In this document: piece after piece, positions 1 to 64,000 of the stretch
How the letters are laid out: the number at the start of each line of letters is the position of its first letter
How positions within the stretch are numbered: position 1 is the first letter of the stretch
Source of the DNA: Myxococcota bacterium
GTDB taxonomy: Bacteria > Myxococcota_A > Polyangia > Polyangiales > Sandaracinaceae
Length of the DNA: 64,000 nucleotides
Direction: 5' to 3'
Assembly: GCA_036149055.1 (NCBI GenBank)
Contig: JAYZQJ010000069.1
Coordinates: forward strand, 64,001 to 128,000
Notes under the pieces: model-generated
Told to the model about the DNA's origin: nothing
Seen by the model: only the letters and a program-made list of their open reading frames with translations
The model's database searches: none
Translations under genes and position numbers: made by a program

Positions 1-346
1 CGTGATCGGGCGAGTCGAGCAGCACCCGGGCCCGGCGGGTGGTCCCGCTCGAGAAGCGGATCTCGAGGCCGTAGCGGCGCGCGGGGCGGATCACGTGCGA
101 GTTCGTCACGATCCAGCGCTCGTCCCCAGTCACGAACCCCGATCCGGTGGAGGGGCCGCTCACCACCGACACCGTCGACTCCTGGAGGCGTCGGGCCACC
201 TCGATGCGGCGCTGCTCGGCCTGCTGGGCCTCGGCGGAAGCCGGGGCGAGCGTGGGCGCGGCGAGGAGGGCCGCGAGCGTGGTCATGACGCCGAGCGTCG
301 CGGCGCGAGCGGCCGCGCGGCGGGGGTTGTCGTCGTACATCCTCAT
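1..346 (-). CDS. Trypsin-like serine protease (HtrA/S1C family), N-terminal part; runs off window
   Basis: Manual minus-strand translation (not in ORF track): M(RM)YDDNPRR...LAALLAAPTLAPASAEAQ signal peptide, then GSGFVTGDERWIVTNSHVI (catalytic His motif). Confidence 0.8.
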   Translation of the reverse strand, partial: MRMYDDNPRRAAARAATLGVMTTLAALLAAPTLAPASAEAQQAEQRRIEVARRLQESTVSVVSGPSTGSGFVTGDERWIVTNSHVIRPARRYGLEIRFSSGTTRRARVLLDSPDH

Positions 347-517
347 CGCTCCATAGATGGCCATGTGGCCGGGTCGATTCAACGTCCAGCCCTTCGGGGC
401 CGAGAACCGGCGACGTTTCCGGCCGATTCCATGTTATTGCGAGCCCCCTGGGGGACGGGGTAGCCTCCCGGGAGGGCACGGCACCCGCCGATTTGGGCCC
501 GCCGAGGAATCATCACG

Positions 518-1276
518 GTGAAGAGGTACGGCGTCGGATTGACCGACATCGGGCGGCGGAGGATGTCGAACGAGGATGCATTCATCCTCGACAACGACAT
601 CGGCCTCTACGTCGTCGCCGATGGCATGGGCGGCCACGCGGCCGGTGAGGTCGCGAGCCAGGAGGCCGTGGACACGGTGCTCGGCATGGTGCGGCGCGGC
701 TACGCCTCGGTGGAGCAGTTCCAGCAGGAGGGGCCGACCGGCGACAACGTGCGCGGCGTCCAGCGCCTGCTCGAGAGCGCGGTCCAGGCGGCCACCTACA
801 TGGTGTTCGCGATCGCCGAGAACGACCCCGACCAGAAGGGCATGGGCACGACCGTCAGCGCCCTGCTCGTCATGGAGTCGCACGCGGTGGTGGCCCAGGT
901 CGGGGACAGCCGCGTCTACCTCGTCCGCGAGAACAAGGTCTACCAGCTCACCGAGGACCACACCCTGGTGGCCTGGCAGGTGAAGCAGGGGATCATCAGC
1001 GAGGCCGAGGCCGCGCTGAGCCCCCACAAGAACGTGATCACCCGCGCCGTCGGGAGCCGCGACTACGTCCAGGTGGACACCCAGTGCATCGAGGTGGGCC
1101 CCGGCGACCGGTTCCTCGTCTGCTCGGACGGCCTGCACGGCTACCTCACCGACGAGGAGATCCCGGCCATCCTCGCCCTCGGCCCCGAGGTCGCGGTCAG
1201 CCGGCTCATCGACGTCGCCAACGCCCGCGGCGGGCGCGACAACATCACCGCGGTGGTCGTCGAAGTCGCCGAGTGA
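518..1276 (+). CDS. PP2C-family Ser/Thr protein phosphatase
   Basis: NEDAF, VADGMGGHAAGEVAS, GMGTT, VGDSR, CSDGL, GGRDNIT motifs. Confidence 0.95.
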   Translation: MKRYGVGLTDIGRRRMSNEDAFILDNDIGLYVVADGMGGHAAGEVASQEAVDTVLGMVRRGYASVEQFQQEGPTGDNVRGVQRLLESAVQAATYMVFAIAENDPDQKGMGTTVSALLVMESHAVVAQVGDSRVYLVRENKVYQLTEDHTLVAWQVKQGIISEAEAALSPHKNVITRAVGSRDYVQVDTQCIEVGPGDRFLVCSDGLHGYLTDEEIPAILALGPEVAVSRLIDVANARGGRDNITAVVVEVAE

Positions 1277-2572
1277 TCAGGGCGCCCGCGGGAGCCCGCG
1301 GAGCCCTCGCGGCACCTGCTCCAGATCGCGGTAGCGCTCGTAGAGCTGCGTCTGGCGGGTCGTCAGCGGCACGCTCTCGCCGCGGATGAAGACCTGGCGG
1401 GCCCAGGTGGTCACCTCGAACGGGTCGCCGGTCCAGACGACCAGGTTGGCCACCCGGCCGGCGGCGATCGTGCCGTAGTCGTCGTCGACCCCGAACACGC
1501 GCGCCGGCTCGAGGGTGAGGGCCCGGAGCGCCACGTCGGCCGGCAGCCCGGAGGCGACCGCGTTGCCCGCCTCCTGCCGGAGGTTGCGCAACTCGTGCGC
1601 GCCCTCGGTGGTGATGATGAGCGGCACCCCGGCCGCGTGCAGGAGCGCGGCGTTGTCGTAGCGCGCGTGCAGCTGGCTGAACTGCGCCGGCAGGTTCGTC
1701 ATCGGCTGGAGGATCACCGGGACGTCCGCGGCCGCGATCTGCGCCGCGACCATCCAGCCCTCCTCGGCCCCGGCCAGCACCAGCCGCACGCCCTGCTCGC
1801 GGGCGAAGGCGAGCACCCGGAGGATGTCGTGCGAGCGGGACACCCGCACGACCACCGGGAAGTCGCCGCCGAGCGCCTCGGACATGCGCTCGAGATCCAG
1901 CCTCGAGATCGACAGCTCGCGCAGCCCGCGCCGATCGAACGAGGCCCGGCGCTGGCGATAGAGGCGCGCGTCGTCGAACGCCTCGCGCAGCCGGTTGAGC
2001 GCGCTCGAGCGAGCCCCGCCGCCCTCGCGGATCCCGCCGTCGCCCAGGTCCACGTGCAGGGCCGCGCGCTCCTCGACCAGGAGGCGGTCGAGGGTGGCGC
2101 CGCGCAGGTCGAGCCAGGCGCTGGTGCCGCTCACCAGCCCGCCCGAGGGCGTCGAGACCACGCTGGTCACGCCCCACCGGCGGGCGACCGGGATGAGGGT
2201 CGAGGTCGGGTTGTAGCCGTCGACCACCGAGAACGACGCGCGGATCGGATCGGCGTCGTCGTCCTCGGGCGCCTCGTCGACCGTCGAGGGCTCGAGCCCG
2301 ATCTCGACGAGCCCGAGCGGCACCTGCGTCCCGACGAAGCCGGGGGTGATCGTGGCGCCCTGGCAGTCGAGCACCTCCGCGCCCGCCGGCGCCGCCCCAC
2401 CCGCGGTGACGCTGACGATGCGGTCCCCACGGATCACGACGGTGGCGTCCTCGATCGGCGCGCCGTCGCCGGGCAAGACCGTGCCGCCGACGAGGGCGAT
2501 CGGCGCGGGCGCCTGCGCGGCCGCCGGCGCGGCGAGCAGGGAGGCCAGCAAGGTGAGCGTGCAGCGCCTCAT
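1277..2572 (-). CDS. Secreted amidohydrolase-fold protein, probably lacking metal site
   Basis: Start MRRCTLTLL at ATGA overlap with upstream gene; signal peptide; amidohydrolase fold (GTIAAGRVANLVVWTGDPF) but HxH replaced by GTQVPLG. Confidence 0.85.
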   Translation of the reverse strand: MRRCTLTLLASLLAAPAAAQAPAPIALVGGTVLPGDGAPIEDATVVIRGDRIVSVTAGGAAPAGAEVLDCQGATITPGFVGTQVPLGLVEIGLEPSTVDEAPEDDDADPIRASFSVVDGYNPTSTLIPVARRWGVTSVVSTPSGGLVSGTSAWLDLRGATLDRLLVEERAALHVDLGDGGIREGGGARSSALNRLREAFDDARLYRQRRASFDRRGLRELSISRLDLERMSEALGGDFPVVVRVSRSHDILRVLAFAREQGVRLVLAGAEEGWMVAAQIAAADVPVILQPMTNLPAQFSQLHARYDNAALLHAAGVPLIITTEGAHELRNLRQEAGNAVASGLPADVALRALTLEPARVFGVDDDYGTIAAGRVANLVVWTGDPFEVTTWARQVFIRGESVPLTTRQTQLYERYRDLEQVPRGLRGLPRAP

Positions 2573-4095
2573 CGGTCGCCCTCCGGCGCGAGCTCCAGAT
2601 CCTGCCCGACCTCGAAGTCGGTGCGATACACGGGGTTCGGCGCCGCGCGGTCGTAGACGCGCTGCCCGTCGATGAACACGAGGTCCGCCCGGGCGTAGAC
2701 GCTGAACGGGTTCCGGTTCCAGACGACGACGTCGGCCATCTTGCCGGCCTCGAGCGACCCCGTCTGCTCGTGGATGCCGAGCGCCCAGGCCGGGTTGATG
2801 GTGATCCATCGCAAGGCTTGATCCTCGGTGATCGGGATCCCCGCGCGCCGGCCGGCGGTCATCGCCTTGGCCGCCTCCTGGTTGAGCCGCTGCACCAGCA
2901 TCGCGCTGTCCGAGTGGAGGATGCCCCGCGCGCCCGCCTGGGTGAGCAGCGGCAGGTTCTCCTCGATGGTGTCGTAGGCCTCGAGCTTGAAGCCCCACCA
3001 GTCGGCCCAGGTGCTCACCGAGACGTCGTGGCGCGCGAGCAGGTCGCGGATCTTGTAGGCCTCGACCGCGTGATGGAACGAACGGATGCGGAAGCCGAGC
3101 TCCTGGCCGACCTCGATCATGCGCGCCATCTCGTCGGCGCGGTAGCAGTGCATCTGGACCAGCACCCGCCCCTGGATGGCGCCGAGCAGACGCTCGAGGC
3201 CGAAGTCGCGCTCGGGGGGCAGCGGCGCCGGACCGGGATCGCTCGGGCCGTCCCCCGGGTCGGCCGCGTTCGGGTCGATCTCCCCCGCGGCGACCGCGGC
3301 GTCGTAGCGCTGACGATCCCGCTGCCAGCTCTGGTGCTCGGCCTGCCACTCCTCGAAGCCGCGCCCATACTCGATCGCGTCCTGGAACGCGGCGCGGTAG
3401 CCGTGCACGTTGCCCATGCGGGTCATCGGCGCGGACTGCCGCCCGCTCCCGTACACCCGCTTGGGGTTCTCGCCGCAAGCCATCTTGAGCGTCTCCGGCG
3501 CGCCGGGGAACTCCATCTCGCTCACCGAGCGGCCGAGGTGGAGCTTCACGATGGCGCCCGCGCCGCCGATGAGGTTGCCCGAGCCCGGCAGCACCTGGAT
3601 GGTCGTGACCCCGCCGGCCACCGCGCGCGGGAGCTGAGGATCCTGCGGCCAGAACGCGTCGGCGGCCCGCATCCCGGGGGTCACCGGGTCGACCATCTCG
3701 TTGCCGTCGGCCGTCGCGCGCACGTGCGGGCTCGGGTAGACGCCCATGTGCGAGTGATCATCGATGAGCCCCGGGGTCACGAAGCGCCCCGAGACGTCGA
3801 TGACCTCGGCGCCGTCCGGCACTGGCACCTCGTCGCGCGCCCCCACCGCGTGGAGCCGGCCGTTCTCCATCACGACGACGCCGTCTTCGACGGTCCGCCC
3901 GGCCGCGGTCATCACCGTGCCCCCGACGAGGGCGACGAGCGGCGACGCGACGGCCGGCGGATCGCTCGGCTGACGCTCCCAGGGGAGCGGCGGCGGCGCG
4001 GGCGGCTCGAGGTCGGCCGCGGACCGCGCGTCGGGCGGGCCCCCGCACGCGACGGCCGCGATCAGCAGTAGAGGGAAGAGGCGCTTCGGGGTCAT
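2569..4095 (-). CDS. Amidohydrolase family lipoprotein
   Basis: Lipobox AVAC; TPGLIDDHSH, KMACGENPKR, HCYRADE, FHHAVEAY, GSLEAGKMADVVVW. Confidence 0.9.
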   Translation of the reverse strand: MTPKRLFPLLLIAAVACGGPPDARSAADLEPPAPPPLPWERQPSDPPAVASPLVALVGGTVMTAAGRTVEDGVVVMENGRLHAVGARDEVPVPDGAEVIDVSGRFVTPGLIDDHSHMGVYPSPHVRATADGNEMVDPVTPGMRAADAFWPQDPQLPRAVAGGVTTIQVLPGSGNLIGGAGAIVKLHLGRSVSEMEFPGAPETLKMACGENPKRVYGSGRQSAPMTRMGNVHGYRAAFQDAIEYGRGFEEWQAEHQSWQRDRQRYDAAVAAGEIDPNAADPGDGPSDPGPAPLPPERDFGLERLLGAIQGRVLVQMHCYRADEMARMIEVGQELGFRIRSFHHAVEAYKIRDLLARHDVSVSTWADWWGFKLEAYDTIEENLPLLTQAGARGILHSDSAMLVQRLNQEAAKAMTAGRRAGIPITEDQALRWITINPAWALGIHEQTGSLEAGKMADVVVWNRNPFSVYARADLVFIDGQRVYDRAAPNPVYRTDFEVGQDLELAPEGDR

Positions 4096-4144
4096 GGCGG
4101 CGCGAGCATCGCACAGCCCTCTCCGCGCGATCCATCGCCCCCGG

Positions 4145-5209
4145 TCAGGGCGCGGCGCCGGCGCGCTCGAACATGAGGTCCATGTTGAGCACCGCCCCCG
4201 CCTGCATGCCGGTCGCCGCCGCGGCCACCGCCGCCTGCATGCGCGTGGTCAGGTCGCCGGCCGCGTAGACGCCCGGGGTCGAGGTCTCGCGCGTCCGCGG
4301 GTCGGCGACGACGAAGCCGTGCGCGTCGAGCTCGAGGCCCAGCCGTCGGACGAGCTCCACCTGCCGCTGCGGGGGGTGCGCGAAGAGCACCTCGCACGCG
4401 ACGCGGCCACCGTCGGCGAGCTCCACCGCCTCGAGGCGGCGCCCGTCCCCCACCAGGCGAGCGATCGGGCGCTCCTCGACCCGGACGCCGGCGCGATCCA
4501 GCGCGCCGCGCGCCTCGTCGGGGATCCCGCCCTCGCCCCCGGTGAAGAGCGTCACCTCGTCCGTCCACGCCGGCAGCTGCAGCGCGAACGGGAGGACGTG
4601 GCCGCCGGGATCGCCGAGGACCAGGAAGCCCCAGGGGCGGTCTCGCGCCTCCCAGCCGTGGCAGTAGGGGCACTGGAAGACGGCGTGCCCCCAGTGCTCC
4701 CGGAAGCCCTCGAGCGGGAGCATCTCGTCGATCATGCCGGTGCAGATCAGCACGCGGCGCGCCTCGACGCGCGCGTCGGCCAGGACGGCCCGGAAAGCGC
4801 CGCGCTCGCCTTCGATGGACTCGACCCGGGCGTCCCGGATCTCCACGTCGGGGTAGGCGGCGAGCTGCGCGCGGGCCACCCGCCGGAGCTCGGCCGGCGG
4901 GACCCCGTCGCGCGACAGGAAGTTGTGCACCTCGGAGGCGGCGGCGTTGCGGGGCGGCCCGGCGTCGCAGAGCAGCACCCGCTTGCGCGCCCGCCCGAGC
5001 GCGAGGGCCGCCGACAGACCGGCCGGGCCGCCGCCCACGATCAGGACGTCATGGGGGCCGTCCGGCCGACGCCGCGGGGGAGCCGGGACCGGGCCGCGGG
5101 GCGCGGGGCCCGACGCGCAGCCGGGGACGACCACGGCGGCGCCCAGGGCGGCGCTCGACTGGAGCCAGCGGCGCCGGGAGAAGGGGACATCATCGGAGGG
5201 GTGGGTCAT
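4145..5209 (-). CDS. Thioredoxin-reductase-like FAD oxidoreductase with Tat/lipoprotein signal
   Basis: SRRRWL..VVVPGC N-terminus; IVGGGPAG, CPYC, TSTPGVYAAGD. Confidence 0.85.
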   Translation of the reverse strand: MTHPSDDVPFSRRRWLQSSAALGAAVVVPGCASGPAPRGPVPAPPRRRPDGPHDVLIVGGGPAGLSAALALGRARKRVLLCDAGPPRNAAASEVHNFLSRDGVPPAELRRVARAQLAAYPDVEIRDARVESIEGERGAFRAVLADARVEARRVLICTGMIDEMLPLEGFREHWGHAVFQCPYCHGWEARDRPWGFLVLGDPGGHVLPFALQLPAWTDEVTLFTGGEGGIPDEARGALDRAGVRVEERPIARLVGDGRRLEAVELADGGRVACEVLFAHPPQRQVELVRRLGLELDAHGFVVADPRTRETSTPGVYAAGDLTTRMQAAVAAAATGMQAGAVLNMDLMFERAGAAP

Positions 5210-5291
5210 GGCGCGTTCATCGCGCGCCCCTCCCCTCCCGCGTAGAGCGCGGTTTGCGCCGAAATCGGCGGCGCCTTCGATCCGCCGCCGA

Positions 5292-6140
5292 TCAGCCCCG
5301 CGCGCCGCCCTGATGGCGCCGGGTCGCTCGCCAGCTCGCGGGCGTGCACCCGTGCGCTCTCCGGAACATCCGGATGAAGTGGGTGGGATCCGCGTACCCG
5401 ACCCGCTCCGCGATGACGTCGACCATCTCGTCGGTGTGCACGAGCCGGCGCCGGGCCTCCGCGAGCCTGCCGCTGATGATCCACTCGGTCCCCGCGCGGC
5501 CGGTGGTCCGGCGCACCACCGGCGAGACGTGGGAGGGCGAGCGCCCCACCGCCGCCGCGACGTCGCGCAGCGACAGCGGCCCCAGGCAGTGCCGCTCGAT
5601 GAACCGCAGCGCGTCGCTCGCGAGCCCCACGGGCGCGCCCGTGGAGGCGGCCGGCGGCATCGAGCGCGTGACCTCCGCGAGGATGAGCGCGAGCAGGCTC
5701 TTCGCGACGAGCTCCGTGTGGGGCGTCGGCGGCGCGCTCGTCTCGCGCTCCAGCTCCGCGCACAGATCGGAGAGGTGCTGCTGCCGAGGCCCCGGCACGC
5801 GGGTGACCTTCGCCGCGCCGGCGGCGGCCCGGGTGAACGGATCGAGCAGCGACGCGAGCTCGGTGGGGGCGTAGCAGGCCGGGCAGAAGCCGACGCCCCA
5901 GACTTCGGGCGCGCGGGCCGTCGTGACGCCGTGTCGGGCGCCGGCCGGCACCAGGTACACGTCCCCGGCCCGCACGACGAAGCGCTCGCCCTGATGCACG
6001 ACCGCGCTGCCGGCCGTGAAGAACGCGAGCGCCATGAAGTCGTGGACCGCCTCGGTCGGCAGGGAGCGCGACGCGTCGAGGGACTGGCGCTGCGCCCACA
6101 CGGGGCGCGGGTGCGCGAGCGGGGCAGCGGAGGCGCTCAT
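5292..6140 (-). CDS. AraC family transcriptional regulator
   Basis: N-terminal cupin-like region; C-terminal IAERVGYADPTHFIRMFRRAHGCTPASWR. Confidence 0.93.
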   Translation of the reverse strand: MSASAAPLAHPRPVWAQRQSLDASRSLPTEAVHDFMALAFFTAGSAVVHQGERFVVRAGDVYLVPAGARHGVTTARAPEVWGVGFCPACYAPTELASLLDPFTRAAAGAAKVTRVPGPRQQHLSDLCAELERETSAPPTPHTELVAKSLLALILAEVTRSMPPAASTGAPVGLASDALRFIERHCLGPLSLRDVAAAVGRSPSHVSPVVRRTTGRAGTEWIISGRLAEARRRLVHTDEMVDVIAERVGYADPTHFIRMFRRAHGCTPASWRATRRHQGGARG

Positions 6141-6168
6141 GCCCTCAGCCTAGGCGGCGCTCGACGCA

Positions 6169-6187
6169 GATGCAATTGGGTTACATC
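6169..6187. promoter_or_regulatory. Imperfect 8-3-8 palindrome GATGCAAT-TGG-GTTACATC, candidate operator (Zur/Fur-like or autoregulatory)
   Basis: AT-rich inverted repeat between divergent araC and zinT-like genes. Confidence 0.4.
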
Positions 6188-6311
6188 AGCGCCCAGAGTG
6201 AGGACGCCGCAACATGCGCCGATTCGACCACGCGAGGCGCTCTACCGGGCCGGCGGGCGTCGACGCAGAAGTGGGCTCCCGAGAATCCACTCACGACGGA
6301 GACCCCGACCG

Positions 6312-6896
6312 ATGCGCACCCGACTCTTCCTGTCCGCCGCGATCCTCGCGAGCCTCACCGGCTGCGAGGCGAGCGCCTCCCCGCTCCTGCTGTGGGAGGG
6401 CCGCTGGCAGGCGGCCGAGCCCCTCTTCCTCGACCCCGCGGCCGACTCCGCCTACCTGGCGGTGCAGGAGCTGCGGCCGGGGTACGAGCTCGACGAGATC
6501 CGCGCGATCGTCGCCGCGAGCTCGGACGTCGACTACACGTCGCTCGAGGTGACGGCGGACACGCTCACCTTCCTCGACGGAGCCGAGACGCTCTGCGCGG
6601 GACGGTACGCAGCCGCCGGCCCCGACGCGGGCGGGACGCCGGGCGCCGCCGAGCACCTCACCCTGGTCGAGACGATCGAGGGCGACTGCGGCCCCTACCG
6701 CTCCGCCTCGCTCGGCGGGCTCGTGCCGGAGGGCGACGACGTGCACTTCCACATCGTCACCGGCCCCGCGTCGGGGCCCTCCATGCCTCCCCCCTGGAAC
6801 CCCTCGGTCTGGAGCGAGACGATGACCCCCGAGCGCTTCGCCGCCGGGCTCGAGGCCGCCGCGCCGAACATCGCCAACCTGCTGCCCGAGCGGTGA
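6312..6896 (+). CDS. ZinT/YodA-like lipoprotein
   Basis: Lipobox LTGC; WEGRWQAAEPLF, HFHIVTG and WNPSVW resemble ZinT WDGVWQSVYPLL, HFHIFMG and NWPTYY. Confidence 0.6.
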   Translation: MRTRLFLSAAILASLTGCEASASPLLLWEGRWQAAEPLFLDPAADSAYLAVQELRPGYELDEIRAIVAASSDVDYTSLEVTADTLTFLDGAETLCAGRYAAAGPDAGGTPGAAEHLTLVETIEGDCGPYRSASLGGLVPEGDDVHFHIVTGPASGPSMPPPWNPSVWSETMTPERFAAGLEAAAPNIANLLPER

Positions 6897-6955
6897 CGCC
6901 AGCGCGGCGCCCGCCTCGGCGTGGCGGCGGCGCGATGCGGTGGTAGCTCTCCCGC

Positions 6956-7744
6956 ATGGCCCCCGAGGCAGGCACCGTCGAGCGCTGGGCGTGGGAGCTC
7001 GTGCACGCGACCACGCTCGCCGACAAGCTGACCCCGCCGCCGCGCCCCGATCGGTGGGAGGTCGCGCCGCCGCCGCGCCCCGAGGTCCGCCCGGGCCGTC
7101 CGCCCGAGCTCGACCTGCTGTCGCGACCTCCGAAGACCCCGAAGGCGGGAGCGCTCCGGGACCCGCGCAAGCGCGCTCAGCTCCTCCACACCTTCCTCCA
7201 CCACGAGCTGCAGGCGGCGGAGCTGATGAGCTGGGCGCTGCTCGCCTTCCCCGAGACCCCGCGCGCGTTCCGCCGGGGGCTGATGGCCATCGCCGACGAC
7301 GAGCTGCGCCACACCCGGCTCTACGCCGCGCACATCGAGCGGCTCGGCGCCGCGGTCGGTGACTTCGGGGTGCGGGACTGGTTCTGGGAGCGGGTCCCGA
7401 CGGTCACCTCCCCGGCCGCGTTCGTCGCGCTGCTCGGCGTGGGCTTCGAGGGGGCCAACCTCGATCACAGCGCGCGCTTCGCGCGGCTCTTCCGCGAGGC
7501 GGGCGACGAGGCGGGGGCGCGGCTCCAGGAGCAGGTGGGCCGCGAAGAGGAGCCGCACGTGCGCTTCGCGATCCGCTGGTTCGAGCGCTTCGCCGGCGGG
7601 CTCGAGTGGGAGCGCTGGCTCGCGCACCTGCCGCCGCCGCTCACCCCCATCGTGATGCGGGGCGCGCCGATCGTGCGGGACGCCCGGCGCCGCGCGGGCA
7701 TGAGCGAGTCGTTCCTGGACGCGCTCGAGGCGTTCGCGCCGTGA
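6956..7744 (+). CDS. DUF455 ferritin-like di-iron protein
   Basis: PGRP, HTFLHHELQAAEL, DELRH, EGANLD, EEEPHV ligand pattern. Confidence 0.85.
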   Translation: MAPEAGTVERWAWELVHATTLADKLTPPPRPDRWEVAPPPRPEVRPGRPPELDLLSRPPKTPKAGALRDPRKRAQLLHTFLHHELQAAELMSWALLAFPETPRAFRRGLMAIADDELRHTRLYAAHIERLGAAVGDFGVRDWFWERVPTVTSPAAFVALLGVGFEGANLDHSARFARLFREAGDEAGARLQEQVGREEEPHVRFAIRWFERFAGGLEWERWLAHLPPPLTPIVMRGAPIVRDARRRAGMSESFLDALEAFAP

Positions 7745-8568
7745 GCCCCGCCCCGCGCGCCTGGGTGCTGAACCTCGACGCCGACCGGGAGCTCGCGCTC
7801 GGGCCCGACCACCCTCGATCGACCGCGCTCCGCGCGCAGCTCCACGCCCACGCCGCGCCGGTGGCCGCCACCCTCCCCGCCGGCGACGTCTGGGTCGACG
7901 GGCCGGGGGATCCCCGCGGGCTCGAGGGCCGCTGCTGGTGCCCGACGCCGAGCGCGCGGGCCCGCCTGAGCGAGGTCGCCGCCCGCCTCTCCGCGCACGA
8001 CCCGCCGTTCGAGGTGCTCCGTCGCGTCAACGGCCGCAGCTTCTCGCACCGCCTCTGCCCGCTCGAGGGCGAGCGCGCGCTCCACGACCCGGACGCGGCC
8101 CGACGCACGCTCGAGCGCGGCCACTGGATGGTGCACCGCGAGCACACCTTCGCCGGGCGCGGCCACCGCTTCGTGCACGGGCCGCCCACCGCCGAGGACC
8201 TCGGCTGGATCGACAAGGGGCTCACCCTCGGCCCGCTCTTCGCGGCGCCCCGGCTCGCGCTGGAGCTCGAGGTCGCGCTGCACGGCCACGTGCGCCCGGG
8301 CGGGGGCGTCGATCGGGGCGTGGTGACCGCGCAGGAGGTCGATCGCGGGCAGTGGCGCCGGTCCGTGCGCGCCGAGGGGGCGCTGCGCGCGGACGAGGCC
8401 CGGGCCCTGGAGCGCGCCTTCGAGGCGGTGGCCGCCGCGCTGATCGACGCCGGCTACACCGGCCCCTTCGGCCTCGACGCCTTCCGGCACGCCGGCGGCT
8501 TCCACCCCCTGAGCGAGCTCAACGCCCGCTACTCGATGGGCTACCCGGTCGGCATGGGTGGCTGGTGA
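7741..8568 (+). CDS. Divergent ATP-grasp-like protein
   Basis: GTGA overlap with DUF455 gene; FAGRG loop, GYTGPFGLDAF, SELNARYSMG. Confidence 0.6.
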   Translation: MSPAPRAWVLNLDADRELALGPDHPRSTALRAQLHAHAAPVAATLPAGDVWVDGPGDPRGLEGRCWCPTPSARARLSEVAARLSAHDPPFEVLRRVNGRSFSHRLCPLEGERALHDPDAARRTLERGHWMVHREHTFAGRGHRFVHGPPTAEDLGWIDKGLTLGPLFAAPRLALELEVALHGHVRPGGGVDRGVVTAQEVDRGQWRRSVRAEGALRADEARALERAFEAVAAALIDAGYTGPFGLDAFRHAGGFHPLSELNARYSMGYPVGMGGW

Positions 8569-8580
8569 GAGGGACGACGC

Positions 8581-9105
8581 TCACTCGGCGAGGGCGCGCT
8601 CGCGGCGCTTCGCCCGCTCGACCACCGGGGCCATGCGCTTCTGCGCGTCGGGCGGCTCGATCAGGGTGACCTGGTCGTGCTCGGGGTGCTGGCTCATGCG
8701 CTCCAGATAGAGCTCCATCGCCCGCTCGGGCTCGATCGCGCCCGTGCTCCGCCCGGGGAGGCCGACCACCGAGACCCGCACCCGGGCCCGGTCGAGGGTC
8801 ACGAGCATGCGCTCCACCACGCGGTCGAAGACGGCGTCGTCGAGCTCCGACAGCGCGCCCGCCCCGAAGAGGAAGAGCTTGTCGTAGGTCAGCCGCGGGC
8901 GGGTCGGAATGAGCACCGCCTCGTCGGTCGCGCCGGTCGCGTGCCCGCGCAGGATCAGGCGAGAGACCTGCCCGCAGAGGCGCCAGTCCAGGAGCCCGAG
9001 CGCGCCCCGGAGCGGGCGCACGTCGGTGAAGAAGGGGAGCGCGATGGCCTCGCACTTCAGCTCGTCGAGCCGGCGCAGATCCGGCGGGACGAAGCGGACC
9101 TCCAT
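8581..9105 (-). CDS. Stand-alone peptidase M17 N-terminal (macro-like) domain protein
   Basis: DVRPLRGALGLLDWRLCGQVSRLI, LFLFGAG; no catalytic M17 domain. Confidence 0.75.
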   Translation of the reverse strand: MEVRFVPPDLRRLDELKCEAIALPFFTDVRPLRGALGLLDWRLCGQVSRLILRGHATGATDEAVLIPTRPRLTYDKLFLFGAGALSELDDAVFDRVVERMLVTLDRARVRVSVVGLPGRSTGAIEPERAMELYLERMSQHPEHDQVTLIEPPDAQKRMAPVVERAKRRERALAE

Positions 9106-9515
9106 CAGTCCTTCCCGAGGTCGCTCGCGATGCGGTCGAGCACGCCGTTGACGAAGCCCGCGGAGCCCTCGCTCCCGAAGCGCTTGGCCAGCTCCACCGC
9201 CTCGTTCAGCGTGACCCGCCGCGGCACGTCGTCCATGGCGATGAGCTCGTAGGTGGCGATCCGGAGGATGTTCCGGTCCACCTTCGCCATGCGCTCGAGC
9301 CGCCAGTGCTGGCTGACCTCACGGATGATCCCGTCGATGCGCTCGCTCTGCGCGGCCCAGCCCCGGACGATCTCGGTGGCGAAGTCCTCGCCCTCCCGGT
9401 TCGCGCCGAGGTAGGCCCAGTAGGAGTGCACCGCCTGCTCGGCGGTCACGCCGGAGACGTCGATCTGATAGAGCATCTGGAGCGCGGCTTCGCGCCCTCT
9501 GCGACGACTGCCCAT
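9105..9515 (-). CDS. nusB: Transcription antitermination factor NusB
   Basis: RRRGREAALQMLY, WRLERMAKVDRNILR, NEAVELAKRFG, FVNGVLD. Confidence 0.97.
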   Translation of the reverse strand: MGSRRRGREAALQMLYQIDVSGVTAEQAVHSYWAYLGANREGEDFATEIVRGWAAQSERIDGIIREVSQHWRLERMAKVDRNILRIATYELIAMDDVPRRVTLNEAVELAKRFGSEGSAGFVNGVLDRIASDLGKD

Positions 9516-9524
9516 GCTCGTCTC

Positions 9525-10010
<486 letters not shown>

Positions 10011-10017
10011 GGGCTTC

Positions 10018-11214
10018 CTAATGACGCGTGGGCTCGGTCTCGTCGAGGGAGAGCGCGTCCATCTCACCGGAGCGGCGCACGGCGTCCTCGTCGCTGACGA
10101 GGAGCTGCTCGACCACCTCGAGGCCGTAGCCCTCGAGGCCGGCGATCCGGCGCGGCTTGTTGGTGAGCAGGCGGATGCGCCTGAGGCCCAGATCGCGCAG
10201 CACCTGCGCGCCGAGCCCGTACTCGCGGAGCACCTCGCCCTGCTCGAGCGGCGGGCGCTGCACCTTCTGGCCGGTGCGCATCGCGAGGTCGGCCTCGAGG
10301 TCGACGGTGAACGGCGGGATGAAGACGATGACGCCCTTCCCCTCCTCCTCCACGCGGTCGATCACGTCGCGCATCACGACCCGGCCGCGGGTGCGCACAC
10401 CGAAGACGTCGCCGAGCACGCTCGCGGTGTGCATGCGGACGAGGGTCGGGCTCTCGTCGAGCTCCCCGAGGCGGAGCGCGAGGAACTGCCGCTCCCCCTC
10501 CGGCGAGCCGTAGGTGGTGGCCTGCCAGGTGCGGCCGCTCGGCAGCGTCACCTCGGCCTCGCTCAGCCGCTGGATCATCTGCTCGTGCTGGAGCCGGAAC
10601 TGGATGAGGTCGGCGATGCTGAGGATGCGGAGCGAGTGGGTGTCGGCGAAGCGCACCAGGTCGGGCATGCGCGCCATGGTCCCGTCCTCGTTCATGATCT
10701 CGCAGATGACCCCGGCGGGGCCGAGGCCCGCGAGGCTCGCGAGGTCCACCGAGCCCTCGGTGTGGCCGGTGCGCTGGAGCACCCCGCCCGGCTTGGCGCG
10801 GAGCGGGAAGATGTGCCCGGGGCTCACGATGTCGCTCGGGCGGGCGTCGGGGCGCACCGCGGTGAGCACGGTGTGGGCGCGGTCGGCGGCGCTGATCCCG
10901 GTGGTCACGCCCTCGGCCGCCTCGATCGAGATGGTGAACGCGGTCGAGCGGGACGAGCGGTTGGCCGGGGCCATCATCGGCAGATCCAGCTGGCTCACCC
11001 GCTCTTCGGTCAGCGCCAGGCAGATCAGGCCGCGCCCGTAGCGCGCCATGAAGTTGATGGTCTCCGGCGTGACCTTCTCGGCCGCCATCACGAGGTCGCC
11101 CTCGTTCTCGCGGTCCTCGTCGTCGACGAGGATCACCATCCGGCCGGCGCGGATGTCCTCGAGCGCGCGGTGCACGCGCTCGATCGCGTCGAGTCGAGTC
11201 TCGCGGGTGGCCAC
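10018..11214 (-). CDS. ribB: DHBP synthase fused to degenerate GTP cyclohydrolase II-like domain (RibBX type)
   Basis: [25 protein letters not shown]-terminal domain lacks the Zn-binding cysteines. Confidence 0.93.
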
Positions 11215-11253
11215 GGGCCCTACATAGCTTCGGCCCCCCTCGCGTGCCAGGCG

Positions 11254-12339
11254 TCAGCGCGCGAGCGCGCCCTCGAAGAGGACGTCGTCGCCGAGCTGAC
11301 GGACCTTCGGGCGGACGAGCCGCCAGCCCTCCGCGATCGACGCGAGCGGGCCCACCGCGGCCAGCGGGCGCGCCTCGGGGTCGCCCGTGATCTTGGGGGC
11401 CACGAACACCGCCGCCGCCTGCACGAGGTCGGCCCGGAGGAGCGCGCCGTGCACCCGGCCGCCGCCCTCGACGAGGAGGCGCACGACGTCGCGCGCGCCG
11501 AGCGCCTTCATCGCGGCGGTGGGGTCGACGTGGCCGCCGGCGGTGGGGACCTCGAGCAGGGTCGCGCCCGACAGCGCGGCGCGGCGCTCGGCCGGGGCGT
11601 CGGGGCCGTGCAGGATCCAGGTCGGCGCGGCCGAGCGCTGGGTGAGCAGCTTCGCGGTCGGCGAGGTGCGCAGGTGCGTGTCGAGCACCACCCGGATGGG
11701 GTCGCGCCCTTCGACGTGGCGCACGGTCAGAGAGGGGTCGTCGGCGAGGACCGTCTCGACGCCCACGAGCACCGCGTCGGCCCGGTCCCGCAGCCGGTGG
11801 GCCTCGGCCCGCGCCGGCTCGCCGGTGATCCACTGGCTGTCGCCCGAGGCGGTGGCGATGCGCCCGTCGAGCGTCACCGCCGCCTTGAGGATCACGTAGG
11901 GCAGGCCGGTGGAGATGTGGCGGCTGAAGTCCGCGATGAGATCGCGCGCGTCGTCCTCGCAGACGCCGACCTCGACCTCGACGCCCGCGGCCCGCAGCTT
12001 CTCGACCGCGCCCGGCACGTGCGGCGCCGGATCCGCGCAGCCGATCACCACCCGGGCGAAGCCGGCCTCGAGGATCGCGTCGGTGCACGGCGGGGTGCGG
12101 CCGAAGTGGTTGCAGGGCTCGAGCGTGCAGTAGAGCGTCGCCCCCGCGGTGTCGCCGGCCGCGTTCCGGATCGCCGCGACCTCCGCGTGCGCCTCGCCGG
12201 CCCGCTCGTGATGGCCGACCGCGACCACCCGGTCTTCGCGCGCCACCACCGCGCCGACGTGCGGGTTGGGGCTCGGCCGACCCTGGCGCGCCGCCTCGAG
12301 CGCGCGCTGCATCATCGCGACGTCCCGGGGAGCGCTCAC
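11254..12339 (-). CDS. ribD: Riboflavin biosynthesis deaminase/reductase RibD
   Basis: [34 protein letters not shown]. Confidence 0.97.
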
Positions 12340-12803
12340 GCGCGTCCTCGGGGGTCGCCGAGCAGGTCGCTCAGCTCCGCCATGAACTCGTGGATGTCCT
12401 TGAAGGAGCGATAGACGCTCGCGAACCGGACGTAGGCGACCTGATCGAGATCGCGGAGGCCGTCCATGATGCGCTCGCCGACCTGCGAGCTCGGGACCTC
12501 CTTCTCACCGGTCTCGACCATGGCGCGCTCGATCCGATCGACGAGCGACTCGAGCTGCTCCGCCGAGACCGGGCGCTTCTCGCACGCGCGGCGAAGGCCG
12601 CCGAGGATCTTCATGCGATCGAAGGGCTCGCGTCTGCCGTCCTTCTTGATGACGTACGGCAGCACCTGCTCCACCCGCTCGTAGGTGGTGTAGCGACGGT
12701 CGCAGCCCTCGCACTCCCGTCGGCGTCGCGTCACTTCGCCGCCCTGCGAGAGGCGGGAGTCGATCACCCGGTTGTCGAGGGTGCCGCAGAAAGGGCACTT
12801 CAT
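12336..12803 (-). CDS. nrdR: Transcriptional repressor NrdR
   Basis: [22 protein letters not shown] cone, [10 protein letters not shown]. Confidence 0.98.
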
Positions 12804-12820
12804 GGCGCGCGGACCCTAGC

Positions 12821-14083
12821 TCATGCCCTCTCGAGACGCACCACGCACTCGAGGTGCGCGGTCTGCGGGAACATGTCGAGCGCGATCGCGTCCGTGATCG
12901 TGTAGCCGGCGTCCGAGAGCTGCTTCAGATCGCGCCCGAGCGTGGGCGGGTCGCAGGACACGTAGACGATCTCGGGCACCCCGAGCCGGACCAGCCGCTT
13001 CACCGCGCCGGGCGCGCCGGTCCGCGGGGGATCGATGACCGCGACCTGGGGCGGCGACGGCGCGCGGTAGGACTCGGCGTCGTCGGTCCGCACGGTCGCC
13101 TCGAGGCCGCGCGCCCGGAGGTTCTCGCGGCAGGCCTCGGCCGCCGCCTCGTCGAGCTCGATCGCCACCACGCTCTCCGCCTCGCGGGCGAGCGCGACGG
13201 TGAGGTTGCCGTGCCCGCAGAACAGCTCGAGCACGCTGCGAGCGGCCGGCCGCGCCAGCTCGACGACCCGGCCGACGAGCGCTCGGTTCACCTCGTCGTT
13301 CGCCTGCGAGAAGCCGGCGACGGTGCCCCAGAGCGGCTCTCCGTCGGCCCCCTCGCGGCGCTCGCGCGGCTCTCCCCAGGTGGCGTCGGTGCTCGCGCCC
13401 CCCGCCCGCAGCGCGGCGCCGGCGAGCATGCCCTCGGCCACCAGGCTCTCGAGCAGACGGAACAGCTCGGGCGGCTGCGCGTCGTCGCTCCGCATCGCCA
13501 CCACCGCGCGCTCACCCTCGCCCATCGCGAGGTGCAGCTCGCCCTTGCCCGCGAGGTGCCCCGCGACCGCGCGCCGGACGTCGCGGAAGCCGCGATCGAT
13601 CACCGGGTGCAGCACCGCGCAGCCCCGGACGTCGGCCAGCTGATCGCTCCGCGGCGGGTGGTAGCCGAGGCGCAGGCCGCGCCCGCCGACCTGCCAGCCC
13701 ATGCGCGCGCGCATCCGGTAGCCGAGGGCCTCCTTGGCGCCGATCCAGCCGAGCAGCACGTCCTCGGCGCCCGGCAGCCCGGCGATGGCCTGCTCGAGCA
13801 GCCCTCGCTTGAACTTGGCCTGGAGCGGCGCGGTCGCGATCATCAGCGGGCAGCCGCCGCAGCGGCCGACGATGGGACAGGCCGGCTCGACCCGCTGGGT
13901 GCTCGAGTCGAGGACCCGCGCGCGGTCGGCCCGCAGCGCCCCGCCTTGCTTCTTCACCCGCTCGAGCGTGACCCGCTCGCCCGGCAGCACGCCCGGCGCG
14001 AACACCAGCCCCTGCTCCGTCTTGACCACCCCCTCCCCGAAGCGGGAGAGGTCGCGGACCGTGCCTTCCAGGGACTCGTTCAA
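12821..14083 (-). CDS. rlmD: 23S rRNA m5U methyltransferase (RlmD/TrmA family)
   Basis: TRAM domain, CPIVGRCGGC, FSQAN, ELFCGHGN, DPPRTG, YVSC, DMFPQTAHLE. Confidence 0.9.
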   Translation of the reverse strand: MNESLEGTVRDLSRFGEGVVKTEQGLVFAPGVLPGERVTLERVKKQGGALRADRARVLDSSTQRVEPACPIVGRCGGCPLMIATAPLQAKFKRGLLEQAIAGLPGAEDVLLGWIGAKEALGYRMRARMGWQVGGRGLRLGYHPPRSDQLADVRGCAVLHPVIDRGFRDVRRAVAGHLAGKGELHLAMGEGERAVVAMRSDDAQPPELFRLLESLVAEGMLAGAALRAGGASTDATWGEPRERREGADGEPLWGTVAGFSQANDEVNRALVGRVVELARPAARSVLELFCGHGNLTVALAREAESVVAIELDEAAAEACRENLRARGLEATVRTDDAESYRAPSPPQVAVIDPPRTGAPGAVKRLVRLGVPEIVYVSCDPPTLGRDLKQLSDAGYTITDAIALDMFPQTAHLECVVRLERA

Positions 14084-14093
14084 GGCGCCTCGA

Positions 14094-14726
14094 TCAGGGG
14101 AAGCGCTGCGCCGGCGCGCCGCGCTGTTGGAAGAAGGAGAAGGTACCCGAGAGCGTCGCCGCGCGTCCCTCGGGATCGTCGCGGTCGGTGAACGTCACGT
14201 TCAGCAGCTCCGCCTCGACCAGGGTATCGCCCGGCTCGAGGTCGGGCGCGTAGATGCTGTCGAAGCGGATCTGCCCGCCGACCGCCTCCATCACCACCGG
14301 CGGGAGGCGATGGTCGCTCGGGAACCCGCTCGGGCAAGCCTCGTTCAGGTAGAACGACATCTGGACGAGCGCGAGGTGGTCGGCCTCCACCGGGATCGGG
14401 AGCCCGAGCCGGTTCTGCTTCACCTCGTTGACGTCCCGCACGTGGATGGCGAGGCCGTCGGCGTGCTGCTCCAGATCGGAGCCTCGCTGGACCCGGATGT
14501 TGAGCCAGCCCCCGGTGACCTCGCCGCCGAAGAAGCTCGGCTCGAGGGAGTAGGCGTCGTCGTCGATGCCGCACTCGAGCGCGCGCACCGATCCGGTCAG
14601 CTCTCCCTGGCCCTGGCCGACCGAGCAGCCGAGCGCGCCCAGCACCACGCACGCGGACAGCACGCACGCGCGCAGGCCGGGGGAGTGGCCCCGGTCGAGC
14701 CGCCAGTCAGTTCGCGAGGAGTCCAC
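14094..14726 (-). CDS. Hypothetical lipoprotein
   Basis: LGALGC lipobox; C-terminal FQQRGAPAQRFP; start uncertain. Confidence 0.7.
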   Translation of the reverse strand: MDSSRTDWRLDRGHSPGLRACVLSACVVLGALGCSVGQGQGELTGSVRALECGIDDDAYSLEPSFFGGEVTGGWLNIRVQRGSDLEQHADGLAIHVRDVNEVKQNRLGLPIPVEADHLALVQMSFYLNEACPSGFPSDHRLPPVVMEAVGGQIRFDSIYAPDLEPGDTLVEAELLNVTFTDRDDPEGRAATLSGTFSFFQQRGAPAQRFP

Positions 14727-15774
14727 CGCCGATCACCTGCTCTCCACGGTACACCACCGCGGCCTGCCCCGGGGCGATGGCGCGCTGCGGCTCGTGGAAC
14801 CGCGCCTCGAAGCCGCCGGGGATGGGCGTGACCTGCGCGGGCGCGGCGCGGTGCCGGTAGCGGATCTGCACCTCGGCCTCGAACGGCGCGTCGGGCGCCT
14901 CGCCGGTCCAGATCACGGACTCGGCCCGCGCGCGCTCCGCAAAGAGCGCCTCCCGCGGGCCGACCACGACCTCCTCGGACTCCGGCACGATGCGCAGCAC
15001 GTACTTCGGTTCGCCCCCGCCCGCGAGCCCGAGGCCGCGGCGCTGGCCCACCGTGAAGCGATGCACGCCGTCGTGCGCCCCGAGGGCCTGCCCCGCCTCG
15101 TCGACGATCCCGCCTCGTCGCGCCTCGCCCGTCTCGCGGTCGACGAACCCGCCGACGTCCCCGTCGGGCACGAAGCAGAGCTCCTGCGAGTCGCCCTTGT
15201 CCCAGTTGGGCACGCCGAGCCGCCGGCCCTCCTCGCGCGTCCGGCCCTTCTCGAGGTCGCCGAGAGGCAGGATCAACCGCGACAGCACCTCGCCCGGAAC
15301 ACCGTAGAGGAAGTAACTCTGATCCTTCGTCCGATCGCGCCCACGGAGCAGGCGCGGCGCGCCGTCCGCGTCACGCTCGATCCGCGCGTAGTGTCCGGTG
15401 CAGACGTGCGCGCAGCCGAGCTCTTCGGCGATCTCGAGCAGCCGGCCGAGCTTCACCTGCTGATTGCAGTGCACGCAGGGGCTCGGCGTGCGGCCGGCGC
15501 GGTAGTCGGCGACGAAGGGGTCCACCACCTTCTCGCGGAAGTCCGCCCGCTCGTCGAAGACGTAGTGGGGCACGCCGAGGTGATCGCAGGTCAGGCGCGC
15601 GTCCTCGCGGTCCTCGGGGGCGCAGCATCGCCCCACCGCCTGCCCGGGCCCGGCGTCCCAGAGATGCAGGGTCACGCCCACGACCGGCACGCCTCGCTCG
15701 TGCAGCAGCGCGGCCGCCACCGAGGAGTCGACGCCGCCGCTCATGGCCACGAGCACCCGTCCGAGGTCCGACAT
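14707..15774 (-). CDS. mnmA: tRNA 2-thiouridylase MnmA
   Basis: AMSGGVDSS, TPSPCVHCN, TGHYAR, KDQSYFL, SQELCF, TVGQRRGL, APGQ. Confidence 0.97.
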   Translation of the reverse strand: MSDLGRVLVAMSGGVDSSVAAALLHERGVPVVGVTLHLWDAGPGQAVGRCCAPEDREDARLTCDHLGVPHYVFDERADFREKVVDPFVADYRAGRTPSPCVHCNQQVKLGRLLEIAEELGCAHVCTGHYARIERDADGAPRLLRGRDRTKDQSYFLYGVPGEVLSRLILPLGDLEKGRTREEGRRLGVPNWDKGDSQELCFVPDGDVGGFVDRETGEARRGGIVDEAGQALGAHDGVHRFTVGQRRGLGLAGGGEPKYVLRIVPESEEVVVGPREALFAERARAESVIWTGEAPDAPFEAEVQIRYRHRAAPAQVTPIPGGFEARFHEPQRAIAPGQAAVVYRGEQVIGGGLLAN

Positions 15775-16033
15775 GATCGCTGCGGTGTGACCACGCGCGG
15801 CGCGGTCGTCAAGCCCGACACTGAACAGACGTGGAGAACAATCACCCGAAAGGATCCTCTTCGTTCGTTTCGAGCGAACGCGTCGTACCCGAGAACCTCG
15901 AGTCGATTTTCGATCACATTCCGGGAGGTTGAGGATCGAACCGATCCTCCGCTCCAGCTCGCTCGCAGAAACCTCGAAATCGCTCGAACAGCCGAAATTC
16001 GTTTCGAGATAACGGCTTCGTTTCAAACGAAAG

Positions 16034-17149
16034 TCAGGCGGGACGTTTGCGCGGGATCACGTCGCGGAAGATGGCGATGGCGCGGTCGACGTCGTCGTCG
16101 GTGGTGGCCTCCCCGAGGCTCACGCGCAGGGCCGACGCGGCGCGCCACGGGGCGTCGGGGTACATCGCCGCGATCACCGGCGACGGCGCGTCGACCCCGC
16201 TCGAGCACGCCGCGCCGTGCGACACGCAGAGCCCCTCGAGGTCGAGCGCGGCGACGAGGCGCGAGCCGTTCCAGCCGGGCACCGCGACGTTGGTGACCGT
16301 GGCGACCCGCAAGCCCTCGCCGTTGACCGACGCGCCGAGGTCGACGAGCGCCGCCTCGAGCCGGTCGCGCCGCGCGGCCACGTCCGGCATCGCCGCGAGC
16401 CGCGCCGGCACCCTCTCCGCGGCCGCGCCGAAGCCCGCGAGCGCCGCCGGGTCGGGGCTGCCCGCGCGCCGGCCGCGCTCCTGCGCGCCCCCGACGAGCT
16501 GGGGGATCAACGCCGAGTCACGGCTGATCCACAGGGCGCCGGCCGCGGGCGGGCCGCCGATCTTCGACGACGCGAAGGCGACCGCGGTCGCGCCGAGCGC
16601 GCCGACGTCGACCTCGACCTTGCCGAGCGCCTGGGTCGCGTCGACCACCAGCGGCACCGAGGCGCGCCGCGCGACCTCCGCGTAGGCGGCGATGGGGAAG
16701 ACGGCGCCGGTCTCGTGCGAGACCCACTGCACGACCGCGAGCGAGGCTCCGTCGAGCGCCCGCTCGAACGCCTCGACCGAAGGCGGCCGCCCGGCGGGGA
16801 CGGCGAGCCAGCGGGTCTCTCCGCGCCGCGACGCCGCCTCCCGGGTGACGGCCGCTCTGGTGGCCGGGTGCTCGACCTCGGCGCACAGGATCGGACCCTC
16901 GCCCGCCGCGACGCCGGCGACCGCGAGGTTGCACGCCTCGGTGCCCCCGGCGGTGAACACGAGGTCCGCGGGCTGGGCGCCGATCGCCGCCGCGACCTGG
17001 GCCCGCGCCGCCTCGAGCACCGCCCGGGCCGCCCGCCCCGCCGCGTGCGCGCTCGCCGGGTTGGCCCACGCCTTCGCGCGCGCCGCCTCCATGGCCCGCA
17101 GGACCTCGGGCGCGGGAGGGCTCGCCGCGTGGTGGTCCAGGTAGATCAC
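16034..17149 (-). CDS. Cysteine desulfurase (IscS/NifS class)
   Basis: IYLDHHAASP, NPASAH, GGTEA, DATQALGK, PLP Lys in SSKIGGP, GAACSSG. Confidence 0.9.
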   Translation of the reverse strand: MIYLDHHAASPPAPEVLRAMEAARAKAWANPASAHAAGRAARAVLEAARAQVAAAIGAQPADLVFTAGGTEACNLAVAGVAAGEGPILCAEVEHPATRAAVTREAASRRGETRWLAVPAGRPPSVEAFERALDGASLAVVQWVSHETGAVFPIAAYAEVARRASVPLVVDATQALGKVEVDVGALGATAVAFASSKIGGPPAAGALWISRDSALIPQLVGGAQERGRRAGSPDPAALAGFGAAAERVPARLAAMPDVAARRDRLEAALVDLGASVNGEGLRVATVTNVAVPGWNGSRLVAALDLEGLCVSHGAACSSGVDAPSPVIAAMYPDAPWRAASALRVSLGEATTDDDVDRAIAIFRDVIPRKRPA

Positions 17150-18363
17150 GCGTCGCTGCCGGGCGGATGCGCGCACACGCGCAGGACCACCTCGGTGCCG
17201 CCGAGGGCGCAGCCCGCGATCTCGTGGCGGGGCGGCGCGTGGACCTCGACCCCGCCGCCCATCGCGTCGGCCACCCGGCGGGCGAAGGCGAGGCCCAGCC
17301 CGACGCCCCCGTACTCGCGGGTGACCGAGCCGTCGGCCTGGTAGAAGGGCTCGAGGATCTTGCCGATCTTCTCGGGCGGGATGCCCGGGCCGTCGTCGGC
17401 GACGCGCAGCTCGTAGGCGAGCTCGGCGCCCTCCCCGTGCCGCTCGATGCCGATGGCGACCGTGCCGCCCGGCTCGGAGAACTTCGCCGCGTTGTCGAGC
17501 ACGTGCACGATGGCGCGGCGCACCTTGTCGGGGTCGCCGGTCGCGTTGAGCCCCGCGGGCGCCGGCTCGATGTGGACCTCGAGCTTGCGCGCGTCGAGCC
17601 GGGGGCGCGCCTGCTCGATGGCCCGCGCCGCCACCCGCCCGAAGTCGTAGGGGCGGTTGTAGAAGTGCATGCGCCCGGTCTCGAGGCTGCTGACGTCGAG
17701 CAGGGTGTCGATGAGCCCGCGCAGCCGCTCGGTCGAGTCCTGCACGGCGGCGAGGCTCTTGGCCTGCATCGGGTTGAGCGGCCCGAGCTCCTCCCCGATC
17801 AGCAGCCGCAGGTAGCCGACGATCGGCGTCATCGGCGTGGCGAGCTCGTGGCTGAGGTTGCGCAGGAACTCGCGGCGCAGGTGCATCATCTCCTCGAGCC
17901 GCGCGTTCGCCTCCGACAGCTCCACCACCTTGCGCTCGAGGCGCTCGACGATGCGGGTGCCGGCGATGCGGAGCTGCTGCGACGCCCGGGTCCGGAGCCG
18001 CTCCTTGTGGCCCTTCAGGAACCGCGCGATCTGCTTGGCGAAGCGGCCCGCGTCGATGGGCTTCTCGAGGAAGCCGTCGGCGCCGACCGCGAGGCTGATC
18101 TCGCGGTCCCCCTCGGCGGTGATCGCCACGATGGGCACCCCGTCGAGGGACTTCATGCCGCGCAGGCGCAGCGTGACCTCGTAGCCGTCGAGGTCGGGGA
18201 TGTTGACGTCGACCAGCACGAGGTCGGGGGCGGTCTCGCGCGCGAGCCGCACGCCCTCGAGCCCGCCCTCGGCGTCGATGACCTCGTGCCCGGCCGCCGC
18301 CAGCAGCTTGCGCACGAGGAGCCGGTTCTTCGGGTCGTCTTCGATGTGGAGGATGCGCGCCAC
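17146..18363 (-). CDS. Cytoplasmic receiver-histidine kinase hybrid (REC-HisKA-HATPase)
   Basis: IEDD/LVD receiver, SHELATP, NAAKF, DDGPGI, GVGLGL. Confidence 0.95.
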   Translation of the reverse strand: MARILHIEDDPKNRLLVRKLLAAAGHEVIDAEGGLEGVRLARETAPDLVLVDVNIPDLDGYEVTLRLRGMKSLDGVPIVAITAEGDREISLAVGADGFLEKPIDAGRFAKQIARFLKGHKERLRTRASQQLRIAGTRIVERLERKVVELSEANARLEEMMHLRREFLRNLSHELATPMTPIVGYLRLLIGEELGPLNPMQAKSLAAVQDSTERLRGLIDTLLDVSSLETGRMHFYNRPYDFGRVAARAIEQARPRLDARKLEVHIEPAPAGLNATGDPDKVRRAIVHVLDNAAKFSEPGGTVAIGIERHGEGAELAYELRVADDGPGIPPEKIGKILEPFYQADGSVTREYGGVGLGLAFARRVADAMGGGVEVHAPPRHEIAGCALGGTEVVLRVCAHPPGSDA

Positions 18364-18455
18364 GGCCGCGGAGTCTAGGCGCTGCGGGGCGGGGCCGCGA
18401 CATCGCTCCTCGGGGAGGCTCGCTGCAGCGCCCCGGGGCTTGACCTGTACGGCGC

Positions 18456-19889
18456 GTGCTGAAACAAGGCGTCATGGTCGATGACCTCGGCGCGCGGCTG
18501 GTGCAGGCCGGGCTCGTCACCCGGAGCCAGGTGGCCGAGGTGCGTGGCGCCGCGCCGTTGCACGAGGGCGCGCTGGTGCTCGGGCTCGCCGAGCGCGGCC
18601 TGAGCGAGGACGCCCTCGCCGGCTTCTTCGTCGCGCTCGGCTACGGCCCGCTGATGGACGCCGCCGACCTGGGAGGCGCCGAGCCCGGCGCGCTGGCCAA
18701 GGTCCCCGCGTCCATGGCTCATGGCCTCCGCGCGCTCCCGATCCGGCAGAGCGCCGCCGGCCTGATCGTCGCGATGGCCGCGCCGACCGATCGCCACGCG
18801 GTGAACGAGCTCGCCCGGGCGGTGGGCGCGGACGTGTTGCCGACGGTCGCGCGCGTCGGCGACCTCCGCGCCGCGCTCCGCCGGGCCTACCCGAACGCGC
18901 CCTCGACCGACCCGCCGCACGTGCAGGACTCCGAGCCGCCGGTGCTCGAGCTGACCCAGGTGCGGCGCACGGGGCGCCCGTCCGGTGGCGACGGCTTCGG
19001 GGGCAGCACGCGGGGCGCCGACCGGGTCGAGGCGCGGGCGCTGCTCGGGCCGCGCGTGGTCAGCGACGACGACGACGGCTTCGTGCCGCTCGTCCGCACG
19101 AAGCCGGTGAGCGCGCCGCCCCGCAGCCCGGCTCCCTCCAGCACCGCGCCCCCCTCCGGCAGCGCGCCGTCGTCGACCCCGCCCCGCAAGCGCTCGATCA
19201 CGGCGAACTTCGAGCGCCCGCTCGGAGGCCGCGCGGTCGTGCCGGTGGGCCCCTCGTCCACGCCGCCGACCGCGACCGGCACGCCCCCGCCCGAGGCGGC
19301 CCGCAGCATCATCCCGCCCGAGCACGCCAGCTGGGATCTCGAGGCCCCCGAGAACAAGATCGATCCCACCAAGCTGAAGCGCCTCGCGAGTCGCCCGCCC
19401 ACGCGGCCGAGCCAGCCGGTGGCGATCGGCGGCACCCTCTCCGCCATCCGCGCGAGCCGCGACCGAGACGAGGTGGTCGAGCTCGCCTGTCAGGGCGCGT
19501 TGACCATCTCGCGGGCCGCCATCCTGCTCGCGCTGCGCAGGGGCGTCTTGAAGGGCTGGGACGGCGCGGGGGCCGGGCTCTCGCGCGACGCGGTGCGCAA
19601 CCTCTGGCTCCCGACGAGCAGCCCCTCGATGTTCCGCGAGGTGCTCCAGACCGGCGAGCCTCACGTCGGCGAGCCGGGTCAGAGCGCGGCCGACGGCCTG
19701 TTCCGCGCGGCGGTGGGTGGCCGCGGCGGCGACGTGGTGCTGATGCCGGTCGGCGTGGGCGGCAAGGTCGTCGCGATCCTCGCGGCGGACGACGTCGGCT
19801 TCGGCTCGGTCGGCGTCGAGCGGATCGAGATCCTCTCCCGCGCCATCGGCGAGGCGTTCGAGCGCATCATCGTGCAGCGCAAGCGGTGA
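18456..19889 (+). CDS. MshEN/GspE-N-terminal domain protein with Pro/Ser linker and C-terminal GAF-like domain
   Basis: LGARLVQAGLVTRSQV, LIVAMAAP; no ATPase motifs. Confidence 0.7.
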   Translation: MLKQGVMVDDLGARLVQAGLVTRSQVAEVRGAAPLHEGALVLGLAERGLSEDALAGFFVALGYGPLMDAADLGGAEPGALAKVPASMAHGLRALPIRQSAAGLIVAMAAPTDRHAVNELARAVGADVLPTVARVGDLRAALRRAYPNAPSTDPPHVQDSEPPVLELTQVRRTGRPSGGDGFGGSTRGADRVEARALLGPRVVSDDDDGFVPLVRTKPVSAPPRSPAPSSTAPPSGSAPSSTPPRKRSITANFERPLGGRAVVPVGPSSTPPTATGTPPPEAARSIIPPEHASWDLEAPENKIDPTKLKRLASRPPTRPSQPVAIGGTLSAIRASRDRDEVVELACQGALTISRAAILLALRRGVLKGWDGAGAGLSRDAVRNLWLPTSSPSMFREVLQTGEPHVGEPGQSAADGLFRAAVGGRGGDVVLMPVGVGGKVVAILAADDVGFGSVGVERIEILSRAIGEAFERIIVQRKR

Positions 19890-19933
19890 GCGGCGCCGCC
19901 CCCGCCTCCCGAGCGCCGCCTCCCGAGCGCCGG

Positions 19934-20913
19934 TCACACGTCGAGGCCGAAGCGCGCCAGCAGGCGGGCCGCGGCCTGGGTGGGCGGCGTCGTGCCGTCG
20001 CGCACCGCCGCCTCCAGGGACGGCGCGAGCGCCGCGACCTCGGGGTGGCTGCGCAACCGGCTCGACAGCTCGTGCTCGACCGCGCGCCACATCCACTGCG
20101 CCGCCTGATCGGCGCGCATGCGCTCGAGCGCGCCCGTCTCCTCGAGGGCGGAGCGGTGCGCCTCGACCCGCGCCCAGAGCCCCGGCACGCCGTCGCCGGT
20201 CAGCGCGCTGACGCAGCGCACCTCGGGGGACCACTCCGGGTGGATCGGCGTCAGGTAGCGCAGCGCGCCCTCGTACTGCTTGCGGGCGCGCTCGGCCGCG
20301 GGCTTCGCGTCGCCGTCCGCCTTGTTGATGGCGATCAGGTCGGCGAGCTCCACGATGCCGCGCTTGATGCCCTGCAGCTCGTCGCCGGCGTTGGGGAGCA
20401 TCAGGACGAGGAAGCAGTCCACCATCGCCGCGACCTCGGTCTCGCTCTGCCCGACGCCGACCGTCTCCACGAGGACCACGTCGTAGCCGCCGGCCTCGCA
20501 CACCAGGATCGACTCCCGGGTCTTGCGGGCCACCCCGCCGAGCGCGCCCTGGCTCGGGCTCGGCCGGACGAAGGCCCGCGGGTCGCGCGAGAGGCGGGCC
20601 ATGCGGGTCTTGTCCCCGAGGATCGAGCCTCCGCTCCGCCCGCTCGTCGGATCCACCGCCAGCACCGCGACCCGCCGCCCGGCCTCGAGCAGGTGCATGC
20701 CGAGCGCGTCGATGAACGTGCTCTTGCCGACCCCGGGCACGCCGGTGATGCCGACGCGGATGGCCCCACCGGTGTCCGGGAGCAGGCGCGCCAGGAGATC
20801 CTGGGCGAGCTCGCGGTGCCGGCGCAGGTCGCTCTCGACCAGGGTGAGCGCGCGGCCGAGCACCGCGCGTCGCTGCGTCCTCACGCCCTCGACGTAGGCG
20901 TCGAGGTCGAGCT

Positions 20914-20917
<4 letters not shown>
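19934..20917 (-). CDS. meaB: Methylmalonyl-CoA mutase-associated GTPase MeaB
   Basis: [41 protein letters not shown]. Confidence 0.96.
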
Positions 20918-23075
<2,158 letters not shown>

Positions 23076-23079
<4 letters not shown>

Positions 23080-24704
23080 GCGTCCTCCTCGAGGCGGCGG
23101 ACGAGCCGGTCGAGCGTCTCGGCCGCGTCCATCTTGCGGTGCAGGAAGGCGTCGGCGTCGAGCCCCTCGCGCGGCGCGCCGGCGGCCACCACCGCGCGCG
23201 CCCCGGCCTCCCGGAGCTTCGGCGCCAGCGCCTTCAGGGTCGGCTCGGTCTCCTCGTCGGAGGCGCAGACGCAGACGATCGGGGCGGCGGACGCGTGGGC
23301 TTCGAGGGCGGCGTCGGCGGACGCGGCCGGGTCGAGCACCTCGACGTCGAAGCCTCCGACCTCGAGCGCCTCGCGCGCGAAGTCCATGCGGGGCTTGATC
23401 GCGCGGGCCTCACCGACGCCGATCACCACCGCGCGCCGGCTCGGCGCCCGCTGGGCGCGGGCCCGGAGCGCCTCGAACGGGCCCGCCTCCACGACCGGCG
23501 CGAGCGGGCTCGGGGCCGGCTCGGCGCGCTCGCTCGGGGGCGTGGGGCCCGCGTAGCGGTTCACGCCGACCAGGCCGCGCCGCCGGGTCGCCACCGCCTC
23601 GCGGCGCGCCTCGGCGCTCTCGGCGACGCGCTCGGCCCAGGAGCCGTCCTTCAGCGCGCGCTCCGCGCCGCCGAGGTGCTCGAGCTCCTGGAAGATCGAC
23701 CACGCCTCACGCGCCAGGCCATCGGTCAGCCGCTCGTAGGCGTAGCTGCCGCCGGCGGGGTCGACGACGTGGCCGAGGTGGCACTCGTGCCGGAGCAGGT
23801 GCTGGGTGGTGCGCGCGAGGTGCGCCGCCTGGGCGGAGGCGCCGCCGGTCGGGGCGTCGAAGGGCGCGACGTGCACCGACTGCGCGCCGCCGATCACCCC
23901 CGCGAACGCCATCGTCGTCCCGCGGAGGAGGTTGGTGTGCGGCTCGAGGACCGAGAGGCCGCGGTGCGAGCCGAACGCGTCGATCCAGGCCCCCTCCCCC
24001 TCGACGCCGAGCGCGCGGACCACCTTCGACCAGAGCAGCCGGGCGGCGCGCAGCTTCGCGATGCCGACCACGAAGTCGGCGTCGAGCGCGAACGCGAAGC
24101 GCATGCGGTCGGGGAGCGCGGCCAGCGCGGCGCCCCGCTCGGACAGCTGGCGGAGCTGCTCCAGCCCGGCCGCGCAGGCCCAGGCGAGCTCCAGCACCGC
24201 CGACGCGCCCGCCTCGTGCGCGCCCCGGCAGTCGACGAGCAGGCTCCGCGACGCGCCCTCGGCGAGCGAGAGCGCCGCGTCCCACGCGCCGTCGTCGTCC
24301 GGGGCGGCCAGCGGATCGAAGACCGGGACCGCCGGCGCGGCGGCCGCGCGCCCCTCGCCGATCCACGCGACGTCGATGCCTTCGACCAATGCCGCGGTGA
24401 CCTCGCCCCGCACCCACAGCTGCTCGGCGCCCTCGCGGGCCGCGGCCTCGGCCTGCGAGCGGTCGGCGTCGATCACCTGACCGATCCGCCAGACCCCGAG
24501 GTCCCGGCCGCGGGCGAAGGGCGCTCGCCCTGGCGCGCTCCGCGGCGGCGGCGCCTCCTCGGCGGTGGAGAGCGCGGGCAGGGACACCCCGTCGAGCAGC
24601 CTCCGGTCGAGGCTGTCCGGGTCCCTGCCCGAGAGATCGGCGGTGACCTTCGCGCGCCAGGTCGCGAGGTCTACCGCCTCGAAGGGGATCTGGGTCTCGG
24701 GCAC
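23076..24704 (-). CDS. mutA: Methylmalonyl-CoA mutase small subunit
   Basis: [36 protein letters not shown]; adjacent to large subunit. Confidence 0.9.
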
Positions 24705-24804
24705 TCGGGTCTCCGTCGTCGGGGCGCTGCCCCATCATGGGTCACGAGCCCTCCCCGAGCCCGTGCTCGGCCGTCACGTAGGCGCGTCAGCCAGGGTCAC
24801 GATC

Positions 24805-27072
24805 TCAGTCGCCGCCGCCCCCGCCGCCTCCGCGGCGTCGGCGCCCGCCCCGCCGCCGGCGGGCCCGGGGCTTGGGCTTCTCGTCCTCTTCGGCGTCTTC
24901 GTCGTCGGTCGAGTCCTCGTCCGAATCGTCGTCGTCCGAGTCCTCGTCGTCGTCCGAGTCCTCGTCTTCGTCCGAATCCTCGTCGTCTTCGTCGTCGTCC
25001 GAGTCCTCGTCGTCTTCGTCGTCGTCCGAGTCCTCGTCGTCTTCGTCGTCGTCCGAATCCTCGTCGTCTTCGTCGTCCGAATCCTCGTCGTCTTCGTCGT
25101 CGTCCGAATCCTCGTCTTCGTCGTCGTCCGAGTCCTCGTCGTCTTCGTCGTCGTCCGAGTCCTCGTCGTCTTCGTCGTCGTCCGAGTCCTCGTCGTCCGA
25201 GTCTTCGTCCTCGTCGTCGTCCGAGTCCTCGTCGTCCTGCTCGACGTCCTCGCCCTCGTCGGACGCGTCCGCCTCGGTCTCCTCGGCGTCGTCGCTCGAG
25301 TCCTCGTCTTCGGCGCCGTCCTCGCCGGACTCGTCCTCGTCGTCCGACTCCTCGTCGGACTTGGCCTCCGCCTCGTCCTTGCCGCGGCGACGGCGGCGGC
25401 GGCGACGGCGGCGACGACCGCGGCCCTCCTCTTCGCCGTCCTCGTCCTCCGAGTCGTCGGTGTCGTCGGCGCTCTTGGCGGGGGCCTCGTCCTCGGACGC
25501 CGCCTCCTCCTTGGCCGACTCCTCCCGGCGCCCGTCGTCGTCCCGATCCCGGCCGCGACGGCGCCCGCCCCCGCCGAGGTCCTCGGGCTCTCCGCGCAGC
25601 GCGTCCAGCAGGTCCATGTCCACGCCCGCCAGCAGCAGCGGCACGGGGCGCAGCCCGACGCCGCGCGTCTCGAGCGCCTCGGCGAGCCCGCCGCCGTCGT
25701 AGAGGACGCAGGGCGGAGCGCCGGCGACGCCGACCTCCTCGCGCGCCTTGGCGCTCACCCGGCCGGTGGTCACGACCCACGCCGCGCTGGCGTTGCCGTA
25801 GTGATGCAGCGCCCCGCGGACCTCGACGATCCGCTCGGCGTCGAGCTCGCGGCCGTCGCGGAGCACGAGGATCGCGAGGTGCACCTCCTCGTGGCCGCGG
25901 CGCAGCGTGCCGGCGAGGTGGAGCTCGTGGCCGGAGCTCCCCGGACGGCGGACCGCCCGGAGCGAGCCCACGCCTTCGGCGTTCAGCCAGGTCGCGAGCA
26001 GCTCCACGAAGCCGCCGGCCGGCAGCTCCTCGAGCTTGCGGAGGAAGGCGCGGTGCACGTCGCGGCGCTGCTTCTCCACCGCGGCGCGGGCGTCGCGCTC
26101 GAAGCGGCCGGCGTCGCGCGGCAGGTACCACTCGGTCAGCGCCAGCTCTCCGTCGACGTCGCGGAACCGCGCGCCCGCGTGGTCGCGCAGCCGGTCGGCC
26201 CGGATCGCGGCCGACAGCGTCGGGGCGAGCGCGCCCGGCGAGCCGGACAGGCGCCCCTTGCTGATCAGCAGCTCCGCCGCGCGCGCGTAGCTCACCGGCT
26301 CGCGGCGCTGGCCGGAGAGGGCCTGGTAGACGGCGTCGGCGAGATCGCGGCCGAGGAGATCGCCCTCCTCCGGCGTGCGGCTCATGTCGAGCTTCTCGCG
26401 GTCCTTGCGGCGCCCGCCGCGCTTCCGGTCGCGGTCGCGGTCCGAGCGGCGGCCGCCCCGATCGTCGCGATCTCGATCCCGATCGCGATCCCGGTCTCCG
26501 CCGCGATCCCCGCCGCGGTCGTTCCGATCCCGGCGGTCGTCCCCCTTGCCGCGACGCTTGCGCCGGCGCCGTCGGCGCCCACCGCGACCGTCCCCGTCGT
26601 CGTCGCCGCCGCCCCCGGAGCCGCCGCCTCCCCCGCCGGAGCCGCCGCCCCCGCCGCCCTTGTTGGGCTCGTCCACCTTGGCGAGGATCGGCTCGTCGTC
26701 GTCCTCCTCCTCGGGGAACACGTCGGCGCCGGGGAGCTTGCGACGGTCCACCGTGCGCTCCTCCTCACCGTCGGCCTTGGGCTCCGGGTCGGGCAGGCTC
26801 TCGATGTCGACGTCGAAGTCGCTGTCGGCGAGGGCCAGGGTCTTCTTGTCGAACTCGCGGAGGGCGAACACGCCAGGCTTCACCTTGACGATCGGCTCCT
26901 CGCCGCGGTCCTTCTTGATCATCGTCGCGAGGCGCGAGCTCATCGTCATGTCGGGCGCCTTGCCGACGTGCGAGAGCATGTTCTTCGCGATCGCGATCTC
27001 CGTGATCTTCTTGTAGTGGAGGGGCCGGCCCACCAGCCGGAGCACCTCGACGGCAGCTTCCGTGAACGTCAT
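24805..27072 (-). CDS. HARE-HTH protein with degenerate Mrr-like restriction endonuclease domain and long acidic tail
   Basis: MTFTEAAVEVLR..LHYKKITEIAI..GKAP..TMSSRL (HARE-HTH); second wHTH-like region; Mrr-like FVELL...EVRGAL..VTTG..LYDGGGLAEAL. Confidence 0.75.
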   Translation of the reverse strand: MTFTEAAVEVLRLVGRPLHYKKITEIAIAKNMLSHVGKAPDMTMSSRLATMIKKDRGEEPIVKVKPGVFALREFDKKTLALADSDFDVDIESLPDPEPKADGEEERTVDRRKLPGADVFPEEEDDDEPILAKVDEPNKGGGGGGSGGGGGGSGGGGDDDGDGRGGRRRRRRKRRGKGDDRRDRNDRGGDRGGDRDRDRDRDRDDRGGRRSDRDRDRKRGGRRKDREKLDMSRTPEEGDLLGRDLADAVYQALSGQRREPVSYARAAELLISKGRLSGSPGALAPTLSAAIRADRLRDHAGARFRDVDGELALTEWYLPRDAGRFERDARAAVEKQRRDVHRAFLRKLEELPAGGFVELLATWLNAEGVGSLRAVRRPGSSGHELHLAGTLRRGHEEVHLAILVLRDGRELDAERIVEVRGALHHYGNASAAWVVTTGRVSAKAREEVGVAGAPPCVLYDGGGLAEALETRGVGLRPVPLLLAGVDMDLLDALRGEPEDLGGGGRRRGRDRDDDGRREESAKEEAASEDEAPAKSADDTDDSEDEDGEEEGRGRRRRRRRRRRRGKDEAEAKSDEESDDEDESGEDGAEDEDSSDDAEETEADASDEGEDVEQDDEDSDDDEDEDSDDEDSDDDEDDEDSDDDEDDEDSDDDEDEDSDDDEDDEDSDDEDDEDSDDDEDDEDSDDDEDDEDSDDDEDDEDSDEDEDSDDDEDSDDDDSDEDSTDDEDAEEDEKPKPRARRRRGGRRRRGGGGGGGD
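24890..25240 (-). repeat. Imperfect coding tandem repeat of about 27 bp (SDDDEDDED)n
   Basis: Repeated tccgagtcctcgtcgtcttcgtcgtcg units; boundaries approximate. Confidence 0.9.
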
Positions 27073-27270
27073 CTCTCTCCGAGAAAGGCGCGGCGCGCCG
27101 TGCGCGACCGCGGCAGAGCCGGGGCGGTAGCGCGTCGCGCCCGAGCCGCCCCGGAGAGCTTCGAGACCGACGGAGCGAGCGCCCCGCGGGCCGGACCGCG
27201 CCCCCTCAGCGGGGCATCGGACGAGGCGGGCCGGACGCTACCACCCGCCCCCACCCCACGCAATCCTCCT

Positions 27271-28158
27271 CTACTGCCCCGCGAACTGGAGGATGGGGTA
27301 GTCGACGAAGCCGCCGTTGCGGGAGATCACCCGCACCGGGACCTCCTCGCCGCGCCGGACCGCGAGCGCCGCGAGCGCCTGGGCGGGCATGAAGACGAGG
27401 TCGGCCGGCTCCTCGCCGCCGGCGTGCTTGCAGCGCACCGTCATGCGGTTCTGGATGCCGGCCGGGTAGCTGCGCCGGCGGCGGTCGTTCGGCTGCACCA
27501 GCTCGATCTCGTCGGCGAAGGCGACCGCGCATTCCTGGGTCGAGCCGACGAGGCCGGGCTCCTCGCGCAGGTTGGTCAGGTCGAAGCCGTTGGCGACCGA
27601 GGCCGGCTGGGCCCGCGGCGCGGCGTGAGCCAGCTCGGGGTTGTCCCCCTCGACCCGGACGAACTGGACCACCGGGTAGTCGAAGTAGCCGCCGTCCGCG
27701 GCCAGCACCCGGATGCGCACCCGCTTGCCGCGGCGCACCTCGTCCACGCTCGAGGCCGACTCGGGGCTGAAGACCAGATCGGCCCAGCCCTCCCCGGTCG
27801 GCGCGTGGCACTTGATGGCCATGCGGTGCGCGGCGTCGAAGTCGTAGCGGCTGGCCTCGCGGCCCTCGACCGCCTCGGGACGTCCGCTGAAGATGACGTC
27901 GCAGGCTTGCTCCGTATCGAGATGGACACCGGGCTGGACCCGGACGAGCCGGATGTCGAAGCCGGCGCCGGGATCCCCGCTCGCCCCGCCGGCCGGCTGC
28001 ACGGCGGGCTGGGCGGGGTGGATGGAGCGACGCGCCGCCTGCTCCGGCTCGTCGGGCTGCCCGTGGGTCCGGGAGCTCTGGGTGTGACGGAACGGGTTGA
28101 CGCAGCACCCCGTCAGCAGGGCGCTCCCGAGCAGAGCCAAGGCGATCGCGGGCCGCAT
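27271..28158 (-). CDS. Lipoprotein with internally duplicated domain of about 100 aa
   Basis: Lipobox LTGC; two repeats each ending GG(Y/F)xDYP(V/I)xQF. Confidence 0.8.
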   Translation of the reverse strand: MRPAIALALLGSALLTGCCVNPFRHTQSSRTHGQPDEPEQAARRSIHPAQPAVQPAGGASGDPGAGFDIRLVRVQPGVHLDTEQACDVIFSGRPEAVEGREASRYDFDAAHRMAIKCHAPTGEGWADLVFSPESASSVDEVRRGKRVRIRVLAADGGYFDYPVVQFVRVEGDNPELAHAAPRAQPASVANGFDLTNLREEPGLVGSTQECAVAFADEIELVQPNDRRRRSYPAGIQNRMTVRCKHAGGEEPADLVFMPAQALAALAVRRGEEVPVRVISRNGGFVDYPILQFAGQ

Positions 28159-28192
28159 CTCGCGCTCGGGCTACGGCCCGCGCCGCCGCCTG

Positions 28193-29194
28193 TCAACCAG
28201 CCGCGACCGTGGGCTCGTCCGACGCCTGCGGCGGCTCGGACGGGCGCTCGGCGAGGGCCTCGGCGCAGCCGACGGTGGCCCGGTCGAGGATCGCCTCGCA
28301 GAGATCGGCGTACTCGTAGCCGGCGCCGGCCGCGATCTTGGGGAGGAGCGAGGTCGGGGTGAGGCCCGGGAGGGTGTTCACCTCGAGCACGTACTCGTTC
28401 TCGCCCTCGGTCACGAGCATGTCGACGCGCGCGGCGCTGGTGACGCCCAGGCACGCGGCGGCGCGCTCGGCGATGTTGAGCACGCCCTTGTAGCGGGTCG
28501 GGGTGAGGCGGGCCGGGAAGTGATACTCGCTCTGGCCGGCCTGGTACTTCGAGCGGTAGTCGTAGAACTGCCCGCGCGGCACGATCTCGATGGCGCCCAG
28601 GGCGCGCCCGTCCAGGATGCCGACCTGGATCTCGCGGCCGCCCACGAAGCGCTCGACGAGCACCGAGCGGTCGAACTGGGCGGCGTCCACGATCCGCGCG
28701 CGCAGCTCGTCCATGCTCGAGGCCTTGCCGGCGCCCACGCTGGAGCCCGCCCGGCGCGGCTTCACGAACGCCGGGTAGCCGAACGAGCCGTGGGTCTCTT
28801 CGAGCCGCGCGAGGTCCGAGGCGTCCACCGTGTAGTACGGCGGGGTCGGGACGTTGTAGAGGCGGAACAGCTCCTTGCTCTTGAGCTTGTCCATCGCGAG
28901 CGCGCTCGCGAGCACCCCGCTGCCCGTGTAGGGGATGCCCATCAGCTCGAGCATGCCCTGGACGCAGCCGTCCTCACCGTAGGGACCGTGGAGCGCGATG
29001 AAGGCCACGTCGATCGGGCTCTGGCGGAGGACCCGGTCGAGATCGCGGTCGACGTAGATGCGCTGGACGTCGTAGCCGCGCTCGGTCAGCGCCTTGGCCA
29101 CGCCCTCACCGGTCTTGAGCGAGATCTCTCGCTCCGAGCCCAGGCCTCCCAGCAGAACCCCGACGCGCGCGCCCTTGAAATTCTCTGCGTTCAT
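28193..29194 (-). CDS. ddl: D-alanine--D-alanine ligase
   Basis: SEREISL, LHGPYGEDG, MDK, GSSVG, YDYRSKY, EVNTLPG. Confidence 0.93.
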   Translation of the reverse strand: MNAENFKGARVGVLLGGLGSEREISLKTGEGVAKALTERGYDVQRIYVDRDLDRVLRQSPIDVAFIALHGPYGEDGCVQGMLELMGIPYTGSGVLASALAMDKLKSKELFRLYNVPTPPYYTVDASDLARLEETHGSFGYPAFVKPRRAGSSVGAGKASSMDELRARIVDAAQFDRSVLVERFVGGREIQVGILDGRALGAIEIVPRGQFYDYRSKYQAGQSEYHFPARLTPTRYKGVLNIAERAAACLGVTSAARVDMLVTEGENEYVLEVNTLPGLTPTSLLPKIAAGAGYEYADLCEAILDRATVGCAEALAERPSEPPQASDEPTVAAG

Positions 29195-29419
29195 CGCTCT
29201 ACAGCTCCTCTCGCCCGAGGGGCGATGCGAAGGCCGGGCCAGCGGCGCGACCTTCTCTCTTTTCGGCAGGTTGGGAGTCCGGGCCCGGGTGAAGCGTGTC
29301 CGGTCGAACACGCTCGCGAATCCCTACGTGCTCGGTACTCCGCGCCGTCGAACGCCGTCAAGAAACCGGAGAAGCGCTCCGTCTAGCACAGTCCCGGGGT
29401 CGGGCCGCGGAAAAACCAG

Positions 29420-31135
29420 TCACTCCCCGGGCACGTCCTCGCTTGCGGACATGCCCGGCCGCTCGGTCGGCTCGGGGGACGCCGCTCGAGGCTCCCCGGT
29501 CCCGAGCACGTGGAGCACGACCCGGCCCCGGCCGTTGTGGTGGAGCTCCAGGGTCAGGGCCTCCCGCTCTTCCGCGCACCGCGCGACCGTCGCGTAGGTG
29601 TCCGGCCCCGAGTCGCTCACCACCAGCGCGCCGTCGTTCGAGCGCAGGTAGAGGTCGAGGTCCTCCGCCTCCGCGTCGCCGGCCGCGGCCACCGCGACGC
29701 ACTCGCCGCCCTCGATCACCAGCGCGCGCCGGAACGGCGGCCCGTCGCGGAGCTCGGTGTTGAGCACGAAGCGCGGCGCGTACCCCCGCAGCCGGTAGGG
29801 CGCGGTGGCCTCCTCGACCCGCAGCGCCTGGATGGAGCGCACGCCCTCGGGGGCCCGGAGCAGCGCGAGCGCGTAGGCGCCGTCCCGCCCGTAGCCCTTC
29901 ACCGCGACGCGCATCACCGCCGGCTGGTCGCGGCAGGCGCGGACCCGCGCGGTCGACTGCACGGCGGTGTCCCGGTCGACCTCCCGCCCGCCGTCGTCGG
30001 CCAGGTAGAGATCGAGGTCCATGCCCTCGTGCGACGCCGCGCCGGCGATCAGCGCGCACCCGGGGCCGATGACGACGTCGTGGGTGCGCACCTCCCCGGG
30101 CACGATCGCGGCGTCGCGGCTCACGAAGAGCGGCGGCGCGAAGCCCCGGTTCTGGAGCGGCGCCGCCATCACCCCCAGGGCCAGCGCCGGATCGTCGCCC
30201 CGCTGCTCGAGGGCCTCGGGCGCCTCCTCCGGCGCCACGTCGGGCTCCGCCGCCGGGCCCGAGGCCACCATCACCCCGACCGCGCCCGCCCCCTCGAAGG
30301 CGCGCAGCTCCACGGTGTGCCGGCCGGCCTCGGTCGGGCAGTGCTCGATCGACGGCTCGGCGTCCTGGGCGAGGTCGCGGGCGACTTCCACCCCGGCGGC
30401 GTCGAAGAGGAAGAGATCGATGTCGCGCAGCCCCTCGCCGCTCCGGCCGGTGGCCACGTAGCAGCGGCCCGGCTCCAGGGTCACCGCCAGCCGCACCACC
30501 GAGCCCTCGGTCACCCGCTCGAGCAGGGGCGTGCCGACCGGGGTGAACCCGCGGGCTCGGAGCGCGCTCCGGCTGCGGGCCAGGTGCTCCTCCACGTCCC
30601 GGAACGGCACCCGCGGGGCGAGCACCCCCTCGAAGAGCCCATCGAAGCCGTCGCCCACCCCGGGCTCGCTCCGGAAGTGCGCGACCATCACCGCGCCGGC
30701 GCCCTCGCGCGCCCGGACGACCAGGTGGTGCGGGCGCACCTGCGCGGGCCCCTCGCCCTGCGGGCAGACGTGCACGAGCCCGCCCTCCCCGTCGATCGAC
30801 TCGGTGGCCGCCACGTCGCCCTGCCCGTCGTGCAGGGTCAGGGTCAGGTCGCGGATCGAGCCGCCGCCGAGCGCGAGGAAGGTGCTGCACTTGCCGACCC
30901 CGAGGTCGAGCGGGAACGACACCCCGCGATCCTCGAGCACGAACGCCCGGGTCAGGCCGATCTCCTCGCCGTAGCCCCGGCGGTGCATGCGCTGCCGCAG
31001 CCGCGCGTGTCGCCGGTTCAGGGCGTCGAGCGGGCCCGCCTCGTCCGGCAGCAGGCTGAGCGGACGCTCGGGCGAGGCCTCGGGCGTGCCGCAGGCGGCG
31101 AGCGCCACCGCGACCGCCAGGACCGCCGGCCTCAT
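29420..31135 (-). CDS. Lipoprotein with four repeated beta-sandwich-like (PPC-like) domains
   Basis: Lipobox LAAC; four GxC..D(L/I)(D/T)LxLxD..C modules. Confidence 0.75.
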   Translation of the reverse strand: MRPAVLAVAVALAACGTPEASPERPLSLLPDEAGPLDALNRRHARLRQRMHRRGYGEEIGLTRAFVLEDRGVSFPLDLGVGKCSTFLALGGGSIRDLTLTLHDGQGDVAATESIDGEGGLVHVCPQGEGPAQVRPHHLVVRAREGAGAVMVAHFRSEPGVGDGFDGLFEGVLAPRVPFRDVEEHLARSRSALRARGFTPVGTPLLERVTEGSVVRLAVTLEPGRCYVATGRSGEGLRDIDLFLFDAAGVEVARDLAQDAEPSIEHCPTEAGRHTVELRAFEGAGAVGVMVASGPAAEPDVAPEEAPEALEQRGDDPALALGVMAAPLQNRGFAPPLFVSRDAAIVPGEVRTHDVVIGPGCALIAGAASHEGMDLDLYLADDGGREVDRDTAVQSTARVRACRDQPAVMRVAVKGYGRDGAYALALLRAPEGVRSIQALRVEEATAPYRLRGYAPRFVLNTELRDGPPFRRALVIEGGECVAVAAAGDAEAEDLDLYLRSNDGALVVSDSGPDTYATVARCAEEREALTLELHHNGRGRVVLHVLGTGEPRAASPEPTERPGMSASEDVPGE

Positions 31136-31680
31136 CGCGCCTCGCGAGGCGGCTCGGCTGGCGCGTCGCGGAAGAGATCGTCGATGCGCACCTCGAGCCC
31201 GGTGGGGCCGCGGAAGGTCCGCACCTCGAACAGGCCGCTCCCCGCCGCCGCGCGCACGGCCACGAAGTAGGTGCCGGACTGGGCCGGGCAGAACCGCAGC
31301 GCGGCCATCGGGCCGTCCATCGCGTCCTGCACGACCTCGCCGCCGTCGCTGTCGAAGACCCGCAGGTTCAGCTCGCGCAGGGCCGAGGACGCCGCGCCGA
31401 GCACCAGATAGCAGGTGCCGGCGCGCATCGGCTGCTCGCGCACGTCGGCCGCCTGATCCACCAGGAACCCGCGCCACGGCTCCCCGAGCACGCTGAAGCC
31501 GCGGGTGCGCACGACGCCCGAGGCGCTCTCCATCGCGCGCTGCACCCTGGGCGAGCGGAAGTCCGCCGCGCGGGGCGCCTCGTCCACGGTCTCGGGCTCG
31601 ATCGCGGGATCGGGCGACGCGACCACCCCGGCGTCGCAGGCGGTGAGCGCGATCAGCGAGAGGAGGGCCGAGGTCCGCAC
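31132..31680 (-). CDS. Lipoprotein with one copy of the same domain
   Basis: LTAC lipobox; GTCY..ELNLRVFDSDG..FCP; ATGA overlap with downstream gene. Confidence 0.75.
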   Translation of the reverse strand: MRTSALLSLIALTACDAGVVASPDPAIEPETVDEAPRAADFRSPRVQRAMESASGVVRTRGFSVLGEPWRGFLVDQAADVREQPMRAGTCYLVLGAASSALRELNLRVFDSDGGEVVQDAMDGPMAALRFCPAQSGTYFVAVRAAAGSGLFEVRTFRGPTGLEVRIDDLFRDAPAEPPREAR

Positions 31681-31713
31681 GCCGGAGGATCTAGCAGAGT
31701 CCCGGCGCGCCAC

Positions 31714-32631
31714 CTATTCGGGGAGCGGCGGGAGGTTGAGGGGCACGCCGCCGCCCTGCCCGCCCCCGCTCTGGCGCTCGCGGATCTCCTGGATCGCGGC
31801 GTCGATGGCGCTGCGCACGGAGCTGGTGCGCTCCACCGCCCGTCGCTCGCGCAGGGCAGGGATCACGAGCGCGTCCCCGACTCGCCCGAGCGACTGGACG
31901 GCGCGGGCCCGGATCTGGGTGTCGTCGAAGCGGAGGAGGCGGACCAGCGCGTCGACCTTCTCGGGCCCCTCGAGGGCGCTGAGCGCGTTGATCGCCTCGA
32001 GGCGCTCGTCCATGTCGCGGTCGCCGTCGCGCGCGAAGGCCTCCAGCGCCTGCACCGCGGCCGGATCGCGCAGGCGGCCGAGGCTACGGATCGCGTCGAG
32101 CCGGACGTCCTTCTCGGGATCGCGGAGCAAGGTCACGAGCGGCTGGGTGGCCCGGCGGTCCCGGATCACGCCGAGCGCGAGCGCGGCCCACTGGCGCGCC
32201 GCCGCCTCCTGGTCGCGGAGCAGCTCCAGCAGCGCGGGGACCGCGGCCGGATCGGGCAGGCGCCAGATCGCGGCCGCCGCCACCACCCGCACGTCGACCA
32301 CCGGGTCGCGCAGGGCCCGCACGAGATCGGGCACCGCGTCGCGCGCCGCCAGCCGGCCGAGGGCGCGACCGGAGGAGGCCCTCACCCGCCAGTCCCGGTC
32401 CTCCCGGATGCGGGTCCGGAGCAGCGGCACCACGACCTCGCGGTGGTCATACCCGCGCCGGCCGAGGAGATCGGCGGCGCGGGCGCGCTCCTCGGGGCTG
32501 CCCTCGTTCAGCTGGGCGGTGGCCGCGCGCAGCTCCGCCTCTCCCAGATCCTGCGCGGCGCAGGGGCCTGGCGAGAGCAGCAGGGCGGCGGCCGCGGACA
32601 GCATCGCCGCTCGCAAGACGGTGCGAGTCAC
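31714..32631 (-). CDS. Secreted HEAT-repeat protein
   Basis: Signal peptide; repeated VR..AA.ALG..D..AV..L units. Confidence 0.85.
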   Translation of the reverse strand: MTRTVLRAAMLSAAAALLLSPGPCAAQDLGEAELRAATAQLNEGSPEERARAADLLGRRGYDHREVVVPLLRTRIREDRDWRVRASSGRALGRLAARDAVPDLVRALRDPVVDVRVVAAAAIWRLPDPAAVPALLELLRDQEAAARQWAALALGVIRDRRATQPLVTLLRDPEKDVRLDAIRSLGRLRDPAAVQALEAFARDGDRDMDERLEAINALSALEGPEKVDALVRLLRFDDTQIRARAVQSLGRVGDALVIPALRERRAVERTSSVRSAIDAAIQEIRERQSGGGQGGGVPLNLPPLPE

Positions 32632-32711
32632 GGTCAGATCCCCCGGGGCCCGAGCCCAAGACCGGCTGGTGGGCCTCGTTCAATGTACCACAGACGGAAC
32701 GGCGCCCCGGT

Positions 32712-34457
<1,746 letters not shown>

Positions 34458-34538
34458 GGGTCGGGACCTCGCGCCGAGCGTACCGCGAAACGGAGCCCGC
34501 GTTGACCGTGCCGAGGCCCGGTGCTAGCTCGCGCGCGC

Positions 34539-35213
34539 ATGTCGTCCGACTCCGAGGCCGCCCCGATCCCGTGGTATCGCTGGCCCACCGCGCAGGTCCG
34601 GCGGCTCTACGACTGGACGATCGAGTGGTCCAAGAGCCGCTTCGCGGTCCCCGCCCTCTTCGTCCTCGCCTTCGTCGAGGCGAGCTTCTTCCCCATCCCG
34701 CCCGACGTGCTGCTCATGGCGATGTGCCTGAGCAAGCCCAAGCGCTCGTTCCTCTACGGCGCGGTCTGCAGCGTGGGCTCGGTCACCGGCGCGCTGCTCG
34801 GCTTCTGGATCGGCATGTCGCTCTGGTCGGCGCTCGGGACCTCGGCCGCCTGCCCCGACTTCGAGGGCGGCGCGCTGGTCTTCGACTACATGCCCGGCTT
34901 CACCTGCGAGCGCTTCGGCAAGGTGCAGGAGCTCTACCAGGACAACGCCTGGATGGCGCTCTTCACCGCGGCGTTCACGCCCATCCCGTTCAAGGTGTTC
35001 ACCGTGGCCGCCGGCGTGTTCGGGGTCGCGCTCAGCACCCTCATCGCCGCCAGCGCGGTCGGCCGCTCGGCGCGGTTCTTCCTGGTCAGCGCGCTCATCT
35101 ACTTCTTCGGTCCCCAGGTGCGCGTCTTCATCGAGAAGCGCTTCGAGCAGCTGACCCTGGTGTTCACCGTGATCCTGGTCGGCGGCTTCGTCCTGCTGAA
35201 GTATCTGCATTGA
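34539..35213 (+). CDS. DedA/YqaA family membrane protein
   Basis: AFVEASFFPIPPDVLL, FTPIPFKVFT, GRSARF. Confidence 0.93.
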   Translation: MSSDSEAAPIPWYRWPTAQVRRLYDWTIEWSKSRFAVPALFVLAFVEASFFPIPPDVLLMAMCLSKPKRSFLYGAVCSVGSVTGALLGFWIGMSLWSALGTSAACPDFEGGALVFDYMPGFTCERFGKVQELYQDNAWMALFTAAFTPIPFKVFTVAAGVFGVALSTLIAASAVGRSARFFLVSALIYFFGPQVRVFIEKRFEQLTLVFTVILVGGFVLLKYLH

Positions 35214-35270
35214 GCCCGACCGCGGGCGATTCTTGACAATGCCGATGCGCCTTCCCAGAGTCCGGGGAAG

Positions 35271-35729
35271 GTGAAGCTCTCGAACAAGGGGCGCTACGGT
35301 GTGAAGGCGATCTTCGACATCGCCTTTCACAACGACGGCAAGGCGACGCAGATCAAGGAGATCGCGGAGCGGCAGGCGATCCCGCCCCGCTTCCTCGAGC
35401 AGATCTTCCAGGATCTCAAGCGCGCCGGGCTCGTCCGCTCCAAGCGCGGCCCGCGCGGCGGCTACCAGCTCGCGGTGCCCGCCGCCGACATCCGCCTCGG
35501 CGACATCATCCGGGCGCTCGAGGGGCCCCTGACCCTCAACGCGCCCAAGAAGGGCGACGACGACGAGGGGGACGCCACCAGCCGCGCGGTCACCGAGGAG
35601 GCGTTCGAGGACCTCGCCGAGCAGATCGAGGCCTGCTTCGACTCCCGCACCATCGAAGACCTCTGCGAGCGCGGTGAGGCGCTCGGCTACCGCCGCGACA
35701 CCCCCGGCAAGTACGTCTACGTGATCTGA
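35271..35729 (+). CDS. Rrf2 family regulator (CymR-like)
   Basis: KGRYGV, FLEQIF, SKRGPRGGY; lacks IscR three-Cys motif. Confidence 0.92.
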   Translation: MKLSNKGRYGVKAIFDIAFHNDGKATQIKEIAERQAIPPRFLEQIFQDLKRAGLVRSKRGPRGGYQLAVPAADIRLGDIIRALEGPLTLNAPKKGDDDEGDATSRAVTEEAFEDLAEQIEACFDSRTIEDLCERGEALGYRRDTPGKYVYVI

Positions 35730-35754
35730 GCCGCGAGCTCGGAGGGAGATCCCC

Positions 35755-36662
<908 letters not shown>

Positions 36663-36666
<4 letters not shown>

Positions 36667-37370
36667 GCGACGCGCGCGTGCTCCTGGTCGGCGCCGGTGG
36701 CCTCGGCTCGCCGGCCGCCCTGGTGCTCGCCCGGAGCGGCGTGCGCCGCCTGACCGTGCTCGACGACGACGTGGTCGACGTCACGAACCTGCACCGCCAG
36801 GTGCTCTACGAGGACGCCGACGTCGGCCACCCCAAGGCGGAGCGCGCGGCCGCCCGCCTGGAGGCCGAGGGCGCGGTGCCCGAGGTCGTGCGAGGGCGCC
36901 TGCTCCCCGACACCGCCGAGGCGCTCTTCCGCGCGCACGACCTGGTGGTCGAGGGCGCCGACAACTTCGCCACCAAGTTCCTCGCCGCCGACGCGAGCGC
37001 GCTCACCGGCGTGCCGGTCGTGCAGGCGGGCGCGGTCCGCTGGAGCGGCTGGGCGCTCGCCACCCGACCCGGCGAGAGCGCGTGCCTGCGCTGCGTGTTC
37101 GAGGACATCCCCCGCGACCGGGTCGAGACCTGCGCCGAGGCGGGCGTGGTCGGGCCGGTCGTCGGCGTGCTCGGCGCGATCGAGGCCACCCTCGCCCTCC
37201 GGCTGCTCGGCGGCGACGCGAGCGCGGCGGGGGAGCTGTGGAGCTATCGCGGGCTCGAAGGGAGCCTGCGCGCGAGCCGCGTCCGACGGAGGCCGGGTTG
37301 TCCGGCCTGCGAGGGCGCCATCGAGGCGTTGACCTGGGAGCGCTATGCTCCGCCGGACTGCGCCGTCTGA
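36663..37370 (+). CDS. ThiF/MoeB-family E1 adenylyltransferase lacking the N-terminal RYxRQ helix
   Basis: Starts directly at ARVLLVGAGGLG; DDDVVDVTNLHRQ, CLRC, TCAEAG, CPAC. Confidence 0.9.
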
Positions 37371-37388
37371 GAGAAGACTGGAGACGTC

Positions 37389-37661
37389 ATGGCCATCACC
37401 GTTCGCATCCCCACCCCCCTCCGAAACCTCACCGGCGGGTCCGACGAGGTCAGCATCGACGGCGGCACCGTCGCCGAGGTGATCGACAACCTCGAGGCGG
37501 CCCACCCGGGCTTCAAGGAGCGCCTGCTCGACGACAAGGGCGTGCGCCGGCACGTGAACATCTTCGCCAACGACGAGGACATCCGCTTCCTCGACAACCT
37601 CGAGACGACGCTGAAGGACGGCGACTCGGTGCAGATCGTGCCCGCCATCGCCGGCGGCTGA
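37389..37661 (+). CDS. Ubiquitin-like sulfur carrier (MoaD/CysO family)
   Basis: VRIPTPLR, VNIFANDEDIRFL, C-terminal PAIAGG; GGAG RBS. Confidence 0.95.
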   Translation: MAITVRIPTPLRNLTGGSDEVSIDGGTVAEVIDNLEAAHPGFKERLLDDKGVRRHVNIFANDEDIRFLDNLETTLKDGDSVQIVPAIAGG

Positions 37662-37975
37662 TGCTCTCGCCCGAGGACAGGCGCCGCCACGCGCGCCAGC
37701 TGCTGCTCCCCGAGATCGGCGAGGCCGGCCAGCGCGCCCTGCTCGACGCGCGCGTGTCCGCCGGCTCCGACGTCGCCGCGCTCTACCTCGAGCGCGCGGG
37801 GCTGCAGGTGGCGCGCGGCGCAGAAACGCCCGCGGCGACCGCGACGCCCGAGCTGGCCGAGGCGGCGCGCTTCCTCGCCGGCGCGTTCGAGGCGGTGGAG
37901 ACGATCAAGCGCGTCGTCGGCGTCGGCCAGCCCGGTCGGCTCGACGTCTCGCTCCGGGGGCCGGGCGAGCGATGA
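37661..37975 (+). CDS. 104-aa degenerate mini-MoeB/ThiF protein
   Basis: TGATG and ATGA overlaps at both ends; RRHARQLLLPEIGEAGQRAL, ALYLERAG, AVETIKRVVG. Confidence 0.75.
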   Translation: MLSPEDRRRHARQLLLPEIGEAGQRALLDARVSAGSDVAALYLERAGLQVARGAETPAATATPELAEAARFLAGAFEAVETIKRVVGVGQPGRLDVSLRGPGER

Positions 37976-38898
37976 GGCACGGCGCGATCACGTCGATCGT
38001 CGACGCGGTGGGCCAGACGCCGCTCGTCCGTCTCCGCAACCTGGAGCGCGACTGCGAAGGGGACGTCGAGCTCTGGCTGAAGCTCGAGTACGCCAACCCC
38101 GGCGGCTCGGTGAAGGACCGGCCCGCGCTGCAGATGATCCGCGACGCCCTGGCCGACGGTCGCTTCTCGAAGGACCGCACGCTCATCGACGCGACGAGCG
38201 GCAACACCGGCGTCGCCTACTCGCTCTACGGCGCCGCGCTCGGCCTCCGGGTCGCGCTCGTGATGCCGTCGAACGTCTCCCAGGCCCGGAAAGAGATCAC
38301 CCAGGCCTACGGGACCGAGCTGATCTACAGCGACCCGATGGAGGGCTCGGACGGCGCGATCCGCCTGGTGCGGGAGATCGTGGGCGAGGAGCCCGACCGC
38401 TGGTTCTACCCGGACCAGTACAGCAATCCGTCCAACCCGAAGGCGCACTACCTCGGCACCGGCAGCGAGATCGTGGCCCAGGTCGGCGACCGGCTCACCC
38501 ACTTCGTCACCGGGCTCGGCACGACCGGCACCATGATGGGGACGACCCGGCGCCTGAAGGAGCACCGCGCCTCGATCCGCTGCGTCGCGCTCGAGCCGGA
38601 CGACGCGTTCCACGGGCTCGAGGGGCTCAAGCACCTGCCGAGCTCGATCGTGCCGAACATCTACGACGCCAGCGTGCCGGACGAGATCATGCCGGTCGCG
38701 ACCGACGCCGGCTGGGACATGGCCGACCGGGTGGCCCGCGAGGAGGGCCTGCACATCGGCCACTCGGCCGGCGCCAACGTCTGGGGCGCGCTCGAGGTCG
38801 CCAAGACGCTGAAGGAGGGCTGCGTGGTCACCATCGCCTGCGACCGGGGCGACCGGTACTTCGCGCCGATGAAGTGGGAGAAGAAGTATGTCTGGTGA
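37972..38898 (+). CDS. cysM: Cysteine synthase B / CysM-type PLP enzyme
   Basis: NPGGSVKDR, ATSGNTG, GLGTTGT, GLEGLKH; carrier and JAB context. Confidence 0.85.
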   Translation: MRHGAITSIVDAVGQTPLVRLRNLERDCEGDVELWLKLEYANPGGSVKDRPALQMIRDALADGRFSKDRTLIDATSGNTGVAYSLYGAALGLRVALVMPSNVSQARKEITQAYGTELIYSDPMEGSDGAIRLVREIVGEEPDRWFYPDQYSNPSNPKAHYLGTGSEIVAQVGDRLTHFVTGLGTTGTMMGTTRRLKEHRASIRCVALEPDDAFHGLEGLKHLPSSIVPNIYDASVPDEIMPVATDAGWDMADRVAREEGLHIGHSAGANVWGALEVAKTLKEGCVVTIACDRGDRYFAPMKWEKKYVW

Positions 38899-39388
38899 GC
38901 TGCCTCCGTGGACGCGCGGCGGGCTGTCCATCCCGCGGGCCCTGCTCGAGGCGATCGAGACCCACGCCGTGGAGGAGTACCCGAGCGAGGCCTGCGGCTT
39001 CGTGATCGGGCCGGCCGACGACGCGGCGAAGCTCGACGAGGCGGTGCGCGAGGTGAACGAGGCGGACAAGTACCACCGCCTCGACCCCGAGCGCTTCCCG
39101 CGGACGAGCCGCACCTACTTCAAGATCAACGAGCTGCGCGCGGCCCGCGCCTTCGAGGCGGGGGAGAAGAGCGGCCGCCCGATCAAGGTCATCTACCACT
39201 CGCACTGCGACGCCGGCGCCTACTTCAGCGAGGAGGACGCGGCGACCTTCTCGAACGAGGGCCAGCTGATGTGGCCGTGCGCGTTCCTGGTGGTCAGCGT
39301 GGTCGAGGGCGAGGTGCGAGACCGCAAGCTCTGGGTCCACGCGCCCGGCACCGACGACTTCACCGAGTCCCCCCTGACGATCTCATGA
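38888..39388 (+). CDS. JAB/MPN (Mec-like) metallopeptidase
   Basis: YPSEACG and YHSHCDAGAYFSEED (JAMM HxH..S..D). Confidence 0.92.
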   Translation: MSGELPPWTRGGLSIPRALLEAIETHAVEEYPSEACGFVIGPADDAAKLDEAVREVNEADKYHRLDPERFPRTSRTYFKINELRAARAFEAGEKSGRPIKVIYHSHCDAGAYFSEEDAATFSNEGQLMWPCAFLVVSVVEGEVRDRKLWVHAPGTDDFTESPLTIS

Positions 39389-39819
39389 GCGATCCCCGAA
39401 ACCCCTACCCCACGGTCGACGTGCTGATCGAGACCGAGGGCGGCCTGGTCTTCATCGAGCGCGCCAACGCGCCCGCCGGCTGGGCGCTCCCCGGCGGCTT
39501 CATCGACTACGGCGAGCGGCCCGAGGACGCCGCGGTCCGGGAGGCCAAGGAGGAGACGGGGCTCGACGTCGAGCTGCTCTCGCTGCTCGGCGTCTACGGC
39601 GCGCCCGATCGCGATCCCAGGCAGCACAACGTCTCGATCGTCTACGTCGGCCGCGCGACCGGCCGCCCCTCCGGCGGCGACGACGCGGCGAAGGCCGAGA
39701 TCTTCGCGCCCGACGCCCCGCCCTCCCCGCTCTGCTTCGACCACGCCCGCATCCTCGAGGACTACCGCCGCTTCCGGGAGACCGGCGCCATCCCCCCGCC
39801 GCGGCGGGGAGACGGGTGA
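39385..39819 (+). CDS. NUDIX hydrolase
   Basis: GGFIDYGERPEDAAVREAKEETG; RDPR. Confidence 0.93.
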   Translation: MSDPRNPYPTVDVLIETEGGLVFIERANAPAGWALPGGFIDYGERPEDAAVREAKEETGLDVELLSLLGVYGAPDRDPRQHNVSIVYVGRATGRPSGGDDAAKAEIFAPDAPPSPLCFDHARILEDYRRFRETGAIPPPRRGDG

Positions 39820-40361
39820 GAGCGGACCTCGAGGCGCGCGCCGCCGTGCTCGTGGCGGCCGCGCGCGACGCGATCGCGGCGGCGGTGGAGCCCCGCGCCC
39901 CGCGGATCGCGGCCGCCGAGCGCGACCCCGTGCTCCGCGCCGACGCGGCCACCTTCGTGACCCTGCGCCAGCCCGACGCGACCCTGCGCGGCTGCATCGG
40001 GGAGCTCGAGGCGCGCCGCGCCCTCATCGACTCGGTGCGCGGCAACGCCGTCGCCGCCGCCACCCGCGATCCTCGCTTCCCGCCGGTCACCGCCGACGAG
40101 GTCGCGCAGCTCCAGATCGGCATCAGCGTGCTCACCCCGCCCGCGCCGATCCGCCCCGAGCAGATCGAGGTCGGCCGCCACGGCCTGCTGGTCGAGCGCG
40201 CACCGCACCGCGGCGTGCTCCTCCCCGAGGTCGCGGTGGATCAGGGATGGGACGCGGAGACGTTCCTCTCGATGACCTGCCGCAAGGCCGGCCTCGAGCT
40301 GGAGGCCTGGGGAGACCCCGAGACCCGCGTCCTCGCCTTCGAGACGATCAAGCTGCCTTGA
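39816..40361 (+). CDS. AMMECR1 domain protein
   Basis: FVTL..LRGCIG, DPRF, GVLLPEV, KAG. Confidence 0.93.
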   Translation: MRADLEARAAVLVAAARDAIAAAVEPRAPRIAAAERDPVLRADAATFVTLRQPDATLRGCIGELEARRALIDSVRGNAVAAATRDPRFPPVTADEVAQLQIGISVLTPPAPIRPEQIEVGRHGLLVERAPHRGVLLPEVAVDQGWDAETFLSMTCRKAGLELEAWGDPETRVLAFETIKLP

Positions 40362-40479
40362 TCTCGGCGCGGAAACGCGAGCAGCGGAGTCAGCCGATCA
40401 CTCGACTGCTCCGCAGCTCGGAGCCACCATGCTCATCGAAGAGGGGGCTCATCGCTGCCGCCACGAGGGCGGCAGAGGG

Positions 40480-40932
40480 CTACTCGTCGGCGCCGCCGGC
40501 GGTCGCCGCGACGGGCGGCTCCTCGGGAGCCACGGGCGCCTGGATGGGCAGCTCGTTGATGCCCTTGATGTCGCCGGAGAGCTTCTGGCTCTGGCGGAGG
40601 CGCGCCTTCTTCCCGCGGAGCTTGCGGAGGTAGTAGAGCTTCGCGCGGCGGACGTGACCGCGGCTCACCACGTCGAGCTTGTCGATCTTCGGCGAGTGCA
40701 CCGGGAAGATGCGCTCGACGCCGACCCCGTAGCTGACCTTGCGCACGGTGAACGTCTCGCGGTTCGCGCCGCCCTTGCGGCGGATCACGACGCCCTTGAA
40801 GACCTGGATGCGCTCCTTCTCGCCTTCCTTGATGCGATAGTGCACCTCGACCTGGTCGCCGGGGCGGAAGGCGGGGAGCTGGCGCTGCTGGGCGGCCTCG
40901 ATGGCCTGAATCTCGGGGACGACGCCTGACAT
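40480..40932 (-). CDS. rplS: 50S ribosomal protein L19
   Basis: [30 protein letters not shown]. Confidence 0.98.
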
Positions 40933-41039
40933 GGCTGCAAAACCTCGTATCTCGGGCTCGGGGCCCTACCGTTGCTCGCGCGTGGGGCGAATGCCACCCG
41001 ACGCGGGGTCGCAGCGTTTAACACGACGTCCGGGCAGGG

Positions 41040-41615
41040 TCAATCGGACCCGCCCGGATTCGCGCCCCGCTCGCCGAACAGGCGGTCGAGCGTGATGGCC
41101 ACCGCGGCCCGCACCGAGAGGTGATTGTAGGCGCCAGCCCCGCGGATCGGGGCGATCACGCCGGTCGCCGCCTCCACCAGGGACGGCGCGAGCCCGTGCC
41201 CGGTGCCGAACAGCACCAGCGAGGGACACCCGCGCATGCGCGCGCCGGCGATCGCCGCGTCGGTCAGCCCCTCGGTCGCCCGAGCGCTCGTGATCCAGAT
41301 CTCCGGCGCCTCGCCCTCGCGGGAGGCGATCTCCCGGGCGGCGTCCTCCACCGAGTCGACCACCTCGCAGAGCGCCAGCGCGGCGCTGCGCTCGGGCACC
41401 CGGGCCGCTCCGGCCCCGTCGCGCCAGTGACCGAGGATGCGCTCGACGAGGGTGCGCTGGGCCTCGATCGGCGTGACCACGAAGTAGCCGGACAGATCGT
41501 AGGTCCGCGCGCTCCGGGCGATGTCGTGCACGTCGAGGTTGGTCACCGCGGTGGTGATCACGTCGCCCGCCCGATCGAGCACCGGGTGGTGCACCAGCGC
41601 GAGATAGACGCTCAC
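41040..41615 (-). CDS. SPOUT-family RNA methyltransferase (trmD-associated)
   Basis: [38 protein letters not shown]. Confidence 0.88.
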
Positions 41616-42349
41616 GACTCGCGCTCGTCCCGCCAGGCGCGCTCTTCGTCGCTCAGCTCGCGGCCCTCGAGCAGATCGGGCCGGCGCTGCAGAGTGCGCT
41701 CGAAGGCCTGACGGCGACGCCAGGCGGCGATCTTCGCGTGGTTGCCGCTGAGGAGGATCTTCGGCACGCCCTCGCCTCGGAACTCGGCCGGGCGGGTGTA
41801 CTGCGGGTACTCGAGCAGCCCGCGGGCGTGGGACTCGTCTTCGATGGACTCCGGGTTGCCGAGCACCCCGGGAGCGAGCCGCGCCGTCGCCTCGATCACC
41901 GCCAGCGCCGCGATCTCCCCGCCCATCAGCACGAAGTCGCCGAGGCTCAGCTCCTGGTCGACCCGGCGCCGCGCCCGCTCGTCGACGCCCTCGTAGCGGC
42001 CGCACACGAGGGTGAGCGCGCCGCGCCCGGCGAGCTCGCGAGCGTGCGACTGCCGGAAGGGCTCGCCCTGGGGCGTCAGGAGCACGCGCCAGGGGCGCTC
42101 TCCGCCGCGCTCGAGCTCCCGGGCCTCCGCCCGCTCCATCGCCTCCACCACCGGGCCCGGCATCATCACCATGCCGCTACCGCCCCCGTAGGGAGTATCG
42201 TCGATGGAACGGTGGCGGTCGGTCGCGAACTCGCGGGGGCTCACCGTCTCGACGGTGACACGACCGCTCTCCTGCGCCTTGCCGAGGAGCGCCTGGCCGC
42301 AGAAGTCCCGCACCAGCTCCTCGAAGACGGTGACGACGTAGTACCTCAC
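41612..42349 (-). CDS. trmD: tRNA (guanine37-N1)-methyltransferase
   Basis: [38 protein letters not shown]. Confidence 0.97.
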
Positions 42350-42873
42350 CGCTTCCTCCGGAGCTCGAAGTCCTCGTGGTGCCGGACCGTGAGCACGCCC
42401 TCGTCGAGATCGACGTCGATCACGTAGGGCTCGAGGATCGGGATCTCGCGCACGCCGTCCTCGCCTTCGACCAGCAGGCAGTCGACGCTGGGATAGCGGA
42501 TCACCTCGGCGACCACGCCGAGCGCGGCGCCGTCCTCGGCCCGCACGCGCAGGCCCTCGAGGTCGATGTGGTAGAGCTCGTCCTCGTCGGGCGGCGGCAG
42601 ATCGTCGCGCGGGACACACACCTCGAGGCCGCGGAGCGCCTCGGCGGCCTCGCGACCCACGACGCCCTCGAACACGTAGAGCACCAGCTCCCCGTGCGGA
42701 CGCGAGCGCTCGACGCGCATCTCGCGCAGCAGCCCGTCGGGCCCCCGCAGCCACACCTTCTCGCGATCGAGGAGGAGCGGGGAGTCCGGGTTGAAGCGGT
42801 GCACGCGCACCTCTCCCCGGACCCCGTGGGGGCGGGTCACCGCGCCGAGCGCGACCATGGCCGGCTCGGCCAT
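42346..42873 (-). CDS. rimM: Ribosome maturation factor RimM
   Basis: [24 protein letters not shown]; operon context. Confidence 0.93.
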
Positions 42874-42877
42874 GGGG

Positions 42878-43117
42878 CTACTCGAGGATGTCGAGCACGG
42901 CCCGGCGGCGCTGGCGCGCGGACGTCGCCGCGAGCAGGGTGCGCATGGCCCGGGCGGTGCGGCCATCCTTGCCGATGACCTTGCCGAGATCGTTCTGCGC
43001 GACGCTGAGCTCCACGATCAGCGCGCGATCGCCCTCGACCGCATCGACCTGCACCTCGTCGGGCTCGTCGACGAGGGCGCGGGCGATGTAGTCGATCAGC
43101 TCGGTGAGCTGGTCCAC
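42878..43117 (-). CDS. khpA: KH-domain RNA-binding protein KhpA
   Basis: DLGKVIGKDGRTARAMRT. Confidence 0.93.
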   Translation of the reverse strand: MDQLTELIDYIARALVDEPDEVQVDAVEGDRALIVELSVAQNDLGKVIGKDGRTARAMRTLLAATSARQRRRAVLDILE

Positions 43118-43128
43118 GTCGTCGCCGC

Positions 43129-43443
43129 TCAGGCGCCCGCCTCGGCCGACTCTTCGGCCTTGGGCTCCGCGGCGGGAGCGACGGCGGCCTCGGGGGCGGC
43201 CGCGCCGAGACGGCGGCAGGTGTTGATCAGGTTGCGGACCCGATCGCTGGGCTGCGCGCCCACGCCGATCCAGTGGTCCACGCGCTCGAGGTCGAGGCGG
43301 ATGTCCTCGTCCGGGCGCGACGGATCGTAGGTCCCGACCTGCTCGAGGAACCGCCCATCGCGGGGGCTCTCGGAGTCGGTGACGACGATGTGGTAGTAGG
43401 GACGCTTCTTGGCGCCATGACGCGCCAGTCGAATCTTGACCAT
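43129..43443 (-). CDS. rpsP: 30S ribosomal protein S16
   Basis: [28 protein letters not shown]. Confidence 0.98.
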
Positions 43444-43600
43444 CTCGAAAAGCCTTTTTGCTCTCAGCCCGCGCGCCTCCCGGCTGCGGGACGGCGGAAG
43501 CTAGCGGCAGAGGTGGGGGGCGTCAAGCGAACACGTGGCGCGGGCGAAACGGGCGCGTCGGCGATGGTGCGAGCGCGCGCGGATTGCTAGATCGGGGGCC

Positions 43601-45289
43601 GTGAAGCGCCCGAAGCGACGACTCGGTTTCGCCCCGCTCGGCGTGGCGGCCCTGGTGCTGCTCACCGGCTCGGGCGGGTCCTGCTCGGAGGAGCAGCGCG
43701 AGCCCACCACGCCGGCCCCTCCCCCGCTCGCCGAGGCGGAGCTCCCGCCGGCCGACGTGCGTCTGCTCGTGATCACCGATCTCGACGGCTACCTCGAGCC
43801 CTGCGGCTGCACCAGCCGGCCGCTCGGGGGGATCGATCGCATGAGCGCGCGGGTCCGCAGCCTCTCCGGCGAGGGCCCGCCGAGCGCGCTGGTCGCCGCC
43901 GGGAACCTCTACTTCCACGGCGCCCCGCACGGAGCCGACGCCGAGCGAGCCGCCGTTCAGGAGCGGATGCGGGCCGAGACCCTCAACACGATCCTGGAGC
44001 GGGTGGACCTGACCGCGGCCGCGCCGGGCCCGCTCGACTTCGGCTACGGGACCGACACGTTCCGCGCGCTCGCGGGCGAGGCGGGCTTCCCGTTGCTCGC
44101 GGCCGGCGTGACCCTGGCGACGCCGGCGGCGGAAGGTGAGGAGGACGCGGCGCCGAGCCCGGTGCTCACCGCGACCACGCTGCGCCGGATCGGATCGCGC
44201 CAGGTCGGCTTCGTCGGGCTGAGTCAGCTCGAGTCGGCCGACGGGAGCCTGCCCGACGCGGTCCAGATCGACGCGGCGCTCCGGGAGGCGGGGCGCGCGG
44301 CGGTGGCCGAGCTCCGGGAGCGGGGCGCCGAGCTCGTGGTCGCGCTCGTGACCGCCGATCGACGCGGGGCGCGCCAGGTCGCCACCGGGGTGGACGGGGT
44401 CGACGTGGTGGTGCACGGCGGGGTCGACGAGGCGAGCGTCTCGCCGCCCAGCACGCCCGGCGGGGCCATCCTGGTGAACGCGGGCCGGCAGGGGCAGGGG
44501 CTGGTGGTGCTCGATCTGCGGCTCGGCGAGGGCGACGGCTGGACCGACGCGAGCGTGTGGACCCGCCGGGAGCGGCGCGATCACCTGCAGGGGCGGATCG
44601 AGTCGCTCGAGGCGCGCATCGCCGAGTGGGAGGGCGACGACGACGTCGCCGAGGCCGACGTGGCGAGGCAGCGGCGGCGCCTCGAGGAGATGCGGGCCGA
44701 GCTGCGGAGCCTGAGCGCGGCGCCGACCGCCGAGGGCAAGGTCTTCACCGCGCGCTACGAGGAGCTGCCGCCCGAGGCCGCGCGCGACCCCGCCATCACC
44801 CGGATCATGGGTGAGCACGACCGGCGGGTGAACGATCGGAACCGCGAGCTGTTCGCCGACTGGACCCCGGAGCCCGCGCCCGAGGGCGAGCCGCACTACC
44901 TCGGCTCGCAGGCCTGCGCGTCCTGTCATGGCGCCGCGGTGCGCTGGTGGCGCGGCCACGCGCACGGCCGGGCGTACGCCACCCTCGAGGACCGCCACAA
45001 GAACTTCAACCTCAGCTGCGTCGGCTGCCACGTCACCGGCTACCTCCGCCCGGGCGGATCGACGGTGACCCACGTCGACCGCCTCCAGGACGTGGGCTGC
45101 GAGGTCTGCCACGGCCCCGGAAGCCAGCACGTCCAGAACCCCACCGGCGCGACCGTGAACGTCGCCCGCGAAGTCCCCGAGAGCCTCTGCGTCCGCTGCC
45201 ACAACGAAGAGCACAGCGACCAGTTCGTCTACGAGTCCTACCGCCAGTCCCTCCTGGTCCCCGGCCACGGACGCCCGTCCGGAGGCTAG
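43601..45289 (+). CDS. UshA/5'-nucleotidase-like domain fused to tetraheme cytochrome c
   Basis: GYLEPCGC, GGIDR, AAGN; CASCH, CVGCH, CEVCH, CVRCH; N-terminal signal. Confidence 0.85.
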   Translation: MKRPKRRLGFAPLGVAALVLLTGSGGSCSEEQREPTTPAPPPLAEAELPPADVRLLVITDLDGYLEPCGCTSRPLGGIDRMSARVRSLSGEGPPSALVAAGNLYFHGAPHGADAERAAVQERMRAETLNTILERVDLTAAAPGPLDFGYGTDTFRALAGEAGFPLLAAGVTLATPAAEGEEDAAPSPVLTATTLRRIGSRQVGFVGLSQLESADGSLPDAVQIDAALREAGRAAVAELRERGAELVVALVTADRRGARQVATGVDGVDVVVHGGVDEASVSPPSTPGGAILVNAGRQGQGLVVLDLRLGEGDGWTDASVWTRRERRDHLQGRIESLEARIAEWEGDDDVAEADVARQRRRLEEMRAELRSLSAAPTAEGKVFTARYEELPPEAARDPAITRIMGEHDRRVNDRNRELFADWTPEPAPEGEPHYLGSQACASCHGAAVRWWRGHAHGRAYATLEDRHKNFNLSCVGCHVTGYLRPGGSTVTHVDRLQDVGCEVCHGPGSQHVQNPTGATVNVAREVPESLCVRCHNEEHSDQFVYESYRQSLLVPGHGRPSGG

Positions 45290-45295
45290 GGGATA

Positions 45296-45393
45296 GGGGA
45301 CGGAGTGAACTTGTTAACCTACGTAGGCAGCAAGCCTACACCAGGCGGTGTCGAGCGAAGACCTACCTAAGTACACTAGTGAACTCCGTCCCC
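45296..45393. repeat. 98-bp element with terminal inverted repeats (REP/MITE-like)
   Basis: GGGGACGGAGT ... ACTCCGTCCCC perfect 11 bp, imperfect to about 26 bp; AT-richer interior. Confidence 0.65.
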
Positions 45394-45396
45394 GGG

Positions 45397-45762
45397 TCAC
45401 TCTTCGAGGACCTCGACGCGGACGTCGACGACGCCTTCGCGGATCATGTCGAGGCGCTCGGCGGCGGCGCGGCTGAGGTCGATGATGCGGCGGCGGTCGC
45501 CGAAGGGGCCGCGGTCGTTGACCCTCACGACGACGCTGGCGCCGGTGTCGACCCGGGTGACGCGGACGCGGGTGTCGAAGGGGAGGTCCCGGCTCGCCGC
45601 GGTCAGGCGCTCGGGGTCGTAGGGCTCGCCGCTCGCGGTGGAGCGACCGGCCAGTCGGTCCGAGTAGTAGCTCGCCCGCCCCGCGCGGCTCTCGAGCGCG
45701 GAGGCGCCGCAGGCGCTGGCGGTGACCACGGAGGCGAGCAGCACGGCGGAGATCCGGGGCAT
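45397..45762 (-). CDS. rlpA: RlpA-like DPBB lipoprotein
   Basis: GRASYY, TASGE, LTAA, VRVNDRGPF, IIDLS. Confidence 0.9.
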   Translation of the reverse strand: MPRISAVLLASVVTASACGASALESRAGRASYYSDRLAGRSTASGEPYDPERLTAASRDLPFDTRVRVTRVDTGASVVVRVNDRGPFGDRRRIIDLSRAAAERLDMIREGVVDVRVEVLEE

Positions 45763-45785
45763 CTCGCCCAGGATATCAGCGCAGC

Positions 45786-46700
45786 CTATCTGCGAAAGCG
45801 CTGCTCGGGGCCCGACGGCGTGTAGACCTGGATCGCCCTGAGCGGCGCGCCCCCGTCGCCCTCCAGCGAGTGCAGCACGCCGGGCGGCACGTAGAGCGCG
45901 GCCCCCGGGCGGACCCGGATCAGGCGCTCGCCGACCCGCATGACCCCGGAGCCGCTCTCGATGAGCAGGATCTCGGCGCTCTCCGGGTGACGGTGCGACG
46001 GCACCGCGACGTCGGCGTCGCCCTCCAGCACGCTCAGCCCTCCGTGCCGCGCCCCCGCGCCCTCCTCGTCCAGCAGGATGCGCACCCGCAGCTTGCCGCC
46101 CAGCGCGGGCAACGGCGGGGTCGTGCGCACCGAGGTCGCCCGCAGGGGACGGACCCGAGCCTCGCGCGCGTCTTCGTGCCCACAGCCGGTCGGCCCCGGG
46201 TCCGAGAGGCTCGGCTCCCCGCGCCCCGCCGCGCGCACGTAGGCGACCACGGTCCGGGCCGGGTGCTCGGAGAGGTTCTGCACGAGCCCGTCGCCCTCGA
46301 CGCCGAAGCGGACCGCGTCGCCCGCGTACAGGGTGGCCGGCGCCTCGGGCGGCGCGATCCCGGTCCCCACCCCGCGCAGCTCGCCGCTCCGCACCAGCAG
46401 GAGCACGTCCTGGCAGGCCCCGGCCGGCGGACGGAAGCTCCCTCCGGGCCGCAGGGTCAGGCTCGCCAGCCGCGCGCGCGCCTCGACGGGACGCGGCTCG
46501 AAGTCCAGCGGGGTGATGACCTGCGGCTCGAGGTGGGTCCCGCCGACCACGCCGCGGATCGCCGGCGCGACCTCCTCCATCGCGCCGGCCTCGTCGATCG
46601 CGGCCGGCGCGTCCCCGCCCGTCACCGCGCTCGGCGCGGCCTGCGGCTCCCGACGCTCGTCGACCGGGGCGCCGCAGGCGACGGCGAGCCCCGCCAACAC
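45786..46700 (-). CDS. Bicupin lipoprotein (start uncertain)
   Basis: LAVAC lipobox; C-terminal cupin PSHRHPESAE..GVLH; degenerate first cupin. Confidence 0.7.
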   Translation of the reverse strand: MLAGLAVACGAPVDERREPQAAPSAVTGGDAPAAIDEAGAMEEVAPAIRGVVGGTHLEPQVITPLDFEPRPVEARARLASLTLRPGGSFRPPAGACQDVLLLVRSGELRGVGTGIAPPEAPATLYAGDAVRFGVEGDGLVQNLSEHPARTVVAYVRAAGRGEPSLSDPGPTGCGHEDAREARVRPLRATSVRTTPPLPALGGKLRVRILLDEEGAGARHGGLSVLEGDADVAVPSHRHPESAEILLIESGSGVMRVGERLIRVRPGAALYVPPGVLHSLEGDGGAPLRAIQVYTPSGPEQRFRR

Positions 46701-46705
46701 GACGC

Positions 46706-47754
<1,049 letters not shown>

Positions 47755-47758
<4 letters not shown>

Positions 47759-48087
47759 ATCGAGAGCTTTCCGGCGCGATTGCGCATCTGGATGCCGTGC
47801 ACGAGCGACGCGCCGCCTCGGAGGGCGGCCGCGACGTGCACCGCCTCGGTCATCTGGTCCATGTCGGCCCCCTTGCGGAGGCAGTCCTTACTGTAGCTGT
47901 CGATGCAGTAGGGGCACTGGATGGCGTGGGCGACCGCGAGCGCGATCAGGGACTTCTCGCGGGCGGTCAGGGCGCCGTCGGCGAACACCGCGCCGTACCA
48001 CTCGAAGAATTTCTCGGCCAGCTCGGGCGCGTTCTCACCGATCTCACCGAACTTCGCGAGGTCTTCGTGATCGTAGTAGTGGCTCAT
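47755..48087 (-). CDS. CMD/AhpD-like peroxidase-related protein of the type paired with arsS
   Basis: YYDHEDLAKF, REKSLIALAV, QCPYCID, GASLVHGIQM. Confidence 0.88.
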
Positions 48088-48203
48088 CGGGCTCTCCTCG
48101 GGTCTGGCGCCTACGCGACGCGGGGCGGGCAAGTTACAACGGAGGCCCCCGAGATTCGCCGGTTTTTCGGTCGCCCGAGAGGCTTCGGTTAGGTTCGAGG
48201 CCC

Positions 48204-49724
48204 ATGGCGGCCGAAGCCCTCGCAGACGACACCCTGGCCACCGGCGCGCTCCACCTCCGGCGCTGCCGCACCTGCGGCGAGGAGTTCCCGAGCGACTACC
48301 GCGTCTGCCCGCGGGACGGCACCCCGCTCGGGGTCGACGCCAGCCGCGAGGACCCGATGATGGGCATCGTGCTGGCGGGCACCTACCGGGTCGTCCGCAA
48401 CCTGGGTCGCGGCGGCATGGGGCGCCTCTACGAAGCGCAGCACACCCGGCTCGACCGACACTTCGCGATCAAGGTCCTGCACGAGGCCCAGTCCCGCTCC
48501 CGCGACGCGGTCCGCCGCTTCGACCGCGAGGCGCGGGTGCTCAGCCGCATCCGCTCCGACCACGTCCTCGACGTGATCGACGTCCTGCGCACCCCCGACG
48601 ATCGGGCGGCCATCGTGACCGCCCGGCTCGAAGGCGAGGATCTGAAGGCGCGGCTCGATCGGGTCGGCAAGCTGCCCGCGGCGGAGGCGGTCCCGATCGC
48701 GCGGCAGATCTGTCGGGGGCTCGCGGCGGCGCACGCCGAGGGGATCATTCACCGCGACCTCAAGCCCTCGAACCTCTTCCTCGAGACCGGCGCGGACGGA
48801 CGCGTCGTGGTGAAGGTGCTCGACTTCGGCGTCGCCAAGCTGAACGGCGAGGAGGAGCTGACCCGGACGGGCGCGGTGGTCGGGACACCCGCCTACATGG
48901 CCCCGGAGCAGGCCCGCGGGAGCGCGAAGGTCGACACGCGCGCGGACATCTACGCGGTGGGCGCCGTCCTCTACCGGATGCTCACCGGGCGAGCGCCCTA
49001 CTCCGGCGACGAGCCCGCGGCCCTGCTCGCCAGCCTGCTCCACGAGGTGCCGAAGCGGCCGCGCGCGCTCGAGCCGTCGATCCCGATCGGCCTCGAGGCG
49101 CTCGTGCAGCGCACCATGGCCCGCAACCCGAGCGATCGCCCCGGCGACGCGCTCGAGCTCGAGCGGGAGCTCGCCCTCTTCGACCCCGGGGGCGAGTCGG
49201 TGGCGCCGTCGACGTGGGAGCCCTCGATGGGCGGCGGCGAGGTCTCGACCCTGATCCTCCCGCGGGGCAGCGTCGATCGCGCCCGCGCGCTCGCCAAGCA
49301 GGCGGCCCGCGCGCGCCCGTTCGCGGTCCTGCTCGGCGCGGCGTCGGCGCTCTGGGCGGCATGCGTGGCCGGCCTGTTCGTCACCGGGCTGCAGACCCTC
49401 GGGGGCGCCGCCCGCACGCCGGTGGAGGTGAGCGCCGCCTGGCTGCTCGCCGCCGCGGCCGCGATCGGCGCCCTGAGCGCGCTCACCCGCTGGCTGTCCC
49501 GTCACTGGTCGAGCGCGCCCGAGGTCCTGCGCGTGAACCGCGTGCTCTCGCGCGCGGTCTTCGCCTCGACGATCGTCTACGGCGGCTGGGAGCTGGCGGT
49601 CCGCGGCCTCGAGGCCCTCACCGCCGAGAGCGCCGCGCTGCACGGCTGGGCCCTGCTCTCGCGCGCCGCCCTGCTCGCCCTGGTCGCCGGTCTGGCCGGC
49701 TGGTCGGCTCAGCGCAGGCGGTAG
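48204..49724 (+). CDS. Ser/Thr kinase with Zn ribbon and C-terminal transmembrane helices
   Basis: CRTC..CPRDG; GRGGMG, HRDLKPSN, DFG, GTPAYMAPE; about four hydrophobic segments. Confidence 0.93.
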   Translation: MAAEALADDTLATGALHLRRCRTCGEEFPSDYRVCPRDGTPLGVDASREDPMMGIVLAGTYRVVRNLGRGGMGRLYEAQHTRLDRHFAIKVLHEAQSRSRDAVRRFDREARVLSRIRSDHVLDVIDVLRTPDDRAAIVTARLEGEDLKARLDRVGKLPAAEAVPIARQICRGLAAAHAEGIIHRDLKPSNLFLETGADGRVVVKVLDFGVAKLNGEEELTRTGAVVGTPAYMAPEQARGSAKVDTRADIYAVGAVLYRMLTGRAPYSGDEPAALLASLLHEVPKRPRALEPSIPIGLEALVQRTMARNPSDRPGDALELERELALFDPGGESVAPSTWEPSMGGGEVSTLILPRGSVDRARALAKQAARARPFAVLLGAASALWAACVAGLFVTGLQTLGGAARTPVEVSAAWLLAAAAAIGALSALTRWLSRHWSSAPEVLRVNRVLSRAVFASTIVYGGWELAVRGLEALTAESAALHGWALLSRAALLALVAGLAGWSAQRRR

Positions 49725-50983
49725 AGGCGGGTCCCGGAGCCGTCGGGCAGCGCGACCACGCACGGCACGATCATCAGCGCCCCCTCCGCGTGCACGAGGC
49801 GGCCGCCGAGCCAGCGCGGCTGCGCGGCGGTCAGCTGATGCAGGACCGCGACCCCGCCCGCGTCGTCGGCCCGCGCGAAGGCGAGCGCGGTGCCGTCGTC
49901 GTCGAACGCGACCGGCTCGCCGTTGGTCGCCCAGCGCTTCGGGGCCACGATCGCGAACGGCTCCGACTGTCCCGGGTGGCCGCCGATCTGCTCGCGGTAG
50001 CGGTCCGCCAGCGCGCCGAAGCGTCGGTAGGCGTTGCTCGACACGCGCGTCAGGTCGTCGTGCGACGGCCCGAGGCTGACCGCGTACTGCATGAGGCGGA
50101 TCCGGCGCGGCGAGGCGCCGTCCTCCACCTCGGCGAGCCCGACCTGGATGACCCGCGGGCACGGGCCGACCGAGGCCACCGGGCTCGAGCGCGAGCGCTC
50201 CTCGCGGAAGACCTCGCCGTTGCGGAGATCGACCAGGTAGCGCCGCTCGATCCCGCCGCGCTCGCTGCTCGGGAGCCACTCTCGGGCCACCTCGACGAGC
50301 ACGCGATCGGAGAGGCGCTCGACCGCGCCGAGCTCCCCGCTCGCGCCCATCCAGCCGACCACGCGGCGGCGCGCGCTGCGCGACGGGCGCTCCTTGCGGA
50401 GATCCTTGGCGAGCTGGCTCGCGCCCATGAGGAGCAGCGCCACCTGGGCCACGTCCTTCGCCGCCAGCCCGCTCTCGAGCCGCTTGAGCCAGCGCGCGAG
50501 CCCGGTGGGCGTGGGGAGCGGCGCCTCCTTGCGCAGCCGCTCCAGGCTCTCGGCCACCGACGGCGCGTTCCGCTCGCCCGCGCCCGCGCGCACCACGGTG
50601 GTCACCACGTCGTCGAGGGCGTCGGCCAGCCGGCCCCGGGCGGAGGGCGTCGGCGCCTCCTCGGCGGGCGGCGCGGGCGGCGGCGTGCTCGGGCGCGGGG
50701 CCAGGTCGGTCTCGGTGACGCGCATCCCGGTCTGTGACGCGCGCACGTCCTCCGCCGGCGGCGCGCTCTGGGCCAGCCACCGCAGCGCCTCGCGCACGTG
50801 GGGACCGTCGGCGGCGCCGCTGCTCGTCCAGGACAGCTCGCCGTCGCGGAGGGCCAGGGTGACCATCTCCGTGACTCCGTCCAGCTGGACGTCGACCGTC
50901 AGCCGGGTCACCTCCCCGGCGCCCCGCCCTCCCCCGACGCGCTCGAGCGCGCGCCGCGCGGCCTCGCGGATCGCCTCGCTCAC
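49709..50983 (-). CDS. Hypothetical protein (424 aa)
   Basis: GTGA overlap; normal codon usage; last gene of UDG operon. Confidence 0.75.
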   Translation of the reverse strand: MSEAIREAARRALERVGGGRGAGEVTRLTVDVQLDGVTEMVTLALRDGELSWTSSGAADGPHVREALRWLAQSAPPAEDVRASQTGMRVTETDLAPRPSTPPPAPPAEEAPTPSARGRLADALDDVVTTVVRAGAGERNAPSVAESLERLRKEAPLPTPTGLARWLKRLESGLAAKDVAQVALLLMGASQLAKDLRKERPSRSARRRVVGWMGASGELGAVERLSDRVLVEVAREWLPSSERGGIERRYLVDLRNGEVFREERSRSSPVASVGPCPRVIQVGLAEVEDGASPRRIRLMQYAVSLGPSHDDLTRVSSNAYRRFGALADRYREQIGGHPGQSEPFAIVAPKRWATNGEPVAFDDDGTALAFARADDAGGVAVLHQLTAAQPRWLGGRLVHAEGALMIVPCVVALPDGSGTRLYRLR

Positions 50984-52746
50984 GCCGCGCTCCGCTGGCG
51001 AAGGTGCTCCTGGCGACGCGACAGCTCGAAGCGCAGCTCGCTCGGCACGCGCCGCAGGTCGAGCGCGAGCATCTCCTCGATGAGCCCGCGCGCGATGTCG
51101 ACGCGGCCGCTGCGCTCGACCTCCTCGGCCCGGCGGAGGAAGACACGGGCGAGCGCGCGCATCGCGAAGTGGTTGCCCTCGACCCACGGGCGGTCGGCCT
51201 CGAGGGCGCGCCGGAACGCGGCGAGCGCCTGAGGCGGCCGCTCCTTCCGGGCGTGATGTAGCGCGAGCGCGGCCAGCGGCGCGGCCCAGCCGGGGCGACG
51301 CGCGGCGGCGCGCTCGAAGCGGGAGATCGCCCGGCGCCCGGCGCCGAGGGCCAGCCAGAGGTGGCCCATCACGAAGTCGAACCAGCTCGAGAAGCGCACC
51401 ACCGCCGGATCACGCGCCCGCTCGGCCATGCCGCTCCGCGAGGCGGTCGCCAGGTCGACGCTCTCGGTGTGCTCGGGCGGCTCCTCGCCGCGCAGCTCCA
51501 TGAGCGCGCGGATGGCGGCCTCCGCGTCCTCCGCGTCGGCGAAGAGCGCGCTCAGGCCGCTCTCCCGCCGCAGCTCCGCCAGCGGCAGCAGGCCGCGCGC
51601 GTCCCCGGTCTTGCCGAGGGCGCGGATCACGTGGGTGAGCAGCACCGGGTCGCTCTTCTCGAGCAGGGGCACGAGCCGCTCGGCGTCCTCGGCGTTGGCG
51701 AGGCTCTCCATCGCCTCGACCGCGGCCCCGAGCACCCGCTCGTCGTCGCTCCCGAGCAGCTTGCGCACGTAGTCCCGCCCCCGGACGTCCGCGGCGATGC
51801 CGAGCGCGCCGGCCAGGATCGCCCGCTCGCTGTCGACCACGCTCCGCTCGTAGGCCGCGGCGAGCGCGGGGTGGGCGCGCGGATCCTCGATGCGCGCGAG
51901 CGCCCGCGCCGCCTCCGGCACGAAGTCGGCGTTGCGCGAGGACAAGAGCCCGACCAGCGCCGGGGTCAGCCGCGGATCCCCCGAGTAGCGGAGCGAGGAG
52001 AGCATGGCGAGGCGGTTGCTCTTGCCGCTCACCCCGTCGCTCCCGTCGAGCACCGAGGCGAGGTGATCGAGCACCACGTCGGGCGCGTCGCGGAGGCGCA
52101 CCATGAGCTGGGCGCGGTGATCGGGCGGCATCGCGCCCACCGGCTCGATCGCGAGCTGGCCGGACCAGAAGTCCTCGATGGCGACCCGGAGCTTGTCGAG
52201 GACCTCGGCGAACTCCTCGCTCTCCTGCCGCGCCGCCCGCCCGCGGGCCCCCGGGAGCGCCTCGCGCGCGTGCGCCACCTCGAAGGCGATCTCGACGTCC
52301 CGGACGTTGAGCAGGGTCGTGGTGACGCCGCGAACGTCCTCGTTGCTCAGCTCGCCCTCCTCGACCAGGGCGCCGAGCCGGAGCGCCGCCGCCCGCCGCT
52401 GCACGAGGCCGCCGGCGCGCAGGACCGCGAGCAGGGTCTGCACGTCGTCGAGCTCCGCCACACCGAGCTGCTCCGCCCCGTGCTCGCTCGAGACGGTCAG
52501 GCGGCCCAGGAACGAGGCGTCGGCGGAGCTCACCACGGGGGGGGCCTCCGGGGCCCGCGGATCCTTCTCCGCCCCGCAGCTCACGTGGCCGAGCGCCTCC
52601 TCGCCGACCGCCGTCACCAGCGCCCGGGCGAGCTCACCGTCATCGTCGGACGAGACGCCGAGCGTCTGCCGCAGCTCTCCGTCGTCCGTCCCGGCGCCCT
52701 CGCGGAGCCGTCGCTCGAGGCGCTTGACCCCCAGCTTCGCGGTCAC
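50980..52746 (-). CDS. HEAT-repeat plus C-terminal TPR-like protein
   Basis: AARALARIEDPRA, IRALGKTGDARGL; ALAAFRRALEAD. Confidence 0.8.
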   Translation of the reverse strand: MTAKLGVKRLERRLREGAGTDDGELRQTLGVSSDDDGELARALVTAVGEEALGHVSCGAEKDPRAPEAPPVVSSADASFLGRLTVSSEHGAEQLGVAELDDVQTLLAVLRAGGLVQRRAAALRLGALVEEGELSNEDVRGVTTTLLNVRDVEIAFEVAHAREALPGARGRAARQESEEFAEVLDKLRVAIEDFWSGQLAIEPVGAMPPDHRAQLMVRLRDAPDVVLDHLASVLDGSDGVSGKSNRLAMLSSLRYSGDPRLTPALVGLLSSRNADFVPEAARALARIEDPRAHPALAAAYERSVVDSERAILAGALGIAADVRGRDYVRKLLGSDDERVLGAAVEAMESLANAEDAERLVPLLEKSDPVLLTHVIRALGKTGDARGLLPLAELRRESGLSALFADAEDAEAAIRALMELRGEEPPEHTESVDLATASRSGMAERARDPAVVRFSSWFDFVMGHLWLALGAGRRAISRFERAAARRPGWAAPLAALALHHARKERPPQALAAFRRALEADRPWVEGNHFAMRALARVFLRRAEEVERSGRVDIARGLIEEMLALDLRRVPSELRFELSRRQEHLRQRSAA

Positions 52747-54218
52747 GTCTCGGGCTCCACGGTGACCCGGAACACCCCCACCCCGGTCGCCGCGTGGAGC
52801 ACGGTGCGGTCGCCGTCGCGCGCGAGGCTCAGGTCGACGATCCGGTGCGCCCCGTCGAGCCCCAGGCGCTCCGCCTCCTCGGCCACGTCCAGCACCAGGC
52901 CCGCCTCTCCGCCGCCGGGGCGGTGGCGCACGATCACGCCGCGGTCTCCGTCGAGGTGCGCCGCGTAGAGCGACAGCCCGCCGCGCTCCTTGACCAGCGC
53001 GATCGGGCCCGCCGGGGGCAGCCCGGGCACCCGCGCCCACGTCTTGCCCGCGTCCGACGAGAGGAAGGGCCCCGCGACGTCGGCCGCGCAGGCCACCGCC
53101 ACGTAGCCGTCTCCGTAGGCCAGGCTCATCTCGCCCTCCGCCGGCAGGCCGGGGCCGTCGACCGCGGACCAGCGCCCGCCTCCGTCCTCGGTCCACGCGA
53201 GCTGCGGCGGCGCGTCCCGGCCCGCGCAGAGCACCATCACGCCCCCGGTCGGCGGGGTCACGATCGCCACCACCCGCTTGAGGAGCAGCGGGCCCTTCCA
53301 GGTCCGGCCGAAGTCGTCGCTCGCGTGGAGCGCGCCGCCGCCGGTGCGGCCCCAGAGCCGCGTGGTGCCCGCCTCCCGCCGGAGGTGGAAGCTCTGCGCG
53401 GCGTCCTTGCCGAAGCTCGTGACCGGCGCGAACGACGCGCCCGCGTCGTCGGACCGCAGGACCTCTCCGGCGGCGGTGCTGACCACCAGCGCGTCTCCGT
53501 CGCCGGCGACCGCCACCACCTCCGCCGCCTCCAGGCCGCCGCTCCCGAGGCGCTCACAGCCCTCGCCGCGCACGACCCACACCGACGCGGCGCCGCCCAC
53601 GTACGGCGGCCGCACCGCCGCGGCGCCCTCGCGCGGCCCGAGGTGGGTCACGGCGACGCCCTCGAGGGGCGCCGGGAGCGAGCGGTCCGGCGCCTCGTCG
53701 ACGTCGGTGATCATGGCCGCGACGTCGAGCAGGAGATCGTCCCCGGCGTCGTCCTCGTCGCCCTCGTCGGCGTCGAGCGGCGGGAGGTGGGACACATCGT
53801 CGGCGCCGCGACCGCCGAGATCGATCGCGTCGTCGAGGCCGACCTCGCCGCCGTCATCGCCTCCGAGCGGGCTGAGCGTGGGCAGGTCCATCTCGGCCGG
53901 ATCCCAGCCCTCGTCGGCCTGCGAGGCGCCGTCGTCGGTCCAGCCGTACTCGGCGCCCTCGTCGAGGCCCTCCACCGGGATGGCGTCGACGTCCTCCTCG
54001 TCGATCGCCGTCTCCTCGGGCGGCAGCTCGAGAGCGTAGAGCGGCGCGTCGTCCTCGAGGCCGGTGTCGTCGTCGAGGCCGACGGACTCCGCCGCCTCGG
54101 CGTCGTCGGGCAGGAGCGCGTCGAGGCCGAGCTCGCCCGCGTCGGGCAGCGCGTCGTCGTCGTCGTCCGCCAGCGGAGGGAGCGGCGGGAGGAGATCGTC
54201 GTCTTCTTCGGGCTTCAC
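52743..54218 (-). CDS. Protein with acidic N-terminus and Asp-box (BNR) beta-propeller
   Basis: About 175-aa D/E-rich region; SDDAGASF, SDDFGRTW, TEDGGGRW, SSDAGKTW. Confidence 0.8.
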   Translation of the reverse strand: MKPEEDDDLLPPLPPLADDDDDALPDAGELGLDALLPDDAEAAESVGLDDDTGLEDDAPLYALELPPEETAIDEEDVDAIPVEGLDEGAEYGWTDDGASQADEGWDPAEMDLPTLSPLGGDDGGEVGLDDAIDLGGRGADDVSHLPPLDADEGDEDDAGDDLLLDVAAMITDVDEAPDRSLPAPLEGVAVTHLGPREGAAAVRPPYVGGAASVWVVRGEGCERLGSGGLEAAEVVAVAGDGDALVVSTAAGEVLRSDDAGASFAPVTSFGKDAAQSFHLRREAGTTRLWGRTGGGALHASDDFGRTWKGPLLLKRVVAIVTPPTGGVMVLCAGRDAPPQLAWTEDGGGRWSAVDGPGLPAEGEMSLAYGDGYVAVACAADVAGPFLSSDAGKTWARVPGLPPAGPIALVKERGGLSLYAAHLDGDRGVIVRHRPGGGEAGLVLDVAEEAERLGLDGAHRIVDLSLARDGDRTVLHAATGVGVFRVTVEPET

Positions 54219-55051
54219 CGGGACGGCAGCTCCCGGCCGAGGGCGGCCACGACCTTCTGGAGATCTTCCCACACCGGCCGCTTCTGCTCGGGGCTCCGGA
54301 GCAGGTAGGCCGGGTGGTAGGTGGGCATCACGCGCACGCCGGCGAAGGTGCCCCAGCGGCCGCGCCACCCGCCGCCGCCGACCCCGAGGTTCTCGGCCGC
54401 GTGCCGGCCGAGGGCCACGATGACCTGGGGCTTCACCGCGTCGAGCTGGCCCTCGAGGAACCGCATGCACGCCGCCGCCTCGTCGGGGTTGGGCGTCCGG
54501 TTGTCCGGCGGCCGGCACTTCACGACGTTGCAGACGTAGATCTCGTCCTGCGAGAGGCCCATCGCGGCGATCATCTTGTCGAGGAGCTGGCCGGCGTTGC
54601 CGACGAACGGCAGCCCCTGCTGGTCCTCGTGGTAGCCGGGCCCCTCCCCGACGAAGGCCACCAGCGCGCCGTCGGGGTTGCCGCGGGCGAAGACGCTGCG
54701 GGTCCGCCCCTCGTGGAGCCGGCACGCGGTGCAGCTGGCCGCCTCTTCGGCCAGGACCGTCAGGCGCGTCCGCGCGTCGACGGGCGCCTCCTCTGCAGAC
54801 GGCGCGGGCGCCGCGGCGGGGGCCTGGGGGCGCTCGGGCGCCTCGGTCGCGACCGGGCGGGCGATCGGGCTGGCGATCGGGCCGGGCTCGGGAGTCGCAG
54901 CGGGGCTCGGGGGCGGGCTCGCCGCCTCGTCGGCGCGCTCGAGCGCGTCGAGCGCGACCTCGGGCAGGCCCCGGCTGCCGAGATCCATCTCCCAGCGCAG
55001 GTGCTCGGCCGTCAGCGCAGCCAGCTCCGCGAGATCCGAGTCCACGCCCAC
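54215..55051 (-). CDS. Uracil-DNA glycosylase family 4
   Basis: CTACRL, GEGPG, PFVG, NVVKCRPP, TYHPAYLLR. Confidence 0.95.
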   Translation of the reverse strand: MGVDSDLAELAALTAEHLRWEMDLGSRGLPEVALDALERADEAASPPPSPAATPEPGPIASPIARPVATEAPERPQAPAAAPAPSAEEAPVDARTRLTVLAEEAASCTACRLHEGRTRSVFARGNPDGALVAFVGEGPGYHEDQQGLPFVGNAGQLLDKMIAAMGLSQDEIYVCNVVKCRPPDNRTPNPDEAAACMRFLEGQLDAVKPQVIVALGRHAAENLGVGGGGWRGRWGTFAGVRVMPTYHPAYLLRSPEQKRPVWEDLQKVVAALGRELPSR

Positions 55052-55128
55052 GGCCGCGGATTACACGGCGCCAGCGCCGCGTGCAACGGGTTGCGCGCCG
55101 CCGGCCGATCGGGCATCCCCTCCTCGCG

Positions 55129-55926
55129 ATGAGCGAAGTACCCACCCTGACCGTGGTGATGCCCGCCTACAACGAGCGGGCGACGATTCACGAGGCGCTG
55201 AAGCGCGTGCTGGCCAGCCCCGTGGACAGCCTCGAGATCGTCGTCGTGGACGACGGCTCGACCGACGGGACCCGCGAGCTCCTCACCCAGGGCCCCGCGC
55301 TCGACGAGCGCGTGCGGATCATCCTGCACGACGAGAACCGCGGCAAAGGCGCGGCCCTCCAGACGGGCTTCCGCGAGGCGCGTGGCCGCTTCGTCGTCGT
55401 GCAGGACGCCGATCTCGAGTACGACCCCAACGACTACCCGGCGCTGCTCGGCCCGCTCCTCGACGGTCACGCCGACGTCGTCTACGGCAGCCGCTTCGCC
55501 GGCGGGGGCGCGCACCGGGTCCTCTACTACTGGCACTCGGTCGCCAACCAGGCGCTGACCACGCTGTCGAACATGGTCACCGACCTGAACCTCACGGACA
55601 TGGAGACCTGCTACAAGGTCTTCCGCCGCGAGGTGCTCGACGAGCTCGTGCTCGAGGAGAGCCGCTTCGGCATCGAGCCCGAGATGACCGCGAAGATCGC
55701 CCAGCTCGGCGTCCGCGTGTACGAGGTGCCCATCAGCTATCACGGCCGGACCTACGCCGAGGGCAAGAAGATCGGCCTCAAGGACGCGTTCCGGGCGCTG
55801 TTCTGCATCGCCCGCTACGGGGTGCCCGCGCGGCTGCGCCGTCGCGAGCGTCCGTGGCGTCCGAGTGACGGCGGCGCATCGAACGCTTCCACCGCGGTGG
55901 GTGGGGGCGGTAAGCTCGTCCACTGA
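55129..55926 (+). CDS. Glycosyltransferase family 2 (DPM1-like)
   Basis: PAYNE, DDGSTDGT, GKGAA, QDADLEYDP, DMETCYK. Confidence 0.95.
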   Translation: MSEVPTLTVVMPAYNERATIHEALKRVLASPVDSLEIVVVDDGSTDGTRELLTQGPALDERVRIILHDENRGKGAALQTGFREARGRFVVVQDADLEYDPNDYPALLGPLLDGHADVVYGSRFAGGGAHRVLYYWHSVANQALTTLSNMVTDLNLTDMETCYKVFRREVLDELVLEESRFGIEPEMTAKIAQLGVRVYEVPISYHGRTYAEGKKIGLKDAFRALFCIARYGVPARLRRRERPWRPSDGGASNASTAVGGGGKLVH

Positions 55927-56015
55927 ACGCCGTCCGGCCCGTCGACCAAGAAAGCGTTGACGGGCGTCGGCCGCGCGGGATAACTTTCTGCCCGAATTTT
56001 GGAGGGATACGGCTA

Positions 56016-56795
56016 GTGGCCTCGAGCGCACGCGTCCTCGTAGCCGGCGACACCAACGTCGGGATGAAGAGGACTCACAACGAGGACGCCTTCGAAGTCA
56101 TCGACGAGGAGAAGCTCTACCTCGTCGCGGACGGAATGGGTGGTCACGCCTCTGGTGAGGTGGCCTCCAAGATGGCGATCGACACTCTGCGTGAGTTCTT
56201 CAAGGCGACCAGCGCCGACCCAGAAGCGACCTGGCCATACAAGATGGACAAGTCGCGGGGGTACGAAGAGAATCGCCTCATCACGGGCATCAAGCTCGCC
56301 AACCTGCGCATCCACGAGAACGCGCAGCGCGAGCCGAAGCTCCGCGGCATGGGCACGACCGTCGTGTCGATCCTGGTGATCGACGAGGGCGTGCTCATCG
56401 CGCACGTCGGCGACAGCCGCGTCTACCGCATCCGTGATGGCAAGATGGAGCAGCTGACGGACGATCACTCCCTCCTCAACGACTACATCAAGATGAAGCG
56501 GCTCACGGAGGAGGAGATCGCCAACTTCCCGCACAAGAACGTCATCGTGCGGGCCCTGGGCATGAAGGAGACGGTCAAGGTGGACACCCGCCTCGACCAC
56601 CCCCAGCCCGGCGATCTCTACGTCCTCTGCTCGGACGGGCTCTGCGGCCCGGTGACCGACGAGGAGATCCACGAGCTCGCGAGCAGCACCAACGACCTCA
56701 AGCAGGGCGTGGCCAAGCTCATCGATCGCGCGAACCAGAACGGCGGCCCGGACAACGTGACCGTCGTGATGGCCAAGTGGATCGGCAAGGGCTGA
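56016..56795 (+). CDS. PP2C-family (Stp1-like) Ser/Thr phosphatase
   Basis: NED, ADGMGGH, GMGTT, VGDSR, CSDGL, DNVT. Confidence 0.95.
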   Translation: MASSARVLVAGDTNVGMKRTHNEDAFEVIDEEKLYLVADGMGGHASGEVASKMAIDTLREFFKATSADPEATWPYKMDKSRGYEENRLITGIKLANLRIHENAQREPKLRGMGTTVVSILVIDEGVLIAHVGDSRVYRIRDGKMEQLTDDHSLLNDYIKMKRLTEEEIANFPHKNVIVRALGMKETVKVDTRLDHPQPGDLYVLCSDGLCGPVTDEEIHELASSTNDLKQGVAKLIDRANQNGGPDNVTVVMAKWIGKG

Positions 56796-56856
56796 CCCTC
56801 GGCGCTATGCTTCGGGGGCGATGCGCGCCCCCCACGAGATCCAGGGCTGACCCGAC

Positions 56857-57693
56857 GTGGAGCCGCGCTGGGGACACACCGAGCGGCTCGCGGCGGCGCT
56901 GATCGCGCGTCGCGACTTCGCCGACGCCGTCCGTCACCTGAACGCCGCCGGCATCCTGCCGATGCCCCTCAAGGGCGTGCTGCTCCAGCACATCGTCTAC
57001 CAGGACCCGGCCGACCGCCTGCTCTCCGACGCGGATCTGCTCGTCCCCCCCGGGCGCTTCGACGACGCGGTCGCCGCGCTGCGCGCCGCCGGCTACCGCA
57101 CCTGGCCGGAGGGACGCGCGGCCGTCTGCTCCAAGGGCCCCGACGCCCAGCTCGAGGTCGACCTGCACCGTCGGCTCTTCTCGCCGGGCCTCTACGGGCT
57201 GAGCGCCACCCAGCTCTTCGCGCGCGGCCGGATCGACGAGACGCTCGTCCAGGGCGTCGTGGTGGTGCCGGCCCCGCTCGACCTCTACGCGCACCTGGTC
57301 GGCAACTTCGCCAAGGGCCGCCACGAGGCGAGCCACGCGCCCCAGCTGCGCGATTTCTCGGCCGTCGCCAGCCGCTTCCGCCTCGCCCCGGAGCCGGTCG
57401 CCCGTCACCTGGAGCGCCACGGCCTCGCCCGCGCCGCTCGCTACTCCCTGACCATCGCCCACGGGGCCGAGGACGCCTTCGCCGGCGAGGTGCTCCGCCA
57501 CCTCCGCCCCGACCGGGTGGGCGAGCTGAGCGCGGCCGCCGCCCGCGGCCTGACCGGGCGCTGGGGAGGGGCCGCCCGGCTCAGCCTGATCGCCCCCCAC
57601 CTGGTGAACCGCACCCTCCCCCGCGGCGCGGCGAGCTGCGCCATGCACGTCGCCCTGGGCCTCAGATCCCGCATCGCGCGCCGCTGGGGATGA
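56857..57693 (+). CDS. Uncharacterised nucleotidyltransferase family protein (start may be 56821)
   Basis: PLKG, RLLSDADLLV, VDLH. Confidence 0.75.
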   Translation: MEPRWGHTERLAAALIARRDFADAVRHLNAAGILPMPLKGVLLQHIVYQDPADRLLSDADLLVPPGRFDDAVAALRAAGYRTWPEGRAAVCSKGPDAQLEVDLHRRLFSPGLYGLSATQLFARGRIDETLVQGVVVVPAPLDLYAHLVGNFAKGRHEASHAPQLRDFSAVASRFRLAPEPVARHLERHGLARAARYSLTIAHGAEDAFAGEVLRHLRPDRVGELSAAAARGLTGRWGGAARLSLIAPHLVNRTLPRGAASCAMHVALGLRSRIARRWG

Positions 57694-57795
57694 GGCGGTC
57701 GGTGGCGTGGCGAACCTGCCACCTGGGGAAAACAACCCCTCTTTGATCGGCCGCCGTCGGGCTCATTCCTCCGTCGAACCCCAACGGAGGAACCG

Positions 57796-58077
57796 ATGAA
57801 GAAGACCCTCGGAATCTTGCTTGCGTCCATGGCGCTCACCCTCGGCTGCTCGAACGAGATCGGCGAGCTGCTCGAGTGCGCCCAGGTCTGCGAGAGCTAC
57901 GACGACTGCGTGATGGACAGCTACGACCAGACGGCCTGCACGGACGCCTGCGAGAGCTACGCGGACGTCAGCGACGCCAACGAGGCGCAGGTCTTCGACT
58001 GCGACGACTGCCTGAACGAGCTGGAGTGCAGCCCCGACTGCAACGCCCGCTGCGACGGCATCATCCCGGCGTTCTGA
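57796..58077 (+). CDS. Small Cys-rich acidic lipoprotein
   Basis: GGAGG RBS; LTLGC lipobox; CxxxC pairs. Confidence 0.85.
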   Translation: MKKTLGILLASMALTLGCSNEIGELLECAQVCESYDDCVMDSYDQTACTDACESYADVSDANEAQVFDCDDCLNELECSPDCNARCDGIIPAF

Positions 58078-58094
58078 GGGGCGCTGCGAAACCC

Positions 58095-58141
58095 TCTCCT
58101 TCCCGGGCCGATGCGGGTGCTACTTTGGCCCGGGAGGGAGA
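58095..58141 (+). promoter_or_regulatory. 15-bp inverted repeat overlapping RBS of downstream gene
   Basis: TCTCCTTCCCGGGCC (58095-58109) pairs with GGCCCGGGAGGGAGA (58127-58141). Confidence 0.5.
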
Positions 58142-60112
58142 ATGTACGTACGAGTTCTTTGCACGATCGCTGCCCTGCACCTGCTGGCTGCGTGCGGTGG
58201 AGATGGTGTTCCGCTGGACGGCTCTACCCGCGATGCTGGGGAGGGAGACACCGGCCCCGGCACCGTCACTTGCGAACGAGACCGCGACTGCGATGACATG
58301 CAGTTCTGCAACGGCCGAGAGGTCTGCAGACCTGCCGACATGGCCGCCGACGCACGTGGGTGCGTTTCCCAAGGGAATCCGTGCCTCGCCGATCAGTCTT
58401 GCAACGAAGTGATGGGTCGATGCGAGAGTGATTGCGACAGCGATCCCGACGCGGATGGTGACGGGTACGCCGCGGCGAACTGCGGCGGCGTGGACTGCGA
58501 CGACTCGGACGGAGCGATCCACCCCGGCAGGACGGAGGTTTGTGATGACCTCGGCGTCGACGAGGACTGCGATCCCAGCACGCTGAGCGGCCCTGCCGAG
58601 ACGGACGTCGACTCGGACGGCTACGTCTCGGTGTCGTGCTGCAACCGCCAACCGACCGGCGCCGTTCGTTGTGGACTCGACTGCGACGACGAGCAGCGCG
58701 CTGCAAACCCCGCCCAACCTGAGACCTGCGACGAAATCGACAACGACTGCGACGACGCGGTCGATGAGCGCGTGCGAAACACGTTCTACCGGGACGCCGA
58801 CGGTGACCTGTACGGTGACGACGGCGATACGGTCGAAGCGTGCATGCAGCCCAGCGGCTACACCGCCAACGGTGGAGACTGCGACGACTCGCGATCGAGC
58901 GCCAACCCCGGTGGAATGGAGACGTGTGATGGGCTCGACGAGGACTGCGATACCCGAGTCGATGAAGAGGTGAGCCCCCGCCCCGACACGGCGGAGCACT
59001 GTGGCGGGTGCGGACTGGTCTGCCCCGCCGGATATCTCTGCGCGGGGACCGAGTGTGTGGATGAGCCCGTCAGGCTCACCGCAGGCTCCACCTCGACGTG
59101 CGCGCTGACCGCGGCCGGGGATGTGTATTGCTGGGGCGGCAACCGTGAAGGAGAGGTCGGTACCGGGAGCTCGGTCGCGGTCGTCCCGATACCGACCCGC
59201 GTGACCTTGCCCGCACCCGCCTTGGACGTCGCCATCATCAGTAAGTCCACGGACTTCTCCATGGACGCCTACGAGGTGGTGACCTGCGCGGCGCTGACGG
59301 ATGGAAGCCTCTGGTGCTGGGGAACTGGGCTCGGCTCGAGCCCAGTGGCTTCGGCCTTCTCTGCGCTGCCCAGCGGAACCAACGCTCTCGCCGGAGCCGT
59401 AGTCTCGGAGCCGACCCTGTACGCGCTGACGATGGCCGGAAGCGTGTCGCTACACGAACGGACCGGCTCGAGTTGGGTCATGACCGCAATCGGTCCGGCA
59501 GCCGCGGTCACCGGTCTCTGTGGACGACGCTCCGGAGGCACCATGGCATGCCAGGGCCCGAGCGGAGGCGTGGTGACCTACCCGGAGGTGGACGGGGGCA
59601 CGCTCCAGTCTGCTTCGGAGAGCAGCTGCGCGACGCGCGCCGACGGCGCTCTCTTCTGCTGGGGCCGAAACGGGCGAAACCAGGTCGGGCCGGGCGCTGG
59701 TGTGATCTCGACGCCCACCCGGATCAGTGGTCTGCCTGCCCTGCCCCTGACGAGCGTGAGCACCCGGAGCGAATACCTGTTCTTCGGAATCGGCCGCCCC
59801 CCAGGGGAGAGCGGCCATACGTGTGTGACCGTCAACGACGGTCGCGCGTATTGCTGGGGGGCCAACTCGCGGGGTGAGCTCGGCGTGGGGGGAGCGTCGG
59901 CGCCGTCAGCCACTCCGGCGCGCGTCGCGACCACGCAACGCTTCACCGCGGTCGAAGTAGGCCTGTTTCACACATGCGCCCTGAGCGACACGAGCGAAGT
60001 CTGGTGCTGGGGCGCCAACGACGGACGCCTCGGCACCGCTGATGTCTCCGATGCCCATGCGCCGGTCCGCCTGCCCGGGTTCCCGGTTCGCGTTCCGCCG
60101 ACCGGTCCCTGA
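58142..60112 (+). CDS. Cys-rich surface lipoprotein with DCDD/ExCD metal-binding repeats and RCC1-like repeats
   Basis: LLAAC; DCDDSDGAIHPGRTEVCD repeats; multiple CWG.N..G RCC1-type repeats. Confidence 0.88.
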   Translation: MYVRVLCTIAALHLLAACGGDGVPLDGSTRDAGEGDTGPGTVTCERDRDCDDMQFCNGREVCRPADMAADARGCVSQGNPCLADQSCNEVMGRCESDCDSDPDADGDGYAAANCGGVDCDDSDGAIHPGRTEVCDDLGVDEDCDPSTLSGPAETDVDSDGYVSVSCCNRQPTGAVRCGLDCDDEQRAANPAQPETCDEIDNDCDDAVDERVRNTFYRDADGDLYGDDGDTVEACMQPSGYTANGGDCDDSRSSANPGGMETCDGLDEDCDTRVDEEVSPRPDTAEHCGGCGLVCPAGYLCAGTECVDEPVRLTAGSTSTCALTAAGDVYCWGGNREGEVGTGSSVAVVPIPTRVTLPAPALDVAIISKSTDFSMDAYEVVTCAALTDGSLWCWGTGLGSSPVASAFSALPSGTNALAGAVVSEPTLYALTMAGSVSLHERTGSSWVMTAIGPAAAVTGLCGRRSGGTMACQGPSGGVVTYPEVDGGTLQSASESSCATRADGALFCWGRNGRNQVGPGAGVISTPTRISGLPALPLTSVSTRSEYLFFGIGRPPGESGHTCVTVNDGRAYCWGANSRGELGVGGASAPSATPARVATTQRFTAVEVGLFHTCALSDTSEVWCWGANDGRLGTADVSDAHAPVRLPGFPVRVPPTGP

Positions 60113-60123
60113 GTCGCCGGCTG

Positions 60124-60173
60124 GTCGTCGACGCACCTCGAGCGCAAGACAACAAACGGGGTGCGTCGACGGC
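60124..60173. terminator. Hairpin between convergent genes, putative bidirectional terminator
   Basis: CGTCGACGCACC ... GGTGCGTCGACG. Confidence 0.5.
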
Positions 60174-60177
60174 GCAC

Positions 60178-62064
60178 TCAGATGAGCGGGTTGATCGCCT
60201 CGAGGTCCAGGCCGCCCGGGTACATGTAGCTCGTGTACGAGCCGAACCCGTAGACGACGATGCCGAAGGCGTTGTCGCCCGAGATGGTGTGTTGGCCCGC
60301 ACCAATCGGCACCTGCACCGTCCCGTAGCCGGTCGAGCCGATGGGCATGAAGCCGCTCACCGGCGAGCCGTCCAGCGTGATGGTCGAGCCGCTCGGCGCC
60401 GTCACGCTGACGAAGTTCGTCGGGTACGAGCTCGGGGCGAGGAACGTATACTCGGTCCGGTACTGCTCGGTGGGAATCGCGAGCGAGAAGGCCGGGTCGC
60501 CCTCCCCCATGTCCCCGGCCATGCCATATCCCGCGTAGTCCTGGCCCACGAGGTACTGCCCGACGAGGATCGGCCCGGTGCCGGTGACGCGAAAGCTCTG
60601 GCTCGCCTCGAACTCCATGTACTCGCCCCGGTTGAGGGTGCGGCCGGACGCGACCGACGGGGGATCGAAGGTGATGGCGTTGCCGTCGGCGCCCGAGAGC
60701 ACGCGCACGATGTTCGGCTCGGTGCGCCCCATCGGCGGCTGCGTCTTGGCGACGATGGCCTCCTCGTCCCATGCGTCCTGCGGGAACATCGCCTCCTCGA
60801 GGTGATCGCAGGCCCAGCGGTTGTAGGGGACGAACGCGCAGTTGTGCCCGCCGATGACCTGGACCGGGCCGGTGGCGCGGATCTCGGTCCCCGTCAGGTC
60901 GTACTGGTCTCCCACCGTGCAGTAGTCGATCGTGACGGTCGTGGGTGGAAAGAACGGGATCGGCGAGGGGATCTCGAGAGTCTCGCTATCGCCCACCGTG
61001 CAGCTCGACGGCGCGCCGCCGACCAGCTGGAGCACGTCGCCCTGGTTCAGGGTGTAGGTGGCCGAGCTGCCGGTGCCCTGGGCCGAGACGCCGGGGCCCG
61101 CGACGACGTCGCCGCGAAACTGCACGGTCACCTGCACGGGCGTCTCGCTGACGCCGACGATGGTGGCGAAGCCCGGGGAGGAGCTCTCCGAGCCGTCCTG
61201 GCGGAGCATGAGCGTCGGGCGAGAGAGGATGGTGTAGTTGCCCGTCATCACGTGAGCGGGCAGCAGCAGCGACGCGTCGTTCGAGAAGCTGTACTCGCCG
61301 CCCTGCTCGTACTCGAGCGGGGTGAACTGGTAGACGGTCACCGGCACGTTCGACTGGAGCCGGTAGGAGCCGCCCGACAGCAGGATCGACTGCTCCTCAC
61401 CGATGGTGCCCTTGAGCTCGTTGACCCAGGGGATCGGGATGGTCTCGGTCGCGCCGGCCGCCACCGTGCGCGTCTCCATGACCGAGCCGCCGCGCGAGAG
61501 CGTCACCGTGGCCGGCATCGTCTGCGGGTTCGCCACCACGACCGCGGGGCTGAAGGTCGCGTCGACCTGCGAGTTGAGGGTGGTGACCGGCCAGTACTCG
61601 CAGCCGATGTAGCTGTTGGAGCGGGCCGCGTCGTCGCAGAGGCTCGTGCAGGCGCCGATCGTGGAGTTGCACATCTGGCCGGCCGCCGCGTCACAGGCCA
61701 TGAACGGCTCGTAGCCCGTGCCCGCCTCGTTGCAGCGGGTGACGTCGTTGCCGTCGCAGTTGAAGCTGCCGGGGCGGCACGTCGCGCAGCCCACCGCCTG
61801 CACGCAGACCTGGCCCATGTCGGTGCACATGGTGCGGCCGGTCTCGCTGCCGTCCGCGGCGCACCCGATGGCGGTGTTGCCCATGCAGACGAAGCTCGGC
61901 CCTCCGGCGGTGCAGCCGGTGGGCGGCGGCGGCGTCTCGCCGTCCCCGAGCACGCCGCTGTCACGGAGCGCCGGAGGCGTCCGCGCGTCGCAGCCGACGG
62001 TGGCCAGCGTGGCCACGATGGAGAGGGCCAGCAGGCCCGAGAAGGTCAAGCTCGTACGCATCAT
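60178..62064 (-). CDS. IgGFc-binding-domain lipoprotein
   Basis: TVGC lipobox; SYIGCEYW, FSNDASLLLP, CDHLEE, GDPAF, SYMYPGG. Confidence 0.88.
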   Translation of the reverse strand: MMRTSLTFSGLLALSIVATLATVGCDARTPPALRDSGVLGDGETPPPPTGCTAGGPSFVCMGNTAIGCAADGSETGRTMCTDMGQVCVQAVGCATCRPGSFNCDGNDVTRCNEAGTGYEPFMACDAAAGQMCNSTIGACTSLCDDAARSNSYIGCEYWPVTTLNSQVDATFSPAVVVANPQTMPATVTLSRGGSVMETRTVAAGATETIPIPWVNELKGTIGEEQSILLSGGSYRLQSNVPVTVYQFTPLEYEQGGEYSFSNDASLLLPAHVMTGNYTILSRPTLMLRQDGSESSSPGFATIVGVSETPVQVTVQFRGDVVAGPGVSAQGTGSSATYTLNQGDVLQLVGGAPSSCTVGDSETLEIPSPIPFFPPTTVTIDYCTVGDQYDLTGTEIRATGPVQVIGGHNCAFVPYNRWACDHLEEAMFPQDAWDEEAIVAKTQPPMGRTEPNIVRVLSGADGNAITFDPPSVASGRTLNRGEYMEFEASQSFRVTGTGPILVGQYLVGQDYAGYGMAGDMGEGDPAFSLAIPTEQYRTEYTFLAPSSYPTNFVSVTAPSGSTITLDGSPVSGFMPIGSTGYGTVQVPIGAGQHTISGDNAFGIVVYGFGSYTSYMYPGGLDLEAINPLI

Positions 62065-62222
62065 TCGATTGCTCCCACCACGTGCGCGGCGCGAACGAGC
62101 CTCCCCCACCAGTGGCCGCGGCCACCCCGGGACGCCCCCGCGAGCGCGTCAACCGCGAATAGATGACGGATCTCGGCCCCGATGTCGAGGGTGGCCGTCA
62201 CCGGACGGACACGAGCGGAGCG

Positions 62223-63515
62223 CTACCCGCGGGGCCGAGCCCCGGCGGCGTCGAAGGCCTCGGCGAGGGCCCGCGCCTCGACGATGTTGTCCTCGATGGA
62301 GCAGTAGGTCCACGAGCCGTAGCGGCCGGTCGAGTAGACCCCGCGGGTCGCGAGCGCGGCCTTCAGGCGCGTCACCTCGGCGATGGAGCGCTTGGTGATG
62401 TGCACGTAGGCGGGGTCGAGCACCACCGAGTGGCTGCTGACCAGCTGATGGCCGTCGACCACGCCGCACTTCGCGAGGTCGGCGAGCACCTGCGCCTTGG
62501 CGCGCGCGACCTCGGCCTCATCGATGACGCTGCCGTGGGGGTAGCCGATCTCGACGTACATGCTCATCCGGTCGGTGCCGAAGATGTTGTCGTAGAAGCC
62601 GAGCCGGTAGAAGCAGAGCTCGCGCTGCGGGTAGTAGATCCAGTGCACCCCCTCGGGGCCCTTGCGATCGAAGCCGAGGTTGAAGACCAGCACCTGGTTC
62701 CAGGTGAACGCCTCGGTGTCGTGCGCGATCCCGGTCATGCCGAGCAGCTTCGGCAGCGGCGCGCTCGAGATCAGCGCCTCGAAGCGAATGGTCCGCCCCT
62801 TCGACGTGGTCGCCGTCTTGGCCTCGAGATCGATCCGCTCGACCCGCTCCCGGAGCGAGAGGCGCCCCTCGTCGACGCCCTGCATCAGCGCGTGCACGTA
62901 CTGGATCGCGCCGCCCTCCGGGTAGGTGAACGACGCGTTGTAGGAGGCGTTGTCGCTCGCGCGGAAGTTGCGGATCACCTCGTCGATGTCGGCGTAGGGG
63001 AAGAAGCGCCCCATCGCGTCGACGTCGAGGGTGGAGAGATCCGTCGCGTAGAGCTTCTCGTTGTAGGGGACGAGGAACATCTCGGCGATGGACCGGCCGA
63101 ACTTGGCGTAGAGCATCTCCTGGAAGCTCGTCGCCGGCGCGTCCTCCCGGAAGTAGAGGTCGTGCAGCGCCGCCGCGAAGTCCTCCTTGGGGAGCTGGTG
63201 GATGTTCTTCTGGAACGGGAAGTCGACGTGGTCGCCCTTCCAGTGGATCAGCGAGCGCTTCTCCACCTCGAGCACCCGCTGGCCCTTCATCCGGTCGACC
63301 AGGTAGCGCTCGATCTCGGGGTGCCGGAAGTGGAAGAAGTGCCCCGAGTAGTCCCACACGAAGCCGTCCTGCTGGACGGTCTTGCAGTAGCCCCCGATCT
63401 CGGCGTCGGCCTCGCAGATCAGGTAGTCGTCCGACTTCACCCAGTCGGCGAACGTCAGCCCGCTGATCCCGGCGCCGACGATCAGGTACCGCGTCTCGAC
63501 CACCTCGTCGCTCAT
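62223..63515 (-). CDS. FAD-dependent oxidoreductase (UDP-galactopyranose-mutase/HemY-like, polysaccharide-associated)
   Basis: [37 protein letters not shown]. Confidence 0.85.
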
Positions 63516-64000
63516 GCCTTCTCCTTCAGCAGCGGGTGCGCCCGCTCGCCCGCCTCGGTCGGCGCGGTCGTCCGGATGCGATGGGCCAGCTCGATCGACG
63601 GCCGCGCGTCCTCGATGGAGTAACCGCCCCCGGCGAGCACGTCCTCGTACACGCGGGTGTGCAGGTCGGTGAACCCGGTCGAGAACTCGATCTCCTCGCC
63701 GTCCATCGTGATCGAGCGGAACGCCGGCTGCCCCGCCCGCAGGCTCGCCTCCGGCAGGTCCTCGTAGCGGGTCGAGAGCAGCCACCGCACGTTGGCGCGC
63801 TCGAGCCCGAGGAAGCCGCTCCAGCGATCCGGCTCGGCCAGGTGCACCTCGTTCTCCCGCGCCGGGCCGAAGAGCCACTGGAGCAGATCGAAGAAGTGGA
63901 TGCCGATGTTGGTCGGCAGCCCGCCGGACTTCGCCTCGTCGCCCTTCCAGCTCACGCCGTACCAGGCCCCGCGGCGCGTCATGTAGCTGAGCACCACCTC
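63512..64000 (-). CDS. WbpB-like UDP-sugar 3-dehydrogenase (Gfo/Idh/MocA), C-terminal part
   Basis: [41 protein letters not shown]. Confidence 0.85.

Follow-up and report, generated by a model that had tools for sequence, protein, structure and literature searches.

The arrangement in which one half of an adenylating enzyme lends an arginine to the other is known from several ThiF-fold proteins. In MoeB and ThiF the arginine finger is supplied by the neighbouring subunit, and a 2026 paper reports, in the accessible part of its text, that neither MoeB Arg14 nor ThiF Arg11 is essential (PMC13139853). In NAE1-UBA3 and SAE1-SAE2, inactive and active adenylation subunits lie on separate chains and the key arginine comes from the inactive one, while in BilD, the E1 of the BilABCD defence system, inactive and active adenylation domains form a pseudo-dimer in which Arg9 is provided by the inactive domain (both as given in the available excerpts of PMC10557695). 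Yeast Tcd1-Tcd2, which are ThiF-like ct6A dehydratases, pair as a heterodimer of ThiF-fold paralogues with an Arg59 finger in the active site of the partner (PMC13139853, accessible part). With respect to gene content, the locus studied here has the ThiS/MoaD, E1, JAB and cysteine synthase set of the type 4c operons that Iyer et al. described in 2006 (PMC1779556, excerpts).

In this report we focused on an operon in a 64,000-nt window, by which we mean the whole stretch of DNA analysed (positions 64,001-128,000, forward strand, of contig JAYZQJ010000069.1, assembly GCA_036149055.1), from a Myxococcota bacterium (Polyangiales; Sandaracinaceae). A headless E1, that is, one starting without the usual N-terminal helices, is encoded there together with a 104-residue E1-like protein, hereafter mini-E1 or mini, and together they probably form an asymmetric bacterial E1 encoded by two genes, in which the inactive subunit is minimal and for which binding and activity are predicted. 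The genes concerned are as follows.

35271..35729, + strand: Rrf2-family transcription regulator, gene 1 of the conserved cluster (Pfam Rrf2, E 6.9e-38)
35755..36666, + strand: CysK-type cysteine synthase (TIGR01139 cysK, 373.5 bits vs a cut-off of 350.95)
36663..37370, + strand: headless ThiF/MoeB-type E1, 235 aa (Pfam ThiF; residues and orthologues compared)
37389..37661, + strand: ThiS/MoaD/SAMP-like ubiquitin-fold sulfur carrier (Ubl) with a GG C-terminus (Pfam ThiS, E 5.1e-16)
37661..37975, + strand: mini-E1, 104 aa (E1-family profile matches, conservation, models)
37972..38898, + strand: CysM-like PLP enzyme, candidate sulfur-carrier-dependent cysteine synthase (Pfam PALP; TIGR01138 cysM, 338.8 bits, short of its 394.2 cut-off)
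38888..39388, + strand: JAMM/JAB metalloprotease, Mec+-like (Pfam Prok-JAB, E 1.1e-16)
39385..39819, + strand: NUDIX hydrolase; overlaps the JAMM stop and is often retained 3' of it in related loci (Pfam NUDIX, E 1.1e-24; synteny)
39816..40361, + strand: AMMECR1-family protein, last gene of the overlapping chain (Pfam AMMECR1, E 3.2e-52; synteny)

These genes are tightly packed. The cysK stop and the E1 start share ATGA, the Ubl stop and the mini start have 1 nt in common, and the mini stop and cysM start again overlap as ATGA, which suggests translational coupling. The Ubl-mini junction is bridged by contigs from RNA libraries of two studies. Related loci conserve the gene order Rrf2-(CysK)-E1-Ubl-mini-(CysM)-JAMM: an Rrf2 gene lies 5' of the E1 in most of them and a JAMM gene is found in every related operon in which that side is visible, while CysK and CysM are both missing in 6/20. 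The carrier scores 63.2 bits against NF041918 SAMP1 (cut-off 60), and 10/18 of its orthologues extend 1-5 residues beyond the GG. CysO-CysM-Mec+ is the mycobacterial sulfur-carrier cysteine pathway, and a gene set of this type, comprising a GG-ending ThiS-fold carrier, a CysM-type PLP enzyme and a JAB protease, is present here in a single operon, a likeness of gene content.

The E1 is a ThiF-family enzyme that has lost its head. Its translation begins MSDARVLLVGAGGLG, only 5 residues before GxGGxG, and although it scores 186 bits against Pfam ThiF (PF00899; cut-off 28.1), residues 2-214 correspond to profile positions 19-237 of 238, the first ~18 positions being absent; likewise, it aligns with E. 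coli ThiF from residue 27 (27-246, 139 bits) and with MoeB from residue 30 (30-247, 128 bits). Both the RxxRQ helices that carry the arginine-finger motif and a rhodanese domain are lacking. The in-frame read 5' of the start is out-of-frame cysK and contains no RxxRQ motif, and the sequence-only reading that preceded this analysis was right that the overlap with cysK leaves no space for the N-terminal helix. It was also right that the catalytic machinery is retained: NLHRQ (42-46), T156-C157 and the two Zn-binding CxxC pairs (C141xxC144, C213xxC216) are all in place. Among 19 orthologues these residues, including the Arg and Gln of NLxRQ, vary little or not at all, and the same applies to GxGGxG, Lys58 and Asp100. 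The protein scores below all curated NCBIfam equivalog cut-offs for MoeB, ThiF, MoeZ and UbaA (best NF006444, 181.7 vs 449; UbaA, 157.8 vs 450). Like nearly all relatives, the genome also encodes, outside this operon, a rhodanese-ThiF of full length whose head is intact.

What the E1 has lost is found in the mini, whose ORF (37661-37975) reads MLSPEDRRRHARQLLLPEIGEAGQRAL...ALYLERAG...AVETIK. That this gene carries the missing N-terminal piece, as had been claimed, is borne out by profile comparisons: mini residues 2-48 match the N-terminus of MoeB models (NF006444, E 1.3e-6), the mini family profile matches ThiF 3-56 (E 2.2e-7) as well as MoeB and Uba4, and the head positions absent from the E1 (ThiF profile 1-18) are exactly those covered by the mini match. 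The protein consists of N-terminal helices with R9, R12 and Q13, a degenerate beta1-alpha-beta2 unit and a C-terminal helix with G74-A75-x-x-A78. It has SAGSD at the GxGGxG position and no complete Rossmann-like domain, only beta1-alpha-beta2 and one helix being left; the proposed deletion of GxGxxG and the catalytic core is confirmed. AF2 folds the mini by itself with high confidence (pLDDT 94.2, pTM 0.85), and the best Foldseek matches of this model in the PDB are almost all E1-family chains, with ThiF, Uba4 and MoeB on top; against 1zud (TMq 0.70), the alignment gap spans the deleted core. Sequence and model both support the view that the mini is a paralogue of the E1 with a large internal deletion and no nucleotide-binding motif. 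The C-terminal helix is less readily traced, giving a weak second profile match to the ThiF EAIK helix (198-219; conditional E 3.6e-4, independent E 63) and a weak hhalign profile-profile match to the corresponding helix of the headless E1 (E 0.14), which carries too little weight by itself. The suggestion of an EAIK helix decayed in the headless E1 and kept in the mini is partly right: in the 19 E1 orthologues Glu is replaced by L/A and Lys mostly by Arg, but both Glu and Lys are kept in only ~13/20 minis. G74, A75 and A78 are invariant in the 20 minis, the Arg14-equivalent (position 12) is Arg in 17/20 and Lys in 3/20, and R9 is replaced by Leu in 2/20. An apparent second mini paralogue in the same genome (G000:C142:6380-6661; 33% identity, E 0.0025) proved spurious, lying antisense within a 502-aa ORF.

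The mini belongs to a sizeable family for which neither Pfam nor NCBIfam has a dedicated model and of which we found no description in the literature on split, heterodimeric or mini bacterial E1s and on bacterial microProtein decoys. At E<=1e-10 it comprises 380 representatives of 50% identity clusters, of which the best 150 are all 101-210 aa long; its named members are all from Myxococcota, mostly Polyangiales, and are annotated as hypothetical proteins. A profile search with a 6-row mini alignment hit 80 loci, 12 of which matched both profile ends, namely 9 small ORFs in Polyangiales-type records and 3 ordinary full-length E1s. The reading frame is kept across 20 loci, with length changes in-frame, and over 16 pairs dN/dS is ~0.40, with smaller values for the N-terminal part (0.35) and the C-helix (0.39) than for the linker (0.58) and the tail (0.64). 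In the comparison of the operon genes, the mini is the fastest-evolving (0.61 vs 0.07-0.45 in its neighbours). Sequence data thus support a real conserved gene, and the neutral decay or lack of conservation that would have counted against the heterodimer idea is not what we found.

Headless E1 and mini largely travel together, a co-occurrence that the earlier reading had suggested testing. Every operon E1 examined is headless, as are all 28 of the 28 E1s that adjoin a mini (the window, 18 loci and 9 further loci, including 3 outside the order), and a mini is present at 28/31 operon loci with a headless E1. In two loci (G025 and G168) it directly follows the E1, and tblastn detected no Ubl at either. 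The association fails in one genus (g3): at 3 operon loci from 3 genomes the E1 is again headless, yet no mini separates Ubl from CysM. Four g3 genomes, of which two are 100% complete, likewise yielded no mini at any position in a profile search at E<=1. The g3 E1 nests among mini-bearing lineages, and the absence is, judging by the sequences, a secondary loss. Because the g3 E1 is also under purifying selection (dN/dS 0.20), the headless E1 can apparently work without the mini. The g3 E1s show no excess of change at the predicted mini interface (12/66 vs 35/240).

Structure prediction, which the sequence-only reading had proposed as a check, places the mini on the E1. In a 1:1 model, the pair reaches an ipSAE of 0.93, against 0.01 for the best of 3 controls (swapped partners, 0.00-0.01); the mark used is attained by 116/157 solved complexes and 2/215 mismatched pairs, a calibration that applies only roughly here, since custom alignments and an ATP riding along went into the prediction. 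At least 97% of the contacts recur between runs and the partner pLDDT is no lower than 87, but the score may partly reflect solved MoeB/ThiF homodimers already known to the predictor. The predicted position of the mini is the E1 homodimerisation surface. Contacts between E1 helix 165-176 and mini helix 68-79 are reciprocal (E1 169 to mini 72/75/79, E1 172 to mini 68/72, and E1 165 to mini 75/79), which, given that by homology mini residue n corresponds to E1 residue n+97, amounts to the pattern of a two-fold dimer. Mini residues 8-13, the RxxRQ helix, are modelled against E1 40-47, the NLHRQ segment, and among the contacts with the E1 dimerisation helix those of lowest error involve G74, A75 and A78. 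Conserved mini columns are enriched in the predicted interface (10/15 vs 34/89 of the other columns, Fisher p 0.038). Moreover, in four clusters from different sources, headless E1 and mini are found in that order in one chain of 355-365 aa. These chains are possibly a gene-calling artefact; among 251 sampled genomes of the order we found no fused form, the best matches covering the E1 part alone, and an AF2 model of one fusion (P0263, 4-row alignment) is too low in confidence to be informative (pLDDT 59.6, pTM 0.61, mini part <50).

Other explanations of these findings deserve consideration. The mini might be a regulatory decoy resembling a microProtein, which competes with E1 homodimerisation and, by switching the E1 off or on or holding it as a monomer, tunes carrier activation instead of completing the active site. 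Its predicted site is indeed the surface for a second E1, making the two interactions mutually exclusive, and fast evolution and dispensability in g3 fit such a role; yet the RxxR/K-Q/H motif, for which mere interface blocking offers no role, is among the best-conserved parts of the mini and is predicted to touch NLHRQ, it is precisely the N-terminal helix that the E1 has lost in every lineage examined, and both the stable fusions and the location of the two genes in one operon, with overlaps suggestive of translational coupling, suit a permanent subunit better than a switch. We consider the decoy unlikely. Slightly less likely still is simple fragment complementation, whereby two minis would dock by their N-terminal helices alone onto an E1 homodimer, giving (E1)2(mini)2 and thus the canonical arrangement again, with the remainder of each mini serving as a solubility handle. 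The mini head is the piece that the E1 is missing, and canonical bacterial E1s are homodimers (PMC10557695, available excerpts), but more than a head survives in the mini, which also has a confidently modelled beta-alpha-beta unit and a long helix whose invariant G74, A75 and A78 give, in the 1:1 model, the best-defined contacts with the E1 dimerisation helix.

Finally, the mini could have nothing to do with the E1, being what is left of a duplicated E1 in slow decay or the partner of another protein (CysM, JAMM or Ubl), in which case the E1 would act alone or with the rhodanese-ThiF. Its absence from g3, the presence of an intact-headed rhodanese-ThiF in this genome and nearly all relatives, and a dN/dS that is the highest of the operon would all be compatible with this. 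We regard it as the least probable of the explanations, since the frame is kept in hundreds of diverged clusters, also beyond the order, conservation is concentrated in the folded parts, the swapped-partner controls score 0.00-0.01 rather than 0.93, and the fusions join the mini to the E1 and to no other operon protein.

We therefore favour, with a probability of roughly 0.6, a pseudo-symmetric heterodimer in which the dead mini sits on the dimer surface of the headless E1 and the pair adenylates the Ubl for CysM/JAMM sulfur-carrier chemistry, the geometry being that of the model. In this mechanism, the mini would be a miniaturised, catalytically dead E1 paralogue that has lost a catalytic core of ~140 residues and has kept the two N-terminal helices with the RxxR/K-Q/H motif, the first beta-alpha-beta and the canonical E1 dimerisation helix. 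By binding the dimerisation surface of the E1 it would create a heterodimer with a single active site, in which its R9/R12 helix lies beside NLHRQ, where in MoeB/ThiF the partner subunit reaches in trans. The pair would then adenylate the ThiS/CysO-like carrier whose gene lies between theirs, and this carrier would go on to sulfur-carrier chemistry involving CysM and the JAMM protease. Sequence anatomy, conservation, synteny and fusions are directly observed, and the binding geometry is predicted; stimulation of adenylation by the mini and its role in the pathway are inferred. The heterodimeric E1 with an arginine donor envisaged by the sequence-only reading is thus upheld as regards a conserved mini, its co-occurrence with the E1, predicted docking to the dimer surface and fusions, but has to be qualified because dependence is not absolute (g3), the finger is reported to be non-essential (PMC13139853, accessible part), and Lys replaces the arginine in 3/20 minis. 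That g3 manages with no mini makes an enhancing or stabilising part for this protein more probable than a strictly essential one. More tentatively, at a little under even odds in our estimation, myxobacteria may have independently evolved a two-gene asymmetric E1 with an inactive subunit of ~100 residues reduced to arginine-finger and dimerisation helices. The mini might possibly also be a dosage-dependent switch of sulfur-carrier activation, since it would compete with a second E1 for one surface.

If this is true, the locus would represent an independent replay of the step behind NAE1-UBA3 and SAE1-SAE2. The mini would show how little of a second subunit suffices and which task of the inactive E1 half is indispensable. 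It would also offer a clean system for the roles of the trans N-terminal helix and its arginine, which are disputed for MoeB/ThiF (PMC13139853, accessible part), with three natural states to compare: with mini, without mini (g3) and fused. Several hundred hypothetical proteins would gain a family name.

The E1 here has the fold and catalytic residues of E. coli MoeB/ThiF, but its catalytic chain lacks the N-terminal helices, and its partner is a separate 104-aa chain without a nucleotide site, so that each dimer would have a single active site where MoeB/ThiF have two. Unlike the mini, with its ~100 residues, the inactive subunits of NAE1-UBA3 and SAE1-SAE2 keep the whole Rossmann-like domain, exceed 300 residues and have extra domains; moreover, there is no E2 or UFD here, and the origin would be an independent one within Myxococcota. 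BilD differs in that here two genes are involved (fused in four clusters only), the inactive adenylation domain is minimal and the context is that of sulfur carriers and cysteine. In Tcd1-Tcd2, both chains are full-size, the substrate is tRNA and the finger was found to be non-essential (PMC13139853, accessible part). Finally, relative to the CysO-CysM-Mec+ pathway and type 4c operons, what has been added here is the gene for a mini-E1.

We give a probability of about 0.58 to the reading that the headless ThiF/MoeB-type E1 activating enzyme, which lacks the N-terminal RxxRQ helices, and the 104-aa E1-derived ORF (mini) together form an asymmetric E1. The headless chain would be the sole catalytic subunit, mini would be a minimal inactive subunit giving a dimer partner surface and a trans N-terminal helix, and the pair would adenylate the ThiS-like carrier (Ubl) for CysM/JAMM-linked sulfur chemistry. 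Both genes belong to a chain of overlapping genes at 35271-40361 of the window, in DNA of ~74% G+C, where long open frames on other strands or frames are expected and hence carry no weight:

35271-35729, + strand, Rrf2 regulator
35755-36666, + strand, CysK (TIGR01139, above cut-off)
36663-37370, + strand, ThiF-family E1, 235 aa
37389-37661, + strand, ThiS/MoaD/SAMP-like carrier, GG at end
37661-37975, + strand, mini, 104-aa ORF
37972-38898, + strand, CysM-like PLP enzyme (TIGR01138, below cut-off)
38888-39388, + strand, JAMM/JAB protease
39385-39819, + strand, NUDIX hydrolase
39816-40361, + strand, AMMECR1 protein

ATGA overlaps join cysK to the E1 gene and mini to cysM, and the Ubl stop shares one base with the mini ATG. 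The order Rrf2-(CysK)-E1-Ubl-mini-(CysM)-JAMM-(Nudix-AMMECR1) recurs in the 20 fetched loci, six of which lack both CysK and CysM. RNA-library contigs from two studies (records 7, 13, 19 and 22) bridge the Ubl-mini junction, a weak sign of co-transcription given that RNA libraries can contain DNA. The Rrf2 gene lies directly 5' of CysK, or directly 5' of the E1 in operons without CysK, and its product may regulate the entire cluster in response to cysteine. The NUDIX and AMMECR1 genes, each joined to the JAMM gene chain by a 4-nt overlap, recur downstream in many related operons. At 3974-7749 of one related locus (L035, assembled in 8 contigs), CysK, CysM and JAMM each fall into at least two tblastn pieces in different frames, which could be frameshifts or assembly indels. 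In another genome (G009, 75% complete), the E1 and the Ubl-mini-JAMM group are on separate short contigs (L134 and L135), and no E1 was seen upstream of the Ubl though the contig runs on.

The sequence-only reading held that the E1 had lost its head and kept its catalytic motifs, and both points stand. The protein begins MSDARVLLVGAGGLG, its Pfam ThiF match starts at profile position 19, its alignment begins at residue 27 of E. coli ThiF and residue 30 of MoeB, and the in-frame stretch 5' of it is out-of-frame cysK. NLHRQ, K58, D100, C141xxC144, C213xxC216 and T156-C157 are present, with little or no variation across 19 orthologues. Profile searches found no rhodanese domain (Pfam/NCBIfam) and no NCBIfam equivalog cut-off reached. 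The piece missing from the E1 is, as claimed, carried by mini: no Pfam family matches it, residues 2-48 match the N-terminus of NCBIfam MoeB models (E 1.3e-6), and a profile of 20 minis matches ThiF 3-56 (E 2.2e-7), Uba4 and MoeB 4-57, with a weak second stretch on ThiF helix 198-219, the site of EAIK. These matches indicate that mini is an internally deleted E1, with roughly residues 60-195 gone. Its R12 aligns with the arginine finger, numbered Arg11 in ThiF and Arg14 in MoeB in the relevant part of PMC13139853. The proposed decay of EAIK in the E1 is a softer point: there Glu is replaced and Lys is mostly Arg, but Glu and Lys are kept in only ~13 of 20 minis. Elsewhere the genome encodes a full-length rhodanese-ThiF whose head is intact, as do nearly all relatives; here it is a 418-aa protein with an N-terminal rhodanese domain and complete head (L021 1015-2268, on contig G000:C206). 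It is of the NF006444 type, the best NCBIfam model type for headless E1 and mini alike, and may for that reason resemble the ancestor of both.

Mini is a conserved family rather than a decaying fragment, with ORFs of 104-158 aa that differ by in-frame linker insertions (20 loci), common motifs R[YFH]x[RK][QH]..L.E[IV]G..GQ, YL.RAG and GA..A, and dN/dS of ~0.40 over 16 non-independent pairs (N-terminal part 0.35, C-helix 0.39, linker 0.58, tail 0.64). Against the closest relative it is the fastest-evolving operon gene (0.61 vs 0.07-0.45). The linker in L035 holds a tandem GATID-like repeat. Whole-length relatives occur in many of the 61 related genomes searched, and a profile search of 1.84 billion representatives gives 380 proteins at E<=1e-10, the best 150 all of 101-210 aa; named members are "hypothetical proteins" of Polyangiales, Sandaracinaceae, Polyangiaceae, Minicystis rosea and unclassified Myxococcota. 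About 31 clear minis were read from the best 150 of 190 matches in a 251-genome sample; among these listed matches, 27 lie in the window's order (own genome counted), 3 in other families of the phylum and 1 in the same class.

No E1 beside a mini has the N-terminal head (the window, 18 loci whose 5' end is visible and 9 further loci, 3 of these outside the order), so the predicted co-occurrence holds from the side of mini; it fails from the side of the E1 in one genus, g3, whose loci (L125, L126, L128) read Rrf2-CysK-headless E1-Ubl-CysM-JAMM, with CysM directly 3' of the Ubl. Profile search covered four g3 genomes, a fifth being unpublished, and found no mini at E<=1; two of the four are 100% complete. 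The g3 E1s form a clade (support 100/98) nested among the order's operon E1s (83/85), the others of which have minis, and two mini-bearing lineages of other families branch outside, in a midpoint-rooted tree whose deep branching is poorly resolved; we thus read the absence as a probable secondary loss. Purifying selection acts on the g3 E1 (dN/dS 0.20 for the close pair), and no excess change was found at its predicted mini interface. Given this loss, and the passage of PMC13139853 reporting the MoeB/ThiF finger as non-essential, mini is more likely to enhance or stabilise than to be strictly required. That mini has no functional link to the E1 at all we consider very improbable.

AlphaFold2 folds mini alone with pLDDT 94.2 and pTM 0.85 (H4-14, H20-29, E31-34, H37-46, E49-52, H63-86), and the best matches of a Foldseek search of the PDB nearly all belong to the E1 family, with ThiF, Uba4 and MoeB on top (best E 7e-3; 1zud TMq 0.70). 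With family alignments for both chains and ATP included, the E1-mini complex scored 0.93 in three runs (best control 0.01). Among solved complexes 116 of 157 attained the score mark, and among mismatched pairs 2 of 215, a calibration that is only rough because our own alignments and a ligand were used. The runs agree on at least 97% of contacts, with partner pLDDT of at least 87. The contacts with the lowest error lie between E1 165-176 and mini 68-79 and are reciprocal under mini n = E1 n+97 (169 with 169', 172' and 176'; 172 with 165' and 169'; 165 with 172' and 176'), so mini is predicted to sit where a second E1 would, in a two-fold dimer pattern. In the model, invariant G74, A75 and A78 of mini face the E1 helix G168/G171/A172/A175, and mini 8-13 (RRHARQ) touches the NLHRQ segment at E1 40-47; the interface holds 10 of 15 conserved mini columns vs 34 of 89 others (p 0.038). 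The score may, however, show likeness rather than binding, since MoeB and ThiF homodimer structures are solved. The same predicted placement bears on two other readings: mini as a decoy controlling E1 homodimerisation, which we hold unlikely, and the mini head alone docking on an E1 homodimer, which is slightly less likely still, the contacts of mini 8-13 being accompanied in the model by those of 68-79.

For the asymmetric E1, natural fusions are also relevant. Four clusters of 355-365 aa, which share 56-69% identity overall and stem from different sources (one named HesA/MoeB/ThiF family protein, Polyangiaceae bacterium), run headless E1, linker, then mini with its RxxR[QH] motif. Three (P0263, P0264 and P0265, not P0266) lack the invariant T-C cysteine of unfused operon E1s, which suggests a purely adenylating role. 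The fusions are known here from protein sequence, with none found in the 251 genomes searched, and an AlphaFold2 model on a shallow alignment was uninformative. Two loci (L043 in genome G025; L139 in G168, reading E1-mini-JAMM) have mini directly after the E1; tblastn found no Ubl in either locus, and the fusions probably arose from such an arrangement. In 8 of 18 orthologues (the window and L031-L044) GG is the very C-terminus of the carrier, and 10 have 1-5 further residues (R, H, KR, AQL, STH, RSQ, SGGA), which fit JAMM processing and would presumably be trimmed by the operon protease.

No account of a two-gene bacterial E1 that has a mini subunit came up in the literature covered, most subscription journals lying outside it. 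The operon is a type 4c variant in the terms of Iyer et al. 2006 (PMC1779556), whose passages give ThiS/MoaD, E1-rhodanese, JAB and cysteine synthase for that type; the words "heterodimer", "truncated" and "arginine finger" are absent from those passages. According to the relevant part of the preprint by Chambers et al. (PMC10557695), known bacterial E1s are homodimers, and BilD fuses IAD and AAD into a pseudo-dimer in which the IAD supplies Arg9; a passage of PMC13139853 describes yeast Tcd1-Tcd2 as a heterodimer of ThiF fold in which one subunit donates an Arg.
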